NCBI GenBank assembly: GCA_963695855.1
Contig: CAVOHZ010000006.1
Location: forward strand, 32,001 to 96,000
DNA: 64,000 nt
Direction of reading: 5' to 3'
Source of the DNA: an uncultured Nitrososphaerales archaeon
GTDB taxonomy: Archaea; Thermoproteota; Nitrososphaeria; Nitrososphaerales; Nitrososphaeraceae
Position numbers and translations under genes: made by a program. The notes under the pieces are model-generated. The model saw nothing but the letters and a program-made list of their open reading frames with translations, was not told the DNA's origin and did no database searches. Below are positions 1 to 64,000 of this stretch, piece after piece; the first letter of the stretch is position 1, and every line of letters begins with the position of its first letter.

Positions 1-2
1 GC

Positions 3-674
3 ATGGAAATCTATTCGGAACAGTTACTAATTGCAACAGGTCGAACACCAAATTCGGATTTATTAGATATCGAAAAAAGCGGTATTAAAAGAAATGAGAA
101 AGGTTTCATACTTGTTGATGAATATTTGGAGACAAATATAAAAGGAATTTTTGCAGTAGGAGATGTTGTTGGAAAATTTCAATTCAAACATAATGCCAAC
201 AACGAAGCACGCTATGCATACAATAATATACTTTATCCTGATAACAAATTACCTGTAAATTATAATGCAATCCCTCATGCTATTTTTACGAGTCCACAAA
301 TTGCAGGTGTAGGATATACAGAACAACAACTAAAGAAAGAAAAGATAGAATATGTTAGGTCTATATACCCTTATATTCAAACAGCAATGGGAAAAGCAAT
401 AGAAGATAAAGACGGATTTGTAAAATTTCTTATCGATAAAAAAAATAAATATATTCTTGGGTGTCACATCATGGGAACAGATGCGTCGATTTTGATTCAT
501 GAAGTATTAGTTGCAATGACAACGGGAGAAGGAAAGATAGATAACATAACTAATACTATTCACATTCATCCAGCGTTATCGGAAGTAGTAGGTAGAGCTG
601 CTTCTGTTCATAATCTTGACATAGTTGTTCCCCTTGGTACTTGTATAACTCCATACCTCTTCCTTCACCTTTAA
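3..674 (+). CDS. Class I pyridine nucleotide-disulfide oxidoreductase (dihydrolipoamide dehydrogenase/mycothione reductase-like), C-terminal part; starts before the window
   Basis: IATGRTPN, IFAVGDV, PHAIFTSPQIAGVG, ILGCHIMG and the HIHPALSE (His-Glu dyad) dimerisation-domain motifs. Confidence 0.85.
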   Translation: MEIYSEQLLIATGRTPNSDLLDIEKSGIKRNEKGFILVDEYLETNIKGIFAVGDVVGKFQFKHNANNEARYAYNNILYPDNKLPVNYNAIPHAIFTSPQIAGVGYTEQQLKKEKIEYVRSIYPYIQTAMGKAIEDKDGFVKFLIDKKNKYILGCHIMGTDASILIHEVLVAMTTGEGKIDNITNTIHIHPALSEVVGRAASVHNLDIVVPLGTCITPYLFLHL

Positions 675-772
675 AAGTTATTTTTATTTTAGAAGGCGAT
701 TGAGAATACCAACTCTTCCAAGTCGTACAAGCAGAATTATTAACTACAAATGCAATTAGTAAAATCTTGGGA

Positions 773-2386
773 TTAAGACATTTTCTTCCAGCTCTCTATT
801 TCCTTGATAATCGCTATGGGTCTTTCTGTAATTAGGGGGAGCTTACCTCCATAAACCGATCCAGTGGTACCATCTAATGTAATGTAGTCTCCCTCGTTGA
901 GAATATCCTTGTTAATAATACATGTCCGTTCTTTAAGATCTATCAATATTTCGCGACAGCCCACAATACACACTTTATCCATTTGTCTTGCAACTACTGC
1001 TGCATGAGATGTTCTTCCACCCTGATTCGTAACTAGCCCAGAGCATACGGCTATACCTGCAATATCATCAGTGGATATATCTTGACGAACTAGTACAAGT
1101 TGCCCGCCTTCGCTAGTCTTGCCAGTAGCTCTCTCTGAATCTAGCACGATTTTGCCCACTGCCACTCCACGATTTGCAGATATTCCTTTACATAATACCT
1201 TTAAATTAGAAGATGAAGATAAACTCGTTCTCGATATCTTATTTAAATCATATTTTTTAACTCTCTCCAACCCAGTAGCAAAATCTATCAATCCTTCATT
1301 CACTAGGTCCACAGCAATTTGAATAGCGGCCCAAGACGTTCGTTTACCAGTCCTTGACTGCAGAATAAAGAGCTTTCCTTCCTGAATTGTGAATTCAAAG
1401 TCCTGCATATCTTTGAACTCTGTTTCCAAACGCAACTTTATGTTCTGTATTTTCTTATATACTTGGGGCATTATCTTCTTTAGCTTTTCTGCATTCCTAA
1501 CTGCATGTCGGCCGGATACTATGTCCTCTCCTTGTGAATTGAAGAGGAAATCTATGTACAGACTATCTTCGCCTGTAGCGGGATCCCTAGTAAAAGCTAC
1601 GCCTGAACCCGATGTGGCTCCCATATTTCCAAAAACCATAGCTTGGATTATGGCCGCAGTTCCTATCAGATCCCTGATATCATGAAGCCTACGATATTCA
1701 ATCGCCCTTGGACTGTTCCAGGATCTAAAGACTGCTCCAATCGCTTCCCTCAGCTGAACGAGAGGCAGTTGGGGAAATGGAACATGTACATGTTCCTCAA
1801 ATATTTTCATGTAGATTCTTGACAAACTCTTGAGTTCTTCCGCACTGAGCTCTCTGACGTCCCTTAATCCTTTATTGATAATATCCTCTTTCAATATACT
1901 TTCAAAAAAATTTGGAGGACAACCATACACAACTTTAGCATATGTTTCAATCAATCGTCTATACGAATCCCAGACAAATTTTGGGTTTCCAGTCATTCTG
2001 ATCAACCCATCTATTGTAGAATCACAGAGACCGACATTCAATATTGATTCCAACATCCCCGGCATAGAAACTGCTGCGCCAGAACGGACGGATAAAAGTA
2101 AAGGCCTTCGTGAGCCTCCAAAAGTAAGACGGCTTGTATCTTCAATTTTCTTGATAAAGAATTCCACGGTATCTTCAAAATTCGGTGGAAGAATTTGATT
2201 ATTCCTCAGATACCTATCGCAAATTGATGTGCTTATCACAAATCCAGGGGGAACAGGGAGCATGATTTTGTCCATTCTCATTAGGTACATCGCCTTAGAA
2301 CCTACTTCAAATCCGCTAGGAAAGTGTGCATGAGAATTGGATGATCCGAAGAAATAGATATTTCCTTGATCTGTTTTGGTGGTCAT
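773..2386 (-). CDS. Truncated pyruvate phosphate dikinase-like protein: ATP-grasp and phosphohistidine swivel domains, no C-terminal PEP/pyruvate-binding barrel
   Basis: VGSKA, LPVPPGFVIST, LLSVRSGAAVSMPGM, VFGNMG..SGSGVAFTRDPATGE, QGEDIVSG, DMQDFEFTIQ..LFILQSR, GGRTSHAAVVARQM. ORF stops about 30 aa after ITLDG. Likely start MTTKT at 2386 (ORF track starts at 2500, overlapping the upstream gene). Confidence 0.9.
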   Translation of the reverse strand: MTTKTDQGNIYFFGSSNSHAHFPSGFEVGSKAMYLMRMDKIMLPVPPGFVISTSICDRYLRNNQILPPNFEDTVEFFIKKIEDTSRLTFGGSRRPLLLSVRSGAAVSMPGMLESILNVGLCDSTIDGLIRMTGNPKFVWDSYRRLIETYAKVVYGCPPNFFESILKEDIINKGLRDVRELSAEELKSLSRIYMKIFEEHVHVPFPQLPLVQLREAIGAVFRSWNSPRAIEYRRLHDIRDLIGTAAIIQAMVFGNMGATSGSGVAFTRDPATGEDSLYIDFLFNSQGEDIVSGRHAVRNAEKLKKIMPQVYKKIQNIKLRLETEFKDMQDFEFTIQEGKLFILQSRTGKRTSWAAIQIAVDLVNEGLIDFATGLERVKKYDLNKISRTSLSSSSNLKVLCKGISANRGVAVGKIVLDSERATGKTSEGGQLVLVRQDISTDDIAGIAVCSGLVTNQGGRTSHAAVVARQMDKVCIVGCREILIDLKERTCIINKDILNEGDYITLDGTTGSVYGGKLPLITERPIAIIKEIESWKKMS

Positions 2387-2474
2387 ATCTAATTGCAAGC
2401 AACACTTGATGTTATGTTGGTTAATTGTAGGAAGTTGCCAAGACAATTCTCTGCTTTGAAATATGATAAGTAGA

Positions 2475-4484
2475 TCAAATTGCAAGAACCTCATTGGCAT
2501 AGTCTCTTAATATCACAGCAGATTTAGTGAGTGAGTCGGTCCCCTCCTCTATATTCTTTGAGATTTCAGATAATATATGTAATTGCTTAAAATTATTTGA
2601 CTCATTCATTATAGCGGCGTTCACCTTACGGGTTACATCATCTGCTTGGTGTTCTAATGTAATGATTTTATCTATAGTTTCAAGAAAATCATCAATTTCT
2701 TCACGGGTACTCCATTTGTCTATAATTTTTACGTTTTCAATTGCCTTGAGGTACTCCATTGAACTATGCACAGCTAATTCTGCAAGGTCTAGTAGAGGTT
2801 CATAAAAATCTCCTATGATTTCTTCTTTAGAAACCAATGTCAATAAGAAAAGGGTTTCCTCCATGGAATCGGCAGCATCATCCGCATTACTCACGAAGTT
2901 CTCAAATACAATAGAGGCATTTGACCGCTTAAGTATAACACGAATATTATTCAACAAAGCGTCAGCATTTTTCTCCCAGACTTTCACTCTTTCGGCATTT
3001 CTCGTAATAAATTCTTGGTCGTCACTCTCTATCTGAACCAGGCCGTCCCTTACTATTGTACTAATTTCAACTACCAAAGATGCATGATTTGCAGCTATGT
3101 TTAGAAGGCTTTCATCAATACTGCGAAAATTTTTGGCGAGTTCAACTCTCACTTCATCACGTATTAGAAATTCCGATTTGCCTTCTATCAATCCTTCAGC
3201 ACAAGTTTGGAGAACAAATTTTAGGAATTCAATCGCCTTTTCTCTACTAAGAACATCCTCGAATTTATCCCCGAAATGAAGAGGGGACTTTGCAGTTTTT
3301 TTTATAGCATCGAAAATTAATTGTTCTCCGCCCATCTTCAGAAATCCCATATGACCCAAATCATTATCTGCAGCCCATTTCAATATGCTGAAGACATCCT
3401 CTTTCTTTACGAATATACCCAGACGTTTTCTTGCACGATTCCAATCAATTAGAAATACTATACGTGACGCCAAGAAAGAAAGATAGACTTCTAGATCCAT
3501 AGGATTTTTTGCGACATAAGTTCCGATGGAGATATGATACAGTCCAGAACCTTTAAATTTTTCACTTTGCCTTGATGTTGTGTTTTCCCACTTTACGTCA
3601 AATCTGTCAAGCATTGAATGAAAAAAAATTAGTCTTTGAATGTGTATATCAGAACAAGTTACTGAAACTGTCATTTCCTTAATTTTAATAACAAGTACGT
3701 GCGCATCAGTAGTTCCTATATCATTTTGGATTAATAACATATCTGCTGAACGGGTGGCTGTTGTATCCAGTCCAGGATGTTCAAACTTTAATTTTTTTGA
3801 TTTATTAATTCCCTTCATGAATGCTCGTACTAGTACCTTGTCATTGTCCGTTATCCCATAGACTTTCGCTCCATCGATGGATTCGTGATATATTAGAGAC
3901 TGTAGTCTGTTAAGCTCCTTATGAATTCCCATAACAAGAAGATGAAAACTGTCTCGATTTTTTGGTTCACCAGAAATAATATTGTCTATAATCAAATCTG
4001 AAATAATATCTTCATCTATTCTGGGGATTGTTGCCAATAGATCCTTGAATCTATTACGAAGACTATCATAATCTGCTATTTGGAACAGTTTTGAATTGGT
4101 AACTAAATTCGAGTCGTGTATTCTTTTTTGATCAGTTGGTTCGAAAAAAGTTTGTAAAGGAAGAATCATTTGCTTAATATTTTCGATTATATTGGCAATT
4201 ATAGGATTTACGTTGGGTATGTAATAGTAATTTTCAAGATCCGGCGTTTTGACGCTGTATTCTACTACTCTATCAAGATTAGTGTCTTGAATACCGCATT
4301 CTTCACGCTCGTTCCTAAGGTTTGAAAGTTCAATTTGAGGATTATCAGCGTGATGTTTTGCCATCTGAAGTAGTGAAAAAAAATACTTTACTCTGTCATT
4401 AGCATCGAACGCATCTGAAATCAGCTTTGGAAGTAAAAGTTCTCTAATTCCTAATTCTCGTATTATTTCTGCTTTCTCTGTCAA
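2475..4484 (-). CDS. 669-aa protein with an uncharacterised N-terminal/central region and a C-terminal PhoU-like/DUF47 double helical bundle
   Basis: C-terminal ~210 aa has the duplicated E-x-x-A-D and acidic-cluster pattern (WEKNAD...ADDAADSMEE; LEHQADD...IEEGTDSL). Central motifs KFEHPGLDTTATR, IQNDIGTTDAHVLVI, DIHIQRL. Confidence 0.7.
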   Translation of the reverse strand: MTEKAEIIRELGIRELLLPKLISDAFDANDRVKYFFSLLQMAKHHADNPQIELSNLRNEREECGIQDTNLDRVVEYSVKTPDLENYYYIPNVNPIIANIIENIKQMILPLQTFFEPTDQKRIHDSNLVTNSKLFQIADYDSLRNRFKDLLATIPRIDEDIISDLIIDNIISGEPKNRDSFHLLVMGIHKELNRLQSLIYHESIDGAKVYGITDNDKVLVRAFMKGINKSKKLKFEHPGLDTTATRSADMLLIQNDIGTTDAHVLVIKIKEMTVSVTCSDIHIQRLIFFHSMLDRFDVKWENTTSRQSEKFKGSGLYHISIGTYVAKNPMDLEVYLSFLASRIVFLIDWNRARKRLGIFVKKEDVFSILKWAADNDLGHMGFLKMGGEQLIFDAIKKTAKSPLHFGDKFEDVLSREKAIEFLKFVLQTCAEGLIEGKSEFLIRDEVRVELAKNFRSIDESLLNIAANHASLVVEISTIVRDGLVQIESDDQEFITRNAERVKVWEKNADALLNNIRVILKRSNASIVFENFVSNADDAADSMEETLFLLTLVSKEEIIGDFYEPLLDLAELAVHSSMEYLKAIENVKIIDKWSTREEIDDFLETIDKIITLEHQADDVTRKVNAAIMNESNNFKQLHILSEISKNIEEGTDSLTKSAVILRDYANEVLAI

Positions 4485-4989
4485 CTAATCTGCCACGGAA
4501 TAAATATTATGCATATGATATATTCATATAAATAGATTGTATATATAGTCCATAGAGCAACGTGCATATATCGTTTATTCTTTGGAGACAATGGTAAAAT
4601 TGTCCTTTATTTAATAGCACTAAAGAATAGATAGTTGAAAAATCTATTATTTTTCGAGGATGTTGATATGCCTTTACTTGTTGTGAAAGTGGCCATAACA
4701 AGAGTTATATCCATTGCCTTTGTACAAACCTCACAATTCTTTATCTCTTTTTTTTTGAAATATCAGAACGGACTCAATATGCTCAATTAACAGTAATTTC
4801 ATTTCTATTTAGAATTTCTTTTACTTTTCATGTTTATAGTATTTTTGATTCGTACAATAGTAATTGTTATTCTTATTGTATATACCGTGTCCAATAGAGC
4901 GGCCTATAACTGTCTATGTAGATGAAAGAGATCTAAATGATCAATGTTAAGAATTACTATATAGCTACATTGATTATTTTAAAATCTTC

Positions 4990-6348
4990 ATGAATCCGCA
5001 TCGAGAAAATTTGTTTCAGGATGAATTATATTTACTTGATTTTATGGACGCATCCGTTAATTGGACAAAATTAAATCTAGAATATATATCTGTATATATA
5101 GACACATATTTTAGCACCTCCCAGGATGTTCTAAAACTTGGACAATGGGACACATTCTACGATAGATGGTTATCAAATATCGACAGAGAATTAGAATGCG
5201 AGTTAGGCTCCAGGCAATTTACTAGTAATTTGAAAGATTGGATGAAGTCTACCATTAAATTACGATCAACTTATCGTACATTAGGATTTCCTATCGAACA
5301 TTACGACGAACTACTTTATTCAATCAAGAAGTTTATGATGAGTCTTTATGTTTTTCCTTTGATGCAAGAATTTGGATACTCTACTCCTTCAGAAGTGGTC
5401 TATACACTAGGAAAGGTTACTCTCCGTCACTATAAAAACAGTCAAAGTAAGCTTACCGCTGTTGGACTTCCTGTACTTATTGTATATGCACAGATTAATA
5501 GATTCAACATACTAGATATAAGCTCTGACAGAAGTGTGGTGAGGAATCTAACATCAAACGGTTTGGATGTGTACGTTCTGGATTGGGGGTACTCTGGAAG
5601 TCAAGATGATAACAGATCTGTTGAGGATTACGTGAAAATACTACACAGTGTTATGGATATCATCACTTCAAGGCACAAAAAAAATGATAAAATATCGATT
5701 CTAGGATATTGCTGGGGAGGATTAATTTCAATTATTTTCACAGCGCTTCATCCAGACAGAGTAAACGCTCTAGCTCTACTGGCTTCACCTGTTGATTCTA
5801 GCAAGGATAACAGTTTGCTAGCTGTTTGGGCACGCTCTATCGATGCTGATATGATAATACAAGAATTTGGTCATATGGATGGACAGATTCTTGACCTTGC
5901 TTTTATTATGAGGAATCCACCAAGAAACCTTTGTGACAAATATTTGAAATTGTTCAAAAACTTCAACGATAAACATTTTGTGAATTCTTTTTTAGCAGTT
6001 GAAAACTGGCTCTTTCGCACTCCTCCGATACCTGGTGTATTGTACCGTCAAATTATAAACGACCTGTACAAGAGAAATCTCTTGATTAGAAATGATATCA
6101 AGATAAACGGCAAAGCGGTTGACTTGAAGAAGATAGATGTTCCATTGTTAAATATAGTCGCTGAAAATGATGATTTGGTATCACCAGCTTCTTCCCTGGC
6201 TGTAAACGAATACGTATCAAGCGTAGATAAGAAGTCGATTAAAATACCAGGAGGCCATGTAGGTTTGTTAATTAGCAAGAGGGCGCATGAGAAACTGTGG
6301 CCTGAAGTCGCAGACTGGATACTGCTGTCTAGGACAAGAAGAAAATAA
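4990..6348 (+). CDS. phaC: Class III PHA synthase PhaC with a fused N-terminal PhaE-like segment
   Basis: STPSEVVY, PVLIVYAQINRFNILD, DVYVLDWG, lipase box GYCWGG, AENDDLV, GGHVGL. The first ~120 aa align by eye with PhaE at 52050. Confidence 0.85.
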   Translation: MNPHRENLFQDELYLLDFMDASVNWTKLNLEYISVYIDTYFSTSQDVLKLGQWDTFYDRWLSNIDRELECELGSRQFTSNLKDWMKSTIKLRSTYRTLGFPIEHYDELLYSIKKFMMSLYVFPLMQEFGYSTPSEVVYTLGKVTLRHYKNSQSKLTAVGLPVLIVYAQINRFNILDISSDRSVVRNLTSNGLDVYVLDWGYSGSQDDNRSVEDYVKILHSVMDIITSRHKKNDKISILGYCWGGLISIIFTALHPDRVNALALLASPVDSSKDNSLLAVWARSIDADMIIQEFGHMDGQILDLAFIMRNPPRNLCDKYLKLFKNFNDKHFVNSFLAVENWLFRTPPIPGVLYRQIINDLYKRNLLIRNDIKINGKAVDLKKIDVPLLNIVAENDDLVSPASSLAVNEYVSSVDKKSIKIPGGHVGLLISKRAHEKLWPEVADWILLSRTRRK

Positions 6349-7521
6349 CAATATGTTCCGGTTTCAATCTAATTACTGTTATGGATTTTCTCAATGTTTT
6401 GCTTCTTTGTTTACCTTCCTTTCCTGGTTTGGTAAGTGGTCACGCATGATCTGTAAGATCAGGAACATTCAAGCTGGATTTGCCATGAGGTAAAAGTAAT
6501 ATTTTTTCATTTTGGAGACAGATTATTTATATTTATATTAATTCTTAGACCTTTATCATAAGTGGAAAAAACTTAAGGAACAAATAATTAAATTTGATAA
6601 AATTTTAACTGTGCAATTCAACTTTTAGGTATCAATACAAAAATGAGCAGTGAATGGTTCTGATAGTATTTTTGGCCCTTGAACCTGTAAATTATCTCCA
6701 TGTATTTTTACATTGATACTTATTAAGAATCATAAAATAAAGAAAATTTTGAGATGTATTACATATTCTTCTTAAATCAATTGACACAAACTATCATTTT
6801 CACAAAGGGTTCGGATCATATTTAGAAGTATAATCGGTAATTATACAATTTCATAGTTGGTAGTATTCTTGTATTCAATAGTCTCTTGATTTCTCCTTTG
6901 GTCTTTGAGTGGAATGCAGTGACAGGAAGTTAGAAAGTCCAAATTTTCAGGATAAGGAATGATGTAAAGCATCATTGCATGAATTGCCAATATTATTTTA
7001 TTTGTGATTCTACTATGACAGGACTCATGCCCTGTTATAATCAGATAAGATTTGAATTTCAATTTGAACAGAATTTTAAAAAATAGGAATCTTTCTTCCT
7101 CTGCTTTTAAATGATAGGATATTTACAATATATTTTAGGGATTTTTAACCATCTCCTTCTTTTTGATATCCGTTCAGATATCTGTAGGAAACTGGCTCTG
7201 GAAATGTGGGGGATGTTTATAGCTACAAGTTACTCTCCGTCAATCGCGTTTGCGTCCAAGATACCATAGTCTAGTCTTGATCTTTTTCATATCGCACATA
7301 ATCTCACACTGCTTAATCCGAACGATCAAAAAATGTCCAAATGCTATAGCATGATAGAAATTATATAATCACATGCGAGTTTAAATTCCAATATTGTTTT
7401 AGAATTACTTCTCATTCCTTTTAACTTGAATGCGAATAATTCATCATGTATCTCATAGATTTCCAGACAACACGTCTTTTGCCAGATGTAGTTTTATTAA
7501 TTATAATTATAAGATTATTTT

Positions 7522-7642
7522 TTATTTGTTTATTTTATTCTTCCTTTCGTGTTTATTTTTATTATTATATTTTGATGTATTTATTGTCTCTATATCACTA
7601 CCAATTTTTTTTACTTCAGATTGTAGTCTAGAGATTTGAGAT
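7522..7642 (-). pseudogene. 3' remnant of a paralog of the Lys-rich protein at 15711-16343
   Basis: 7571-7642 matches 16003-16074 at 63/72 nt; translates SQISRLQSEVKKIGSDIETINTSKYNNKNKHERKNKINK*. Confidence 0.75.
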
Positions 7643-7749
7643 CCTTTGTTTTCGAATGGCGTTGGAATGGATTTTCTTCTACTGCAAATAATTGACCTAT
7701 ATTAAAGATAAAACAATTGAAGTTTTTGAGAAGGCATCTTTTTGAAGAA

Positions 7750-8820
7750 TAGATCTTTTGCGTAATAGATAAGCTTACAGCTATATTCCTCTTTTTTAGC
7801 AGTTATATTTCGTAGATTTGCTAAATTACGATAGATTATCCAGAAAACTACAAATGTTCAGGTCATTTACAGAATTGGAATTAACAGAATTTGATTCAAT
7901 TTACAAGGAAATTGAATCCAGATATAATGAATACGAGGTAAAACGTCTCTCTAAAAGAAAGAAGAGAAGAATAAGACCTGTAGGTATGGGAGGTAGACAC
8001 TTCAAACATCCAGTAAGAGATAGATTTCTTATGCTTTTGGTGTACTACAGATTATACATAACACATACACTTTCTGGTTTTCTGTTTGACTTGGACCAGA
8101 GCAATGTGTACAGGGATATAAGATACATAGAACCTTTAGTCAAAAAATGTATTCCATTACCAGAAAAACTGTACAATAGTACAAGACGGTTGAGATCTGT
8201 AGAAGAGGTAGAAAAGTACTTTCCTGAATTTAAGGCATTTATAGATGCAACCGAACAGGAGATACAAAGACCAAAAAACAAAAGAAAGAGGAGAAACTAC
8301 TATTCGGGCAAGAAGAAAAGACATACCGTAAAGACGCAGTACATGGTAAACAAAGAAGGAAAGATATTACATAAATCAGACCACAGAAAAGGAAGACAGC
8401 ATGACTATTCTGTTTACAAGGATCAACATCCTGCTACACCATCACAAGTAGAAAACTATTTTGATCTTGGATACCAAGGAATAAAAAATGATTTTCCAGA
8501 TCTGAAAGTAGCATTGCCAGCAGTAAAGAAGAAACGTAATATTGATCTTACCAAACAGGAGAAAAGGTACAATAGAAAACAGCGTAAACAGCGAACAATA
8601 GTAGAACATACAATCTGCAGGATAAAAAAATTTGGTATTATGAGTACCAGATACAGGAACAGACTGAAAAGATATGATACAGTATCAGATATTGTATCGG
8701 GTCTTGTTAATTACAGAATCATAAAGAAGAGTAATAATCTATCGCTACTATAGAACAAGAATACAGACAGAGAAGAGTAATAGGAGATTACAAAAATTGT
8801 TCAATTACGCAAGACATCTA
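7750..8820 (+). mobile_element. IS5-family (ISL2-like) insertion sequence
   Basis: Imperfect terminal inverted repeats tagatcttttgcgtaat (7750-7766) and attacgcaagacatcta (8804-8820), with TA at both outer ends, flanking one transposase. Confidence 0.85.
7818..8753 (+). CDS. Transposase (HTH plus DDE_Tnp_4-like domain)
   Basis: LMLLVYYR...LFDLDQSNVYR HTH; FIDATEQ, YYSGKKKRHTVKTQ, GRQHDY, DLGYQG, RTIVEHTI..IKKF. Confidence 0.92.
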   Translation: MLNYDRLSRKLQMFRSFTELELTEFDSIYKEIESRYNEYEVKRLSKRKKRRIRPVGMGGRHFKHPVRDRFLMLLVYYRLYITHTLSGFLFDLDQSNVYRDIRYIEPLVKKCIPLPEKLYNSTRRLRSVEEVEKYFPEFKAFIDATEQEIQRPKNKRKRRNYYSGKKKRHTVKTQYMVNKEGKILHKSDHRKGRQHDYSVYKDQHPATPSQVENYFDLGYQGIKNDFPDLKVALPAVKKKRNIDLTKQEKRYNRKQRKQRTIVEHTICRIKKFGIMSTRYRNRLKRYDTVSDIVSGLVNYRIIKKSNNLSLL

Positions 8821-9352
8821 ATATACATATAGATAAATAGATGCATAAATATCGATAAAAATGATGAGTTACAATGTAAAATAAGGAAAATTACGAGAAA
8901 ATGCTTCTGCATGCTTGACAATAGAATTTGAGAGTATCGAAAAGAAGAACAACAAGATCGGATTTGGTAATGCAGTTCGAAACATCTTGAAAGATTTCAC
9001 AATAAAACTTGAAAGAATTCAATTGGATACCCAGAATGGGGCAAGTTGAATCATAAAAGTTCCTCTTGGATAAAAGGCTCGTCCAAAAATTCAAAGCAAT
9101 TTTTTGTGGGATTCTAAATATTCTTGTTAGATTGTAATTTTCCACAGCAAATAATCGTAAAATTCTAATGGGTCAACCATTTAAGGGTTTAGAATATTAT
9201 TCATAATTTTGTCACGCTGAATTATTGTTAATGTATATCATCCTTGTAAAATAATCCGTATATTGAAGTCAATGGTAATCTTGTATAAGAATAAAAGTTA
9301 TTTTATAATTCAATTTTTTGTGTAATAATATAAATATTTCTGTTAGTAAATT

Positions 9353-9901
9353 TTGTACAAATTGGATCTATATATTATGAGGCATGGTGACGCTGGAAAA
9401 CGTCTTTCCGATTCTATACAAGACCGGTCAAGATCGTTAACACAACAAGGTCTGAAAGAAGTCAGAACGATTTCAAAATCTTTAAAGCTTCTAGATGTTA
9501 AATTCGATACAATATTTTCTAGTCCTCTCCCAAGAGCATTACAAACAGCTATTATTGTTGCTAATCAGTATAAATTAAAAAATAAAATAGAAAAATATGA
9601 TGAATTAATTTCTCAACAAGACAGGTTCATATTCTATGATATATTGGCTAATTATAATCGAATGTCTTCGATTCTAATTGTTGGACATGAACCATATCTC
9701 AGTACCATGATTAGTGACATCATATCAAATAGTGACGATAAAAATAAGACTAATAATGACATAAAATCAAATAGTAATATTATCCTAAAAAAGGCAGGTC
9801 TATCAAAAATTAGAATAACTTCTACTGTACCTACTTTACAAGGAGAATTAAGATGGTTACTTACACCAAATATTTTAAAAGAAGTCAAAGATACGTCATA
9901 A
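9353..9901 (+). CDS. sixA: Phosphohistidine phosphatase SixA (copy 1)
   Basis: LYIMRHGDA, SSPLPRALQTA, LIVGHEPYL, LKKAG, GELRWLLTP. Confidence 0.88.
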   Translation: MYKLDLYIMRHGDAGKRLSDSIQDRSRSLTQQGLKEVRTISKSLKLLDVKFDTIFSSPLPRALQTAIIVANQYKLKNKIEKYDELISQQDRFIFYDILANYNRMSSILIVGHEPYLSTMISDIISNSDDKNKTNNDIKSNSNIILKKAGLSKIRITSTVPTLQGELRWLLTPNILKEVKDTS

Positions 9902-10550
9902 CTTTACTGCCTGATATATCTTGTATTAAATTTTCATATCCTTGCAGATAATTTTCTATTGTCTACTAAATTTACTATGATATACTATATTGAATACATA
10001 TGTAAAACTAAAATTTCTTGTTCCTATATAACTATTGAATCAATATCTTGGAACTCTATATACTTAGACACGGAGAGACATCTAAAAAACTGTACTCCTC
10101 TGTAGATTCCAATCACTCTCTCACATTTTCAGGAAAATCTGAAATTGAAGAAATAGGCAATTCAATTAAAAAATTAAGAATCAAGATCGACTTAATATTA
10201 ACAAGTACTATCTCTTCAAGTCTAGAAACTGCGGATATAATAAATAATTTATTTAACAAAAAAATAAAAATCTTAAAATGCGAAGATCTACAACCAGAAG
10301 GAAACATATTAAATGTTTACAAAATTATATCTGAATTTGATCAAATGTCTTCGATTCTAATTGTTGGACATGAACCATATCTCAGTACCATGATTAGTGA
10401 CATCATATCAAATAGTGACGATAAAAATAAGACTAATAATGACATAAAATCAAATAGTAATATTATCCTAAAAAAGGCAGGTCTATCAAAAATTAGAATA
10501 ACTTCTACTGTACCTACTTTACAAGGAGAATTAAGATGGTTACTTACACC
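9661..10550 (+). repeat. 207-bp perfect direct repeat shared by the two sixA genes (9661-9867 and 10344-10550)
   Basis: Identical from aatgtcttcg to ttacacc; flanking 5' halves are divergent. Confidence 0.93.
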
Positions 10551-10575
10551 GAGACTATTAAAGAGTATTATCTAG
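10048..10575 (+). CDS. sixA: SixA-like protein (copy 2) with the second conserved Arg lost
   Basis: LYILRHGE and VGHEPYL present; TSTISSSLETA replaces S-P-x-x-R-A-x-Q-T-A. Confidence 0.8.
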   Translation: MELYILRHGETSKKLYSSVDSNHSLTFSGKSEIEEIGNSIKKLRIKIDLILTSTISSSLETADIINNLFNKKIKILKCEDLQPEGNILNVYKIISEFDQMSSILIVGHEPYLSTMISDIISNSDDKNKTNNDIKSNSNIILKKAGLSKIRITSTVPTLQGELRWLLTPRLLKSII

Positions 10576-12164
10576 ATAATACCATAAAGAAAGTGACTTA
10601 TGGAAAACCTTCATTCCGTAAAGTATCAGTAATAGATTTGGGATATAATTCCCTAAAATTAGTTCATTATATTACATCCTCTAATAAATATTATAAAAAA
10701 TACTATGAGAAAACTATTAGGGTGAGACTTGGAGAAGGTCTAAACAAAACAGGACTACTTAGAACAGAGGCTATCAATAGAACTATTGAATCTCTAAAAT
10801 ATTTTCGTGATCTTATTAATTCTGAATCCATTGAATTTACAATACCATTTGCTACTAGCGCAGTACGTGAGGCGGAAAATAAGAAATTGTTCCTGAGAAA
10901 AGTAGAAGAAGAAACAGGATTTAAATTCAAATTATTATCAGCTAATGAAGAAGCTGCATATTCATATCTTGGTGCGTTGAACTCACTATGTGTTTCAAAT
11001 TGCTTGTTTTTTGATCTGGGCGGCGGAACGATAGAATTAGTAAGTTCTAGAGATTATAAAATTAGGAGAGTAATGTCCCTTCCCTTGGGAACATTGAAGC
11101 TAACCCAGAAATTTTTTTCAAACAATGAAGATAAAAATACAACCACTAGTAAAAAATCTAAAAAGATTTATAATATTTTAGGAGGACATATTATGAATCA
11201 ATTACCCAATCCACAAGAATTAGACATAAATAGTGAATCTACTGTACTAATAGGTGCTGGGGGTACTCTTAGAACGATTGCAAGATATGATCAATTGATG
11301 AAAGAATATCCAATCACAAGATTACATAACTACAAACTAAATTTTCGTGCTGTATCAACCATCAAAGATGATCTATCTAAAATGAATAAAGAAGAGTTAT
11401 CTAATATAGATGTAATAGGACCAAATAGGGCAGAAACAATCAAGACAGGATTAAATGTAATCTACTTCCTTATGTCAAAATTCGGTCTTAAGAATATTAT
11501 TGTTAGTACAAAAGGATTACGAGAAGGAATGGTCTTAAATTTTCTTGAATCCTATCATTTAGATAATAGAACTGATTTGGATAGATATCTACTAAATAAC
11601 TGTAACAACAAAGACAAATGCAATTCAAGCTTAGCAAAGAAATTCCTATCTAACGGAATTATAACAGAAAATGAATACACTATTATTAATCAATCAATAT
11701 TATATATGTGCAAGATTCTGGCTAATGATAATATTGGTCAATTTTATGTTCTCCTCAATGAGGATATCAAAAATCTGGATCATCATCAACATGTTATATT
11801 AGCATTATCCCTTCTGGCAATCAATAAGCCAAAAATAGCTCTTGAACTATCTGAAAATTACAGAAATCTATTATATTATTATTATGATAAAAAAATGATC
11901 AAAAACATTATCGAAAGAATATCAACCTTCTTACGATTTTTAAATTTTGTGAAAAATAACAAATTAATAATTGAAATCAAAGAATTTACAAAAATAACAA
12001 ACAAGCTTTTACTGGAAATCATAATACAAAGTGATAAAAATAAAGACATCATTTCCTTTCCAGAAATTTTATTTAAAGAGATAATATCAGATTTTAAGTC
12101 TTCATTTGATCTTTCGATACAATATACATTAATTGTCCAAGATAAAAAAAAGGAGTACAATTAG
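10536..12164 (+). CDS. ppx: Ppx/GppA-family exopolyphosphatase with divergent C-terminus
   Basis: VIDLGYNSLKL, ATSAVREAEN, EEAAYSYLG, DLGGGTIE, GAGGTLR, GLREG. Likely start is the in-frame GTG at 10593. Confidence 0.88.
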   Translation: MVTYTETIKEYYLDNTIKKVTYGKPSFRKVSVIDLGYNSLKLVHYITSSNKYYKKYYEKTIRVRLGEGLNKTGLLRTEAINRTIESLKYFRDLINSESIEFTIPFATSAVREAENKKLFLRKVEEETGFKFKLLSANEEAAYSYLGALNSLCVSNCLFFDLGGGTIELVSSRDYKIRRVMSLPLGTLKLTQKFFSNNEDKNTTTSKKSKKIYNILGGHIMNQLPNPQELDINSESTVLIGAGGTLRTIARYDQLMKEYPITRLHNYKLNFRAVSTIKDDLSKMNKEELSNIDVIGPNRAETIKTGLNVIYFLMSKFGLKNIIVSTKGLREGMVLNFLESYHLDNRTDLDRYLLNNCNNKDKCNSSLAKKFLSNGIITENEYTIINQSILYMCKILANDNIGQFYVLLNEDIKNLDHHQHVILALSLLAINKPKIALELSENYRNLLYYYYDKKMIKNIIERISTFLRFLNFVKNNKLIIEIKEFTKITNKLLLEIIIQSDKNKDIISFPEILFKEIISDFKSSFDLSIQYTLIVQDKKKEYN

Positions 12165-12167
12165 TAA

Positions 12168-12887
12168 ATGACACAGGTAAAGATAAAAGGATCTAGTAAT
12201 ACAATAACTAATACGACAACTAAAAAAAATAAGGACAATTTAAAAGGTAAATTAATTATAGTTGAAGGAATTGATGGATCAGGAAAATCGACACAAATTC
12301 ATCTTCTTGATAAATGGCTTAAATTTAAGAATCTACAATCTTTTTTATCAGAGTGGAATTCATCTGAAATTGTAAAAAATGTAACCTCTAGAGGTAAGAA
12401 AAAAGAACAACTTACACCTACAACATTTTCGTTGCTGCACTCAACTGATTTTGCAGATCGGTACGAAAGGAATATTTTTCCGTTATTAAGGGCTGGTTAC
12501 ATAGTGTTGGCAGATAGATATATCTATACAGCATATGCACGAGATATAGTAAGGGGATGTGATCCACAATGGGTCAAAAAAGTATATGATTTTGCTTTAA
12601 AACCTGATATCACATTTTATTTCAGAGTTCCGGTGGATATAGCTGCAGGACGAATATTATCTGGAAGACCCAAGTTGAAATATTACGAGGCGGGAATGGA
12701 TCAAAATTTAAGTAATGATATTTATGAAAGTTATCGTATTTTTCAAAGTAGAATAATAGAACAATATGACAAAATGGTAATACCTGAAAATTTCGCTGTT
12801 ATAGATGGAACACTAAATATAGAAGAACAACAAAATATGGTTAGAGAAAAATTTAACAATACTATTCCTGCAGAGATGTTAAAATGA
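12168..12887 (+). CDS. Thymidylate-kinase-like protein with intact P-loop; candidate catalytic subunit of an archaeal heteromeric polyphosphate kinase (PPK3-like)
   Basis: VEGIDGSGKSTQ, LADRYIYTAYARD, LKYYEAGMD; directly follows ppx. Confidence 0.75.
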   Translation: MTQVKIKGSSNTITNTTTKKNKDNLKGKLIIVEGIDGSGKSTQIHLLDKWLKFKNLQSFLSEWNSSEIVKNVTSRGKKKEQLTPTTFSLLHSTDFADRYERNIFPLLRAGYIVLADRYIYTAYARDIVRGCDPQWVKKVYDFALKPDITFYFRVPVDIAAGRILSGRPKLKYYEAGMDQNLSNDIYESYRIFQSRIIEQYDKMVIPENFAVIDGTLNIEEQQNMVREKFNNTIPAEMLK

Positions 12888-13663
12888 GTAATTCAAATAA
12901 GGTGAAGAAAATGGAAAAATCTAATATTATTAAATATTATGGTCATGGAATTCCTTATTTGAAAAATATAGAATTAAAAGGTAAGTTGATCGTATTAGAA
13001 GGACCAGATTCATCAGGAAGAAGTACACAAATCTCATTATTGGATAATTACCTTGAAGCAAATGGTCATGCAGTTCTTAATTCAGGCCTTAGAAGATCTG
13101 AACTGATAAGTGATGGAATACTGGAGGCAAAAGAAAGACATTTATTAAGAAAAAGGACCATGAGTTTATTTTATGCTGCAGATTTTGCAGACCAGCTCGA
13201 GAATAAAATAATCCCAGCTTTGAGAGCAGGATATATAGTATTAGCAGATAGGTATATCTATACACTTATGGCTAGGGATGCTGTAAGAAACATTAATAGA
13301 ATATGGTCATCTAATTTATATGGTTTTGCAATTAAACCCGATCTTGTTTTTTATTTAGATGTAGACCCAAAGGAACTTATACGAAGGGCTTTTCAAAAAT
13401 CTACAGAGGAACTCTTGAAAGGAATTTTTGATAAAGATAATTTTCTTGATTACTATGAATCTGGAGAAGATATGGGTTTTTCGGATGATCTCTTAGAATC
13501 TTTTATTCTCTATCAAAAGAAAATGAAGCGAGAATTTATTAGAATACAAAACAAATATGGAATTATTAAAGTTAATGGAAATCGAACAGTAGAAGAAGTG
13601 CATAACGAGTTAAAACAAAAAATAGATCAATTTTTAAAAGTTCCATTCAATACATCAAAATAA
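12884..13663 (+). CDS. Second thymidylate-kinase-like protein with degenerate P-loop; candidate regulatory PPK3 subunit
   Basis: YYGHGIPY N-terminal motif, LEGPDSSGRSTQ (Walker A Lys replaced by Arg), LADRYIYTLMARD, LDYYESGED; ATGA overlap with the upstream paralog. Confidence 0.75.
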   Translation: MSNSNKVKKMEKSNIIKYYGHGIPYLKNIELKGKLIVLEGPDSSGRSTQISLLDNYLEANGHAVLNSGLRRSELISDGILEAKERHLLRKRTMSLFYAADFADQLENKIIPALRAGYIVLADRYIYTLMARDAVRNINRIWSSNLYGFAIKPDLVFYLDVDPKELIRRAFQKSTEELLKGIFDKDNFLDYYESGEDMGFSDDLLESFILYQKKMKREFIRIQNKYGIIKVNGNRTVEEVHNELKQKIDQFLKVPFNTSK

Positions 13664-13715
13664 ATTAAATTAAATTATCTGTGAAAAAACTATTTCATTG
13701 TTGAATTAAGCGCAT

Positions 13716-14156
13716 CTATAGTATAATCATATAGATTATTACATGTTTCGCAATTAATTTTGCCGTCTGATCTGTTATTTTTGTACAAGAAATTCTATCT
13801 TGCAGCTGAAGGCCCAGAACCGTTTTCATAAAAACAAGAAAAGTATTCTTTTTTATCCCAAAATTAGAAAATAACTTAATATTCTGTTTATTGAACTGTT
13901 TTATACCATTTTTTGTTGTATCACTCCAATGAAATTGCATTAATTCTGTGTTTATAGACCCTGCAATATGTCCCAAAACATATCTCTCATCTTGCAACAT
14001 TCTTAATTTTTCTGAAATCTTGAAACTATTTTTTGATAAGCTAATACCTTTGTTGTAAGAATCAATGGCATCTATAAAAGATTTTTCTGCAAGACGTACC
14101 ATGTCATCTAATATCTTATTTATCCTATCAATACCTGAATCTAAGAGCCTTGTCAT
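13716..14156 (-). pseudogene. phoU: Decayed PhoU-family phosphate uptake regulator
   Basis: N-terminal ~57 aa (MTRLLDSGIDRINKILDDMVRLAEKSFIDAIDSY...SEKLRMLQDE) fit archaeal PhoU; the RYQP-x-ASDLR and LERI-x-DH motifs are absent; lies downstream of pstB. Confidence 0.6.
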
Positions 14157-14293
14157 CTTATTTCAAACTTTTATTGACTAGATACTAAATGTTTTCTCGT
14201 AAGTATAAAATAATTGATAAACGTAACTGGTCGAACTAATAATGTAAATCATATTGTTCCGTTGTTCTATATAATATAATGACGCTTAAATTA

Positions 14294-15148
14294 TTATCCA
14301 AATTTTCCACATATATATTTTTCAGTCATTTCTTCCCTAGGGTTTTCGAAAATTTGTTTTGTATCTCCAAATTCAATTAATTCGCCTAAAAACATAAAAG
14401 CAGTGTAATCTGATACCCTCGCAGCCTGTTGCATGTTATGTGTAACTATTACTATAGTCAAATATTTTTTTAGTTCATGAACTAAATCTTCTATCTTGGA
14501 TGATGCTATTGGATCCAATGCTGAAGTAGGTTCGTCCATTAGTAATACTTCGGGGTGCATGGCTAGAGCTCGTGCAATACAAAGTCTTTGTTGTTGACCT
14601 CCCGACAAACTCATTCCGGGTTTATTTAATTCATTCTTTACCTCTTCCCATAATGCAGCATTTTCAAGACTCTCTTTCACTATTTGTGAAATCAACTTCT
14701 TATCTCTTACCCCATTTAGTTTTAAGCCTGATGCAACATTGTCAAAAATAGTCATCGTAGGAAAGGGATTTGGTTTTTGAAATACCATTCCTATTCTTCT
14801 CTTTATAATAACCGGATTGATCTTTGGATCGTAAATATTAATATTATCTAAATTTACTTCACCCTTAACAAAAGCCCCGTTCGTCATTTCATGCATTCTG
14901 TTAAGACATCTTATTAATGTCGTTTTACCACATCCGGAAGGACCAATGAACGCCGTTACCTTTTTTTCTTTCATATTTAGATTGATTTTTTTTAAAATTT
15001 GTTTTTTATGAAATCCTGCATTTAATTCTCTTACGTTTAGTTTTGCAGAAGTTTCAGGAAACCTGGTTTCGGTAATGTCAATAGGTTTCTCGATTTTCAG
15101 TGAAGGTTCCGGTTTATTATCTGTGTCAGTCTTCGTTGTCGTCTTTGA
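14294..15148 (-). CDS. pstB: Phosphate ABC transporter ATPase PstB (start anomalous)
   Basis: [66 protein letters not shown]. Frame is open up to 15148 but the first canonical start is ATG at 14974. Confidence 0.88.
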
Positions 15149-15289
15149 TCAATTTATAAATGTCAGATAATGACAAATAAACAGTTTCTCTATAGTTTTC
15201 GTAGTAATAAATAGACCTATGTTTATTGGATCGATCGATTATCGAGTGCGTTCAATAACAAAAATACAAAATTGATTAATTCTATTCTA

Positions 15290-15451
15290 TTAGAAACCAC
15301 TTAAATTATTCTCAATTGGTAGACTCATATCGTTCCCCCATTCATTCCATGATCCAAGATATAATTTCGGCTTTTTAAACCCAAGTTCGCTTAATATAAC
15401 AAATGTATTTGCTGCTCTATATCCGCCCTGACAATATGTAACTGTCCACAT
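15290..15451 (-). pseudogene. C-terminal fragment of a rhodanese/thiosulfate sulfurtransferase (not in the ORF track)
   Basis: Translates MWTVTYCQGGYRAANTFVILSELGFKKPKLYLGSWNEWGNDMSLPIENNLSGF: active-site loop YCQGGYRAA and signature Y-x-GSW-x-EW. Confidence 0.8.
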
Positions 15452-15710
15452 ATCATGATTATTACTTTTTTACAAATTCTTAACTTATTTCTTGAAATAT
15501 TGGAATTCATTCGAGCGTGTGAGAACAAGGAAAATCTCGTTAGAAGATTATATAATTTGGGAGGCGAATTTAAATATGAATATTGTTTAGTAATAATTTC
15601 TATCTTTTTTTAAATTTAACTATAATTAACCACGGACCCCATACCGATTTTTGTATGAGATCCATGTCTTACAAAATATAATTCCAAATACAGTTTTATC
15701 AATTATACCA

Positions 15711-16343
15711 TTACTTTTTCATTTGCTTATTCTGCTTATTCTTCTGCTTCTCTTCTTTTTTCATTTGCTTATTCTTCTGCTTCTCTTCTTTTTTCATTTG
15801 CTTATTCTTCTGCTTCTCTTCTTTTTTCATTTGCTTATTCTTCTGCTTCTCTTCTTTTTTCATTTGCTTATTCTTCTGCTTCTCTTCTTTTTTCATTTGC
15901 TTATTCTTCTGCTTCTCTTCTTTTTTCATTTGCTTATTCTTCTGCTTCTCTTCTTTTTTCATTTGCTTATTCTTCTTTTCATCTTGCTTTTTATTGTTGT
16001 TTTTTGATACATTTATTGTATCTATATTACTACCAATCTTTTTTACCTCAGATTGTAGCCTGGATATTTGAGATTTGATCTGTCCCAGTGATTCCAATTC
16101 CTTTGTGTAGCTAGGATTCTTAGTTAATTTAACGGCATTTTTTACATCGCCCAAAATTTTCTCTAATTTTGAATAATGATCATTTTCCTGCTCTAATTTT
16201 TTTAGAATTGTTTTCTGTATATTAGTATTAATTTTCAGCTGATCTTGCATATTTTTCAGGTCAAGAATTTCTTCAAAATCTCTAGGTGTTTCCTTTGTCG
16301 TATTTTCTACCACAGGTAAATTTAGATTCTTTATATTTGACAT
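15711..16343 (-). CDS. Coiled-coil protein with a Lys/Glu/Gln-rich tandem-repeat tail
   Basis: 210-aa ORF; a paralogous remnant at 7522-7642 shows mostly synonymous changes in this frame. Confidence 0.7.
   Translation of the reverse strand: MSNIKNLNLPVVENTTKETPRDFEEILDLKNMQDQLKINTNIQKTILKKLEQENDHYSKLEKILGDVKNAVKLTKNPSYTKELESLGQIKSQISRLQSEVKKIGSNIDTINVSKNNNKKQDEKKNKQMKKEEKQKNKQMKKEEKQKNKQMKKEEKQKNKQMKKEEKQKNKQMKKEEKQKNKQMKKEEKQKNKQMKKEEKQKNKQNKQMKK
15733..15975. repeat. 33-bp tandem repeat, 7 copies plus a partial copy (encodes KNKQMKKEEKQ)
   Basis: Unit tttttcatttgcttattcttctgcttctcttct repeated without spacers. Confidence 0.95.
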
Positions 16344-17987
16344 TGTATTTTATTTAAATCACTATTATATATTTATTATACTACTATATACAGCATATAG
16401 ATTCCTTAATGACTCTGTTGATCCGATATATTATGCATGGTCAATATTTTAGATATATTTTCAGTTGGATAATAGTCAGCGTACATTACTAAAATAAGTG
16501 ACCTTAACTACAGATTCTAATATCAATGACCAATATTCCAATGTATCCTAGGTTTGTCATCTTTTTTTTGAGTCTGGTCGTAGTACTTCATTCTTTTTCT
16601 ATAAAAAATCGTGTAATAGAGATACGAATAGAAATATAATAACTAAAATAAACGATATAGATTATTAGATGATGATTTTTCAATTAAAAATATACGGTAA
16701 ATTCCTGCGATACCAATATGACTTCTATGATTATGAGCAGGCACGTGAGATTAAAGGTTGAAAATCGCTATTGATATTCCAACACATCTTAAAGAGAACA
16801 ATGATCGACTTATTACAATTGAAGATGGAATAATAAAGAGTATTTGGAAGGAACTGTATGAAGATAGTGTTTCATTTCATATAAAGAAATTTCCCTCCAT
16901 GTCTGATCGGACAATCAGAATGATATCCAGATAATAAAAATGGTATCTGACTATAGAGAAAATTGACGGGTTTTAAATGATTGCAATCACAAGACCAATT
17001 TATAGAATGTTGCGAAAGAAAGAGAACACGCATGTACAGATTCTACACATGGTGTGCGAAGAGAAAGGTTGTTGGATTTATAGGCAAAAGTCACATAACA
17101 CTACTGGGAGCCGAAAAGATATTTACAGCATTAGAAGTGTAGTGAGATAGGACAAATACCGTTGGACTATCTATTTAGATGAATATACTAGCAAGTATTT
17201 CCTATTGTAAATAAAGATAAACAACTTGAGCTAATTACAATTACCATAGACTTACAAATTGGCACCTCCCTAACAACAAGTCGTTCATTTCCGGAAAGAA
17301 GAAAGTGACATTTTTTTGGCTCTTTCTACTCCGGAATTATTGAAAATTCTGATTTTATATTCTAAATATCGATAAAGGATGTAATAGATTAATTATTTAA
17401 CAAAAGGAGAAATAAAGAAAGGTATAGATTTCTTCTGTAATCAGATGATGTATGGTTTTACTAGAAAAGAACAAATCCATACTTTAAGAAATTTTGATGC
17501 ATGATTGGATAATTTTCTAAGGTATTTTCAACGTAGGATTTGATGTATTCTGTAAAAAAAAATAGAATAAAACACATCTCGGATCGAACTAGAAAACATA
17601 GTTTTCAAAAAGATAGAAAGAGTATGTCATACTATAATGCGGCAACACTACAATCTAAAAACATAAAAGTTTATCAATAGTTTTTTTATGTTATACTTTT
17701 GTAATTAAACCATTTGACAAAAATAGGTGTAAAGTAGACGTAAGACTATAATGTCATAAAACATTTTTTATTGTATACTTTATTACAAGCTTGAAACTCA
17801 GGGATCAATTGCAAATTAAGGGGTCAATAAAATCTATCAGAATTATTTCTTGCATTTTTTTGGATTATTATCTAGATCTTAAATTTGAGATTCAAATTTT
17901 ATTGAATTTAATTATTTGCTCCTTACGTTTTTTTCAGATAGGATAAAGGTTTAAGAATTATTATAAATTAAGATAATTTGTCCACAA

Positions 17988-18488
17988 ATGAAAAAACTTT
18001 TACTTGTACGTCATGGCAAATCCAGCTGGGATAATCCTGATACTGCAGATCATGAAAGACCGCTTACCAATCGAGGAAAAGAAGGTGCATCTATTATAGG
18101 CAAATTTTTAAAAAAAGAAAATCTTATTCCTGATCTAATTATTAGTTCCACTGCAAAAAGAGCAAATAAGACTGCAGATATAATTGGTAAAAAATCTGGT
18201 TATAACAAAAAGATTCTTGAATCAGAAGCATTGTATAGTGGTTCTTCAGAAGATTATACAAACATCATTCATGAAATCGCTGATAAAAATAAGACAGTCC
18301 TGTTAGTTGGACATAATCCTGTGATAGAAGATGTAGTAGAAAGAATTACTGCCGAAAAACGGCTCATGAAAACATGTTCCTTAGCACATATTGATTTGTC
18401 AATCGATTCTTGGAAAAATTTTCATTATAGAAAAAAATATAAACTCGTTGATTTGATCAATGTGAGAGAATTAGATATAGATGGATGA
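17988..18488 (+). CDS. SixA-like histidine phosphatase (copy 3, different subtype)
   Basis: LLLVRHGKSSW, DHERPLT.RG, SSTAKRANKTA, LVGHNP. Confidence 0.88.
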   Translation: MKKLLLVRHGKSSWDNPDTADHERPLTNRGKEGASIIGKFLKKENLIPDLIISSTAKRANKTADIIGKKSGYNKKILESEALYSGSSEDYTNIIHEIADKNKTVLLVGHNPVIEDVVERITAEKRLMKTCSLAHIDLSIDSWKNFHYRKKYKLVDLINVRELDIDG

Positions 18489-19131
18489 TAAGGTTCAAGT
18501 TTCTGCAATCATGAGATATGGATTGAAAATGTCTTTTTATTTGGATGATTATTCTAGCAGATATTTAATCTCTTTTTGAATCAACACATCACCATCTTGT
18601 TAAGATGTTATCATCACTAAAGCCCCTTATCTTTTTACTATTCAATTAGATATCAATTCGGCATTCGATGTTTACTATTATATTCAATTCGATAATTTTA
18701 TTAAATTTATATCATAGACAAAAATTTTATAAAAAAATTTAGTAAATCATTTTACGTATTAGAAAACCAAATTCTTATATCTCTTTCTCTGCATATTATT
18801 TGCAGGTAATGAGAAATCATTACCAGATGATATACGATGGAGGAAACTCGGTCGTATATCTTCGTTTATGTTATGAAACATATATTTGGATTTTATAATG
18901 ATTTTTATTTAATTTAGAGTATTTTGTATTTGTAATATCCATCTCAAAATTTATGTTTAGGAATGATTCGTTTCTGTTATCGGTATCGATATATTCTATT
19001 GCAATATTAAAGATGCGTTTTCCTTGTATGGTTATATATTTCTAGTTATTTTCAACCAAATCACCTCAATCATTTCGATCGTTTGTCCTTACGCATTTAT
19101 GCATAAGCTTACTCCACCTATAATCAGCAGC

Positions 19132-20266
19132 TATACCACTTAGCATATGTTAGCTGACACCATCAACCAGATAGTTTCTCATATCAAGATGAAATCTTTT
19201 TGTTCTAAAATATAATGATATTTTATTTTTAAAATCAGTAAATGACGAATAATATTGTAGAACAAGCAGATCGTTTTTGGCTATATGCCATATCTGTTCC
19301 AGTACCATAAATTCAGGAGATGCTGTTGGAAGATAAACTGGAATCAAACTATCTCTATTGTCACCAAAATATTTCAGTACCTTTTTCGATCTGTAATGTT
19401 GTTTTGCCTTATCTAGGAACAAGTAACATTTTGGAAATTTTCTATGTATCTGTTTTAGGTAATCTAAAAAGGTATTTTCATCAAACCAGTCATACTGCCT
19501 GAATAACTGATTTCCTTCTAAACTTGTAGCACCAAATAAGACGGATTCCTGATGGGACCCTGTAATTCTTACAACTGGTCTTTCATACTTGCTTATCCAT
19601 ACTTTCCTGACGAGTGAATCATAGAAGAAAAATGATTCATCTGTAGATACTACCGTGAATCCTTCGTCGTGGAGAGTATCCAGAATCGTTCTGGCTGTTT
19701 TTTAAAATTTTCTTTCTCTTCTTTTGATGCTGTATTAACATATATCTTTCTTGGTACCTTCTGCTTGAATCCCCACTTGTGCATGAGTCTGTATATGTGG
19801 GTGTAATGGTATCTTATTCCACCACTCTTTTTCACAATCAGATCTTCTACCTGTTTTGTAGTCCAACCTTGTTTGCTGGATGATAATTCCTTTATTATTT
19901 CATATATTGTATCTTCTGATAGATCTGGATGTCTTCCACTCTTTGTTCTGTTTTTTAATCCTTCTATTCCTTCTTCTCTGTATCTCTTTAACCAGTCAGA
20001 TGCCCATGTCTTGCTTCTGTGAAGATCTCTTGCTACCTGTGCAGGAACCTGTTTATCATATACTACATTTAAAATGAGTAGCATTCTTTCCTTTACATTA
20101 GTATCGTGTTCAGATCTGTATAGTCTTTCAAATCTTGTTTTTGATATTTCTGTAGTAATCAATAAGATGTATCATGTTAATAATAATAGTAGCTAATAGC
20201 TATTCTGCTCTAAAATGTATGATACAATAGTAAAATAAAGTCAGTATACTTATGCTAATTGGTATA
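19132..20266 (-). mobile_element. IS630-family insertion sequence, apparently intact
   Basis: Terminal inverted repeats tataccacttagcata (19132-19147) and tatgctaattggtata (20251-20266), one mismatch, with TA ends. Confidence 0.9.
19150..20162 (-). CDS. IS630 transposase split across two frames and joined by a -1 shift at TTTTAAAAAA (about 19698-19707)
   Basis: orfA has an HTH (VARDLHRSKTWASDWLKRY...KSGR) and KVPRK. The -1 frame continues VVSTDESFF...FLDKAKQH...YLPTASPEFMVLEQIW with no stop to 19150. Confidence 0.85.
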
Positions 20267-20563
20267 GAATATCAATCATTAATGATACAGGGAAATGGTT
20301 AATAGAAGTTCAAGATAAGGTACATCTAAAACTAAAAAAGTAAATCGAGACCTTGACCGGCAAAACCCTCGCATAGCTAATAGAAATTATAAATACCCTA
20401 AGATAACGTGATCATCATACCGAGAAGATAATTAAGGTTGTTGAAATATTGATTATAAACATTATATGTTTCTAGTAGTTATCACAATTCTTTTCACAGC
20501 GTCAATGGACACTCAAACCAAACCAAATTATTTGTGTGTTGTTTATATATTAAAAATTTCATA

Positions 20564-20860
20564 TCACCTACGTACCATTTTTTTCTTCACATTATAATAT
20601 GATTCAATATTTCTTTCCATATAGTTGGAAATAAAATATAAAACTCCATACTTATCACCTATTTTAGTTATCAAATTATTTTTTTCTAAAACATGAATAT
20701 GATGTTGAATAGTTTTATAATCTAATCTTAATTCTTCGGAGATTTTATTGATATTTAAGGGTTTTTCTATTAATATGTCAAGGATTCTAATACGATTGTC
20801 ACCTCCTCTTGTTCCAGCAAAAAGAAACCATAACAATCGTATTACATCCGGATCAGACAT
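20564..20860 (-). CDS. ArsR-like winged-helix transcription regulator
   Basis: LLWFLFAGTRGGDNRIRIL...PLNINKISEELRLDYKTIQHHIHVLEKNNLI...YGVLYF. Confidence 0.8.
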   Translation of the reverse strand: MSDPDVIRLLWFLFAGTRGGDNRIRILDILIEKPLNINKISEELRLDYKTIQHHIHVLEKNNLITKIGDKYGVLYFISNYMERNIESYYNVKKKMVRR

Positions 20861-21013
20861 CGAATATTATCAAAATAACTATGAGATGATAAAAAGCGTT
20901 TACTTCTATAACATCTTGATTTTTAAAATTAACCGTTTTAGTACAAGAGCTTTTGGACAGAAAAGAATTTCTTACAATATTTTTATACAATTTTTTTATA
21001 CCCTTTACATTAT

Positions 21014-21295
21014 TCAAAGAGTAATCTTCAAAAGACCTGCAACTCCTGCAAGCTCAGCTATGTGGATCAGAAAAAAAAATGACAATAAACCTTCAGCATA
21101 TAGTGGTGTCATAGCAAAATACGCATAGACAACAATCAAATTTTGTATAACAAGCATACTTGCAAAAAACATTAAACCTATCGTGAATGCAGCCCTAGTT
21201 TTTAAATATATTTTTGTATACAGGTATAACAAAACGCTCAGAATAATTATAGTCGCTATACTTAAGATAGCATTTATCTCCATTAGAGTTTCCAT
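21014..21295 (-). CDS. Small 3-TM membrane protein
   Basis: Three hydrophobic segments and FTIGLMFFA..L.IQN motif; in the operon upstream of the HTH gene. Confidence 0.7.
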   Translation of the reverse strand: METLMEINAILSIATIIILSVLLYLYTKIYLKTRAAFTIGLMFFASMLVIQNLIVVYAYFAMTPLYAEGLLSFFFLIHIAELAGVAGLLKITL

Positions 21296-21314
21296 AGTGA
21301 TATCCTCCTGTCAT

Positions 21315-22472
21315 TTAACCAAATGTAAATGTGTAGATTTGTAATCCTTCTCCCTTAGCATCAATTACTATTGTGTGTTCTCCATAGTTTTTATTTGTTA
21401 CAAGATTATATAACCTCTGTTCATCTACCAGAACTTTGCCATCACTATCTGAATCTTTGCTTAAATCATTTGTAATCAGTTTTCCATCTTGTGTTACTGT
21501 AAAGTTCCCTTTTGCACCTGCTACTATGTTTACAGATTTTGAATTATATTTTAATAATATACTTCCGTTATTGCTCTGTAATTCCATGTGATCTGGATTA
21601 TTTTTCCATTTCCCTTCCAGATATATCACGTTAGGTTTAATTTCAGAATCTTCTGGTAGACTATAGAACAGACTCTGGTTAGGTTTAAAGCCTTCTATAT
21701 TGCCTAAAGGTTCTCTTGCGAATTCATATCCAAAGTAAAGCTCTGGAGATTTTATTTTTGCAAAATTAATATCCTCAGATTCTAACCTGGCGTCAGTGTC
21801 AATATTTTGCGAAGTATTAAGATTTATGTTTTTTAATCCCAAATGTGCTGCTCTTTCAGTCAAAAGACTTTGAATTACTTTTTCAGTTTCATTGTAAGCT
21901 CCTTCTCCTATGTGATCATATCTTATATATCCTTCATCATCCACCAAATATTTTCTTGGCCAATATCTATTATCATATTCATTCCATGTCTCTTTATCAT
22001 TGTCCTGTAAAACTGGATATTTTATTCCAAATTTTTGAACTGCCGATTTAACATTTTCACTATTTTTTTCAAATTCAAATTCAGGAGTATGTATGCCGAC
22101 TATGACTAATCCTTTATCGGAATATTTATCATACCATTCATTGAGATATGGAATGGTTCTTATACAGTTAATACAACTATACGTCCAAAAGTCTACTAGC
22201 ACAACTTTATCTCTCAGATCATAAAGGGATATTGGTTTTGTATTAATATATTCTGAGATTTTAGAAAAGTCTTTTGCTTTTTTGAATTGCGATTTGTCAA
22301 TATCGATCATTTTTCCATCTTTATCATCTTGTCCGGTTAATGCTATAAATCCAGCAGAAGTAGATTTGGTCGAAATATTTGATTCTTGAGTATTAAAATA
22401 AATTGCAAATCCAGCTATCACAGCTACTACTGCAATTGCCATAAGAACTGCACTGATATTATCTCTATTCAT
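21315..22472 (-). CDS. Membrane-anchored thioredoxin-like redoxin (DipZ C-terminal type)
   Basis: N-terminal TM; VLVDFWTYSCINCIRTIP, GIHTPEFEFEK, NRYWPRKYL, HIGEGAY, SPELYFGY, C-terminal YTFTFG. Confidence 0.88.
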   Translation of the reverse strand: MNRDNISAVLMAIAVVAVIAGFAIYFNTQESNISTKSTSAGFIALTGQDDKDGKMIDIDKSQFKKAKDFSKISEYINTKPISLYDLRDKVVLVDFWTYSCINCIRTIPYLNEWYDKYSDKGLVIVGIHTPEFEFEKNSENVKSAVQKFGIKYPVLQDNDKETWNEYDNRYWPRKYLVDDEGYIRYDHIGEGAYNETEKVIQSLLTERAAHLGLKNINLNTSQNIDTDARLESEDINFAKIKSPELYFGYEFAREPLGNIEGFKPNQSLFYSLPEDSEIKPNVIYLEGKWKNNPDHMELQSNNGSILLKYNSKSVNIVAGAKGNFTVTQDGKLITNDLSKDSDSDGKVLVDEQRLYNLVTNKNYGEHTIVIDAKGEGLQIYTFTFG

Positions 22473-22475
22473 AGT

Positions 22476-23291
22476 TCATATACCTCTTTCTAGATTGATG
22501 ATCTCATTTGCAAGTGGAAAATTACCCAGAATATTTAACTGATTTGTGAATATCAGTATTCCTAATATTATTAAAAAAGTTCCCATTGCAGTATTAAAAT
22601 ATTTCAAATATTTTACCATCTTCTTTATCAATCCAGTCGCCCTTGAAAAAAAAGCAGCTGTTATCAAGAAAGGAGTTCCTAGTCCCAAGGAGTATGCTAA
22701 TAGTAAGTTATATGCCTCTGCAGGAGACGTCGCTGCTAAAGTAAATGTACTTCCAAGAATTGGACCTACACATGGAGTCCAGCCTGCAGCAAAGGCAATT
22801 CCAAATACAAATGAAGTAATATAACTAGTTTTAAATTTAGGAACTCTAGTAAATTTCCTCTCAAAGTTTAAGTTGTTTATCTTTGACGATAAAATAAGAA
22901 ATACTCCAAAAGATATAATCACAATTCCACCAATTATTTGAAGAGTGTTTTGAAAAGTAGTACCTATATTTACCAAAACACTGTTGAGAGCAACTCCCAA
23001 AACGGCGAAAATTACTGAAAATCCTAGTACAAAATAAACTGTATTTAAGAATATATTCACTCTAGTAGATTTCTGTAGAGATATAGATTTTTTATTGCTG
23101 TTGATAGTGTTGATATTTGACTCAACATTCTCATTATCAACAGAAGTCTTTGTTCTATTTATGTTACTAATTTCATGAAGAGTTGAGCCTGATAAATAGG
23201 AAATAAAAGCAGGTAGGATAGGTAATATACAAGGTGAGAAAAATGATGCCATTCCAGCGATAGCTGAAACCACTATATTAATTTCTGCCAT
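22476..23291 (-). CDS. ccdA: CcdA/DsbD-beta transmembrane electron transporter
   Basis: SFFSPCILP and GWTPCVGPILG Cys motifs, about 6 TM segments. Confidence 0.9.
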   Translation of the reverse strand: MAEINIVVSAIAGMASFFSPCILPILPAFISYLSGSTLHEISNINRTKTSVDNENVESNINTINSNKKSISLQKSTRVNIFLNTVYFVLGFSVIFAVLGVALNSVLVNIGTTFQNTLQIIGGIVIISFGVFLILSSKINNLNFERKFTRVPKFKTSYITSFVFGIAFAAGWTPCVGPILGSTFTLAATSPAEAYNLLLAYSLGLGTPFLITAAFFSRATGLIKKMVKYLKYFNTAMGTFLIILGILIFTNQLNILGNFPLANEIINLERGI

Positions 23292-23329
23292 GTATACAAT
23301 TTACTAATTCTTAATAAAAAAGGATATTC

Positions 23330-23369
23330 CCAAATTAGACCCATAACCTACCCAATTTGATACCAACAG
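23330..23369 (-). promoter_or_regulatory. Phased 4 x 11-bp direct repeat upstream of the ccdA TATA-like box
   Basis: CCA at 23330, 23341, 23352 and 23363; nearest copy is 39 nt from the start codon. Confidence 0.65.
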
Positions 23370-23686
23370 ATCATGAACTTTAATTTATGAATTGCAGATT
23401 CAAATGGGTAGCTAAGGCTACAAGTAAAAAACTAATTATCAATATTTATTAATCAAAACAGAATATATGAACTTTATCTATAATAGATTATTGTTGTAAT
23501 ACTATGATTAAATTACTGATAGAAATTATGATCATAAAGGAAAATTATAAGAATCAACAATTCTTAGCAAATATAGTCATACTAATTATGATATATATTA
23601 TTGCTAATAGGTTAATAAATTAGTTAGAATTTGCTCGTTAAATCAAAATTAAAAAAAGGTTGGAGAAAGAAGAGAGAGAGAGTGTG

Positions 23687-24760
23687 TTATGCTTCAACAA
23701 ATGGACAATTAACTACTACTCCCGCAATTTCAGTCTTTAGATGATCTTGTTTTGCATGTTCTGTTATTTCTTTAAATGAAGTAAGAAATTGTGATTGTAC
23801 AGGATCTTTCCATGTTACACCTTGAATTCTCCATAGTGGACTATATGCTTCATCGCCTACATTAGTAGATGCAATACTTGCCTGGAATCCCATAGGGCCC
23901 GTTCCCTTTATTCCGTTTGTAAATACATAGAGATCTGACGAAGAGCCTGATTTTAGAGTTGCACCAGTTTTATTGACAAATACAACTCCTAGATCATCTG
24001 CAACTTTCTTGACAGAAGCGTCAGTTGCTATATAATATATGGTGGAGCCATCTGGAGCAAATCCTCTGTGTGCTACAAAAGTAACCTGCATCTTTTTTGT
24101 ATCAATGTTAAGAACTTGTCCTCCACCATATGGCGATTCATCAGTTAATGTCTTATTTTCTCTAACTTTTAGAGAACCATCTTTCCATTGTACAAATGGA
24201 CAGTTTACGATTATATCTGTTGGTTTAATTGTTAACTCTTTTTTCTCTAATGCGCTGATTATATCTACTTCAGATGTCAATTCTCGTGGCGTTATGCCAC
24301 TATTCCATGTTACAAGATTAACTTTCCATAATGGTGAATAATTATTATCTCCAGGTTGTGAGTCTGCAACATTTGGCTGAAATCCTTCCGGACCACTTCC
24401 TTTAATGCCATTAGTAAATTCATATATGTTTGAAAGTGATTGTGCTGGAGCATATTTTAATGCTGGAGTGTATACAACTCTAGAATTAGTTAGATTAGAA
24501 AGATAATTTGCCAGATTCTTATCTGATACTTCTGTTGTAATATAGAAAACTTCATTACCGTCTGCAAAACCTCTAACTAGGGGAAGAACCTTTGGAATAT
24601 TTGTTTCCGTAAGATTTTGTATTTTCTCACTCTGTGCATAGGAATTTACTAGTTGCGAAGACATAGAAGACAATAGAGACACTGAAAAAACCAATGTAAC
24701 TAATCCTGCTCCTAAAATCCATATTCCATATCTTTCACTTGATTTATATCTGATTGTCAT
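23687..24760 (-). CDS. Secreted or membrane-anchored protein with two internal repeats (tentatively DUF7482-like)
   Basis: N-terminal hydrophobic helix; two repeats of YI.T..S...Y.FTNGIKG.GP.GFQ...YSPLW...VTW...VNCPFV. Confidence 0.75.
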   Translation of the reverse strand: MTIRYKSSERYGIWILGAGLVTLVFSVSLLSSMSSQLVNSYAQSEKIQNLTETNIPKVLPLVRGFADGNEVFYITTEVSDKNLANYLSNLTNSRVVYTPALKYAPAQSLSNIYEFTNGIKGSGPEGFQPNVADSQPGDNNYSPLWKVNLVTWNSGITPRELTSEVDIISALEKKELTIKPTDIIVNCPFVQWKDGSLKVRENKTLTDESPYGGGQVLNIDTKKMQVTFVAHRGFAPDGSTIYYIATDASVKKVADDLGVVFVNKTGATLKSGSSSDLYVFTNGIKGTGPMGFQASIASTNVGDEAYSPLWRIQGVTWKDPVQSQFLTSFKEITEHAKQDHLKTEIAGVVVNCPFVEA

Positions 24761-24798
24761 TAAATTTCATTCTGTGATTAGATTTAAAAACTATTTCT

Positions 24799-24838
24799 CC
24801 ATATTGAATCCAATTTATACCCAAATTAATTCCAGATT
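24799..24838 (-). promoter_or_regulatory. Phased 4 x 11-bp direct repeat upstream of the two-repeat protein gene
   Basis: CCATATT, CCAATTT, CCAAATT and CCAGATT at 24799, 24810, 24821 and 24832; nearest copy is 39 nt from the start codon. Confidence 0.7.
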
Positions 24839-24995
24839 CTATGGTAAATATCTCTAGCATATTCTATAAAATTTATAACCAAATACAATATCTTTATTTT
24901 GATAATACCATTATGCTGAATTAATAAGGTTAAAAAAATAGAATATTTTAAAATAATAATTTGTATTTAAAAGAATCATATTATATTATTATTAA

Positions 24996-26300
24996 ATGTA
25001 TAATATCATGCATAAAGAACCAAATTCATATCTATCCATTAGAACAGCATTTAGCAAATTAAGAAAAAATATTGTTGTTCAGCCGGTATCTGAAGAAGTA
25101 AATACTAGAGATTCATTAGGTCGTGTTTTATATAATGACATTCTTTCATCCATTGATGTTCCAATACATGATTATTCACATATGGATGGTTTTGCTGTTC
25201 TCTATGACAATATAATTGGTGCTTCACGTTTGAGTCCAGTGACACTGAAAGTAATAAACGATATCAAACTTGGAAATACTAAAATTGAACCTTTACAACC
25301 AAGCCAAGCTTGTAGAATTCCAACAGGCGGATATCTACCTAGAAATTCTGATACAGTTATTCCTATTGAATATGTAAAATATAACGAAAACGATAAATCA
25401 GTAAAGATCTTTTCTGAATTTCCGAAAGGATCATTTGTATCTCCTGCAGGAAAGGATATTTCTAAAAATAAATTATTATTTAAAAAAGGACATTTAATTC
25501 GAACTCAAGATATATCTTTGTTGAACTTAGTTGGGATTAAAAAAGTAAGTATATTTAAAAAACCGAAAGTTGCAATAATTGCAACCGGAAATGAGCTAAC
25601 CAATAATATTGAAGAGGTTACTCAAGGAAAGGTTCTCAATACTAATGGTCCAATTATTTCCACCCTGGTGGAAGCATCTGGAGGAATATCTGTTGATCTA
25701 GGAATAACAACTGATAATATTAAAGATATCCAGAACAAGATAAAATTCGCATTATCTCAAAGTGATATCCTTCTTACAATAGGAGGATCTTCAGTTGGAC
25801 ATAAGGATCTCCTTGCAGAATCTATCAATTCTATGGGACAGCCTGGAATTTTAGCTGGGGGAATTAAATTGGATAGAGGAAGAGTAACTAAAATTGCTGC
25901 ATTAAAACATAAGCCAATTATTATATTACCTGGACCTATCCAAGGCGCTGTTAATGCTTTCATTGTATTGGCTATCCCACTAATTAGATCTTTTATTGGA
26001 TTATCTCATAATAACAAAGCTATATTAAATGCTCATATTACTGACAATTGGAATGCGAGAAAGCAATTTCAAAATTTTGTAAAAATTATATATGTGCATT
26101 TATCATCGTCAAACACAAATAATCGTATAAGGGCCAAACCAATCACTGGAGAAACCTCAAATATGACAATTATGACTAGAGCAAATGGTTATGTGATAGT
26201 ACCTGAAAAAATAACAAATATTGAAAAGGAGAATGAGGTTCAAGTAAATTTGCTTTCTGGATTTTCTTTTCCCTGTTGCAACCCCATAGATTTGGTGTGA
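24996..26300 (+). CDS. moeA: Molybdopterin molybdenumtransferase MoeA
   Basis: SHMDGFAV, RIPTGG.LP, IATGNEL, GGSSVG.KD, LPGP. Confidence 0.9.
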   Translation: MYNIMHKEPNSYLSIRTAFSKLRKNIVVQPVSEEVNTRDSLGRVLYNDILSSIDVPIHDYSHMDGFAVLYDNIIGASRLSPVTLKVINDIKLGNTKIEPLQPSQACRIPTGGYLPRNSDTVIPIEYVKYNENDKSVKIFSEFPKGSFVSPAGKDISKNKLLFKKGHLIRTQDISLLNLVGIKKVSIFKKPKVAIIATGNELTNNIEEVTQGKVLNTNGPIISTLVEASGGISVDLGITTDNIKDIQNKIKFALSQSDILLTIGGSSVGHKDLLAESINSMGQPGILAGGIKLDRGRVTKIAALKHKPIIILPGPIQGAVNAFIVLAIPLIRSFIGLSHNNKAILNAHITDNWNARKQFQNFVKIIYVHLSSSNTNNRIRAKPITGETSNMTIMTRANGYVIVPEKITNIEKENEVQVNLLSGFSFPCCNPIDLV

Positions 26301-26721
26301 ATATTATTTGAATAAATTTGTAGCAAGGTTGATTGATGGTTGCTAAAGCTGAAGCAGAAAAAAGGGATATGACAAAAATGAAGCTTAATATTTTTTAGGG
26401 CGAAACTATAGAACTTCCAATAAATCTAGGTGTTTGATTAATCTGCTCCTTATTGTTAAAATATTTGTAATTAATAAAAATCCATATCCTTCTTTAATGA
26501 ACATCAGGAAGAAAAGTAGGCTATGGCCTGGGACATTTTAATAGAGGCAGGTAGTTGATTGAATTCCATGCTATTGTTATGCTATTAAAAATATTAAAAT
26601 TTACTAGATTAGTTAATAATCTCATAATAGTAAACTATAGCCTTCATTATTCAAATTATCTTGCAAATTGCTTTAAAAATAGATTTACTTATACATAGCA
26701 TAGAATAAAGAATATTTTTGT

Positions 26722-27735
26722 ATGTTTATCAATAATTCTAATATTCATTCAAAACCTATAATTCTATCTACAATCTTTTTCGCGATTATCTTTTTAATAT
26801 TGTTTTCATTTAGCATAAAGGAATTAAATGCAACCACGATAACAGATAAAGATGTATCAGTATTATATGCAGGTTCTTTAATCAACATATTTGAAAATGA
26901 GATTAAATCAACATTTCAGAATTTAACAGAATATAATTTTATAGGGGAGGGAAAAGGGTCTGTACAGATTTCTAACATGATCTTGGATGGATTCCGAAAG
27001 CCAGATGTATTTGTTAGTGCGGGTACGACTCCTATTGAAAGATTGATAAATCATAGTCTTCCATTAGCCAATTGGCTTGTAAAATTTGCATCTGCTGAAC
27101 TTGTAATTGCATATAATCCACAAAGTCCCTTTGCTTCAGATCTGTTAAAGGCTAGCAAGGATGAGATACCATGGTATAAGGTTGTTCAGAAAGAAGGGTT
27201 AAAATTTGGAAGAACTGATCCTGAACTAGATCCTAAAGGATATTATACAGTTATTGCTGCAAAACTAGCGAACATTTACTATAACGATTCCACAATTAAG
27301 GATAATATTTTAGGTGAAGATAGAAACAAAAAGCAGATTTTTCCTGAAGAAGTCTTAAAGTCTATTCTGGACTCTGGACAAATAGATGCAACTGCTGCCT
27401 ATATGCATGAAGCAATGGCAAAAGGTCTTCCTTATATTAAACTTCCAGATCAAATTAACCTGAGTAATCCTAATTACACAAATTTTTATAATAAAATATC
27501 GTACAAGTTGGAAACAGGTGAAACTATTTATGGTAATCCAATATTTTTTTCATTTACCATGCCAAACACCGTTGAAAATATAGCAGGTGCAATGTCTTTT
27601 GCCAAATTTCTGTTATCAGAGGACGGAAAAAGAATTTTAGAACAAGTTGGATTAAGTCCTATAAAACCACTTTTACAAGGCGATACACATCAACTGGAAC
27701 CCGAAATTTTATCCCTCGTCCAAGAACATAACTAG
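26722..27735 (+). CDS. wtpA: Molybdate/tungstate ABC transporter binding protein (WtpA-like)
   Basis: Signal/TM segment; YAGSL, GSV, DVFVSA, GRTDPELDPKGY, LPDQINLS. Confidence 0.82.
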   Translation: MFINNSNIHSKPIILSTIFFAIIFLILFSFSIKELNATTITDKDVSVLYAGSLINIFENEIKSTFQNLTEYNFIGEGKGSVQISNMILDGFRKPDVFVSAGTTPIERLINHSLPLANWLVKFASAELVIAYNPQSPFASDLLKASKDEIPWYKVVQKEGLKFGRTDPELDPKGYYTVIAAKLANIYYNDSTIKDNILGEDRNKKQIFPEEVLKSILDSGQIDATAAYMHEAMAKGLPYIKLPDQINLSNPNYTNFYNKISYKLETGETIYGNPIFFSFTMPNTVENIAGAMSFAKFLLSEDGKRILEQVGLSPIKPLLQGDTHQLEPEILSLVQEHN

Positions 27736-27830
27736 TATTTCCTAAGGATAATGATGGTGAGATTGTTATAGTTAATTACACTTTAAGAAAACCAGACATA
27801 TCTGGATTTAATATTGTCATTTCTGTTCTT

Positions 27831-28571
27831 GTGCTAATTCTTGTATTATATATTATATACCCATTTTTTGGATTGCTATTTGTAATAGAACCGGCTAACT
27901 TGATAGAGTCGCTGAAACGAACTGAAATACTAGATTCTTTTATATTGAGTTTGACTACAGCGACTATTTCAACTATACTAGTTTCTATATTTGGAATCCC
28001 ATTAGCCTTTGTCTTGGCACGATTTCAATTTAAGGCTAAATTTCTATTACGAATAATTGTTATACTTCCATTAGTTCTTCCTCCACTTGCTAGTGGAACA
28101 ATGCTTTTGGGGGGCTTTGGTCCTTATTCATTTCTTGGAAAATTGATTCCAATAGATTTTACACAATCAGTTCTTGGAATCGTTATAGCCCAAACTTATG
28201 TTGCTTCACCTTTCCTGATTCTTCCAACACAGGCTGCTTTTGAATCCATTCCTGAAAGATATGAGATCGTGGCAAGAACCTTAGGAAAAAAGAAATGGCA
28301 AGTTTTTTTAAGTATATCTCTTCCATTAGCGAAGATAGGGATACTTATTGGTTTGTTAATGGCATGGATTAGATCTATTGGTGAGCTCGGTGCAACAATT
28401 ATGATGGCATACAATCCCCACACTATCTCTATTCAAATCTTTGAAGACAGTGCTATTGGTGGAATAAGAAATTCTGTTGCCGGAATCATCTTGGTCATTA
28501 TAATAGCACTTGTTGCTTTAACAATATTTGTACTAATAAGAAGACGACAGGTTCTGAAATTTGGCTGGTGA
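27831..28571 (+). CDS. wtpB: Molybdate/tungstate ABC permease
   Basis: LPLVLPP.ASG, AQTYVASPF, ARTLG, R.IGELGAT. Confidence 0.85.
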   Translation: MLILVLYIIYPFFGLLFVIEPANLIESLKRTEILDSFILSLTTATISTILVSIFGIPLAFVLARFQFKAKFLLRIIVILPLVLPPLASGTMLLGGFGPYSFLGKLIPIDFTQSVLGIVIAQTYVASPFLILPTQAAFESIPERYEIVARTLGKKKWQVFLSISLPLAKIGILIGLLMAWIRSIGELGATIMMAYNPHTISIQIFEDSAIGGIRNSVAGIILVIIIALVALTIFVLIRRRQVLKFGW

Positions 28572-29659
28572 CAAGATACCATATGGTATTAGAAGTAATT
28601 AACGTTACAAAAAATTTTGGGAAATTTCGATTGGGGCCTGTAAATCTTACTATAAATAATGATGATGTCATGGTTATATTAGGTCCTACAGGAAGTGGAA
28701 AAACTACTCTTATCAACTTGATTGCCGGAATTTTAAGACCTGACAATGGTAAAATTATCTTAAATAGTATAGAGATCACAAAGCAACCTATAGAGGAACG
28801 AAAAGTTGGATACGTTTTTCAAGACCCATCACTGTTTCCTCATTTAAATGTCTATAATAACATTCTTTTTGGATTAAGAAGAAGGGAGCGAGAATCTAAA
28901 GAGACGATTTCCACTATAAAAAATATTATTACGGACCTAAATATTGAACATTTGCTAAATAGACGTGCGTATGATCTTAGTGGAGGAGAAAAACAAAAAG
29001 TTTCATTAGCAAGAATTCTTGTCTTAAATCCAAATTTAATACTGATGGATGAACCACTTTCTCATATTGATTTATTAGCAAAAGATAGGTTGAGAATAGA
29101 ATTGAGACGGATATTACGGAAGCAAAAAATCCCAACTATTTATGTAACTCATTTTGAAGAAGATATTTATGCATTAGCAGATTCAATTGCATTTCTCGAT
29201 AGGGGAAGGATAGAAGAAAGTGGAACTCTTGAAGAAATACTCAATTTGTACACTAGATCATCCTCACCATTTTTTAACAAAATAATATCTGCAGGTAATT
29301 ATTTAACTGGGGAGGTAACGAAATGTGAAAATGATCTAACCGAATTTAAAGTCGGTTTGAATATGTTATATACTGTTGGAAGATTCAAACCTAAATCTAA
29401 AATTGGAGTCATCGTCAAACGTGAAGATATTATACTTTCTAAAGAAAAAATAAAAACTAGTGCAAGAAATATGGTTTTTGCCAAGATAATGGATATGATT
29501 AAAGCAGATAACATGATTGATGTGTATCTAAAATCTGGTAATATGAATATAGTTTCAAGAATAACCAGATCTGCTTCGGAAGATCTAGGAATTGTTATAG
29601 GCAATCATATATATGCAGTTTTTAAGGCTTCTACACCACATTTGATTAGGGAGGAATAA
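28568..29659 (+). CDS. wtpC: Molybdate/tungstate ABC ATPase with TOBE domain
   Basis: GPTGSGKTT, LSGGEKQ, MDEP, C-terminal TSARN...SRITR.S..DL...FKA. Confidence 0.87.
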   Translation: MTRYHMVLEVINVTKNFGKFRLGPVNLTINNDDVMVILGPTGSGKTTLINLIAGILRPDNGKIILNSIEITKQPIEERKVGYVFQDPSLFPHLNVYNNILFGLRRRERESKETISTIKNIITDLNIEHLLNRRAYDLSGGEKQKVSLARILVLNPNLILMDEPLSHIDLLAKDRLRIELRRILRKQKIPTIYVTHFEEDIYALADSIAFLDRGRIEESGTLEEILNLYTRSSSPFFNKIISAGNYLTGEVTKCENDLTEFKVGLNMLYTVGRFKPKSKIGVIVKREDIILSKEKIKTSARNMVFAKIMDMIKADNMIDVYLKSGNMNIVSRITRSASEDLGIVIGNHIYAVFKASTPHLIREE

Positions 29660-29935
29660 ATTAATAAAATTGAAAGATTACAAAATGATACTGATTACAA
29701 ACCATTGTATTAATGGTAAATCTCTGATCTAGCGTTCATTACTTATTCTTTGGTACATATCTGTAAAGTATATATCTATACAATTTATCCAATTAGTAAA
29801 GATTAGATCAAAGCCCAGGATTAAAAAATATATTATATAGTCAAACTAATCTATCTGATCAAATTGTTAGATAAGCGAAAGAGTTTGGATCTATATTATT
29901 CAACAAATATTATAATGACTATTATATACGGTATT

Positions 29936-30207
29936 TTATACCTCCTTTCTAAATGCAAAAGGTACTGAAATTAAAAGAGGAATCGATAATCCTAAGGACG
30001 GATGTCCTGCTCTTAGATAATTAAAAAGAGCAGATGAAGACACAATAATATTTAGTGCTAGGGAGATTGGAAGAACTGTATACAAATTGACTCCAACAAG
30101 AACGAGGATAGCGATATAACTACTTCCCTCAGCAAATCCTACAGAAGAATAAAAAAAACTTACTATAAAGAAGATAGGAGTAAGTACTAAAATAAGAATA
30201 ATATCAT
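29936..30207 (-). pseudogene. Truncated TauE/SafE (TSUP) family membrane protein
   Basis: YSSVGFAEGSSYIAIL...ALNIIVSS...SVPFAF, then stops. The ATG overlapping the moaCB stop (TAATG) is one base out of frame. Confidence 0.7.
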
Positions 30208-31154
30208 TAATGACCCTTCCCTCCCAACATATTAAATACATGAAAAATGCTAGGGAAAAGAAGATCTAACGATTCTGATACACCTTTAGTACTTCCAGGT
30301 AGATTTACAATCAGAGTTTTATCTCTAATACCAGATATTCCTCTTGAAAGCATTGATAATGGTGTTCTCCTTTGACCATATGATCTGATAGCTTCGGAAA
30401 TTCCTATTGCCTCTCTATCAACAACCATTTTAGTTGCATCTGGAGTAACATCTCTTTTACTAAAACCAGTACCTCCGGTGGTTATTATTAGATCTACTTT
30501 TTTATCATCAGAATATTTGATAAGATGAGTCTTAATTTTGTCTATATCGTCAGGTAATATTTCATAACCGACAATCTCAGTAGTAGTAGCATAAGTATTT
30601 TTTAGTATATCAGAGATCAATTTACCTGATTTATCAACTCTAGTTCCATTAAAAGTAGAATCACTTATAACAAAGATAACAACATTAATTTTTTTATCAG
30701 GAGTTTCAATAAAATCTCTTTTCCCTCCACTTTTTTCTAACAGTTTTATTGACTCTATTGATAAATCTTCATCTATTGGCTTGAGCATATCGTATACTGC
30801 AAGAGCAGCGGTACTACAACCAGTTAATGCTTCCATTTCTACTCCTGTTTTCCAGACACTTTTAACATTCACTTTAATTTCTATAGATGATTGGTGTAAC
30901 AGCACTTGTGTAGAAATATGATCTATTGGAATGGGATGACAGTAAGGTATCAATTCCCATGTTTTTTTTGCTCCAAGTGTAGCTGAAATTTTTGCGGCTT
31001 CAATGATATCTCCCTTTGGTGTCCTCTCATTTTTTATAAGATCAATACTTTCAGGATTTACTTTGATTATTGCTTGTGCAGTAGCAGACCTTAATGTATC
31101 TGTTTTTTTGGAAACATCAAACATTCCTCTGTAAGAATTTCTTTCATTCATCAC
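30207..31154 (-). CDS. moaC: MoaC-MoaB/MogA fusion
   Basis: MFDVSKK, LIPYCHPI, TGVEMEAL, LEKSGG; then DKSG, TTGGTG..RDVTPDA, NLPGS. Confidence 0.92.
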   Translation of the reverse strand: MMNERNSYRGMFDVSKKTDTLRSATAQAIIKVNPESIDLIKNERTPKGDIIEAAKISATLGAKKTWELIPYCHPIPIDHISTQVLLHQSSIEIKVNVKSVWKTGVEMEALTGCSTAALAVYDMLKPIDEDLSIESIKLLEKSGGKRDFIETPDKKINVVIFVISDSTFNGTRVDKSGKLISDILKNTYATTTEIVGYEILPDDIDKIKTHLIKYSDDKKVDLIITTGGTGFSKRDVTPDATKMVVDREAIGISEAIRSYGQRRTPLSMLSRGISGIRDKTLIVNLPGSTKGVSESLDLLFPSIFHVFNMLGGKGH

Positions 31155-31569
31155 TTATCATAACGCCTTCTACCCATTCAGAATTGCCAGATTGCATTTT
31201 TTCCTTCTTCCAGATTGGACATCTTTTCTTAATATTATCAATTCCATAGTTACAGGCTTCAAAAGCATCTTTTCTATGTTCTGATGAAACTCCAACTATC
31301 ACACTGATTTCTCCAACTTTAAGGTATCCCGTTCTATGTGTGGCAATAAATTTTTTAACACTCCAATTCTCAAAGATCTCCTTTTCAATTTTTTTTAATA
31401 TTTCTTCAACCATTTCTTCATAAGCTTCATAAAAAATACCCTCCACTATTCCATTAGAGCTATGATTCCTAACGGAACCTTTAAACAAAACTAATGCACC
31501 AGATGAATCGTCTTTAATTTGTTCTAAAATTTTTAGTTGATCGATTACATCTTTTGTTATAGAAATCAT
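31144..31569 (-). CDS. moaE: Molybdopterin synthase catalytic subunit
   Basis: GALVLF.G.VR, YEAY..M, HRTG.L.VGE, HR..AF, PIWKKE. Confidence 0.92.
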   Translation of the reverse strand: MISITKDVIDQLKILEQIKDDSSGALVLFKGSVRNHSSNGIVEGIFYEAYEEMVEEILKKIEKEIFENWSVKKFIATHRTGYLKVGEISVIVGVSSEHRKDAFEACNYGIDNIKKRCPIWKKEKMQSGNSEWVEGVMISDE

Positions 31570-31590
31570 ATTATCAGCTCCTACCTATCT

Positions 31591-31875
31591 TTATCCCCCA
31601 CTTATAGGTGGTATTATGGCAATTTCATCATGTGGAGTTACTTTGACATTCTCATTCCGTATCACTTTATTAACGGCAAAAACAAAGTTTATCCCATCCA
31701 TAAAGAGAGAAGGATATAATTCTTCAAGATTTTTTCGGAGTTCTTTCAATGAAATTGGATTATCATTTATAGGAATAATCAGATTATTACTTTTCAATTT
31801 CTCTCTTAAAATTCCAAATAATTTTATCCTTAAAATTCTTTCTTCAGTGAAGTTTTTCATGTTCACTCCGGTCAA
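31591..31875 (-). CDS. moaD: MoaD/ThiS sulfur carrier
   Basis: KLFG.LRE...FAVN...DEIAIIPPISGG, ending in C-terminal GG. Confidence 0.9.
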   Translation of the reverse strand: MTGVNMKNFTEERILRIKLFGILREKLKSNNLIIPINDNPISLKELRKNLEELYPSLFMDGINFVFAVNKVIRNENVKVTPHDEIAIIPPISGG

Positions 31876-31938
31876 TCACCAATTGTCTGCATAAAATTCA
31901 AGGTTCGTCTGGGTTCTAAATATATACATATATTTTAT

Positions 31939-32583
31939 TTACTTTAATTTTGTTAGTTTTTCCATAAAATAGTTGCGCCACCCATCTGGAAGATCTTTAA
32001 CCTTTATCGCGCGATTCATCATCTCGGTATCTCTACCACCATTTGTTTGAAGGCGAACGATATCTCGTATTGTAACTTTATTTTCATCACTTTTTATTAA
32101 TTCAATTTTATCTTCTACCCCAATTTCTCCTTCTTGTGCAACCTTGAAATATATTCCTGAACGTTCACTTGCCATGAACCTACGTATTATATCCATTCTG
32201 CCAAATCTTACAGCAAGTTTATAGCATGGCATGCGAGGTTGTGTAGCAATTACCTTTGCAGATCCGATTTGAAATTGATCACCTATATTGACTAGATCCT
32301 CAAGTAAACCTTCTGTTGTAAGATTTTCTCCAAATGTTCCCCAAGAATATTCAAAATCTTTTATCTCCTTTTTCCAGAACATGTAATGTTCTGATGGGTA
32401 CGAATATACTGCTTTGTCTATGCCACCATGTACCGTCAAATCTGCTTGCTTGTCTCCTTCCAAATTTAGCTTGTAGAGATTGATTCTATGTTTGATTGGA
32501 TTTTTAAAAATAGCCGTAGTAACAATTTCTTTACCAAAATTTACTTTTATTGGAAGTCCGACATTTACAGATATAACCTTCAT
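31939..32583 (-). CDS. MOSC-domain protein (YiiM-like)
   Basis: GDKQADLTVHGG.DKAV, FGENLT, QPRMPCYKL, RSGIYF.V..EG, 3-alpha tail. Confidence 0.88.
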   Translation of the reverse strand: MKVISVNVGLPIKVNFGKEIVTTAIFKNPIKHRINLYKLNLEGDKQADLTVHGGIDKAVYSYPSEHYMFWKKEIKDFEYSWGTFGENLTTEGLLEDLVNIGDQFQIGSAKVIATQPRMPCYKLAVRFGRMDIIRRFMASERSGIYFKVAQEGEIGVEDKIELIKSDENKVTIRDIVRLQTNGGRDTEMMNRAIKVKDLPDGWRNYFMEKLTKLK

Positions 32584-32711
32584 CTACTAATTGTTGAAGC
32601 CAATAAAAGATATAAGCATATTTGTAGTATCAAATCAAAAACGCGGGAAAAATGAATTTTTAAAGTTCATAATAAATAAATAAATAATATTATGCGATTC
32701 TTTTATTCATA

Positions 32712-32927
32712 TTGACAATTAGTTTAGTGTGTAAAGAAACTGGGTTGGATTGTACCTTCGTCATTTCTGGAGATACTATAGAAGAATTTATGACAAACGG
32801 TGCTCTACACATAGAAAGGGACCATGGAATGCATCCGGATGATTTTTGTTTTAAAGAGATACCCGGTATTTTTCTATGTCAAGTTTTTGGAAAATTAAAC
32901 AATATTAGAACTAACCCTGCCAAATGA
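32712..32927 (+). CDS. DUF1059-like small metal-binding protein
   Basis: C..TG.DC.F...G.T.EE......H....HG pattern. Confidence 0.7.
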   Translation: MTISLVCKETGLDCTFVISGDTIEEFMTNGALHIERDHGMHPDDFCFKEIPGIFLCQVFGKLNNIRTNPAK

Positions 32928-33142
32928 TATCGCTTAAATTTTCGAAAGGAGTAAATATGTTCTATTCTTATAGTATTTTAGTCTTCAACTTCACTTAATT
33001 TTATTTTTAATTTAGCAAATTTTACTAAATTCGAGATGTTGATCTGAGGGAGAATCGAAACAAACATAAAAAAATTTGAATATTCTAGTGAATATCGTTT
33101 TGACATTCAGTGCTGTTGGAGAGATAAGAAAAACCAGGGTTG

Positions 33143-33544
33143 CTATCTTTCATTTTTTATTGGTTGAGCAAATGATAGTTCATGTCCATCAGGATCAATT
33201 ATATGAAAATATCTCTCTCCCCAGTTAGAATCTTTAGGTTCATCTTCAATTTCAATAATTTTGGAGATAGTTGAATCATTTTTAAAGAAATCATAGAGTT
33301 TATCAACGTCCTCAGAAAAAATTATTATTCTTCCAAAATTTTTGCTTTTGAACTCGCTAGAAAACTCCAAATTAATGTGAGATCTTGAGCCGCTGTCCCT
33401 ATCAGTCATTTCAAAAGAAGTAAATGTACTATCTGGATTTCCTCCATAAGATAATTTTAGACCAGGAATTCTTGAATAGAAAACACATGCTCTGTCCATA
33501 TTTCTCACTTTTAGGGTAACAGCGGCAATTTTTTGAATTTTCAT
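33143..33544 (-). CDS. VOC/glyoxalase family protein
   Basis: VTL.V.NM..A..FY, DVD.LY, P.D..WGERYFHIIDPDGHELSF. Confidence 0.88.
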   Translation of the reverse strand: MKIQKIAAVTLKVRNMDRACVFYSRIPGLKLSYGGNPDSTFTSFEMTDRDSGSRSHINLEFSSEFKSKNFGRIIIFSEDVDKLYDFFKNDSTISKIIEIEDEPKDSNWGERYFHIIDPDGHELSFAQPIKNER

Positions 33545-33692
33545 AATTTTTTTATGTTTGTTTTTCGATCTATTATATATTTAATTTATACAAAAAATCT
33601 ATATTTTTTTTATGTAAAAATGTGTACATAATATTAAACAGCATAAATCTTACTAACTATTAATATACATTAAAAATGTACTATGTAATAGT

Positions 33693-33911
33693 ATGGGAGT
33701 AATCTTATGGATAATTGCAATTGTATTATTTTTAGCTATTATAGGTTTAGGTTGGGAAACATTTTTTACTGGAGTTGTCAAGGGTGCCGACAAGATAGGC
33801 ATTACCCCAATAATTAAAAATATTACGGATAGTACGAGAGGTACCATCAACGAGGTATTCTCCAATTCTTCACAAGCCACCATTGAAAATACCTTGACCT
33901 TTAATAGCTAG
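33693..33911 (+). CDS. Small membrane protein, hypothetical
   Basis: N-terminal TM followed by LGWETFFTGV.KG. Confidence 0.6.
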   Translation: MGVILWIIAIVLFLAIIGLGWETFFTGVVKGADKIGITPIIKNITDSTRGTINEVFSNSSQATIENTLTFNS

Positions 33912-34029
33912 TAATGCATATACCAGTTTATGGGACTACAAAAAATCTTTTAGAGTTATTTATTATCAACTTGTTATTAGCATAATCTTTTAGTTTCATT
34001 TATTTTTAAATAATAAATTCCCCTTTTGC

Positions 34030-36627
34030 CTAAACAAAAGTTCGATATACATCTTCAATAGCAACCAACTCTTCTGTTGTTTCGTTATTTTTCAGTCGGC
34101 CTAATATCTCCAAAGCTGCTTTTTTATGTAAATATTCATTGTTATTTCCGCATCTATACGAATAGGTGCATCTTGGACAACCATCCTCATTCTCGCACGG
34201 ACATTCATTTATGATGTTATGTGCACGTATTACTGCCTGTTCAAATCTATCATACAGGCTCTTACTTGCACCATTTCCTCCAATGCTTCCATCATGAACA
34301 ACAATAATTCCTGAATTGCCTAGTGAAATTCCCCCTAAATCTTGTGATGCGCCGCCAGTTATCATCGAACTTCCTTCTATAATTACATGTTCTGTAGCAT
34401 GATACCCGCTTGTTTCTACCAATTCCTTGTCCCTTATTTGTTCCAAGATTGTTAAGGGTCTGGGAGCTTTAAATATAAAACCTTTAGTAACATATTCAAA
34501 AATTTCTGGATTTTCAAATAATACTTTTTTACCTTGATTTATTTCTTTTCCAATTTCTATATTTGAGTATCCAGTTACTCTTTTTAGGATTTTTAGTAAA
34601 CAATACTTTAATTGTATTCCATATACATTCTTTTGTTCAATAATTTCAAGAATTTCTGGGATCTCTTCTACCATTGCTTTAGTGTAATATGGATAATTCG
34701 AAGGAATCATTTCAACTTCAGCAAAACTTCTTTCTGATCTATTGTCTAAAACGAATATATCTACCTTGTATCTTTTTCCAGCTATGAAATATATTGCATC
34801 CTTATGTAATTCTTCTAGCGCATACGGTAAATTCCTATACCCAACTACTTTACCATCAAAAATGATGTCAATTTCTTTTCCTGTACCTCTTATACTGTAG
34901 TTTTTTAATTTTAAAAACGATTTACTGTTTGTGATATATCTGTCATCTTTTAGATCTATCAATCCTTCTTTTACTAACCGTTTTATTGCTTCTGACATTT
35001 TTTTTGATTCCGATAAAGAGATTGGTCGATCAGAACACATTGCTAAAATCTGATTTTCTTCAATTATAGGGTTGTGTGGATCAATATAAGGATATTCATA
35101 GTCACAAAAATAATCCTCAGGGTGATTCTTATAATACTGACTTATTGGATCATTTCCCAGTGTAAGAAAAGCAAATCCCTCTTGTCCACTTCTAGCAGCT
35201 CTTCCTAATCTCTGTAATAATCTGTTAATGGGAACAAGATTAGATATTACTGAATCTACATCCCCTATGTCTATTCCTAATTCTAATGTTGGTGTGGAGG
35301 ATAAGACATCCAATTTGCCGGATCTGAAAGAATTCTCCATGATTTTCCTAACCTTTGGTAAAAGACCAGCCCTATGTACTCCTATTTTTATCCCTAATCT
35401 TGAGGAATTGAATGCCAAAAGTTCAGCGGAAATATGAGAATTACTAAAGACTAAAGTTTTATGTTTTTTTGATATTTTTCTTATAAGGTCCAATCTTAAA
35501 GACCTATTTGACCTTAAAGATGGATAAATAATTGAAAAATTTATCACACCTTTTCTTCCAGTCCCTTTGATAATTTCCATTTTTCTGTCAAATAACTGGT
35601 TACAAAATTCATTAGCGTTAGGCAATGTTGCTGAACAAGCTATTATCTGCAATTTTTCTTTACTTGATAATATTCTTTCAAGTCTCTTTATTATAAAGTA
35701 GATATTTGACCCAAAAACACCATTATATGTATGGACTTCATCTACAACCAGGAATTTTATAGTTTTAAATAGATTTACAAATCTAGTTTTATTTAAGAGA
35801 TGGTAATGCATCATATCAAAATTAGTTATTAAGATCTCTGGAGGCTGATCATAAATTGCCTGTTTTTCGGATTCATCAAGGTCTCCATCAAATATTTTTG
35901 ATTCGATATCAAGTTCATTTGCATAGTAATTTATTTTCTGAAACTGGTCTCTTCCAAGCGCTTTTGTAGGATAAACAAATATCGCTGAAACTTTATTGGC
36001 GGGCAGATTGGTATCTTTTTTTATTTTTTTTAAAAAAATTTTCTCATGATTACCTTTCAAAAGATTATCATCATAAATTTTTTGAATAACAGGAAGACAG
36101 AAGGATTCAGTTTTCCCTGAGGCGGTTGGCGCAATTATAACAATATCTTTTCCCCGAAGAATTTTTACGATAGCATCCTCCTGAAATTTAAATAGTTTAT
36201 TTATATCTTTTTTACGAAGTTGTTCTAATAAAATGTCACATAACGGTAATTCCTCTAATTCTTTTCCATCTTGAATGTCTGAATCTATAAGTTTTCTTAT
36301 GTCTACAATGTAGTCAGTTTCAGAATTCAAGATGTTGTTTATTAATTCATTGGTAAAATTATTTTTTTCAATCATTTCTTTGATCTCATTTTTTGATCTA
36401 ACCAGTTTTTCCTGTTCAAGAATTGCTTTAAAATCTTTCATTAAAGTAACTGAACCAGTATCAAACCGTTCCAAGAAATCTAGGTATGTCTCGTCTAAAT
36501 CTACATTAAATGGAATAACGCAGCAAACATCACATTTTTCACAGATAAACAATATTCTTCCATCAAAAATCCTCTCTGTTTTGATTGAATTAATTGTGGA
36601 ACAATTGGGACATCGATATTTATTCAC
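34030..36627 (-). CDS. SF2 DEAH helicase with DUF1998 Zn domain (Hrq1/SftH/MrfA-like) and N-terminal Zn ribbon
   Basis: APTASGKT, YPTKAL, DEVH, SAT, TPTLELGIDIG, QRLGRAAR, C-terminal CPC...GCPRC; N-terminal CPNC...CEKC. Confidence 0.9.
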   Translation of the reverse strand: MNKYRCPNCSTINSIKTERIFDGRILFICEKCDVCCVIPFNVDLDETYLDFLERFDTGSVTLMKDFKAILEQEKLVRSKNEIKEMIEKNNFTNELINNILNSETDYIVDIRKLIDSDIQDGKELEELPLCDILLEQLRKKDINKLFKFQEDAIVKILRGKDIVIIAPTASGKTESFCLPVIQKIYDDNLLKGNHEKIFLKKIKKDTNLPANKVSAIFVYPTKALGRDQFQKINYYANELDIESKIFDGDLDESEKQAIYDQPPEILITNFDMMHYHLLNKTRFVNLFKTIKFLVVDEVHTYNGVFGSNIYFIIKRLERILSSKEKLQIIACSATLPNANEFCNQLFDRKMEIIKGTGRKGVINFSIIYPSLRSNRSLRLDLIRKISKKHKTLVFSNSHISAELLAFNSSRLGIKIGVHRAGLLPKVRKIMENSFRSGKLDVLSSTPTLELGIDIGDVDSVISNLVPINRLLQRLGRAARSGQEGFAFLTLGNDPISQYYKNHPEDYFCDYEYPYIDPHNPIIEENQILAMCSDRPISLSESKKMSEAIKRLVKEGLIDLKDDRYITNSKSFLKLKNYSIRGTGKEIDIIFDGKVVGYRNLPYALEELHKDAIYFIAGKRYKVDIFVLDNRSERSFAEVEMIPSNYPYYTKAMVEEIPEILEIIEQKNVYGIQLKYCLLKILKRVTGYSNIEIGKEINQGKKVLFENPEIFEYVTKGFIFKAPRPLTILEQIRDKELVETSGYHATEHVIIEGSSMITGGASQDLGGISLGNSGIIVVHDGSIGGNGASKSLYDRFEQAVIRAHNIINECPCENEDGCPRCTYSYRCGNNNEYLHKKAALEILGRLKNNETTEELVAIEDVYRTFV

Positions 36628-36731
36628 TAATTTAACACATAAACTATCTGGTAAATCTATTATTTTATTTTTTATTGATAATATTCGTAATGATAAATAA
36701 AATAAGGAAAAATGTAAAATGCGTTATTATT

Positions 36732-36893
36732 ATGAATGATAGGAATTACCAAAAGAAAAAAAATATAGTCGAGAAATTCATAAAGAAAAATAAGACCATT
36801 GATCATTCAAAAATCTTAAACGAAATAGATGTAGATTATGATACCTTGATGAGGATATTGTCAGATCTAAGGAGCGAGGGTAAAGTAAGCTGA
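36732..36893 (+). CDS. Small HTH-like hypothetical protein
   Basis: DHSKILNEIDVDYDTLMRILSDL; divergent from the helicase. Confidence 0.55.
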   Translation: MNDRNYQKKKNIVEKFIKKNKTIDHSKILNEIDVDYDTLMRILSDLRSEGKVS

Positions 36894-37021
36894 TATAAAT
36901 TTCATAGTTACCTATACAAGGAAAACAACCAAACCAAAAAACCTATAATATTTTGTCTGCCAATTTTTGAATATCATTTTTAATATTGATTCTACTTTAG
37001 GTGACTCTATTGGTGGTGCAA

Positions 37022-37798
37022 TCACTTAAATGATGATCTTACTATAGGATTGACAAAATAAGGAAATGTATGTTTGAGCCAAACTGCAGATCGCGCAAAA
37101 AAAGGAACAACTATTTCAAGTCTTTGTGAGTTGCTAGCCTGCATGACAGCTTTGGATACTTTTTTAGGATCAAGAACATATCCTATTTTATGGGGCATTT
37201 TCCCCTTAAATGAATCGTTATCAAAAAAGTTAGTTCTAACCGCTACTGGACTAACAACTGTAATTCCAACTCCCGTACCTTTTAATTCATGATATAGAGA
37301 TTCTGAAAAACCTAACATCGCAAATTTTGACCCGCAGTAAGCTGCCATTCCAGGTATGCCAAAACTAGCGGCTAATGATGCCACATTTACAATATGTCCA
37401 GATCCATTTTTGATCATCGAAGTGAGAAATACCTTGGTACAGTATATCATACCCAAATAATTTGTAAATGTTACTTGTTCAATTTCTTCTAAGGTCTGTT
37501 CCAAAACTGTTCCATATCGTCCAAATCCTGCGTTGTTTACAAGAATATCTACATGATTGTATTTCTCTTCTATCTCCTTTCCCATTTCGATGACTTCATT
37601 TTTTTTTGAGATGTCACAGGGATAAATTCTGGTTTCACATTTTGGGTTTAGTAATTTTTCTACTCTCTCTAGATTGGTTTTTGATCGAGATACTAAAACT
37701 ATAGTTTCTACACCATTGTTTGAAAAGTCGATTGCTACTTGTTTTCCAATTCCAGACGATGCACCTGTAACAATAACTTTCTTATCTTTGAAATACAT
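37022..37798 (-). CDS. Short-chain dehydrogenase/reductase
   Basis: TGASSGIG, NNAG, YCGSK (YxxxK). Confidence 0.92.
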   Translation of the reverse strand: MYFKDKKVIVTGASSGIGKQVAIDFSNNGVETIVLVSRSKTNLERVEKLLNPKCETRIYPCDISKKNEVIEMGKEIEEKYNHVDILVNNAGFGRYGTVLEQTLEEIEQVTFTNYLGMIYCTKVFLTSMIKNGSGHIVNVASLAASFGIPGMAAYCGSKFAMLGFSESLYHELKGTGVGITVVSPVAVRTNFFDNDSFKGKMPHKIGYVLDPKKVSKAVMQASNSQRLEIVVPFFARSAVWLKHTFPYFVNPIVRSSFK

Positions 37799-38110
37799 CT
37801 ATATTAACACTATAAATAAACTATTAAAAAGTCTTGAATCTTTAAATTCTGGTTCATAATTTTAATAGTTGTTTAGATGAGATCTTTATTAATGAATCAC
37901 TATTATTTATATAATTATCGTATAATGAAATGAACTTTTTGTAAGGAGACAGATTGTACTCTAATGACTTGCTTCTTGAACAATCTTAACAAATATAGTT
38001 TTAAAGGATCGTTTCTTATGGTAATATTACACTACTATTATCTTGGGTTAGATAACCATAAAAAGAACCCAAAAAACTAAAATATTATCATTATAATCTA
38101 ATATCAGGAA

Positions 38111-39355
38111 TTGCTATTGTTAGATGAAAATAAGCCTACAGACGAGGATGATTCTCCTTCCTTAGAAGGCACTGGTGATGATGCTGAAGATATAACTAAA
38201 ATTCCTAGTTCATCTGTCACTGGATCTGTCGGTGTATCTGTCAGTGGGCCGAATAATGGAGAAAGAGAGGAATACATGAGGGCTTTAAGACATCTGGATA
38301 AGCTTTTAGCATTTAATCCTAGTGACCCTGGAACATATTTTGATAAAGGATTTATCTTAGAAATTCTTGAGAAATTTGAAGATGCAATAAAATCCTTTGA
38401 TCATGCATTAAAAATAAAACCCAATTATTTTCAAGCCCTATATAGAAAAGGTTTAGTATTATCTCGCCTGCAGAATTATGATGATGCAATAAAATGCTTT
38501 GACCAAGCCTTAGAAATAAAACCAGACGACATCAATGTATTAAATAATAAAGGTTCTACATTTAATAAAATGGGTTTGTATAAAGAAGCTTCAAATATAT
38601 ATGACGAATCTCTGAAGGTAAAACCAGATGATATTACTGCGTTAAACAACAAAGGAGTTGCCTTAATAAGCCTGAACAAGATTCACGAAGCAATAGACTC
38701 TTATGATAAGGCACTAAGTGTAAAACCCAACGATATTACCGCATTAACTAACAAAGGAATTGCACTGGCATCACTTGGAAGATACGATGATGCAATATAT
38801 TATTATGATATGGCTCTGAACGTAAAACCCAACGATATTACCGCATTAACTAACAAGGGAGTTGCCCTGTCGTCACTTGGAAGATACGATGATGCAATAT
38901 ATTATTATGATTCTGCGTTATCTTTTGATTCTAACTCTGCTAATCTTTATTTTAATAAAGGTCTAGCTTTGACTCATGCTGGAAATCATTCCGAAGCAAT
39001 ACAATGCTATGACATGGCAATTAGTATAAAGAATGACTATATAGATGCATATTATAACAAAGCGATATCTTTATCAGAACTTGGCAGGTTTGAAGAAGCG
39101 ATAAGATCCTATGATCAAGTCTTGTATATATCATATGATTATGTATATGCTTATTATGGAAAAGGATATTCGTTGGATTGCTTAGAACGATATGAAGAAG
39201 CTATTCAATGTTATGACGAAGCAATTAGAATCGAACCCGCTTATCTACATGCTTATTATCGTAAGGCAGAGGGCCTTGGAAAACTAGGAAAAGCTGATGA
39301 AGCCGATAAAATAATTAAAAGGGCTAAAGAAATAGAGTCAAGGGAGTCTAATTGA
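38111..39355 (+). CDS. Tetratricopeptide-repeat protein
   Basis: About 10 consecutive 34-aa repeats; two adjacent repeats are near-identical at the DNA level (38720 and 38822, 102-bp period). Confidence 0.92.
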   Translation: MLLLDENKPTDEDDSPSLEGTGDDAEDITKIPSSSVTGSVGVSVSGPNNGEREEYMRALRHLDKLLAFNPSDPGTYFDKGFILEILEKFEDAIKSFDHALKIKPNYFQALYRKGLVLSRLQNYDDAIKCFDQALEIKPDDINVLNNKGSTFNKMGLYKEASNIYDESLKVKPDDITALNNKGVALISLNKIHEAIDSYDKALSVKPNDITALTNKGIALASLGRYDDAIYYYDMALNVKPNDITALTNKGVALSSLGRYDDAIYYYDSALSFDSNSANLYFNKGLALTHAGNHSEAIQCYDMAISIKNDYIDAYYNKAISLSELGRFEEAIRSYDQVLYISYDYVYAYYGKGYSLDCLERYEEAIQCYDEAIRIEPAYLHAYYRKAEGLGKLGKADEADKIIKRAKEIESRESN

Positions 39356-39469
39356 TAACCTTTCAATCCCAAATACGGCATCTTATTTTCTTTTCTCTTT
39401 AAATAAAATGATTGAAATTATACTGCATACTATATAATGCATTATCAACTAATATCAGATTTCTTACAG

Positions 39470-40063
39470 CTATTTTACTTCAATTTTATACTCGTATTTT
39501 AGTGGTTGTGGCAAAAAGGTATTGTCAAAATCTATTCCAGTAATTTCAGCCACCAATCTGTATTCTCCGGTGCTACTAAAAATGGGACCTTCTATCTTTA
39601 TAGGACTACCAAAGTCAGAAACATAGCTTGCTGCTAGGGTATCATAATTTGCGCTAACATGGTATCTTTCTATATTGTTATTGATGAATTCAATGTTGAT
39701 ATCGCCATTATGTCCGTGAAGATTTTCAATCATTAAATTTTTATTTTTGTCATCGTAGATGCTTATAATGTATGTAACATGTGGAATATTGTTTCCTGTT
39801 TTATTGTCTATCAGTGCTAAACTGACTTTTCCTTTTTCCGATACTGTGAATGTGGGATTATTGAATTTTAAAAAAAGTTCTCTATCTCCTATAATTGAAG
39901 GAGGTAAATTATGACCATCACCTCCACCACCATGCATTTGTCCAAAAACATCATTAAAGAATCCTGGATAATTGATTAATATTGAATTTATCACTATTGT
40001 AAGAGTAACCGTGAACATGATCCTACTGAAACTCGATTTTTTTAAATCTAAGAGCTCATTCAT
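39470..40063 (-). CDS. Secreted/membrane-anchored hypothetical protein with His motifs
   Basis: N-terminal TM; HGGGGDGH.LPP, PHVTY, LHGH.G, GPIF...G.Y. Confidence 0.65.
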   Translation of the reverse strand: MNELLDLKKSSFSRIMFTVTLTIVINSILINYPGFFNDVFGQMHGGGGDGHNLPPSIIGDRELFLKFNNPTFTVSEKGKVSLALIDNKTGNNIPHVTYIISIYDDKNKNLMIENLHGHNGDINIEFINNNIERYHVSANYDTLAASYVSDFGSPIKIEGPIFSSTGEYRLVAEITGIDFDNTFLPQPLKYEYKIEVK

Positions 40064-40221
40064 TCTCTAAAAAATCCATATTACTGTGAATATTTATACT
40101 TTAAACTAAAATAACAAAAAATAGAGCTGAATCTATGATCTTGGTTATCTCTGGTTAGTCATTTTTCTGCTTAAATACAAAGTATGAAAAAAATTTATAC
40201 ATTTGAGTTCATATATTAACA

Positions 40222-41292
40222 TTGGTCATTGATACCATAAGAACAATAAAGCTTTTAGGAAAATGGTCCACAAATAGAGTTATCGGAAAGAAACGTCCTC
40301 TAATAGCCGTCTTTAGTCTTACGCATTATTGTAATTTTTATTGTCCAATGTGTCCTTTTGGGGATCCTGATAAAATGAGTCAAATTAAGATCGCCAAACG
40401 AGACGATCTGTCTACTGAACAATGGAAAATAATTTTCGATAAAGTTTCAAAATATTGTATCTGGTCAATTATTGAAGGAGGTGAACCTACAAGTAGACCT
40501 GATTTTATGGAATTAGTTGTATATTTGTATAAATTGAGTATGCCCATCACTTTGATAACTAATTGTTCTTTATTGCATCAAATTGATTTGCTCGAATTAA
40601 AGAAATATATCCAATTTATAACTTGCAGTATCGATTCTGTATATCAAGATTCTTATTGTAAAGTAAGAGGTGTGTCGCAAGATGTTTTTGCTAGAGTCAT
40701 GAAAAATCTCCTCCTTCTTAAACATCATAATATACCTCATTATTTCAATTCGGTAATTACTAAATACAATACTGACGAATTTATCAACCAATCTTATTTT
40801 GAAAAAGCGAAAGAACTTGGTTCGAATGCAGTTTCACTCACATTTGTCGAGGATAGGTCTGATGTAGATTATTCTCTCCTGCCAGACCGTAAAACCATTG
40901 TCTCCATTTGTGAAAGTATTATTGACTATAGTAAGAAACATACCAGTCCAAAAATAATGATACCCATGGAATATTTTGAACAAATAATTGAACACGGTAG
41001 GGGAATATATGATGAATGTGGTGTTTGGAAAAGCATCTTTGTGAATGGGAATGGAACCGTACTAGTTCCGTGTTGGAAATATAACTCTCCTTCGAATACA
41101 TATAATTTGTTAGAGCAAAGTGTAGAGGAAGTGTGGGAATCTCCTCAATGGGATATTGCAAGAACCTGTAAGGATTGCAAGGTATTGGGTTGTATTTGGT
41201 ATTCATCACAACCAATCACCACCTTTGCAAAAAACTATATGAGAGGAATGTCAAATCTTATCAATCAAGAGAAATATGGAGCACTTCATTAA
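40222..41292 (+). CDS. Radical SAM protein with a C-terminal Cys-rich (SPASM/twitch-like) region
   Basis: CNFYCPMC (CxxxCxxC), EGGEP, C...NG...PC...CKDC...C. Confidence 0.88.
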   Translation: MVIDTIRTIKLLGKWSTNRVIGKKRPLIAVFSLTHYCNFYCPMCPFGDPDKMSQIKIAKRDDLSTEQWKIIFDKVSKYCIWSIIEGGEPTSRPDFMELVVYLYKLSMPITLITNCSLLHQIDLLELKKYIQFITCSIDSVYQDSYCKVRGVSQDVFARVMKNLLLLKHHNIPHYFNSVITKYNTDEFINQSYFEKAKELGSNAVSLTFVEDRSDVDYSLLPDRKTIVSICESIIDYSKKHTSPKIMIPMEYFEQIIEHGRGIYDECGVWKSIFVNGNGTVLVPCWKYNSPSNTYNLLEQSVEEVWESPQWDIARTCKDCKVLGCIWYSSQPITTFAKNYMRGMSNLINQEKYGALH

Positions 41293-41532
41293 ATTCAGAG
41301 ATATGTTGAATTATTACCATAGTATTAGACAGTAATTGATAGCATCTTCTAACAAATCATTTTATAATATGATATAACAATATTCGGAAGTATTTGTTAT
41401 CTTTATCTTAAGTAATAATGTATATACTAATGTGTCTACTGACGTAAATTCCATATTATAGATCCATAAATCTATTCTTAAATTATATTAAATAGAATTT
41501 GACAAGGTAATTAAAATTTACTTACTCTAAAA

Positions 41533-41567
41533 TGGGATAAGCCATAGTTATAAAATGGCTTATCCCA
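41533..41567. repeat. 13-bp perfect inverted repeat (hairpin, 9-nt loop)
   Basis: tgggataagccat-agttataaa-atggcttatccca. Confidence 0.85.
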
Positions 41568-42125
41568 ATGTGATGACTCGGTTGGTATGTGAATCATAGA
41601 CTGGGTGAGATCGAGAATATGTTCTCGAATATCAAATGGAAGTAATATTATTTAATAATTTTTGTCATTCGGTTAGAAGTGGTGTGAACCCTTTCTTCCT
41701 CAAATTTTTTCGGCGCCGAAAAATTTTATTTATCGATCAATATTTCATTTTGACATCTTGATCAAAAAGGGATAAAAAATAGTTATTTTGAATGTTTGAC
41801 TTTGTTATGATGTAAGGAGACTTTTTTTCATAGCTTTATCATCATCATCATACAAGTCTTCTGTATTCTTATTTTTCATTATTTGAATATAAACTATCTT
41901 TTTGAGTATTTTAAATTTATTCCCATAAAAATTTACAAATAAACCTTTCAATTTAAACTATGTATCTCTATATTCAGCCACTAAAACTACATGCCTTTCA
42001 GTTGAGAAACATTTGCCAAAATAGGTCTTGACATCTAACAAATATGATTTGTAGATAATACCCTAATAATTTTATCTGCTTAAATTTCGTATACAATTTG
42101 AACTTTCTCTTTTTATCTCTTCCTC

Positions 42126-42536
42126 TTACAAACCCCACTCGCTCTTTTTTTTAATATGAACTTTTACAAAAGGCGCTTCATTTTCCTTCCAAGGATCTTT
42201 ATTCACCCAAGTAAATTTTTTTTCAAAAATATCATAAATATTTTTGAATTCCTCTCCTTTCTCAATAATTGAACCAAGTCCTTGTATAAATAGAGCCTTA
42301 TTTCCATTGGTCTTATCATATACATCGATAATTATTGATATTCGATTATTTTTAAGAATATTTTTATATTTTTTAGTTTGATAATCTGTTGCAAAAAATA
42401 TGCAATTATTCCAAAAAATATAACACACAGGAACAACATGGGGAATATCGTTGTATGATGTAGCTACCCTGCAAATTTCGTTATTTTGCAAAAATTTTAT
42501 TTCTTTATTAGATAGTTTGATTCCTTCGTTTTCCAC
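42126..42536 (-). CDS. Pyridoxamine 5'-phosphate oxidase-like flavin/F420-binding split-barrel protein
   Basis: RVAT....PHVVPV, T...TKK.KN...N.R.S..ID, C-terminal WGL. Confidence 0.82.
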   Translation of the reverse strand: MENEGIKLSNKEIKFLQNNEICRVATSYNDIPHVVPVCYIFWNNCIFFATDYQTKKYKNILKNNRISIIIDVYDKTNGNKALFIQGLGSIIEKGEEFKNIYDIFEKKFTWVNKDPWKENEAPFVKVHIKKKSEWGL

Positions 42537-43153
42537 TTATTGTATATTGCAAATAGTTCTTTATATTCTAATACAGTTATCATCTGTATTTGTTTTGTCT
42601 ATAACGTACCAGAGCGAAAGAACATAACATTGTACGAATACAATATATGATGTTATATAAGAATTATAATATGCATATGTTATTGTACTGTCAATTATAT
42701 TCTAATATATCATTCAATAATTTCAAATTCTGAAAATAGTGTATTATAAAAAGTAAGTTACTTGTCTAACTATGTGGTAGATTAATTTCTATATTTTAGT
42801 AATATAGCTATACATATAGAATGTAAAAATAAGACATTATTCAAATCTTTATTCTTTGTTATATTGCAAAATGGGAATATATTATATTAAAAATTTTCAA
42901 CATCATTTTCTATTTTTTCATAGTTATGTCTTACATTCTATGAATCGTTATTATCTGTCAAAATCTAAGTCATAGAAGTGAGGCTAATAGGAAACACCGT
43001 CTAGATCTTCAAATAAAGTGAGTGGAATGTATATTTTTATACATAAAATTGAAATATTCATCTATCACAATATTTTCTGTTGTTATTGGAATTTATAGAG
43101 TGAATTTAGTATCAATAAAAACTTTTTTAACTGATAATTTCTCTTGTTTTTCA

Positions 43154-43435
43154 ATGGATCCTAGTAAAATCAAATGTTCTCATATCCTTTTAAAAAAACA
43201 TAGTGAGGCTTTGGAGATATTGAACAGAATAAAAAATGGAGAAAGTTTTTCTAATCTAGCTAAAGATCTTTCTATCGATAAGGCGAGTGGGAAACGTGGC
43301 GGTGACTTGGGATTTTTTAGAAAGGGAGCCATGGTGAAACCATTTGAGGATGCTGCATTTAAATTACAGAAGGGAGAGGTATCCGAACCTGTAAAAACCG
43401 AATTTGGATATCACATCATAAAAAGGATAAGCTAG
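43154..43435 (+). CDS. Parvulin-type peptidyl-prolyl isomerase
   Basis: KCSHILLK, F..LAK..S.D..S...GGDLGFF, MVKPFEDAAF, PVKTEFGYHII; start at MDPSK. Confidence 0.93.
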   Translation: MDPSKIKCSHILLKKHSEALEILNRIKNGESFSNLAKDLSIDKASGKRGGDLGFFRKGAMVKPFEDAAFKLQKGEVSEPVKTEFGYHIIKRIS

Positions 43436-43566
43436 TCTAAAAAGAAGTTCTTAGTTTACTATGTAACAACGTCTTGTCCTTTTTGAAATAAATTTATGTT
43501 ATACTGTAATCAATAAATTATACAAACATTTCTTTATGAAGATTTAATTTGATAATAAAATTTCAT

Positions 43567-44375
43567 ATGAGAGAGTTCTATGCGGTATTTTTTATTCTTT
43601 CACTTGTTTCAATTATTCTTTTTCCTTTATCACTTCAATTTGTATTCGCGCAGAAAAAAAATGAGGCTAATACATTTCCAGTAATAACTAATATTGGATT
43701 GGAAAATATCGAGAAAAAGGGTATCATTCGTGTGGTAGCATTTATCAGTCGACAACCTTTTACTCAAGACATTCAACTATCAGGAATTAAAATTCAACAA
43801 AAGATATTGCAGTAACGTTCAATGTTGAAAAGGAGACCGATCTTGTAACCGCCGCTCCGCCTGATGAGCTTTTTATCTGTGCATATCATGTTAAGGATAT
43901 CTTAACAGAGTACAATTCCTTTATTTATTATGATTGTAACGAATGAGATCTATTATCCACAGACGGATTATTTAGGAATTTTGATGTTTATGATAAAAGC
44001 AACGTCCTTTATGATCTATCTCAAAAATCTATTCCTGATCCAAAACAAAAGAACTCCTATAAAGTCCTTATCAAAGTAATTGTTCCTCTATCAGATAGAA
44101 AAGATACTGAAAAATTGATGGTAATGGCCATGATAAAAGGACAGATACAAACAGAAATGATGGATGTTCAACAGGAACTAGACAAATCAAAAGATTATAC
44201 CCTTACCAAGGTGTTTGCGTTCAATAAAAAAACAGACATAGGCGCAATAAATATATTAGACAAATTTTTTGCTTGTGTCTCAAATGAAGATCTAGATCCA
44301 TCCGAAGGTACGGAATGTGAAAAAAGGAAGGTTAAAACATTTGGCACGCCATCAAATCCGCTACCTACACGTTAA
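43567..44375 (+). pseudogene. Disrupted secreted protein with two Cys-paired domains
   Basis: Signal peptide; frameshift near 43787; the new frame has one TGA at 43944-43946 and continues into ORF 44115-44375. Confidence 0.7.
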
Positions 44376-44625
44376 ATAAAAAAATTCACTCCGTTTCTAG
44401 AATTTTAAAGTTATTTTGAAGATTTATTATTCTTTATCAATTATATATGCAATTTTCATTCATTTCTTAAATTTCATTTTCTGGCTCTAACAAATATGCT
44501 CTTTGGAATCTGTAATTTTTCCGATGTTCAGTTGCGTCATCATCAACTTAGGAAAATAGTTACAATATTATATTATAGAGAAATCGAGTATAATCTTAAT
44601 ATTTATGTAAATCCGAGTTTATTCT

Positions 44626-45855
44626 ATGAAATCACATAAGGTTGTATTTTCATTTTTGTTGGTTATAACGATTAGTATAGTGTATGCTTCATTATTAAAT
44701 AATTTTCCTAAAGTTTATTCACAGGTTTTTGAAATAGACGAAAATGATTACTTTGAGTTTGACGATACAACCTCAAATACAAATGATCCATCAGAAGAAT
44801 TTGCGAAAAAAGGAAGCTCAGATGGAGATGGAAATCAAAATGAAGATAAAAAAGGTAATGATGATAAAAAATCAAATGATGATAAAAAATCAAAGAAAAA
44901 AAGTAAAAAAATATCCGAAGATGATCCTGCGTCCTATTCTACCTCGCAATACTCGGGAAAATATGATATTAAAGATGTACAACAACATTACGTTCAAGAA
45001 TATTATTTGGATGGTACCTACATTTCAAGCTGGGGATCAAGGGGGACAGGTGATGGTCAATTTTTACATCCGCATAACTTAGCGGTAGATTCTAAAGGGA
45101 ATACGTATGTAACCGATGAGCAGCGAAGCGATGTTCAAAAATTCGATTCAAAAGGTAATTTTTTGCTTTCTTGGGGACAACCAAAAGATGAAAACCTCTT
45201 CTCTCACAAAATGGAGGATGTGAAAGTTGATGTAGATGACAATGTTTGGGTTGTTGACTGGGGAGTGGGAAAAGTATACAAGTTTGATCCAAATGGAAAA
45301 CTTCTCATGAGTGTTGGAAAGAAAGGGAATTCAGAAGGTGCATTTAATAGAATATGGGGAGTTGCCTTCGATTCAGATAAAAATATCTATACCTCTGAAA
45401 AAATGTCTTATCGTATTCAAAAATTTGATCCAGAAGGTAATTTCATCAAAACATGGGGTACTTTTGGGGAAGGAAACTCACAATTTAGACATCTTCATGC
45501 AATCGCAGTTGATTCTAAAGATGATGTGTATATAGATGATGAAGACAACGGTAATGTCCAAAAATTTACCAAAGATGGTAAATTTATAACTAGTTGGGGT
45601 TCTGTCGGTAAAGCAGAAGGTCAGTTCGACGAACCACATGGAATTGATTTTGACTCTAAAGGAAATGTATATGTAGTAGATACACAAAATCATAGAGTCC
45701 AAGTCTTTACGCCTGACGGAGAATATATTCGAAGTTTCGGTGTGAAAGGTGCAGCTGAAGGCGACTTCCTTTTAATTCATGATATCGACATCGATGACAA
45801 CGATATAGTTCATATATTGGATAGTAGAGATGCACACCCGAATAAGATCAATTGA
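44626..45855 (+). CDS. Secreted NHL-repeat beta-propeller protein
   Basis: Signal peptide, charged linker, repeated WG..G...GQF..P..I..DS.G..YV.D..N.RVQ.F. Confidence 0.9.
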   Translation: MKSHKVVFSFLLVITISIVYASLLNNFPKVYSQVFEIDENDYFEFDDTTSNTNDPSEEFAKKGSSDGDGNQNEDKKGNDDKKSNDDKKSKKKSKKISEDDPASYSTSQYSGKYDIKDVQQHYVQEYYLDGTYISSWGSRGTGDGQFLHPHNLAVDSKGNTYVTDEQRSDVQKFDSKGNFLLSWGQPKDENLFSHKMEDVKVDVDDNVWVVDWGVGKVYKFDPNGKLLMSVGKKGNSEGAFNRIWGVAFDSDKNIYTSEKMSYRIQKFDPEGNFIKTWGTFGEGNSQFRHLHAIAVDSKDDVYIDDEDNGNVQKFTKDGKFITSWGSVGKAEGQFDEPHGIDFDSKGNVYVVDTQNHRVQVFTPDGEYIRSFGVKGAAEGDFLLIHDIDIDDNDIVHILDSRDAHPNKIN

Positions 45856-46023
45856 TCTTTAGTGACGTTATATCAATTAAAGTGAAGAAATAAAATTACT
45901 TCCTTAAATTATCATTTGGCGTCAAGAAATTGAGGCAAGATTGAGAAACATTTTAAAACAGTATTTGAAGTTTCATAATAATTTAGCATCAATTAAAAAT
46001 AATTATTATCATTCAAAAGAGAG

Positions 46024-46761
46024 TTAACAATAGAAACTTCCCTTTATTTCACATACTAGATCTCTTACATCGCTATTAACATAACTTGAATCTCTTTTAG
46101 AGTCAAAATCATTTTGTAATTGTTTTATCTTATCTAGGATTTGTTCTTCATTTTCATTTAAAGTATTGAAATTTTCCAATAATATTACAGCTCTTTTGAA
46201 AAACTGTTGTGCATCTTGATACTCTAATAAATTAACAATTTTTCCTTCAAAGATAGATTCTGTATACTCATCCTCTGCCGAATTAATTAGTTCGGCGGTA
46301 ACATTTAAAATATATCCACTATTTGTCATTTTTTCAGCAGGTATTGTTTGTTCAAGTGAATTTTCTAATATTTTTGTTAACTTTGTTTTTTCATTGACGG
46401 CTTCATTAAGCGAATTTGAACCAATAGATGTTGCATAGCTCTTCAATTCATTAGACAATTCATTACTTAATGTGGAATTCGTTTGAATTAATCTTTCATT
46501 GATCGTTTCAAGAGTTTCTTCAATAGGATGTAACGCATGTGCAATTGCAAGCATGATATTGTTATTCTGTTTGTTTTCTACTGATGCGTTCAGATGTCCT
46601 ATCATTTGTTCGATATAGGAGTGAAACTCATAGTCGCTGAGCTTACTATTAATATTTTGTGCATGAACTATGTCATGTTCAAAAGGTGGATGATAAGTTA
46701 GCAATAATAATAAATATATACACATTAAGATTTCAAAATAATAACCTAATGTCATATCCAT
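46024..46761 (-). CDS. Secreted helical protein with an HxxEE motif (possible metal binding)
   Basis: EQM.GHL, AHALHPIEE, A..EY.E, EYQDA..F. Confidence 0.6.
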   Translation of the reverse strand: MDMTLGYYFEILMCIYLLLLLTYHPPFEHDIVHAQNINSKLSDYEFHSYIEQMIGHLNASVENKQNNNIMLAIAHALHPIEETLETINERLIQTNSTLSNELSNELKSYATSIGSNSLNEAVNEKTKLTKILENSLEQTIPAEKMTNSGYILNVTAELINSAEDEYTESIFEGKIVNLLEYQDAQQFFKRAVILLENFNTLNENEEQILDKIKQLQNDFDSKRDSSYVNSDVRDLVCEIKGSFYC

Positions 46762-47080
46762 TAGTAATATATCTTCTATTATATTTATCCTATATTTTTT
46801 TCAAAATCAAGAATTATAGTGATTGATATTTTCATTTTCTATACTAAATTTTCTCATATTCTCTTTTCATATTAGATGTTAAAAAAAAACTGAAAGTGTA
46901 TCACTAGGTGAGTAAAGTATCGTGAAATATAATGAAATATCCTGCTCTCAATCGCATACATTATATGTTTGTCATTATGAAAAAATATTAGAAAGGAATT
47001 ACGGCAGATCTGTTAAGTTAAATAAAATACTTCTCACGTTTTCCGTGCCCTTTGTAAAAAAAATAAACAAGTGAAATACA

Positions 47081-48487
47081 ATGACAACAACATTTGATAA
47101 ATTAGGTATAGGTGCACCTATTATTCAAGCACTAAAAGAAATCGGATTCGACATCCCGTTTCCTATCCAACAAGCAGCCATTCCATTTTTGTTAAAGGGA
47201 GTTGATGTAGTTGGTCAGGCACATACAGGAACAGGTAAAACCGCAGCTTTTTCATTGCCAATATTGAGCAAGATAAAGAACAAGGGTCCAATACAGGCAC
47301 TGATAATTGTCCCTACAAGGGAATTAGCAATGCAAGTTACAACCGAGATCAACAAATTTGCAAAATATACTGGAATTAGAACTGTCTCTATTTATGGTGG
47401 ACAGAGTATTAATCTACAGTTTGATCATTTAAGAAGAGGAGTCCAGATATTAGTTGCGACTCCTGGTAGATTGATAGATCATATAAAACGAGGTACAATA
47501 AATCTAGAAGAAGTAAAATATGTTGTCCTAGATGAAGCAGATAGAATGCTTGATATGGGATTTATAAAAGATATTAAATTTATTCTCTTCTATGTTAATG
47601 AAGATAGGCAAACCTGTCTGTTCTCTGCTACTATGCCTCCTGAAATATTAAGACTTGCTGAAGACTATATGAAGGATTATGAAGAGATTAGACTTAACAA
47701 AGAAGAAATAAGTCTAGAGACCATAACTCAGTCATATTTAGTTGTAAAAGAAAATGAAAAATTCAAACATTTATGCAATTTCATCGAAGAAAGGGCTAGT
47801 GATCAGCAAACAATTATTTTTGTCTCTACGAAACAAAGAACACAGAGAATTTTAAATGATCTACAGGACTCTGGAATTAAGGCGATTACTATTCACGGTG
47901 ATTTATCTCAAAGACAACGAGATGATGCGATCTATAGGTTTAGGAAAGGAAAAGAGGATGTTCTCGTTGCTACTGACATTGTATCAAGAGGAATAGATGT
48001 CCCTGCAGTTGGTCATATAATAAACTATGATGTGCCAGAAGATCCATTGGTGTATTTCCATAGAATTGGAAGAACTGCAAGAGCAGGTGGAACTGGTACT
48101 GCTATATCTCTTGTATCGTCAGATAGGGTAGATGATTTTGGGCGTATACTTAGAAAAACTGAATTGCCAATTCGAAGACTCAATGAAGAGATGGGCCTCG
48201 AAGTTCCAGTAAGTCAACAACGTTCATTCCGTGGATATAATAACAGCTACAGATCTGGTTATGGAAACGGTAGAGGAAATAGGAGATTCGGAAGTTCCAC
48301 TAGATATGGTTATCATAATAGTAGATATAACCAAACGGAAGGTCGATATTCACGTGACCATAATTTTAAGAGATATGGATATAATGAAGATCATGATAGA
48401 TCTCATGATAAACATGTCATTCATAATGACGATAAACAGGAAAAACATGGTAACGGCGGAAGACGAGGCTACTACTCTTCCCGTTAA
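47081..48487 (+). CDS. DEAD-box RNA helicase with Arg/Gly/Tyr-rich tail
   Basis: Q motif (PIQ), AHTGTGKT, PTRELA, TPGR, DEAD, SAT, RGID, HRIGRTARAG. Confidence 0.95.
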   Translation: MTTTFDKLGIGAPIIQALKEIGFDIPFPIQQAAIPFLLKGVDVVGQAHTGTGKTAAFSLPILSKIKNKGPIQALIIVPTRELAMQVTTEINKFAKYTGIRTVSIYGGQSINLQFDHLRRGVQILVATPGRLIDHIKRGTINLEEVKYVVLDEADRMLDMGFIKDIKFILFYVNEDRQTCLFSATMPPEILRLAEDYMKDYEEIRLNKEEISLETITQSYLVVKENEKFKHLCNFIEERASDQQTIIFVSTKQRTQRILNDLQDSGIKAITIHGDLSQRQRDDAIYRFRKGKEDVLVATDIVSRGIDVPAVGHIINYDVPEDPLVYFHRIGRTARAGGTGTAISLVSSDRVDDFGRILRKTELPIRRLNEEMGLEVPVSQQRSFRGYNNSYRSGYGNGRGNRRFGSSTRYGYHNSRYNQTEGRYSRDHNFKRYGYNEDHDRSHDKHVIHNDDKQEKHGNGGRRGYYSSR

Positions 48488-49038
48488 ATTCTATGTGATG
48501 AACTAATATCCTTCTAATTTTTTATTGAAAATTAAAGGAAAGATATCATAAAATTCTTCTATCATCTCAAATTCTTACTGCTAATATAGTTTTTTTAAGA
48601 TAATTTGTCTAGTATTCTGGATTATGAAATATTTTAATTCAATATCAATAGAGTTAATTTATAAAAGTTTCAATTCAAATGCATATGGGAGTTATACTGA
48701 CTTTGATTGTAAAAGTACTTCAAATTAACATCTCTAAAGATTAAAAATACTAGATCCATATTCTAAAAATATTCAGTATAGTCTGCCATTGGAGAAAACA
48801 TCCAAAATCCTTTATGCTCTGGGCGAAAAAGATCCAAACCAAACAAACTAGATATCAAATGAAAAAGCCTATCATGCAACAAAGTAGGTTTATAGTTCTG
48901 TCTGTATACTGTTAATACCAGATAAAAATGCCAAATAAATAATAAATTTAACCTTTCTGCTGTTTAATATATTTTTCAAATCTAATACTAATATGGAAAA
49001 ATTATTTGGGCAATCAAAAAAGAATTTGCCCACCTGAT

Positions 49039-49311
49039 TTATAATAAATTAAGCAATCTCAAATAGTTATCTGCTGCGACTCTGTGATAAATTGCTCCAA
49101 TGGTGTTTCCAGAATTAATATCCTTTTCCATATCATCTAATTCTTTATCAAGTTGTTGTTGATAATATTGTCTATTGTTCTCCTGTATCTCTTTCATATA
49201 TTCATCAGATTTTTTTACAAATTCATTCCAATCTTTTGAAATCTTACCCATTAATTCATTTTCTAACTTTCGTTTTCTTTCTAACCTGTTATTTAACCCC
49301 TTCTCAGTCAT
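49039..49311 (-). CDS. Small coiled-coil hypothetical protein
   Basis: 90-aa charged helical ORF with ATG start. Confidence 0.6.
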   Translation of the reverse strand: MTEKGLNNRLERKRKLENELMGKISKDWNEFVKKSDEYMKEIQENNRQYYQQQLDKELDDMEKDINSGNTIGAIYHRVAADNYLRLLNLL

Positions 49312-49373
49312 GTAGTAATAATTTTATTTCTTTGTGATAAAGTTATCTATTTTTATAAAATTATTATTATATT

Positions 49374-50195
49374 TTAGTCTATTTCAAATAGTCTGCCATT
49401 TAGAAATCTTGATACGATTCTATTAAATTCCTGTGTTTTCTCTAGATGAGGATAATGACCACACTGATCAAATATTACAAGTCTCGAATTCGCAATTTGA
49501 AATTTTTTTGCATATCTTAGAGGCATTAGTTTATCATTTCTTCCCCAAATTATCAATGTAGGTGTATTAATATTTAGTCTATCAGTGAGCTGAGGATGAT
49601 TTTTAAGTGATATTAAAGTAGACATGAAAGCAAACTTTGAATTACTCAGATTCATCCTCTTAATAAAATCTTGGATTGAATCTTCTGTAATCATACGCGG
49701 ATCATACACCATCTCATAGTATGCTGTTGCCACATTATAGAACGTGGGATAGAGTGCAGCAGAAATATATTGGTTCAAAGATGGTGTTATATGATTCATC
49801 ATTCCAGCTGGCGATATTAAAACCAGTTTGTTTATATCTTTGGGAAATCTAATAGTATATTCTAACGCTAAAAGTCCCCCAAACGAGGAACCCATAAGAT
49901 GTAAATTATCAATCTCCATAATTTGAAGGAATCTTTGAATAAATTTTATAAAAAAATCCATATTGTATTCTGCATGAGGTTTATCACTGTACCCAAAACC
50001 AATTATATCTGGTACTAATAGTCGATAAAATTTAGATAAAAATGGTATTATTTCTGACCAGCGGTCTAATGATCCTCCCAAGCCATGGAGCAGAAGCAGT
50101 GTTGATTTTTTTGGATTGCTATTCTTTTTACCGGTGTCTAGGTATCTAATTGAATAATCATCAACTTTCATTGTCGCAATATCGCGGTCAATCAA
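49374..50195 (-). CDS. Alpha/beta hydrolase
   Basis: LLHGLGG, PD..GFG.SD, GSSFGG nucleophile elbow, WG.ND, GH.PHLE. Confidence 0.9.
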   Translation of the reverse strand: MIDRDIATMKVDDYSIRYLDTGKKNSNPKKSTLLLLHGLGGSLDRWSEIIPFLSKFYRLLVPDIIGFGYSDKPHAEYNMDFFIKFIQRFLQIMEIDNLHLMGSSFGGLLALEYTIRFPKDINKLVLISPAGMMNHITPSLNQYISAALYPTFYNVATAYYEMVYDPRMITEDSIQDFIKRMNLSNSKFAFMSTLISLKNHPQLTDRLNINTPTLIIWGRNDKLMPLRYAKKFQIANSRLVIFDQCGHYPHLEKTQEFNRIVSRFLNGRLFEID

Positions 50196-50493
50196 ACTAT
50201 AGAACTGATATCAGAACATCTAGTATTTTATCCATTTGAAATAAGTATTAGTGAATATCGGGATTTTTCTGCTTCTTGATTAATTTTTCTAAATTGTTGT
50301 CTTATTTTTTCAAATAGTTAATATAATCTTATTATAATGGACTAATTAAATTATTGAAATGTCTATAACATGTATATTTGAGACCCATTAACAAAAAAAT
50401 TGGTAAGTAAAAATAAACATTTAGCTTGATTTTTTCTTATCGATTTACTAAATATATATATATTTTGTTATTAGTTAATTATATTGAACTAAT

Positions 50494-50982
50494 ATGACTA
50501 ATTGGAATGAAAAAGATGAAAATCGCAAAGCTGGAAATGAACCAGGTCAGTCTACAGCAAGTCAGAGATCTGAGCTATATGACTCGATAAGAGATAATAC
50601 AAATAAGATCATGAATGAAATTGCTAAAACTCAACCTGTGTACATACAATCAATCTCCAATCTTCAAATGGAGTGCATAGAATCTACTAAAGGAGTAGTA
50701 AATACTTATACTACCATTCAAAAACAATTATCAGATTGTTACAATATAAATCCTGTGACTGGGGTTACAAAACAATTCGTAAAACATGGCAATGAATTTA
50801 CAAATAACGTTATAGAATTTAATAATATTAACAACAGATTAGTTTTAAATTTATTGAATATTACAAGCGATAGTATCAAAAACTACACGAAGACATTAGA
50901 TACATTTGTAAAATTCAATACGAATATTTTTGAACAATGGCTTTCGATCTTTAAAAATTTTAAAGTATTTAATAGACCATAA
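50494..50982 (+). CDS. Amphipathic helical protein, putative phasin
   Basis: Similar to 60050-60658 (P.Y.Q.I...Q.E.I...K.....Y/F...QK/EK); about 1 kb upstream of phaE. Confidence 0.55.
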   Translation: MTNWNEKDENRKAGNEPGQSTASQRSELYDSIRDNTNKIMNEIAKTQPVYIQSISNLQMECIESTKGVVNTYTTIQKQLSDCYNINPVTGVTKQFVKHGNEFTNNVIEFNNINNRLVLNLLNITSDSIKNYTKTLDTFVKFNTNIFEQWLSIFKNFKVFNRP

Positions 50983-51152
50983 TCTTTTTTTTGAAAAGGT
51001 TTATAAAGAATAACACTAGAAATTTTTTAAAAATATTATTAGAATTGTGATTGATCTTTTATTATATTACACATTCTTCAATGCCTACCTCATAGCTTTG
51101 AAATAACATAGTAAGACTTTTTTATTTGGTTAAAGATTGTTGAATAATAATA

Positions 51153-51545
51153 ATGGTACCTTATGAATTCATTTATTCATTTACAAAGACTATGATGGGG
51201 ATAGATAATTCTGTCAGATGGGTTTGCGTGACAGATAAACAAGGCACATTAATTAATGAGAGATATCGTGAAGGAATAAAGCTCCTTATGACTGAGGAAG
51301 AAAATGAAGAATACGCTTCCAACGCGATTTCAAGACAACGTACAAGGATGAAATTCGAACCAAAAATAGGAAAATTAATTTATGCTTTAGGAAAATACGA
51401 AAATGTCATTCGAGCTACGATTCCAATAAATGAAGACTACTATTTGTTATTAACTATTGATAGGGAAGCAAGTAATATTGACAGGATACTCATGACTAAG
51501 GTTATTCCAATGATATCTGAGCTAAGGAATAAATTTACTCCATGA
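51153..51545 (+). CDS. DUF6659/roadblock-like small protein
   Basis: VRW....D..G.LI...R.G...L.T.EE...R..F...IGK..Y....YE.V.R.TIP. Confidence 0.6.
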   Translation: MVPYEFIYSFTKTMMGIDNSVRWVCVTDKQGTLINERYREGIKLLMTEEENEEYASNAISRQRTRMKFEPKIGKLIYALGKYENVIRATIPINEDYYLLLTIDREASNIDRILMTKVIPMISELRNKFTP

Positions 51546-51736
51546 TGCAATTGATAACATCATATTTTCATATTTAGTAGATATTGTAATTCAAGCAAAG
51601 ATGGAAAATTTATCTGTCAAAAATAGGTTGTAGCGAATATGAAAATTCAGGGTTATCAATTTTCACATATATAACATTCATTTTCTGCGATTTAAATACT
51701 AATAAATAAATAATCTTCTCCTCCATATTATAATTA

Positions 51737-51865
51737 ATGAATTATGATTATGAAGGAGGAACATTACGCTGCAAGATATGTGCAATGGAATTCGTTACAA
51801 AGAAGGAGGCTGAGGAACATTATAAAAAATCCCATGCTGATAAAGTAACTGCTGTGGGAGAGTAA
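51737..51865 (+). CDS. 42-aa C2H2 zinc-finger microprotein (below the ORF-track cutoff)
   Basis: MNYDYEGGTLRCKICAMEFVTKKEAEEHYKKSHADKVTAVGE: C-x2-C-x3-F-x8-H-x4-H. Confidence 0.75.
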   Translation: MNYDYEGGTLRCKICAMEFVTKKEAEEHYKKSHADKVTAVGE

Positions 51866-52049
51866 GAAAAAAATTATAATCTATCATTCTAATAAAATAC
51901 ATTTTGTCTGTTCCCTATGATAATAGGCTAACTTTATTCCGTGAACTAGATAAAAAAATATAAATTAACAATAAAAAAAGCATAATAAAGACTAAATTTA
52001 AATAATAAAAGATATATATTTTTTTATATAATCATAATTAACTGGTAAT

Positions 52050-52628
52050 ATGCAAATGGCTTCTGATCAAGAATTTAATAAAAAGTATGAGGAATTGATA
52101 AATAGTTACAATACTATATGGAAAGATTTTTTAAAATTACCTATGGCTGGTAAAAGTAATCAATTTATTCGTACATTTGAAGAAAATCAAAAAATGTTTC
52201 AGGATTTACTCTCACTTTGTTCAAGATTTCAATCTAATATTCTTAATTATTTCATTCAAGTAAATCAAACATATGTGAAATCTATCGCCGAATTGCAATC
52301 TAAAAAACCTGAATTGCCTGATTTTCAGTCAGAAGAAGAGGTTAAAAAGTATAAAAATTTGACAATAGATGTGTTTGAGAAATATTTTACACAGCTATTT
52401 CAATCTAAGGAATTTTCTGTTACCACTTCCGAGCTGCTTTCTAATTATTCTTCCTTCACACATATATTGGGAAAAGCATACGATAATTATTTTAAATTAT
52501 TAAACTTACCTAACAGAGATGAGATAGACATGATCTTAAAGGATATGCAGGATTTAAAAAGAGAGGTATACAAATTGCGCAAAAATTTAGATTTAATAAT
52601 GAGTGAAGAGAAACTTGTCGTTAAATAA
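52050..52628 (+). CDS. phaE: Class III PHA synthase subunit PhaE
   Basis: F..LF.S.EF, LNLPNRDEID...K....LKREV; overlaps phaC. Confidence 0.85.
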   Translation: MQMASDQEFNKKYEELINSYNTIWKDFLKLPMAGKSNQFIRTFEENQKMFQDLLSLCSRFQSNILNYFIQVNQTYVKSIAELQSKKPELPDFQSEEEVKKYKNLTIDVFEKYFTQLFQSKEFSVTTSELLSNYSSFTHILGKAYDNYFKLLNLPNRDEIDMILKDMQDLKREVYKLRKNLDLIMSEEKLVVK

Positions 52629-53769
52629 AGTTACCACTTCTAAAGAACCTGAAATTAAGGTTAAGGAATTATCACCTTCTAATCAAAAGATTGACGATAC
52701 TTCTTCACGGAGCCCCGGCATTTTGGGTGATGGTGAAACAAACAACGATGTGGTAACAAAAATGAAAAAGATAATAGAAGCATATCAAAAATCCATGTCC
52801 CTAGAAGTTGGTTCAACTCCTCATGATGTCGTGAAAGAGACCAGATTATATAGATTGTTACATTATAAAAGTACATTTGATGTACCTATAAGGCCCCCCG
52901 TGCTAATTGTCTATGCCCTGATAAACAGGTCTTATATACTTGACTTGCAACAGGATAAAAGTTGGATAGGAAATCTGGTGAGACAGGGATTCGATGTATA
53001 TCTTATAGATTGGAAGGCTCCTTCTTTAAATGACAAATATGTTTCATTCGATGACTATGTGAATGTTTTTATTGACGATTGTATAGAGTTCATTCGAAAT
53101 AAGAGCTCCGCGGAAAAAATAACGCTACATGGATATTGTATGGGTGCATCCATGTCTGCCATGTATTGTTCTTTGCATCAACACAAAATCAAGAATCTAA
53201 TAACCCTTGCTCCAGTTATAGATACTAGTAAAGACAATACGGTGATCAGTAATTTTGCAAAACATTTGGACATTGAAAACATAATAGATTCTATGGGTAA
53301 TATGCCACCAGAATTACTTCAAACATGTTTTTCTGCATTAAAACCATTTAAACAGGGCGTAAACAAGTATTTTTCGCTTTATGAACATATCAACGACAAA
53401 AGATTTATTGAAAACTTCCTTAGAATTGAGAGATGGTTATCTGATATACCTCCAATAGCTGGAGAAGCTTTTAAACAATGGATTAAAGATATATATCAAG
53501 AAAATCTCCTAGTAAAAAATGAAATGAAATTGGGTAGCGACCTCGTAAATTTATCCAGAATCACTGTTCCTTTTCTTAATCTCGTTGCAAATGAGGACCA
53601 TCTAGTATTTCCTGATGGAAGTGCAGAATTAAATAATCTCGTATCTAGTCAGGATAATAGGATAATGAGGTTTCCTACTGGTCACGTTGGTTTAATTGCA
53701 AGTAGTTATTCGCAAATGAATGTATTGCCAAAAGCCGGAAGATGGTTATTCTTGCGTTCTGATGTATAA
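52603..53769 (+). CDS. phaC: Class III PHA synthase subunit PhaC
   Basis: VGSTPHDVV, PVLIVYALINRSYILDLQ, DVYLIDW, GYCMG, DHLV, TGHVGL. Confidence 0.93.
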   Translation: MKRNLSLNKVTTSKEPEIKVKELSPSNQKIDDTSSRSPGILGDGETNNDVVTKMKKIIEAYQKSMSLEVGSTPHDVVKETRLYRLLHYKSTFDVPIRPPVLIVYALINRSYILDLQQDKSWIGNLVRQGFDVYLIDWKAPSLNDKYVSFDDYVNVFIDDCIEFIRNKSSAEKITLHGYCMGASMSAMYCSLHQHKIKNLITLAPVIDTSKDNTVISNFAKHLDIENIIDSMGNMPPELLQTCFSALKPFKQGVNKYFSLYEHINDKRFIENFLRIERWLSDIPPIAGEAFKQWIKDIYQENLLVKNEMKLGSDLVNLSRITVPFLNLVANEDHLVFPDGSAELNNLVSSQDNRIMRFPTGHVGLIASSYSQMNVLPKAGRWLFLRSDV

Positions 53770-53875
53770 CAATAGTTTGTATAGTTGGAATAATTCAGAA
53801 TAACACGTTTTATGATTAGTTCATTAAAACAATCAAATATCGTTTATATGAATTAATCGTCATTGCTAAAATAGA

Positions 53876-54217
53876 TTGCATTTATATAAAAAATTAACAT
53901 TAATAAATACAATACTTGGGTTATTCATTTCTATTCTTATACTAGTCACATATATTTTTATAAATTCTTTCATAGGTATTCCGATACTAGGACTATTTTT
54001 AGGAGGAACTATTGTGCAGGTTGTTATCTTGATTGCAATAAATTTTTCTGCTCTGTTCGTAATTCTATATTTTAGGAACACCAGAGTGATTGGCGTAGTT
54101 TTGATAATATGTGGAGTCATTGTATTTACGACAATAACTTTTTTAGGAATACCCAGTGTTGTGTTATTTGTTATTTCTGGTATTTTGGCATTAAGGCAAA
54201 AGAGTCTACATACATAA
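53876..54217 (+). CDS. Small multi-TM membrane protein
   Basis: About 4 hydrophobic segments. Confidence 0.6.
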   Translation: MHLYKKLTLINTILGLFISILILVTYIFINSFIGIPILGLFLGGTIVQVVILIAINFSALFVILYFRNTRVIGVVLIICGVIVFTTITFLGIPSVVLFVISGILALRQKSLHT

Positions 54218-54384
54218 TAAATTATCAAGACTTTCATCTCAAAAAATGGCAAAGAAAATTTTTTTTAATTAGAGGAGATGGATATGAAATAAAATAAAAT
54301 TATATTTCATTATGAAATACAAAAAGTAATGTTTAGAATTAAAATGATTAACATGGAAAGAATGAAAGTAAATCTATCTAGTTT

Positions 54385-55038
54385 TTATCCAATTGTATCT
54401 TGCGAGATTTGAGTCGACTCAGACACAGAACTATTGTCTACGATTGAACATGAACCTGCCTTTTTGTCACCTTGATCGGATTTATAGTCAAATATAGTAT
54501 CAAACTGATCACATATAAAAGTGTCCGAACCTAACCCTCCAATTAGTATATCGACGCCGTCGCCTCCATCAATTTGATCGTTTCCATCGCCTCCATCAAT
54601 TTGATCATCACCTCGTCCGCCGTATAATCTATCATCTCCTTCGTTGCCAGTTATTAAATCCATACCCCTCTCACCATCCAATTTGTCATACCCCTCTCCT
54701 CCTTCAATCTCATCATTACCTTGTTCTCCCTTCACAACGTCATCTCCCTCATCACCATCTAATTCGTCATCACCTCGTCCGCCGAATAACATATCATTTC
54801 CCAATCTTCCATTTATTTCGTCATCTCCTTCACCTCCCTTGATTTTATCATCACTACTAGTTCCGTCAATTGAAACATCTATCTCTGGTTTCTCTTGACT
54901 GAATGGGATGTCATTTTGTTCGTCTCCTGATTGAAAATTGTCAACCTGACCCCCTGCAAATTTAATTATTATAGATTCAATAGGAAATGCTAATGAAATT
55001 AAAATTACTAAGATTAAAGTATATGTGGTTTTTGCCAA
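54385..55038 (-). CDS. Secreted RTX/hemolysin-type calcium-binding repeat protein
   Basis: Signal peptide and about 13 consecutive nonapeptide repeats of the GGxGxDxxx type. Confidence 0.88.
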   Translation of the reverse strand: MAKTTYTLILVILISLAFPIESIIIKFAGGQVDNFQSGDEQNDIPFSQEKPEIDVSIDGTSSDDKIKGGEGDDEINGRLGNDMLFGGRGDDELDGDEGDDVVKGEQGNDEIEGGEGYDKLDGERGMDLITGNEGDDRLYGGRGDDQIDGGDGNDQIDGGDGVDILIGGLGSDTFICDQFDTIFDYKSDQGDKKAGSCSIVDNSSVSESTQISQDTIG

Positions 55039-56029
55039 TTCTCTATTACAATTTTTCCTGATTAAATGAATTTAAAAAGACATGTTCTCTAAAATACACT
55101 AACTTATCAGAAATTATTGAACGATGCCTGTAATTTGTTCATTCTAATATTCGTAACTTCGAGATTTTATTTTTTTATCGGGAGGGGAATTCAAACCTTT
55201 ATTCATAAAATATGCGTTCTACATTGTAGTATTAAAACATTTAACATCAGTTAAATGGAATGTTAAAATTTTAGTGTTGATTTCATTTAAAATATTCCTA
55301 AAATATGAATTTATAAATAATACGTAACTAATTGAAGATTTTCATAGATACGATCCAGTCAAATATAAAAATTGCATCAAGATTCTATTGAGATCTATTT
55401 TTGACTATATATAGGAATATAGAAATCATATGGATTTGTATATGAAGGAAACACACACTTTTGTAGTTTTACTGAATGATTATCAATTCTGTAACAAATC
55501 TACGTACATATTAGTAAATTAGTTCAGTTAAACAATAGAATATATAATTATTGGTGAACTATTTATAGTAATATGATTATTTATAATAATATCATTATTA
55601 TTAAATAATTAATTGGTAAATGGTAAATTGTTTATATTGTACAAAAATTCAGTTCGAAAAACTGAGAATGTCAAATTTGTTTTAATTGCCTCTTTTGTTT
55701 CTTGCTTATTAATTCTATCCTATATAATAACGTCCATTTCATCACAAGAAAAAAATGATCAAATGACCAAATTTATTCAAACTATTTCAGATTCTATAAT
55801 TTTTATCTTTTCGCCAGTAAAAACACTAGATGAGATAGATTACGATCCATCTGACTCTTAAGGTCTCAGTCTATATTGGAAATCAGTTAACAGAATATTA
55901 ATTATGATCTATGATGAAAAAGATAAAGCAATCGCTCTTTTTGAAAAATATTTCGGTCAAGATTAAAGCTATATAGTATAGACTAAAGATGTATTTACTT
56001 TAACTACATATCCTCCTGATAGTTGGTGT

Positions 56030-56500
56030 ACAAGCGTTCTTCGAAAGTTTAGATGGAATAGGAAGAATAATGTGATGTGTCAATATCGTCAGTCTTATAA
56101 CATAAAGAAGGACGGGGATTACCGGTTATAATAGAAGTACGTTAGTAAGGAATGTGAAAGAAGGTTGAAAGACAAAACAGGTAACGTATACTCTTATTCA
56201 CATATGCCACTGAATATATGGTTTTTTGGTAAAATATCTATACTTTGTACTCTGGCTTGGATGTTCAATAAGATTCATCATTCGAGTAAGTTGTATACTC
56301 TTCAAGATGATACAGATTTATCAAAATAGTTATTGCAAAAATATCATCATCGTCATTACTATCTTCTTCTCACTCTACTAAACTTGGGTGGCGATGTTGA
56401 AGTCGATGAACTCTATCAAAGCAGGATTTAAACGTAAATAATACCATGATGATACACTAAAATCAGAAGTAAAACCTAGATTACGGCGCCTCAAACCATA
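56030..56500 (+). mobile_element. Decayed IS1595-family transposase remnant
   Basis: RKFRW...MC...SYNIKKDG.Y...KY..KEC.R...DKTG.VYSYSH.PL..WF Zn-ribbon relic and GGDVEVDELY near 56390; multiple stops and frameshifts; boundaries approximate. Confidence 0.7.
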
Positions 56501-56963
56501 GAAAGATTAGAATGATTCCATTATGTTAGTGGGATTGTCAAAAAAATTTATTGGTGCATACGAATTAGATTAGTTAATTCTTGCTCTAATGATGAGTTTG
56601 ATGTTAACCGGACAAGAAATTTTCTCACTAAAAAAAATATACTTAAATAAAAAGAAATTAAGCAAAAAAATAAATAAATAAAAAAATAAATAAATAAAAA
56701 AAATATCCAATTTTTACTTTAAAATTTTTTAATTTCAGTGTTTATGTGAATATCTAGTTTCTAAAACAGGTATTGAAATTTTTTTAAATAGCAACAATTT
56801 GTAAAGATGAGGTGCAAGGTTCTCGAATAGAACCTCGGAACGTTGTTGATCAAACGTAGTTCCATATTTTAATAAAACTATTAATTTAATAACTATACCT
56901 TGATATTTCAAGACTCTTTTCAATAAACACAGATATAAGTAAATGTTGTATTATAGAAACACA

Positions 56964-57227
56964 ATGTCCGATAATATTGAGAAAAGGACAGATTTACTTA
57001 CACCACAATTATTGAAAACTCCAGTAGGTAAAAAAGTTACATATGAATTCCTAAAATCCTTATCGGGAGGATTTCCACTTGACGATGCGTTGCAGAAGGC
57101 AAATGCAATTGCACAGCAAGACGGTTCCTTATTACCATTTCAAATCTCTTTTATTCTAGACTTGTTAAATATTTTGGGTCCTACAGTTATTAAATTTTTT
57201 AGCGATTTTAAAAATAAAAGAAACTAA
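56964..57227 (+). CDS. Small hypothetical protein
   Basis: 87-aa ORF with an amphipathic C-terminal helix. Confidence 0.5.
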   Translation: MSDNIEKRTDLLTPQLLKTPVGKKVTYEFLKSLSGGFPLDDALQKANAIAQQDGSLLPFQISFILDLLNILGPTVIKFFSDFKNKRN

Positions 57228-57860
57228 TTATTTTACTTATATTGGACATTAAAATTTGGATTAAGGACAAACTTAAACTTTAAAAAGAAGCTTATTGCAA
57301 TAATATATCTAAAAAAAATAAATTCATCCCATAGTACCAGATAACGAAGTAACTCAACTACAGCCTTTAGTGAATAAGCTGAACGTGGTAACTGGTCTAT
57401 CGACTGAACTTATGGCCAATTCAATTTTAAAGAGTGATAATAAACATATATTGATTGATATCAATAGAGATGGAACCGTATGGGTTAAACGCAACTCATT
57501 GAATACGTGAACATCCAGTTAGTTGACAGTATATATAGACGTTCACTTCCGACCCCCCAAGAACTACTTGAGGGATAGTATATTATATGACCAATTTATA
57601 ATATAAATTTATTATTTATAGACTGAATACTTAGAAGTGTTGCGTTTGACGAAGTAATCTCTATATAGATATTTCATGTCTTGCCTAACTTTAATACAAT
57701 TCATGGCGAGTGTTGCATGTTGCGTGTCGCCGGGCCTACTCTGGCCCTATTTGGCAATATGGTCATAATTGGTCTTCTTTATGTATCTCTCATATCGTAA
57801 ATAATTCCTGTTCTCTGCTACTTTCTACAAGAGAACCATAAAAACACTTCGCTAACACAT

Positions 57861-57881
57861 TGGGCCCAGAGGGATTTGAAC
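57861..57881 (-). other. tRNA 3'-end fragment, putative att site
   Basis: Minus strand reads G-TTCAAAT-CCCTC-TGGGCCC-A (T-loop, T-stem 3' strand, acceptor strand, discriminator); no 5' half upstream. Confidence 0.7.
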
Positions 57882-58259
57882 TTTACTAATACAAGGGTTC
57901 AGTAGTAAAGAAGGTAATTAATATTGATTTCATATAGAAGCACATAAAATAATCATCATCTAGAAATGGTAAATTTCATTCGGGTTCGGTGGAATGATGT
58001 AGAAATTTCAATACAGTTCTCTCCTAAAGACAAGTAAAAAATATTTAAAATTGCAACCAATTTAAGTTAAAAGCCATAGTCCTCTACATATCAAGTCTAC
58101 TGCCCCAACAAATTACAGAAGGGTATGACAGATGTGAATATTCAGTCAGTAGATAATTGTTGTCTTTACTGATAGGTAAGCCAATGCATGGCACAATTTT
58201 GATTCCTATACTCCTGATTGTTATTATATGCTGTTATTGCTCAAATAAAAATTCAACAT

Positions 58260-58981
58260 TCATAGCAGCATCTTTGCTAACCCCAAGCAACGTCGCAGTT
58301 TAGAAAATACAAGTTTTACACCATATTTCAGTAGCAATGGTCTGAGAGAAGACATTATCTTTGCTTCATCAGGTTTATGATGCGCTCCTGATGATTCAAC
58401 TACAGGTTTATGTAATGCACAAACAATGTTTCTATAACCTGCGGTCTTCGCCTGGGCTAACCCCTGTTCTATCTCCTTTGCTGTTGAAGGACCTTCCGTA
58501 TCAATAAATACAACAGCCAGGCCCCTGTTAACAGGATGCATGAATGTCCATTTACTTTGACCGAATGCTCCAAGATAATCATCTCCATCATGGTTTCCTA
58601 TTGCTCCCTTAAACTTTCCCTTGTACGGCGCAAGGTGACCACTAATCCATGACGAACCGCTACCGCTGTAAGCATAATCTCCCATACCTATGACAAAGCT
58701 TACTCCGTGTTTCTGCATATTTGCTACCGTCTTCTGTGTCTGGCTGCTCTTATCCCAATCACCCGCTGCTCCTTTACATTTCCTGCCATAGGCGCATTTC
58801 CTACTGGAGCTGGTCCTGCAGGACCTATAGGTAATCCTCCTCCAGGTTGGGAAAGAGGAATCTTTGAACCTATACCATGAAGTATCTGGTCAATACCCTG
58901 ACCTGGAAAGAATTTATTATAAAGAATATAACGGATAAATGCTATAGCTCCAAAGGTTATTATGGAATTTACTGCTGACAT
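58260..58981 (-). pseudogene. Frameshifted membrane-anchored calcineurin-like metallophosphoesterase
   Basis: TM and Pro/Gly linker; frameshift near 58772 into GAAGDW...GDYAY...GNHD...HKP; the terminal GHxH motif is missing. Confidence 0.75.
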
Positions 58982-59055
58982 TATTAGCGAACCATGCTAG
59001 GATTAAAAAATTGTAAAATAAACTTTTATTAATTAGCAGAAGAAATTTATTATAT

Positions 59056-59265
59056 ATGACGATGTATCCAGAGTCAATTGACGATATTTGGGTAAATCAT
59101 AATGAATCGTTTACATGTGACAATTGGTACTGCAGGAAGGAATTTAATGAAGGAAAAATCGATATGGCGAATAAGAGAAAATTATGTATTAACTGTTACA
59201 GACAATTTATGAGTTATGAGTTGAACAAGTTTGAATTTGTACAGGATTTTAAAGGTCATAAATAA
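59056..59265 (+). CDS. Small Cys-rich putative Zn-finger protein
   Basis: CDNWYC...LCINCY. Confidence 0.55.
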   Translation: MTMYPESIDDIWVNHNESFTCDNWYCRKEFNEGKIDMANKRKLCINCYRQFMSYELNKFEFVQDFKGHK

Positions 59266-59715
59266 TTAACGAGTCATTAGATAAGGATTGTAATTGTAAT
59301 AATCGTAATTCATCCTGTTCAATCTTCTGTTAAAAGACCATGATGTTTGACGAAATGCGCCGATACTTAAATATTCACTTGCACTATCATGGTTTCCTAA
59401 TGCAGCTATTGCATCCTTACCGTTGATTGGTTTCATTACCTGGGTCCACCATTGCTTAGGATTTTGTTGATAACCAAAATCTCCTGCTATCAGAATAATA
59501 TTGGGACTACCAGAAGCAAGATTCTGCGCTGTTTGTGAATTTTGAGATATATCGCCAACCACATTAAATGTAAATGCTGAAAGTCCAGAATATGAACCTG
59601 GAATATTACTAGCTGATACTCTTTGTTCCTGTTTAAGATTAATTTTGGGAAGAATATTAGTAATCAAAAAATAACCAAATAACCCTACTGCGCCAATAGT
59701 AAGGAGAGAATCCAT
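59266..59715 (-). pseudogene. Second, truncated membrane-anchored metallophosphoesterase
   Basis: N-terminal TM, VVGD, AGDFGY, LGNHD, then ends. Confidence 0.7.
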
Positions 59716-59986
59716 TTCACCGAAATTATTATCAAACCAATAACCAAAAATTAACAACATAAACTTTTAGGTCAAAAAAAAGAAAGAGAGGTTTCGACAA
59801 AAAGAAATAATGATGTATTATATCAGTGTGAATAGATTTTGAAAATAGTAAGTATAATAACAAATAATAGCATATAATTATTTGATTTTCATAGTTCTTC
59901 TTAATAAAACAATACTTTTTAATTTGCTTAATAAAATAAAATAAAGATTAATAAATATATAATATAAAAAATACCATAGATTATTA

Positions 59987-60013
59987 GACTAGGTTATATA
60001 TTAAAACCTAGTC
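59987..60013 (-). terminator. 9-bp-stem hairpin downstream of the phasin-like gene
   Basis: gactaggtt-atatattaa-aacctagtc. Confidence 0.4.
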
Positions 60014-60049
60014 GATTTTTGGTTACTGCTGGTATTTATTATTTCTAAA

Positions 60050-60658
60050 TCATTGTCTATTAACTGATTGTCCTACTGATTTTATGTAACTAGTATTTGT
60101 TCTTACCAAATCCTTTAGATTGTCGCGTGTTTGTTCTAATGCTGTATTATATATCCTCATATTTGATGCTAGAGCGTTGTTTATGAGATTACTAGTATTT
60201 AACAGGTAACTTGTAAAGTTATTCACCAGTACTGCGTGGTTTTCAACAATTTTCTGTGGATTATACCAGTCCCATAGTCCGGTAAAGTTCACACCACTGT
60301 TTTTATCTACTTGTGGTGATTGAAAAGAGTTTATTACTTCTTTTTCTGCTTCAATAAAGTCAGAGGCAATATCTTTTATAGTTTGAATAGTTTGTTCTTG
60401 ATATTCAGCAATACGTTGTGTGTATTTTGGAATTTCTCGTGTAGCTTCATCAGTAGTTCTCTTTATATTATGTAAGGTGTTGTCGAGTGTCTTGTTTATT
60501 ACATCTTGTTGTTGATTTAAAGTGTTATTGTAGTCTCTATTTGCTCTTTCATTGAAATTACTGTGGTCTTTGTTAAATTTAGTTGTATTTCTTTCATTAA
60601 ATTCTTGTTCATTTACAGTTATATTTTCATTTCTTTTTATTTCTTCTTTTGTCATCAT
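60050..60658 (-). CDS. Amphipathic helical protein, putative phasin
   Basis: QQQDVINKTLD.T..NIKRTTDEA.REIPKYTQ.I.EYQEQTIQ..KDIA.DFIE..KEVINS; likely start MMTKEE. Confidence 0.6.
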   Translation of the reverse strand: MMTKEEIKRNENITVNEQEFNERNTTKFNKDHSNFNERANRDYNNTLNQQQDVINKTLDNTLHNIKRTTDEATREIPKYTQRIAEYQEQTIQTIKDIASDFIEAEKEVINSFQSPQVDKNSGVNFTGLWDWYNPQKIVENHAVLVNNFTSYLLNTSNLINNALASNMRIYNTALEQTRDNLKDLVRTNTSYIKSVGQSVNRQ

Positions 60659-61121
60659 TATATATGCGTTACTAAGGTATATAAACGTAGGTAATGATGT
60701 CCAGTGCATAGTCATATTTATTTATTTTTGTAGGACCTACATATTTGTATAATTGAAGGTAATATATTTGCAATTACCATAATTACAAGTAAAGGAGATG
60801 ATATAAGTACTGAACTATGCGTAATGCAATTTATCAATTCTTGTTTTCTAGTATATTGATTCAGGAATATCTGTAACTTGACTATATTAAAAGTAAAAAT
60901 TAGATAAAATTATAAAAAATATATATATAATAGATATTCTTTACAAGTTTTATATTACTAGCAATTTAGTCATATGTTTTATCAAAAAAAATTGAAATCA
61001 TCTTTAACATTCATTAACTATGAGCGGCGTTTTTAGATGACAACTTTATATCTGCGATAATTTGGTATAAAATAGAATTTAGTTAAATATAGCATTTTGT
61101 GGCATATAAAACAAGTAGCAG

Positions 61122-61676
61122 ATGACTAATTCATCTTTTCCACAATTATCTGGTAAACTAGTCAATTTAAGAGAACTTTCAATGGAAGATGCTACAAATA
61201 TATTAAATCTTATGAGTTATGATATAGCTAAATATCTTTATGAAGTTCCACATCCTTATAAAATAGATGATGCTTTAAAATTTATTAAATCTAGTTGTGA
61301 TGATTTTAGGCTACATAAATCCATAATCTTTGCTATAGACTATAAAAATAAATTTCAATCAGTTCATCTACTAGTTGGAATTATAGCTATTAAAGATATT
61401 GATTATGTTAATAAAAAAAAAGCAAATATAGGATACTGGATTGGTCAACAATATCATGGTAAAGGCATAGCAACAGAATGTATTGAACTAGTGGTTAACT
61501 ACGCATTTGACGTATTGGGATTGAAAGAGATTTCAGCTTATGTTTTTCCAGAAAATAAACCTTCTATAAGAGTTTTGGAAAAAAATGGTTTTGTAAAGAC
61601 AAAGAAAGTAAATGAATACCATACTATCTCAAATAGTTGTAGAAATTCTTTAGTTTATATAATAAAAAAATACTAA
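61122..61676 (+). CDS. GNAT acetyltransferase (RimJ/RimL-like)
   Basis: IGYWIG..Y.GKG.ATE, N.PS.RVLEK.GF. Confidence 0.9.
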   Translation: MTNSSFPQLSGKLVNLRELSMEDATNILNLMSYDIAKYLYEVPHPYKIDDALKFIKSSCDDFRLHKSIIFAIDYKNKFQSVHLLVGIIAIKDIDYVNKKKANIGYWIGQQYHGKGIATECIELVVNYAFDVLGLKEISAYVFPENKPSIRVLEKNGFVKTKKVNEYHTISNSCRNSLVYIIKKY

Positions 61677-61769
61677 ATAGTAAATTGTAAAGTTGAATGA
61701 ACAAAATACACCCATCCTCATTTTCTATTTCACGTAAAATTTTAAATAATTTCAGCACTTATATCGTCA

Positions 61770-61793
61770 CGGGCCCGTCGGGAGTAACACCGA
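61770..61793 (-). other. Degenerate tRNA 3'-end fragment
   Basis: Minus strand TCGG-TGTTACTC-CCGA-CGGGCCC-G; TCGG/CCGA can pair as a T-stem; loop is degenerate. Confidence 0.4.
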
Positions 61794-61948
61794 TAGCGGT
61801 TCTAAAAAGGGAGTCCAATATTAGAGTAAAAGAGATAATATTTAAGAACTTATTTTATTGCAAATTGTGAAGATAATAACAAAGGTAAAAGATTGCTAGA
61901 ATAGTAACCAAGGTTAGAAATACTATTGATTCACATATTATAAAATTA

Positions 61949-62218
61949 TTAGTTATTGTTTTTTATGGTAGTCGGTTGTCGTGATAATTCTCCAATTTCA
62001 CTATGTATTTTAAGAAAGTTTAAACCTTTTTCTGTAGTCTTGAATTTGTGAACCCCATCAAGCTATTCTATTAGATTGTTTTCTATCAAAATAGAAAAGT
62101 ATTCTTTTAACTGGTTATAACTTAGAAAAGCCTTATACATAATTTTTGTCTTGGTTGCTCCTCCATTTGCAGCATCAAGTATATTAGCCACTATTTCCGT
62201 TCTACTTCTATATTTCAT
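61949..62218 (-). pseudogene. Winged-helix regulator (HTH_45-like) with an internal stop
   Basis: MKYRSRTEIVANILDAANGGATKTKIMYKAFLSYNQLKEYFSILIENNLIE*LDGVHKFKTTEKG; TAG at 62063-62065. Confidence 0.8.
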
Positions 62219-62946
62219 ATTATTATCCAAGTGATTTATATTAATATGATGTGAAAGGATAGGTTAAGACTGCTAAATATTGGATGTTCTAATACTAATC
62301 CTTGCTCTACAAAATAATACTTTAGCGATTTGTTTTAGTACCTGTAAACAGCTCTAGTACTTCAAGCTTATCATCATCCAACATTATTGGATGATTCAGA
62401 AAAATTTCATCTTCAACTATATTTTGCTCTCAATGAATATATGTAATACTTGTTCTTTGCCACAGCCGTAGTGTTATCAGGCCGTGACCCTTCTAGTTGT
62501 GTTTGTTGTGTAACGATGTAAGTTTTTCCCATTTTCATCCTGCACTAACCATCCTATCTCTTTTAGAATTCTATTATCGATAGAACAAACTTTTTATTGT
62601 GATTACATTTGTTTGGGATATAGCTTATACCAAGACTTCGATTATTACTTAAGGTATGTATAGCTATATAGTTCTAGTTCTTTAATTCTTTCAGAATAGC
62701 GACCATTTGGGGAAAATTTTAGCGTAGCTATTCATCTTACCTAATATTCACATGACTTACAATAGTTTTACATTATGGAGACGATAAAAACCTTAATCCA
62801 TTTAAATGATTATAAAGTGATTAATATTTGAAGTAACTTCGATACTATTAGTTACTATCAGACAACAAAAATTCTTATCTACTTATGGCTAAAGTTTGTT
62901 CAAATACTAGTAATTTTATAATAGATAAGAGGTTATTTCCCAAAAA

Positions 62947-63345
62947 TTACTTTTTGTATACGACTTTATCAGCTAATCCTATTACTTCTCTACCCTTATT
63001 TGTTAAAGAATTATAAATCCTTGGTTTCCCTCGCCCAGGAGATTTTTCTTTCTTTACTTGTCTTTCAATCAAACCTAAATTTGTTGCTCTTTTCATTAAG
63101 GATTGTCCATATCCCCAACTTCCCATAGTACTAAGTAATTCTCTTGTGTGCAATTCTTTGTTCTTCTTTAGTATTCTCAATAATGGAATAAGAGGACGGT
63201 CATTTAGCAGAACTTTAAGTATGTTTAATTGTACGGTTATAGGAACTGATTTTGTTTCTTTTACTTCCTTCGCTGTTGTGATATTTTTAGTAGACTGTTT
63301 AGAACTTTTTGGACTAGTACCATTAGACATACTATTTAGTATCAC
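62947..63345 (-). CDS. Winged-helix DNA-binding-like protein
   Basis: L.TRELL...LGLIER......GRGKPRIYNSLT.KG. Confidence 0.6.
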   Translation of the reverse strand: MILNSMSNGTSPKSSKQSTKNITTAKEVKETKSVPITVQLNILKVLLNDRPLIPLLRILKKNKELHTRELLSTMGSWGYGQSLMKRATNLGLIERQVKKEKSPGRGKPRIYNSLTNKGREVIGLADKVVYKK

Positions 63346-63422
63346 TTTTAAGAATAATAAATGCTTTGTTGCCTAACTTACTATTCCTAACACATTTAGC
63401 TAGCCTATTCTAGTCATAATAC

Positions 63423-63715
63423 ATGTGAACTGGAAGAAGTACAATGAATTTCTTGTTAAACGTGGCGAGGTATTATTTGGTTTTGACGTTATAGATAACT
63501 GGGATACTGAATTCGAAAAGATGAATGAATGTAAAAAGGTAGGAAATTTGTATATCCAGATTCATTTATCAAGATATTGGGATACATGAGAGCATACTTT
63601 CATTTACCATATATACAGACTGAAGGAGTAGTACGAGAACATGCTGCAAATACGTTACCATCAATTGCTGATTATAGCAGAATTTGAAGAAGAATAAACA
63701 AATTAAATATAACGC
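63423..63715 (+). mobile_element. IS5-family (IS903/ISH1-like) transposase 5' remnant
   Basis: NWKKYNEFLVKRGE...W..E...MN; then YPDSFI......FHLPY.QTEG...DYS.I*RR.NKL; frameshifted and truncated. Confidence 0.8.
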
Positions 63716-63762
63716 TATTGTTGTTCAATGTCTTAATTTTTTAATTTATTAAACAAACTAAA

Positions 63763-64000
63763 TTATACTCTTTTTATTTCTATTTCTATCGTAGAAACAT
63801 TTCTTGTTCTACCATCTTCTGATTGAACGGACTCGGAACCTATTTTTACATCACCAATAGCGTAGCCTATCTTCTCCATCCGTCTCAAAATTATTTGTGA
63901 AACATCAACTGCTATGCCAATACTTAATCCTCTTGCCTTAATGGTGACTGTTGGCTGATTTGCTAATTGAATTAATGTTGAGGTAACATATACCATCAAA
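63763..64000 (-). CDS. albA: Archaeal chromatin protein Alba; 5' end beyond the window
   Basis: IKARG.SI..AVDV, KIGSE.....DG..RNVSTIEI. Confidence 0.9.
   Translation of the reverse strand, partial: LMVYVTSTLIQLANQPTVTIKARGLSIGIAVDVSQIILRRMEKIGYAIGDVKIGSESVQSEDGRTRNVSTIEIEIKRV

What the first reader, a model, noticed from the sequence alone, without database searches (positions are those of the whole stretch)
773..4484. PPDK without its pyruvate domain paired with a PhoU/DUF47-tailed protein: candidate phosphate/energy-sensing phosphotransfer system
Seen: the PPDK homologue keeps all ATP-grasp motifs and the T-S-H swivel motif, but stops cleanly where the pyruvate-binding TIM barrel should begin. 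No barrel-coding sequence is recognisable downstream. The co-oriented upstream gene, 88 bp away, fuses an unknown domain with His/Asp motifs (FEHPG, NDIGTTDAH, DIH) to a PhoU-like bundle. Established: the first PPDK half-reaction is ATP + Pi -> AMP + PPi + His~P. Related ATP-grasp/swivel enzymes (rifampin phosphotransferase, phenylphosphate synthase) phosphorylate other acceptors through different domains. Inference: the partner supplies the acceptor in trans, and His~P occupancy would report Pi/PPi and ATP/AMP directly. That would make this a histidine-kinase-independent phosphorelay beside PHA and polyP genes. The block also looks GC-richer than ppx, suggesting acquisition.
Basis: partly seen in the sequence, partly recalled or inferred. 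Interest (0 to 1): 0.85.

Follow-up and report, generated by a model that had tools for sequence, protein, structure and literature searches.

The report
Barrel-less PPDK paired with new domain
Two neighbouring genes in this ammonia-oxidising archaeon encode the halves of a widespread, undescribed phosphate-transferring enzyme: a pyruvate-phosphate-dikinase-like motor lacking its pyruvate domain, and a partner with an unknown domain that often sits beside polyphosphate genes.

Summary
Gene B (window 773-2386, minus strand, 537 aa) is a PPDK homologue. It keeps the ATP-grasp and swivel-histidine domains and ends where the PEP/pyruvate barrel should start; the whole genome has no such barrel. 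Gene A (2475-4484, minus strand, 669 aa) lies 88 bp upstream. It has a 437-aa domain with no Pfam, PDB-sequence or Foldseek match, followed by a PhoU-like DUF47 bundle.

This is not a strain-specific truncation.
- B follows A on the same strand in 72 of 76 informative loci from many bacterial and archaeal phyla.
- 74 natural A-B fusion proteins exist.
- A and B trees agree.
- B forms its own clade apart from full-length PPDKs, which coexist in 4 of 5 genomes checked.

Exopolyphosphatase or CHAD genes, or CHAD fusions, flank the pair in 8 of 80 loci.

Most likely A and B form one dikinase whose acceptor site lies in A. The acceptor is unknown; a phosphate species or polyphosphate is my inference. 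I found no paper on the pair.

The parts
2475..4484 (-). Gene A: 669-aa protein (TTG start). It consists of an unknown N-terminal domain plus a PhoU-like DUF47 bundle.
   Evidence: ORF and translation. Pfam PF01865 at residues 465-650. 4051 relatives with E<=0.001 among 8000 scored candidates. AF2 model with pLDDT 92.1.
3174..4484 (-). N-terminal domain of A (residues 1-437). It is alpha plus an antiparallel beta sheet, with no match to any known family or fold.
   Evidence: AF2 pLDDT 90.6. Foldseek against PDB gave no hit at E<=0.001 and all TM below 0.3. The profile against PDB sequences gave 0 hits at E<=10. Pfam on 40 members found nothing consistent.
3642..3785 (-). Conserved His/Asp cluster of A: FEHPG (residues 234-238), NDIGTTDAH (254-262) and DIH (279-281), on neighbouring strands and loops of the sheet.
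   Evidence: Coordinates. H262, D279, H281 and R284 are invariant in 75 sequences; H236, N254, D255 and T259 are nearly invariant. Strand positions.
3420..3461 (-). Conserved D-W-N plus basic stretch of A (residues 342-355).
   Evidence: D347, W348 and N349 are invariant; R341, R352 and K353 are nearly invariant. Coordinates.
2478..3173 (-). PhoU-like six-helix bundle of A (residues 438-669, DUF47), with two acidic motifs at residues 535-543 and 611-619.
   Evidence: Pfam. Foldseek hits 3l39 (E 2.6e-4, TM by target 0.84), 2iiu and 2olt. D535, D539, E542, E611, D615 and R619 are nearly invariant. Coordinates.
2387..2474 (-). 88-bp spacer between A and B.
   Evidence: In relatives the spacing ranges from an overlap to about 180 bp, and in some the genes are fused.
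773..2386 (-). Gene B: 537-aa PPDK homologue with an ATP-grasp nucleotide-binding domain and a swivel phosphohistidine domain, and no PEP/pyruvate barrel.
   Evidence: Start chosen from homologues.
860..1096 (-). Swivel (PEP-utilizers mobile) domain of B. It carries the T-S-H motif; the predicted phospho-acceptor His461 is at nt 1004-1006.
   Evidence: Pfam PF00391, 74.6 bits. H461 is invariant in 51 of 51 sequences; T459 and S460 are nearly invariant. It aligns to the catalytic-His segment of solved PPDKs. Coordinates.
4990..6348 (+). Divergent PhaC-like (class III type) PHA synthase gene. This is context and is not shown to belong to the system.
   Evidence: Pfam. The same divergent arrangement occurs in two Nitrosopumilales loci, L017 and L018.

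Best explanation
A and B are the two subunits of one enzyme of the PPDK / PEP-utilising dikinase superfamily. In some organisms they are fused into a single ~1200-aa chain.

Proposed mechanism:
1. B does what the first two-thirds of PPDK does. Its ATP-grasp domain uses ATP, and probably Pi, to phosphorylate His461 on the swivel domain, releasing AMP and PPi.
2. The pyruvate barrel is gone. The swivel domain instead carries the phosphoryl group to a new acceptor site formed by the 437-aa N-terminal domain of A. That domain presents an invariant His/Asp/Arg constellation (R145, H262, D279, H281, R284, D347, N349).
3. The PhoU-like bundle of A binds or senses a phosphate species, or tethers the two parts.

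The acceptor is unknown. My best guess is an inorganic phosphate compound (Pi, PPi or the end of a polyphosphate chain). That would make the reaction reversible like PPDK's, for example ATP + Pi + polyP(n) <-> AMP + PPi + polyP(n+1).

Shown here: domain content, the conserved pairing, the fusions, co-inheritance, and recurring polyphosphate-gene neighbours. Inferred: autophosphorylation, transfer to A's site, and the identity of the acceptor.
For: 1. B keeps the catalytic apparatus.
- It aligns end to end with residues ~5-516 of solved PPDKs (E about 1e-125).
- K31, R101, the S-M-P-G-M loop, E331, Q343, R345 and H461 are invariant in 51 sequences. That these correspond to ATP/phosphate-binding and catalytic residues of Clostridium symbiosum PPDK is recalled, not tested.
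- A truncated PPDK of the same architecture (VadK) autophosphorylates on the equivalent His with ATP and Mg2+ (PMC13400623, section 8).

2. A and B are a unit.
- B lies directly downstream on the same strand in 72 of the 80 best loci. Four of the other 8 loci have less than 300 bp of sequence after A.
- No other gene family is shared by more than 7 of the 80 loci, apart from an antisense ORF artefact inside gene A.
- All 74 relatives of A longer than 1171 aa are A-B fusions (domain order checked).
- In 61 Nitrososphaeraceae genomes, the three with full-length A are exactly the three with a short B (gene order).
- The A and B trees of 46 loci share 22 of 43 splits (label shuffles: mean 0.1, maximum 2) and have no strongly supported conflict. 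Odd placements are the same in both trees.

3. B is a separate lineage, not a broken PPDK.
- A 100/100 branch separates 27 B proteins from 7 full-length PPDK N-terminal parts.
- 4 of 5 genomes with the pair also carry a full-length PPDK elsewhere.

4. A's N-domain looks catalytic. Seventeen columns are invariant across 75 sequences that fall to 29% identity with the query. Seven of them are charged or polar residues, placed on adjacent strands and loops.

5. Phosphate theme.
- A has a PhoU-like bundle.
- CHAD-A fusions exist (P0102; L037).
- CHAD genes lie beside A in L035, L057 and L082.
- Ppx lies beside the pair in L041, L048, L057, L093 and L094, from at least four lineages.
- L057 reads CHAD-Ppx-A-B on one strand, and in L048 ppx overlaps the start of A by 4 nt.
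- In this window a SixA-ppx-PPK3-type operon lies 5-6 kb away.
- CHAD domains are polyP-binding modules (PMC6537752; abstract start in a search listing only).
Against: - Nothing identifies the acceptor. The N-domain has no detectable relative of known function.
- Polyphosphate-related neighbours or fusions occur in only 8 of the 80 loci. Most flanks are unrelated: 147 and 81 different Pfam families in the two batches.
- One clade (Stellaceae/Rhodospirillales: L072, L073, L084, L085) has A with no B beside it. In those four genomes and the related L058 genome, B as a query found only full-length PPDK-type genes, two of them cut by contig ends. So A can exist without B, or it works with a full-length PPDK.
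- The one studied truncated PPDK, VadK, is described as a regulatory kinase that binds metabolic enzymes, not as a subunit of a new enzyme (PMC13400623; abstract).
- No biochemical data exist for any member.
- Only the 80 best-scoring of 576 genome hits were examined.
Confidence: 0.5

Rival explanations
1. Signalling phosphorelay. B is a PPDK-derived autokinase whose His~P level reflects ATP/AMP and Pi/PPi. It phosphorylates a His or Asp of A, and A's PhoU-like bundle passes the signal on to phosphate or storage-polymer metabolism.
For: - VadK, with the same two-domain architecture, autophosphorylates and acts as a regulator (PMC13400623).
- Invariant His and Asp residues in A could be acceptors.
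- PhoU-family bundles are known as regulators of phosphate uptake. This is recalled, apart from the PDB entry titles.
- SixA-like phosphohistidine phosphatase genes lie nearby in the window. His_Phos_1 appears in 2 of 124 flanking ORFs elsewhere.
Against: - Neither protein has an HPt, REC, HisKA or DNA-binding domain.
- No conserved third gene could serve as an output.
- A receiver would not need a 437-aa domain with this many invariant polar residues. This is inference.
- A occurs without B in one clade.
Confidence: 0.25
2. Dikinase for an organic acceptor. A binds a metabolite, cofactor or xenobiotic that is phosphorylated, as in rifampin phosphotransferase or phenylphosphate synthase. The phosphate-gene neighbours are incidental.
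For: - Other members of the superfamily attach the same ATP-grasp and swivel modules to unrelated acceptor domains. This is recalled; weak NCBIfam matches to RPH, PigC and RedH models appear.
- 72 of the 80 loci carry no polyphosphate gene nearby.
Against: - No biosynthetic or catabolic genes are conserved beside the pair.
- The PhoU-like bundle and the CHAD fusions point to inorganic phosphate species.
- Matches to the RPH model are far below cut-off (36.1 against 999 bits).
Confidence: 0.12
3. A is only a regulator or scaffold. B acts on other targets as VadK does, and A's PhoU-like part gates B according to phosphate status.
For: - VadK is helped by an operonic partner, Rv1126c, which improved its solubility (PMC13400623; passage).
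- A stands alone in one clade, so it may have a function of its own.
Against: - 74 covalent fusions exist.
- Co-inheritance is strict.
- The non-PhoU domain is very highly conserved. All three argue for more than gating.
Confidence: 0.1
4. Decayed remnant: a PPDK gene that lost its 3' end in this strain, next to an unrelated gene.
For: - B is annotated as 'pyruvate, phosphate dikinase' in public records.
- A transposase gene lies 3.3 kb from the start of A.
Against: - The best 120 relatives all have the short form.
- B forms its own clade.
- The frame is open, with invariant catalytic residues.
- The pairing and the fusions are conserved.
Confidence: 0.01

Closest known systems
Pyruvate, phosphate dikinase (PPDK, EC 2.7.9.1; TIGR01828)
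   Same: B shares the ATP-grasp nucleotide-binding domain and the swivel domain with the T-S-H motif. It is collinear with residues ~5-516 of solved PPDKs.
   Different: There is no PEP/pyruvate TIM barrel in the protein or anywhere in the genome. B forms a separate clade. It coexists with true PPDK in 4 of 5 genomes checked. It is always partnered with, or fused to, A.
VadK (Rv1127c), the truncated PPDK of mycobacteria and other actinobacteria (PMC13400623); NCBIfam NF004531
   Same: Both have the same two-domain architecture without the barrel. VadK is shown to autophosphorylate on the swivel His.
   Different: B scores just under the NF004531 cut-off (444.7 against 456) and matches only positions 26-462 of 534. 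It scores higher on the canonical PPDK model. The VadK paper contains no occurrence of PhoU, DUF47 or archaea. Its operonic partner is Rv1126c, which I could not compare.
PhoU / DUF47 (PF01865) phosphate-related helical bundles (e.g. PDB 3l39, 2iiu, 2olt)
   Same: The C-terminal 230 residues of A form the same six-helix bundle with two acidic motifs.
   Different: Known DUF47 proteins are about 210 aa and stand alone. A carries an extra 437-aa domain and is tied to a dikinase. No Pit-type transporter family appears among the 25 commonest families in either batch of flanking ORFs.
Other swivel-histidine dikinases with different acceptor modules (rifampin phosphotransferase, phenylphosphate synthase, glucan water dikinase, PigC/RedH)
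   Same: They follow the same principle: ATP-grasp plus swivel His serving a non-pyruvate acceptor module, which in phenylphosphate synthase sits on a separate subunit. This is recalled.
   Different: A's acceptor module is unrelated to any of them. Matches to these NCBIfam models are far below cut-off and confined to the shared domains.
Polyphosphate kinases (PPK1 with a phospho-His intermediate; the PPK3 pair encoded in this window)
   Same: PPK1 passes phosphate from ATP through a phospho-His to polyP (recalled), so a His~P to polyP step has precedent. The A/B pair shares its neighbourhood with ppx and CHAD genes.
   Different: There is no sequence or fold similarity to any PPK. The polyP activity of A/B is a hypothesis only.

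Membership tests
PPDK (TIGR01828 / EC 2.7.9.1) | N-terminal ATP-grasp nucleotide-binding domain | tested here: met
   PF01326 scores 138.9 bits. B aligns to solved PPDKs.
PPDK (TIGR01828 / EC 2.7.9.1) | Central swivel domain with catalytic His in a T-S-H motif | tested here: met
   PF00391 scores 74.6 bits. H461 is invariant in 51 of 51 sequences.
PPDK (TIGR01828 / EC 2.7.9.1) | C-terminal PEP/pyruvate-binding TIM barrel (PF02896) | tested here: not met
   It is absent from B. The whole genome gave 0 hits, while the control rang in 14 of 14 genomes.
PPDK (TIGR01828 / EC 2.7.9.1) | Whole-protein score over the curated cut-off | tested here: not met
   575.6 bits against 843.45.
VadK-type short PPDK (NF004531) | Two-domain architecture without the barrel | tested here: met
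   The architecture of VadK is taken from PMC13400623.
VadK-type short PPDK (NF004531) | Score over the curated cut-off of NF004531 | tested here: not met
   444.7 bits against 456, over profile positions 26-462 of 534.
VadK-type short PPDK (NF004531) | ATP- and Mg-dependent autophosphorylation on the swivel His | not testable with these tools
   This needs biochemistry. The residue itself is conserved.
DUF47 / PhoU_div (PF01865) | Pfam score over cut-off and a six-helix PhoU-like bundle | tested here: met
   37.4 bits against 24.4. Foldseek hit 3l39 with TM by target 0.84.
DUF47 / PhoU_div (PF01865) | Stand-alone protein of about 210 aa (solved examples are 208-217 aa) | tested here: not met
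   A is 669 aa, with 437 extra residues.
Two-component / His-Asp phosphorelay | HisKA, HATPase_c, HPt or receiver domain | tested here: not met
   Pfam finds none in A or B and none in 40 N-domains.
Anti-phage defence systems (PADLOC) | Match to a defence-system model | tested here: not met
   0 families for A and for B.
Rifampin phosphotransferase (NF041857) | Score over the curated cut-off, and a rifampin-binding middle domain | tested here: not met
   36.1 bits against 999, confined to the ATP-grasp part.

The most novel reading that the evidence does not exclude
A+B is a new, reversible class of polyphosphate (or pyrophosphate) dikinase. B makes His~P from ATP + Pi, giving AMP + PPi. A's novel domain then adds that phosphate to the end of a polyP chain or to Pi. 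Run backwards, the enzyme would turn AMP + PPi + polyP directly into ATP. That would be an energy-buffer route in ammonia-oxidising archaea, methanogens, Accumulibacter-type phosphate accumulators and others, with a protein fold not seen before in phosphotransfer.
Probability: 0.2. Interest if true: 0.9.

Novelty: new variant of a known kind. Interest (0 to 1): 0.72.

Why it matters
Thousands of database proteins labelled 'pyruvate, phosphate dikinase' (B) or 'DUF47 family protein' (A) are probably neither. This matters for metabolic reconstructions. This genome, for example, would be credited with a PPDK although it has no PEP/pyruvate barrel at all.

The pair occurs in environmentally important groups:
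- soil ammonia oxidisers
- Methanoregula, Methanoculleus and Methanolinea
- Accumulibacter and other wastewater phosphate accumulators
- Thiobacillus
- Geobacteraceae
- Planctomycetota

If the acceptor is a phosphate species, this would be a new enzyme of polyphosphate or pyrophosphate energy metabolism. If it is a relay, it would be a second, much wider case of the PPDK-derived kinase signalling just described for VadK. In either case the 437-aa domain is a well-conserved, confidently modelled fold with no known relative. The natural fusions make the question directly testable in vitro.

Tried and rejected
- Complex prediction of A(1-437) with B: no verdict (scores 0.00 and 0.01; mark 0.32). 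It is not used as evidence either way.
- RNA evidence for co-transcription: no RNA holder was listed.
- Fold of the N-domain:
  - Foldseek against PDB with the whole model found only the PhoU-like part.
  - Foldseek with the N-domain model found nothing at E<=0.001. The top rows (influenza PA, Arp2/3 subunit, large glutamate dehydrogenase) have TM below 0.3 and I reject them as noise.
  - Weak rows to phosphagen/arginine kinases and YbjN (probability 0.1-0.7, TM about 0.1-0.3) were considered and rejected.
  - The libraries pdb_via_wide and pdb_via were not on the machine.
  - The ESM Atlas gave a best score of 0.77 to an unnamed cluster and no usable hit among named clusters.
- Defence-system reading: no PADLOC match.
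- Convergent oxidoreductase downstream of B. A Pyr_redox_2 gene also follows the pair in 7 methanogen loci. The two share only 29% identity over 86 residues, so I treat this as coincidence.
- A PhaE partner for PhaC between 6348 and 7818: no credible ORF.
- The single-protein scan of genome contigs found no relative. The alignment-based scan did.
- Literature:
  - 'DUF47' with 'pyruvate phosphate dikinase': 0 papers.
  - PPDK + PhoU + polyphosphate: 3 papers, none about this pair judging by title and abstract start.
  - 'DUF47' alone: 121 papers, mostly word-start matches to other DUF numbers; none of the 30 listed was relevant.
  - One four-term search failed on time.

Full report
**What is in the window**

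Two co-oriented genes lie on the minus strand. The window is part of contig 6 of a 3.55-Mb genome that is 99.87% complete. The closest named relatives of both proteins come from Nitrososphaeraceae archaea.

Gene B:
- The longest ORF is 773-2500 (575 aa).
- Pfam finds only PPDK_N and the PEP-utilizers mobile domain.
- The canonical PPDK model TIGR01828 aligns to positions 4-514 of 865 and scores 575.6 bits against a cut-off of 843.45.
- Solved PPDKs of 873-876 aa align over their residues ~5-516 at E about 1e-125.

No barrel:
- PF02896 gave no hit in the whole genome, while the same search rang in 14 of 14 control genomes.
- PPDK_N occurs in the genome only in this gene.

Gene A (2475-4484, TTG start, 669 aa):
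- A DUF47/PhoU_div match covers residues 465-650.
- NCBIfam finds nothing.

**Not a local accident**

- A has 4051 relatives with E<=0.001 among 8000 scored candidates in the 90%-identity clusters. It has 1042 relatives among the 50%-identity representatives.
- The best 120 relatives of B are all 324-582 aa with only PF01326 and PF00391. Many are labelled 'pyruvate, phosphate dikinase'.
I examined the 80 best. They come from Nitrososphaerota, Methanomicrobiales (Methanoregula, Methanolinea, Methanoculleus), Planctomycetota, Burkholderiales/Rhodocyclaceae including Accumulibacter, Thiobacillus, Geobacteraceae/Desulfuromonadales, Gemmatimonadales, Acidimicrobiaceae and others.
- In 72 of the 80, a B homologue follows A on the same strand, from an overlap to about 180 bp away.
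  - Five of these B genes are cut by a contig end.
  - Two are in pieces (L046, L068).
- Of the 8 loci without B:
  - four have less than 300 bp after A (L033, L037, L052, L058);
  - four have 1.7-5 kb and no B (L072, L073, L084, L085). All four are Stellaceae/Rhodospirillales.
- In those four genomes and the related L058 genome, B as a query found only PPDK-type genes at 41-44% identity. Three lie in open frames of 874-928 aa and two are cut by contig ends.
- Clustering all flanking ORFs showed that only A and B are conserved. The next real family occurs in 7 of 80 loci. A 15-locus cluster is an antisense artefact inside A.

**A and B are one unit**

- All 74 relatives of A longer than 1171 aa carry DUF47, PPDK_N and the mobile domain. 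In P0153 and P0164 the order is A then B.
- In a sample of 61 Nitrososphaeraceae genomes:
  - full-length A occurs in G000, G020 and G039, with fragments in G051 and G055;
  - a short B at 53-55% identity occurs in exactly G000, G020 and G039;
  - the other matches are full-length PPDKs at 36-42% identity, plus one 263-aa open frame in G059 at 35% identity;
  - in G020 and G039 the two genes are adjacent.
- FastTree trees of A and of B from the same 46 loci share 22 of 43 splits (label shuffles: mean 0.1, maximum 2). None of the 20 and 19 splits with support >=0.95 conflict.
- Unexpected placements are mirrored in both trees: an Acidobacteriota locus sits among methanogens, and Dongiaceae loci sit among Geobacteraceae. 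Much of the agreement could also come from shared species history.

**B is a lineage of its own**

- In an IQ-TREE of 27 B proteins and the N-terminal parts of 7 full-length PPDKs from four phyla, the two groups are separated by a 100/100 branch. The tree is unrooted, so this is one clade only if the root lies outside it.
- One full-length ORF (L100) was left out of the tree because it gave no BLAST row for trimming.
- Four of 5 genomes with the pair also have a full-length PPDK over the TIGR01828 cut-off elsewhere. The Thiobacillus genome G063 does not.
- B therefore does not replace PPDK. This genome happens to have neither PPDK nor PEP synthase.

**What A looks like**

- AlphaFold2 models are confident: pLDDT 92.1 for the whole protein and 90.6 for residues 1-437.
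- Residues 438-669 form six long helices that superpose on PhoU-like proteins (3l39: E 2.6e-4, TM by target 0.84).
- Residues 1-437 form long helices around a six-stranded antiparallel sheet. They have:
  - no Foldseek match in the PDB at E<=0.001;
  - no PDB sequence match for the profile at E<=10;
  - no consistent Pfam match in 40 members;
  - no usable ESM Atlas neighbour.
- Two structural libraries that might have found more were unavailable.
- Across 75 sequences, which fall to 29% identity with the query, these residues are invariant: R145, H262, D279, H281, R284, D347, W348 and N349.
- These are nearly invariant: H181, H188, H236, N254, D255, T259, R341, R352, K353 and H378.
- H262 opens one strand and D279/H281 close the next strand of a hairpin, so they should lie together. 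I could not inspect coordinates, so the clustering is inferred from the strand order.

**Phosphate theme**

Besides the PhoU-like bundle, the following link the pair to polyphosphate genes:
- CHAD-A fusions exist: P0102 was confirmed by Pfam. P0094 and P0123 rest on precomputed labels. L037 was found by BLAST.
- CHAD genes lie beside A in L035, L057 and L082.
- Ppx-GppA genes lie beside the pair in L041, L048, L057, L093 and L094.
- L057 reads CHAD, Ppx, A, B on one strand. In L048 ppx overlaps the start of A.
- Among 194 flanking ORFs of at least 150 aa, from 250 collected, Ppx-GppA matched 3 and 2 members and CHAD matched 3. No other theme stood out.

That makes 8 of 80 loci, from several unrelated lineages. 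Related genomes are not independent, so I give no statistic.

In this window the pair lies 5-6 kb from SixA-like genes, ppx and two thymidylate-kinase-like genes. This is the operon described for the PPK3 polyphosphate kinase, whose family is reported mainly in Nitrososphaeraceae and Sulfolobaceae (PMC12995831; passages).

**Mechanism proposed**

B keeps every conserved element of the first PPDK half-reaction. A truncated PPDK of the same build autophosphorylates (PMC13400623, section 8). I therefore infer that B forms His461~P from ATP.

The barrel is replaced, in trans or by fusion, by A. I infer that the swivel domain delivers the phosphate to A's conserved site.

The acceptor is not known. 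I favour an inorganic phosphate species or polyP because of:
- the PhoU-like bundle;
- the CHAD fusions;
- the Ppx/CHAD neighbours;
- the chemical precedent of PPK1's phospho-His (recalled).

I put about 0.5 on 'one dikinase with A as acceptor module', and within that about 0.2 overall on polyP or Pi as the acceptor.

It is supported by the VadK precedent and the invariant His/Asp residues. It is weakened by the absence of any relay domain or conserved output gene.

An organic acceptor (0.12) and a purely regulatory A (0.1) remain open. A decayed PPDK is excluded.

**Comparison with what is known, and novelty**

- B is not a PPDK, because the barrel and the curated score both fail.
- It is architecturally like VadK but falls just under that family's cut-off and sits closer to canonical PPDK.
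- The VadK paper does not contain the terms PhoU, DUF47 or archaea.
- My searches found no paper on the pair.
- The swivel-His dikinase principle is known. The acceptor module, its fold and the two-gene or fused organisation are new. I therefore rate this a new variant of a known kind.

**Acquisition**

- B has the highest GC of 30 ORFs in the window (0.403 against a mean of 0.333, sd 0.027). A and PhaC are mildly raised, and ppx is low at 0.285.
- The pair was not found in 5 other genomes of the same genus.
- Window B groups with other thaumarchaeal B proteins (98/90). Two Nitrosopumilales loci share the divergent PhaC neighbour.
- This fits an accessory, loss-prone block moving within the phylum rather than a recent import from bacteria.

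Noticed in passing
window 9353-13663: Two SixA-like histidine-phosphatase genes (9353-9901, 10048-10575), then ppx (10536-12164), then two thymidylate-kinase-like genes (12168-12887, 12884-13663). This matches the PPK3 polyphosphate operon described for Sulfolobaceae and Nitrososphaeraceae (PMC12995831).
   Followed up: partly
window 17988-18488: A third SixA-like (His_Phos_1) gene. Three phosphohistidine-phosphatase-type genes lie near a predicted phospho-His enzyme, which may or may not be connected.
   Followed up: no
window 7818-8753: A DDE transposase (DDE_Tnp_4 with an HTH domain) lies between the PhaC/A/B block and the polyphosphate operon.
   Followed up: no
whole genome G000: No PEP-utilizers_C barrel occurs anywhere in a 99.87%-complete genome, so there is no PPDK and no PEP synthase. 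By contrast, 19 of 61 family genomes have one, including 3 of 5 sampled same-genus genomes. How this organism makes PEP from pyruvate is open.
   Followed up: partly
window 4990-6348; L017:2929-4317; L018:1558-2937: A PhaC-like PHA synthase lies divergently upstream of A in this window and in two Nitrosopumilales loci. No PhaE-like ORF follows it here.
   Followed up: partly
L004 (G055:C36), L006 (G055:C61), L005/L007 (G051:C273): Fragments of A, some with internal stops, occur in two other Nitrososphaeraceae genomes that have no short B. They look like remnants of lost copies.
   Followed up: no
L057:1692-7723; L048:2872-7963: These loci have operon-like strings: CHAD-Ppx-A-B in a Dongiaceae MAG, and Ppx-A-B with a 4-nt overlap of ppx and A in a Geobacteraceae MAG. 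The L057 and L048 proteins are very close (tree distance about 0.1), so L057 may be a mis-binned contig or a recent transfer.
   Followed up: partly
L072, L073, L084, L085 (and L058): The Stellaceae/Rhodospirillales clade has A with all invariant residues but no short B in the locus or the genome, only full-length PPDK-type genes. The flanking genes give no clue.
   Followed up: partly
L025:3965-6574, L026:8633-11257, L030:8671-11304: In Burkholderiales-type loci a P-type cation ATPase of about 870 aa follows B on the same strand.
   Followed up: no
L046:3317-4995; L068:2271-3797: B is split into two or three tblastn pieces in a Methanoregula MAG and in the Solemya velesiana gill symbiont. This points to frameshifts, assembly errors or pseudogenes.
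   Followed up: no
L053 (G064:C3:850544-852076): In a Gemmatimonadales genome the open frame through B is 1177 aa, so A and B appear fused there.
   Followed up: no

What the first reader, a model, noticed from the sequence alone, without database searches (positions are those of the whole stretch)
4990..6348. Natural single-chain PhaE-PhaC fusion synthase in addition to a canonical phaEC operon
Seen: the N-terminal ~120 aa align with PhaE from this window in three blocks: DFMDASVNWTKLNLEYISVYIDTY vs DLLSLCSRFQSNILNYFIQVNQTY; ELGSRQF vs LFQSKEF; YRTLGFPIEHYDELL vs FKLLNLPNRDEIDMIL. They run in frame into a PhaC with Cys/Asp/His intact (GYCWGG, ENDDLV, GGHVG). Established: class III synthases need separate PhaE and PhaC. 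Inference: this is a self-sufficient single-chain class III synthase, possibly under different control because it is divergent from the PPDK-like operon.
Basis: partly seen in the sequence, partly recalled or inferred. Interest (0 to 1): 0.72.

Follow-up and report, generated by a model that had tools for sequence, protein, structure and literature searches.

The report
PhaC synthase with fused PhaE-like domain
This archaeal gene encodes a bioplastic (PHA) synthase whose first ~100 residues are a distant relative of the helper subunit PhaE. It belongs to an old, widespread family in ammonia-oxidising archaea that sits beside the ordinary two-gene PhaE/PhaC enzyme.

Summary
ORF 4990..6348 (+, 452 aa) is a PhaC-type synthase with the Cys-Asp-His triad intact (C241, D394, H423). 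A canonical phaE-phaC operon lies at 52050..53769.

Pairwise, the N-terminus does not match the window's PhaE (BLASTP E 6.8) and Pfam misses it. Profile-profile comparison does recover homology to the central helices of PhaE: probability 95%, E 3.8e-8, residues 19-98 against PhaE 58-143. Reversed, shuffled and class I N-domain controls stay far below. AlphaFold models agree helix for helix.

The protein is not unique. It belongs to a clade of N-terminally extended PhaCs found in Nitrososphaera, Nitrosocosmicus, Nitrosocaldus, Nitrosotalea and Nitrosopumilaceae. This clade is separate from the PhaE-linked short PhaCs (bootstrap 95). I counted it in 34 of 151 sampled genomes of the order. 33 of those 34 also keep a short phaC, which lies beside phaE wherever Pfam finds phaE. 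Self-sufficiency is therefore plausible but untested.

In six loci, counting the window, the gene faces a conserved PPDK-like / 669-aa gene pair.

Verdict: a real, ancient PhaE-PhaC fusion-type architecture, and a new variant of a known kind. The claim that the enzyme works alone is open.

The parts
4990..6348 (+). Long PhaC paralogue, 452 aa: PhaE-like N-terminal module plus PhaC alpha/beta-hydrolase core
   Evidence: ORF list. TIGR01836 322 bits over aa 131-444. AlphaFold2 model with mean pLDDT 86.7 and pTM 0.88. Best PDB matches are PHA synthases.
5014..5280 (+). PhaE-like three-helix module, aa 9-97 (helices 8-50, 53-72, 75-97)
   Evidence: hhalign against PhaE profiles: probability 94.5-95%, E 4e-8 to 8e-8, with controls. 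Family-conserved D65, L72, S74 and F77 align with PhaE E110, F117, S119 and F122. pLDDT is 87-94.
5281..5379 (+). G99-F-P101 loop and helix 102-125, linking the module to the core
   Evidence: A low-confidence hhalign extension pairs GFPIEHYD with PhaE NLPNRDEID (P101/P154, D106/D160). Helices 75-125 superpose on residues from about 163 of full-length class I PhaC 9knl_B.
5380..6321 (+). PhaC catalytic alpha/beta-hydrolase core, aa 131-444
   Evidence: TIGR01836 positions 36-347. 36% identity to the window's short PhaC. VIA-align Z 30-34 to solved PhaCs.
5710..5712 (+). Cys241 of the GYCWGG lipase box, the nucleophile
   Evidence: Invariant in 44 of 44 sequences. Aligned to GYCIGG of A. caviae PhaC 9knj.
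6169..6171 (+). Asp394 (ENDDLV), candidate catalytic Asp
   Evidence: Invariant in 44 of 44 sequences. Aligned to the Asp of AREDHIV in 5xav and VDDHIA in 9knj.
6256..6258 (+). His423 (GGHVG), candidate catalytic His
   Evidence: Invariant in 44 of 44 sequences. Aligned to SGHIA of 5xav.
4485..4989 (.). 505-bp divergent intergenic region between the 669-aa gene and long phaC, presumably holding both promoters
   Evidence: No ORF of 80 aa or more. Promoters were not analysed.
2475..4484 (-). 669-aa protein with a DUF47/PhoU_div C-terminus, divergent neighbour in conserved synteny
   Evidence: PF01865 E 2.3e-9 at aa 465-650. Homologues lie upstream of long phaC in L013, L014 (contig edge), L020, L022 and L034.
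773..2500 (-). PPDK-like protein, 575 aa: ATP-binding and phospho-His swivel domains, no PEP/pyruvate domain
   Evidence: PF01326 plus PF00391. TIGR01828 covers only positions 4-514 of 865. Conserved with the 669-aa gene in L013, L020, L022 and L034.
52050..52628 (+). Canonical PhaE, 192 aa
   Evidence: PF09712 E 2.2e-11 and TIGR01834 E 2.3e-11. It is the only PF09712 match in the genome.
52603..53769 (+). Canonical short class III PhaC (open frame 388 aa; the true start is probably further in)
   Evidence: TIGR01836 436 bits, above the cut-off. Falls in the PhaE-linked clade.

Best explanation
ORF 4990..6348 encodes a PHA synthase of the PhaC family in which a PhaE-derived helical module has become the N-terminus of the catalytic subunit. 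The module corresponds to PhaE helices 2-4, and probably also to the Pro-containing loop and helix 5.

Shown: homology of aa about 9-97 to the central part of PhaE; an intact Cys241-Asp394-His423 triad; a confident single-chain fold; membership of an old, conserved clade of such extended PhaCs in ammonia-oxidising archaea, distinct from the PhaE-linked short PhaCs.

Inferred:
- The clade arose from a duplicated phaE-phaC pair by gene fusion, with loss of the first about 47 residues of PhaE.
- The enzyme polymerises (R)-3-hydroxyacyl-CoA through the covalent Cys mechanism of PhaC.
- The fused module does in cis what PhaE does in trans, whether that is activation, oligomerisation or granule contact.
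- The protein is a second synthase under separate control, possibly by the conserved divergent PPDK-like / 669-aa pair.
For: Homology to PhaE:
- hhalign A3 (44 N-domains) against A2 (30 PhaEs): probability 95.0%, E 3.8e-8, Q19-98 against PhaE 58-143. A1 against A2: 89%, E 2.3e-6. Local run against a 57-row PhaE alignment: 94.5%, E 8.3e-8.
- Controls: reversed 3.9%; 30 column shuffles at most 12%; 30 block shuffles at most 55%. A class I N-domain profile of 12 sequences gave at most 0.3%.
- A PhaE HMM hits only the N-terminal about 10-105 residues of the long PhaCs, best 2.2e-8. At least 76 of 120 were hit; the printout was cut.
- Pfam PF09712 hits 7 of 44 members weakly and two long PhaCs in genome scans.
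- The divergent clade B N-domains match both A3 (92%) and PhaE (84%, E 7.5e-6) independently.
- Conserved residues coincide: D65/E110, L72/F117, S74/S119, F77/F122.
- AlphaFold helices 8-50, 53-72, 75-97 and 102-125 parallel PhaE helices 35-84, 95-118, 120-150 and 156-191.

Catalytic core: triad invariant in 44 of 44 and aligned to solved PhaCs; Z 34.5 to 9knl_B.

Clade: 66 extended rows separate from 6 PhaE-linked archaeal short rows plus a bacterial one, UFBoot 95 / SH-aLRT 85.
Against: - Pairwise BLASTP is not significant (E 6.8).
- PF09712 does not hit this protein even at E<=10.
- The A3 profile finds no true PhaE ORF at E<=0.01 in 61 genomes.
- hhalign identity is only 6-7%, and both partners are helical. 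One block shuffle reached probability 55%.
- The PhaE N-terminus with its near-invariant P31/G34 is missing, and the NLPTRxExD motif plus coiled coil is matched only at low confidence.
- TIGR01836 is below its cut-off (322 against 365.3).
- Against a role independent of PhaE: 33 of 34 genomes with a long form also carry a short phaC. In those where PF09712 finds phaE, it lies beside that short gene. PF09712 misses or only weakly hits phaE in one genus.
- No activity or expression data exist for any member that I could find.
Confidence: 0.6

Rival explanations
1. Accessory PhaC that still needs PhaE in trans, like the unlinked 'cryptic' phaC paralogues of Haloferax mediterranei. The N-terminal module would then serve another purpose, such as granule targeting, regulation or hetero-oligomerisation with PhaEC.
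For: 33 of 34 sampled genomes with a long form also keep a short phaC. phaE lies beside that short gene wherever PF09712 finds it, as it does in the 5 of 5 genomes checked in detail. The fused module lacks the PhaE N-terminus, and its match to the conserved PhaE C-terminus is uncertain. In H. mediterranei, a PPS-like repressor controls an unlinked phaC1 (PMC10948481, abstract and passages).
Against: A covalently attached PhaE-like module that packs confidently on the core (pTM 0.88) would be expected to occupy the PhaE site. The module is conserved over the whole clade.
Confidence: 0.25
2. The N-terminal domain is an unrelated helical extension, and the PhaE likeness is a by-product of helical composition.
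For: Identity is 6-7%. There is no pairwise or Pfam signal for this protein. One block-shuffled control reached probability 55%. The single-profile search A3 does not find PhaE ORFs.
Against: - The real score of 48-52 stands well above reversed (19.9), column-shuffled (at most 23.6) and class I N-domain (at most 15.5) controls.
- Two independent N-domain alignments and clade B all hit the same PhaE region.
- The conserved residues coincide, and the helix breaks coincide.
- The PhaE HMM hits are always N-terminal.
Confidence: 0.1
3. The extension is a shortened class I-type N-terminal domain, so the protein is a class I-like homodimeric synthase and owes nothing to PhaE.
For: The best structural matches are full-length class I PhaC of Aeromonas caviae. 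The superposition reaches back to model residue 74-77, against about 124 for catalytic-domain-only structures.
Against: - hhalign of A3, clade B and PhaE profiles against 12 class I N-domains gave probability at most 0.3%.
- The A3 profile has no hit to 9knj at E<=10.
- Pfam PhaC_N matches only aa 132-185.
- TIGR01838 scores 88 bits against a cut-off of 622.
- Helices 8-72 are outside the superposition.
Confidence: 0.05
4. The protein is not a polymerase but another Cys-dependent alpha/beta-hydrolase-fold enzyme, such as an acyltransferase or thioesterase, derived from PhaC.
For: It scores below the curated TIGR01836 cut-off. Many homologues are named only 'alpha/beta fold hydrolase'. There are no functional data.
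Against: The G-x-C-x-G-G box and the triad are invariant and aligned to solved synthases. The closest folds are all PhaC (Z 30-34), against 25 or less for lipases. The attached PhaE-like module fits a synthase.
Confidence: 0.1

Closest known systems
Class III PHA synthase PhaE + PhaC (bacterial, haloarchaeal and thaumarchaeal two-gene enzymes; this window's 52050..53769)
   Same: The catalytic core is class III-like: TIGR01836 is the best family, and identity to the window's short PhaC is 36%. The core carries a Cys-Asp-His triad. The N-module is homologous to the central helices of PhaE.
   Different: It is one polypeptide rather than two genes, and it is not next to phaE. It scores below the TIGR01836 cut-off. 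The PhaE N-terminus is absent and the PhaE C-terminal coiled coil is not clearly present. It forms a separate clade from the PhaE-linked PhaCs.
Class I PhaC, full length (Aeromonas caviae, PDB 9knj/9knk/9knl)
   Same: A single chain with a helical N-terminal part preceding the same alpha/beta core. Z 34.5, rmsd 3.0 A over 327 residues. Helices 75-125 superpose on residues from about 163.
   Different: There is no sequence-profile similarity between the N-domains. The extension is shorter (about 100-130 aa). TIGR01838 is far below its cut-off.
Nostoc sp. [quoted passage not shown]
   Same: A PhaE-type and a PhaC-type domain in one predicted protein.
   Different: That is a single bacterial record that Pfam itself detects. 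I did not fetch it, and its domain order is unknown to me. The archaeal family here is old, diverse, escapes Pfam's PhaE model and is conserved in many genomes.
Unlinked 'cryptic' phaC1-3 paralogues of Haloferax mediterranei and their PPS-like repressor PspR (PMC10948481 abstract and passages; PMC2939530 and PMC12863089 seen only as search listings)
   Same: Extra phaC copies lie away from phaE, next to or under the control of a PEP-utilising-enzyme-like protein that has lost its enzyme role.
   Different: To my knowledge the haloarchaeal paralogues have no PhaE-like N-domain (recalled, not tested). The window's neighbour is PPDK-type, not PPS/RPH-type, and comes paired with a 669-aa protein. 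A regulatory role here is only a lead.

Membership tests
Class III PhaC (TIGR01836) | G-x-C-x-G-G lipase box with a Cys nucleophile, plus Asp and His of the triad | tested here: met
   GYCWGG, D394 and H423 are invariant in 44 of 44 sequences and aligned to solved PhaCs.
Class III PhaC (TIGR01836) | Score above the curated family cut-off | tested here: not met
   322 bits against a cut-off of 365.3. The window's short PhaC scores 436.
Class III PhaC (TIGR01836) | About 355-aa subunit encoded beside phaE | tested here: not met
   The protein is 452 aa. The only PF09712 gene in the genome lies about 46 kb away, beside the short phaC.
Class III PhaC (TIGR01836) | Activity depends on a separate PhaE subunit | not testable with these tools
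   Needs expression and assay.
PhaE (PF09712 / TIGR01834) | Match to the curated family model | tested here: not met
   No hit for aa 1-137 at E<=10. 7 of 44 family members give weak hits, best E 0.0073.
PhaE (PF09712 / TIGR01834) | Homology to the central PhaE helices (W/I-D-x-F-E ... L-F-x-S-x-E-F region) | tested here: met
   hhalign probability 95%, E 3.8e-8, with controls. The helix pattern agrees.
PhaE (PF09712 / TIGR01834) | C-terminal NLPTRxExD motif followed by a coiled-coil helix | tested here: inconclusive
   GFPIEHYD plus helix 102-125 aligns with it only at a low alignment threshold.
PhaE (PF09712 / TIGR01834) | N-terminal region with near-invariant Pro31/Gly34 | tested here: not met
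   The alignment starts at PhaE residue about 48-58, and no counterpart is present.
Class I PhaC (TIGR01838) | Family model score | tested here: not met
   88 bits against a cut-off of 622.65.
Class I PhaC (TIGR01838) | N-terminal domain of the PhaC_N / class I type | tested here: not met
   hhalign against 12 class I N-domains gave probability at most 0.3%. PhaC_N matches only aa 132-185. Structurally, only helices 75-125 superpose.
Extended thaumarchaeal PhaC clade (defined here) | N-domain matching profile A3, fused to a PhaC core, and branching apart from the PhaE-linked PhaCs | tested here: met
   A3 profile E 3.3e-37 on G000. The window row lies in clade A, support 100/99 and 95/85.

The most novel reading that the evidence does not exclude
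The extended PhaCs of ammonia-oxidising archaea are a distinct, self-sufficient single-chain class of PHA synthase, born from an ancient phaE-phaC fusion. If so, their confident fold shows where and how PhaE docks on PhaC, for which I found no solved structure. It also links PhaE to the last helices of the class I N-terminal domain, implying that two-subunit and one-subunit synthases are split and fused versions of one architecture.
Probability: 0.35. Interest if true: 0.75.

Novelty: new variant of a known kind. Interest (0 to 1): 0.55.

Why it matters
What PhaE does, and where it binds PhaC, remain unsettled as far as I know. I found no PhaE structure by sequence search of the PDB. A natural, conserved fusion gives a one-chain model of that interaction, and it can be expressed, truncated and solved.

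It also means that many ammonia-oxidising archaea carry two PHA synthase systems. The second is often annotated only as 'alpha/beta fold hydrolase', which matters for reading their carbon-storage physiology.

For enzyme engineering, a single-gene class III-type synthase would be convenient, if it proves active alone.

My searches found no paper describing this domain in archaeal PhaCs. They found only a 2019 preprint noting one possible Nostoc fusion. Subscription journals and supplements were not searchable.

Tried and rejected
- Narrow PhaE alignment (17 close relatives): hhalign gave only 9 columns at probability 0.2%, and its HMM found nothing in the loci. The alignment was too shallow, so I replaced it with diverse PhaEs.
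- Single-sequence search with aa 1-130 in 41 relatives found 6. This was under-sensitive, and the profile searches replaced it.
- Complex prediction of long PhaC plus PhaE: 'no answer', score 0.01, controls not run. This is no evidence either way.
- The look-up of sequencing runs: no RNA holder listed; 11 DNA rows from 8 studies, all holding under half of the sampled words.
- The protein-atlas search on aa 1-128: best score 0.84, unnamed clusters, no lead.
- Foldseek of the PhaE model against the PDB: nothing at E<=0.001.
- The A3 and A2 profiles against PDB sequences gave only chance or coiled-coil hits.
- Supplements of papers were closed. Table S1 of PMC4084955 may list which Nitrososphaera genes were called phaC and phaE.

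Full report
WHAT IS THERE

ORF 4990..6348 (+) starts with ATG and encodes 452 aa. NCBIfam places aa 131-444 on positions 36-347 of the 350-position class III PhaC model TIGR01836. The score is 322 bits, below the curated 365.3. Class I and II models score far lower. Pfam sees only alpha/beta-hydrolase families, plus the last 52 positions of PhaC_N at aa 132-185. The lipase box GYCWGG sits at nt 5704.

ORF 52050..52628 matches PF09712 (E 2.2e-11). The following ORF, 52603..53769, is a full class III PhaC at 436 bits. The genome (3.55 Mb, 11 contigs) holds one PF09712 gene, these two PhaCs, and a PhaC C-terminal fragment with a TGA on another contig. The two PhaCs are 36% identical from aa 103 onward.

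IS THE N-TERMINUS PhaE-LIKE?

Directly it is not. BLASTP of aa 1-137 against the window's PhaE gives E 6.8 and 18. Pfam gives nothing at E<=10.

The N-terminus is, however, a conserved domain. A search returned 587 relatives at E<=0.001 among 8000 scored candidates, of which 120 were listed. In 44 full-length relatives that I picked from those 120, Y32, L72, F77 and L81 are invariant. Y57, W60, D65, S74, Y84, R92, R96, G99 and P101 are at least 90% conserved. PF09712 hits 7 of these 44 weakly, best E 0.0073.

A shallow PhaE alignment was useless. I therefore searched 1.84 billion representatives with the window's PhaE, which gave 77 hits at E<=0.001. I aligned 56 of the 77, choosing those covering most of the domain, together with the window's PhaE.
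- hhalign of the N-terminal 130 columns of A1 against this alignment gave probability 94.5%, E 8.3e-8, score 48.4, Q9-97 against PhaE 48-142.
- Controls: reversed PhaE columns scored 19.9 (3.9%). Thirty column shuffles reached at most 23.6 (12%). Thirty shuffles of 12-column blocks reached at most 30.8 (55%).
- The session's own hhalign gave 89%, E 2.3e-6 for A1 against A2 (30 PhaEs).
- It gave 95.0%, E 3.8e-8 over 82 columns for A3 against A2. A3 is an independent N-domain-only alignment built from 43 loci plus the window.
- An HMM of the diverse PhaEs hits the long PhaCs only in their first about 105 residues. The best locus hit was 2.2e-8. At least 76 of the 120 proteins were hit; the printout was cut at 80 lines.

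The most conserved residues of the two families coincide in the alignment: D65/E110, L72/F117, S74/S119 and F77/F122. Every row of A2 carries the PhaE C-terminal NLPTR region. So no long-PhaC fragment contaminates the PhaE profile.

Block 3 (P101/P154, D106/D160) is reproduced only in a low-threshold extension. Block 1 lies on the same helices but 4 residues out of register.

STRUCTURE

AlphaFold2 on A1 gives mean pLDDT 86.7 and pTM 0.88. Helices lie at 8-50, 53-72, 75-97 and 102-125, and pLDDT is 87-94 over residues 11-100. The model of PhaE (pLDDT 85.6, pTM 0.57) has helices at 3-28, 35-84, 95-118, 120-150 and 156-191. Under the hhalign mapping, long-PhaC helices 1-4 correspond to PhaE helices 2-5, with breaks at the shared Ser and Pro.

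The nearest solved structures are full-length class I PhaC of Aeromonas caviae: Foldseek E 5e-17, and VIA-align Z 34.5, rmsd 3.0 A, 327 residues, model 77-452 against chain 163-558. Catalytic-domain-only structures begin at model residue about 124. So helices 75-125 also have a structural counterpart at the end of the class I N-domain.

Sequence profiles do not link the two N-domains. A3, clade B and PhaE profiles against 12 plasmid-borne class I N-domains gave probability at most 0.3%. A3 finds no PhaC among PDB sequences at E<=10. I found no PhaE structure by sequence. phmmer aligns GYCWGG to GYCIGG of 9knj, ENDDLV to AREDHIV of 5xav, and GGHVG to SGHIA of 5xav.

HOW WIDESPREAD, AND WITH WHAT?

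A scan of one genome per species gave 77 related loci. They come from Nitrososphaera, Nitrosocosmicus, Nitrosocaldus, Nitrosotalea, Nitrosopolaris and Nitrosopumilaceae MAGs, plus two bacterial outgroups. The N-domain HMM hit 65 ORFs in these and earlier loci.

In 151 genomes of the order that are at least 90% complete, 92 have a PhaC. By my hand count from that table, 34 including this genome have an extended form (match starting at model position 64 or lower, open frame of 435 aa or more). These are 22 of 39 in the window's family, 9 of 10 in a second family and 3 of 39 in a third. 33 of the 34 also have a short form. The exception, G078, is a 250-contig MAG.

PF09712 is found in 87 of the same 151 genomes. 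Wherever both are found, the PF09712 gene lies immediately beside the short phaC. Six PhaC-positive genomes lack a PF09712 hit. Five of them belong to one genus, where the hits that do occur are weak (9.5e-4 and 4.3e-5).

In 5 of 5 genomes checked in detail, phaE plus short phaC form an operon unlinked to the long gene. In 61 genomes of the family, the A3 profile hit 23. Its strong matches (E<=1e-8) lay in ORFs of 440-570 aa, apart from one ORF cut by a contig end and one stop-ridden piece. The weaker matches include a few shorter frames. None was a stand-alone PhaE-sized gene beside a phaC.

PHYLOGENY

An IQ-TREE analysis used 73 distinct PhaC cores (LG+C20+F+G4 by PMSF). I left out one frameshifted fragment (L048), duplicates, rows containing X, and the Bacillus locus, which did not reach my thresholds.

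The 6 PhaE-linked archaeal short PhaCs and the bacterial row fall on one side of a branch, and 66 rows fall on the other, with UFBoot 95 / SH-aLRT 85. The 66 split into two groups:
- Clade A has 45 rows, support 99 in the quick tree, all with a strong N-domain. It includes the window, whose nearest relatives are L013 and L014.
- Clade B has 21 rows, support 100/99.

Two clade B rows (L068, L077) looked short, and I put them in the extended group only after seeing the tree. Both turned out to carry the N-domain in a shifted frame. The clade B N-domains match A3 (92%, E 5.3e-7) and PhaE (84%, E 7.5e-6) on their own. Bacterial and haloarchaeal class III enzymes are split, and their tblastn matches start at query residue about 131. 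The simplest history is therefore one fusion in an ancestor of clades A and B. This is an inference.

NEIGHBOURHOOD

The gene is divergent from an operon of two genes. One encodes a 669-aa protein with a DUF47 C-terminus. The other encodes a 575-aa PPDK-like protein with ATP-binding and phospho-His domains only. The same pair lies upstream of long phaC in L013, L020, L022 and L034, and at the contig edge in L014.

In Haloferax mediterranei, a PPS-like protein that lost its enzyme role represses an unlinked phaC1 (PMC10948481, abstract and passages). This is a parallel, not a shown relationship.

LITERATURE

- Papers on Nitrososphaera evergladensis and Nitrosopumilus maritimus report phaC and phaE without mention of an extended paralogue (PMC4084955 and PMC11082331, passages).
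- A 2019 preprint notes one Nostoc protein with both Pfam domains as unreported before (10.1101/693432, passages).
- Five searches found nothing on a PhaE-like domain in archaeal PhaCs.

VERDICT

The protein is a member of an old, conserved fusion-type PhaC clade. Whether it works without PhaE is open, at roughly even odds. Co-occurrence with phaEC argues that it is an additional synthase, not a replacement.

Noticed in passing
window 773..4484 (-): An operon of a 669-aa protein (DUF47/PhoU_div C-terminus) and a truncated PPDK-like protein (ATP-binding and phospho-His domains, no PEP/pyruvate domain). It is conserved, divergently oriented, next to long phaC in L013, L014 (contig edge), L020, L022 and L034. 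It recalls the PPS-like repressor PspR of Haloferax phaC1, but is of PPDK type.
   Followed up: partly
G000:C3:431260-431685 (outside the window): A third PhaC piece in the same genome. It covers only model positions about 300-440, in a 148-aa open frame with one TGA, so it is probably a gene remnant. A similar fragment occurs in G012 and G135.
   Followed up: no
window 49374..51545 and loci L090, L091: Upstream of the canonical phaE-phaC lie an alpha/beta hydrolase (273 aa, minus strand) and a 162-aa helical protein. Look-alikes lie upstream of phaE in two other genomes. These may be a depolymerase and a phasin-like granule protein.
   Followed up: no
window 9353..9901 and 10048..10575 (+): Two adjacent paralogous ORFs of 182 and 175 aa. 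Their last about 75 residues are identical letter for letter while their N-terminal halves differ, suggesting a recent partial duplication or gene conversion.
   Followed up: no
window 6349..8753: About 1.4 kb without a convincing ORF follows long phaC. It is followed by an IS-type transposase gene (DDE_Tnp_4 plus HTH_Tnp_4) at 7818..8753.
   Followed up: no
window 54385..55038 (-): A 217-aa protein with a signal-like N-terminus and four RTX-type calcium-binding nonapeptide repeat matches (PF00353, E 3.4e-27), just downstream of the phaEC operon.
   Followed up: no
loci L068 (about 5650-5900) and L077 (about 5600-6000): Two clade B long phaC genes carry their N-domain in a different frame from the core, or interrupted by stops. 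These are either assembly frameshifts or decaying copies.
   Followed up: partly
proteins P0179 (449 aa) and P0190 (529 aa): PhaE-like domains followed by long, low-complexity Pro/Gln/Arg-rich tails. They are not PhaC fusions.
   Followed up: partly
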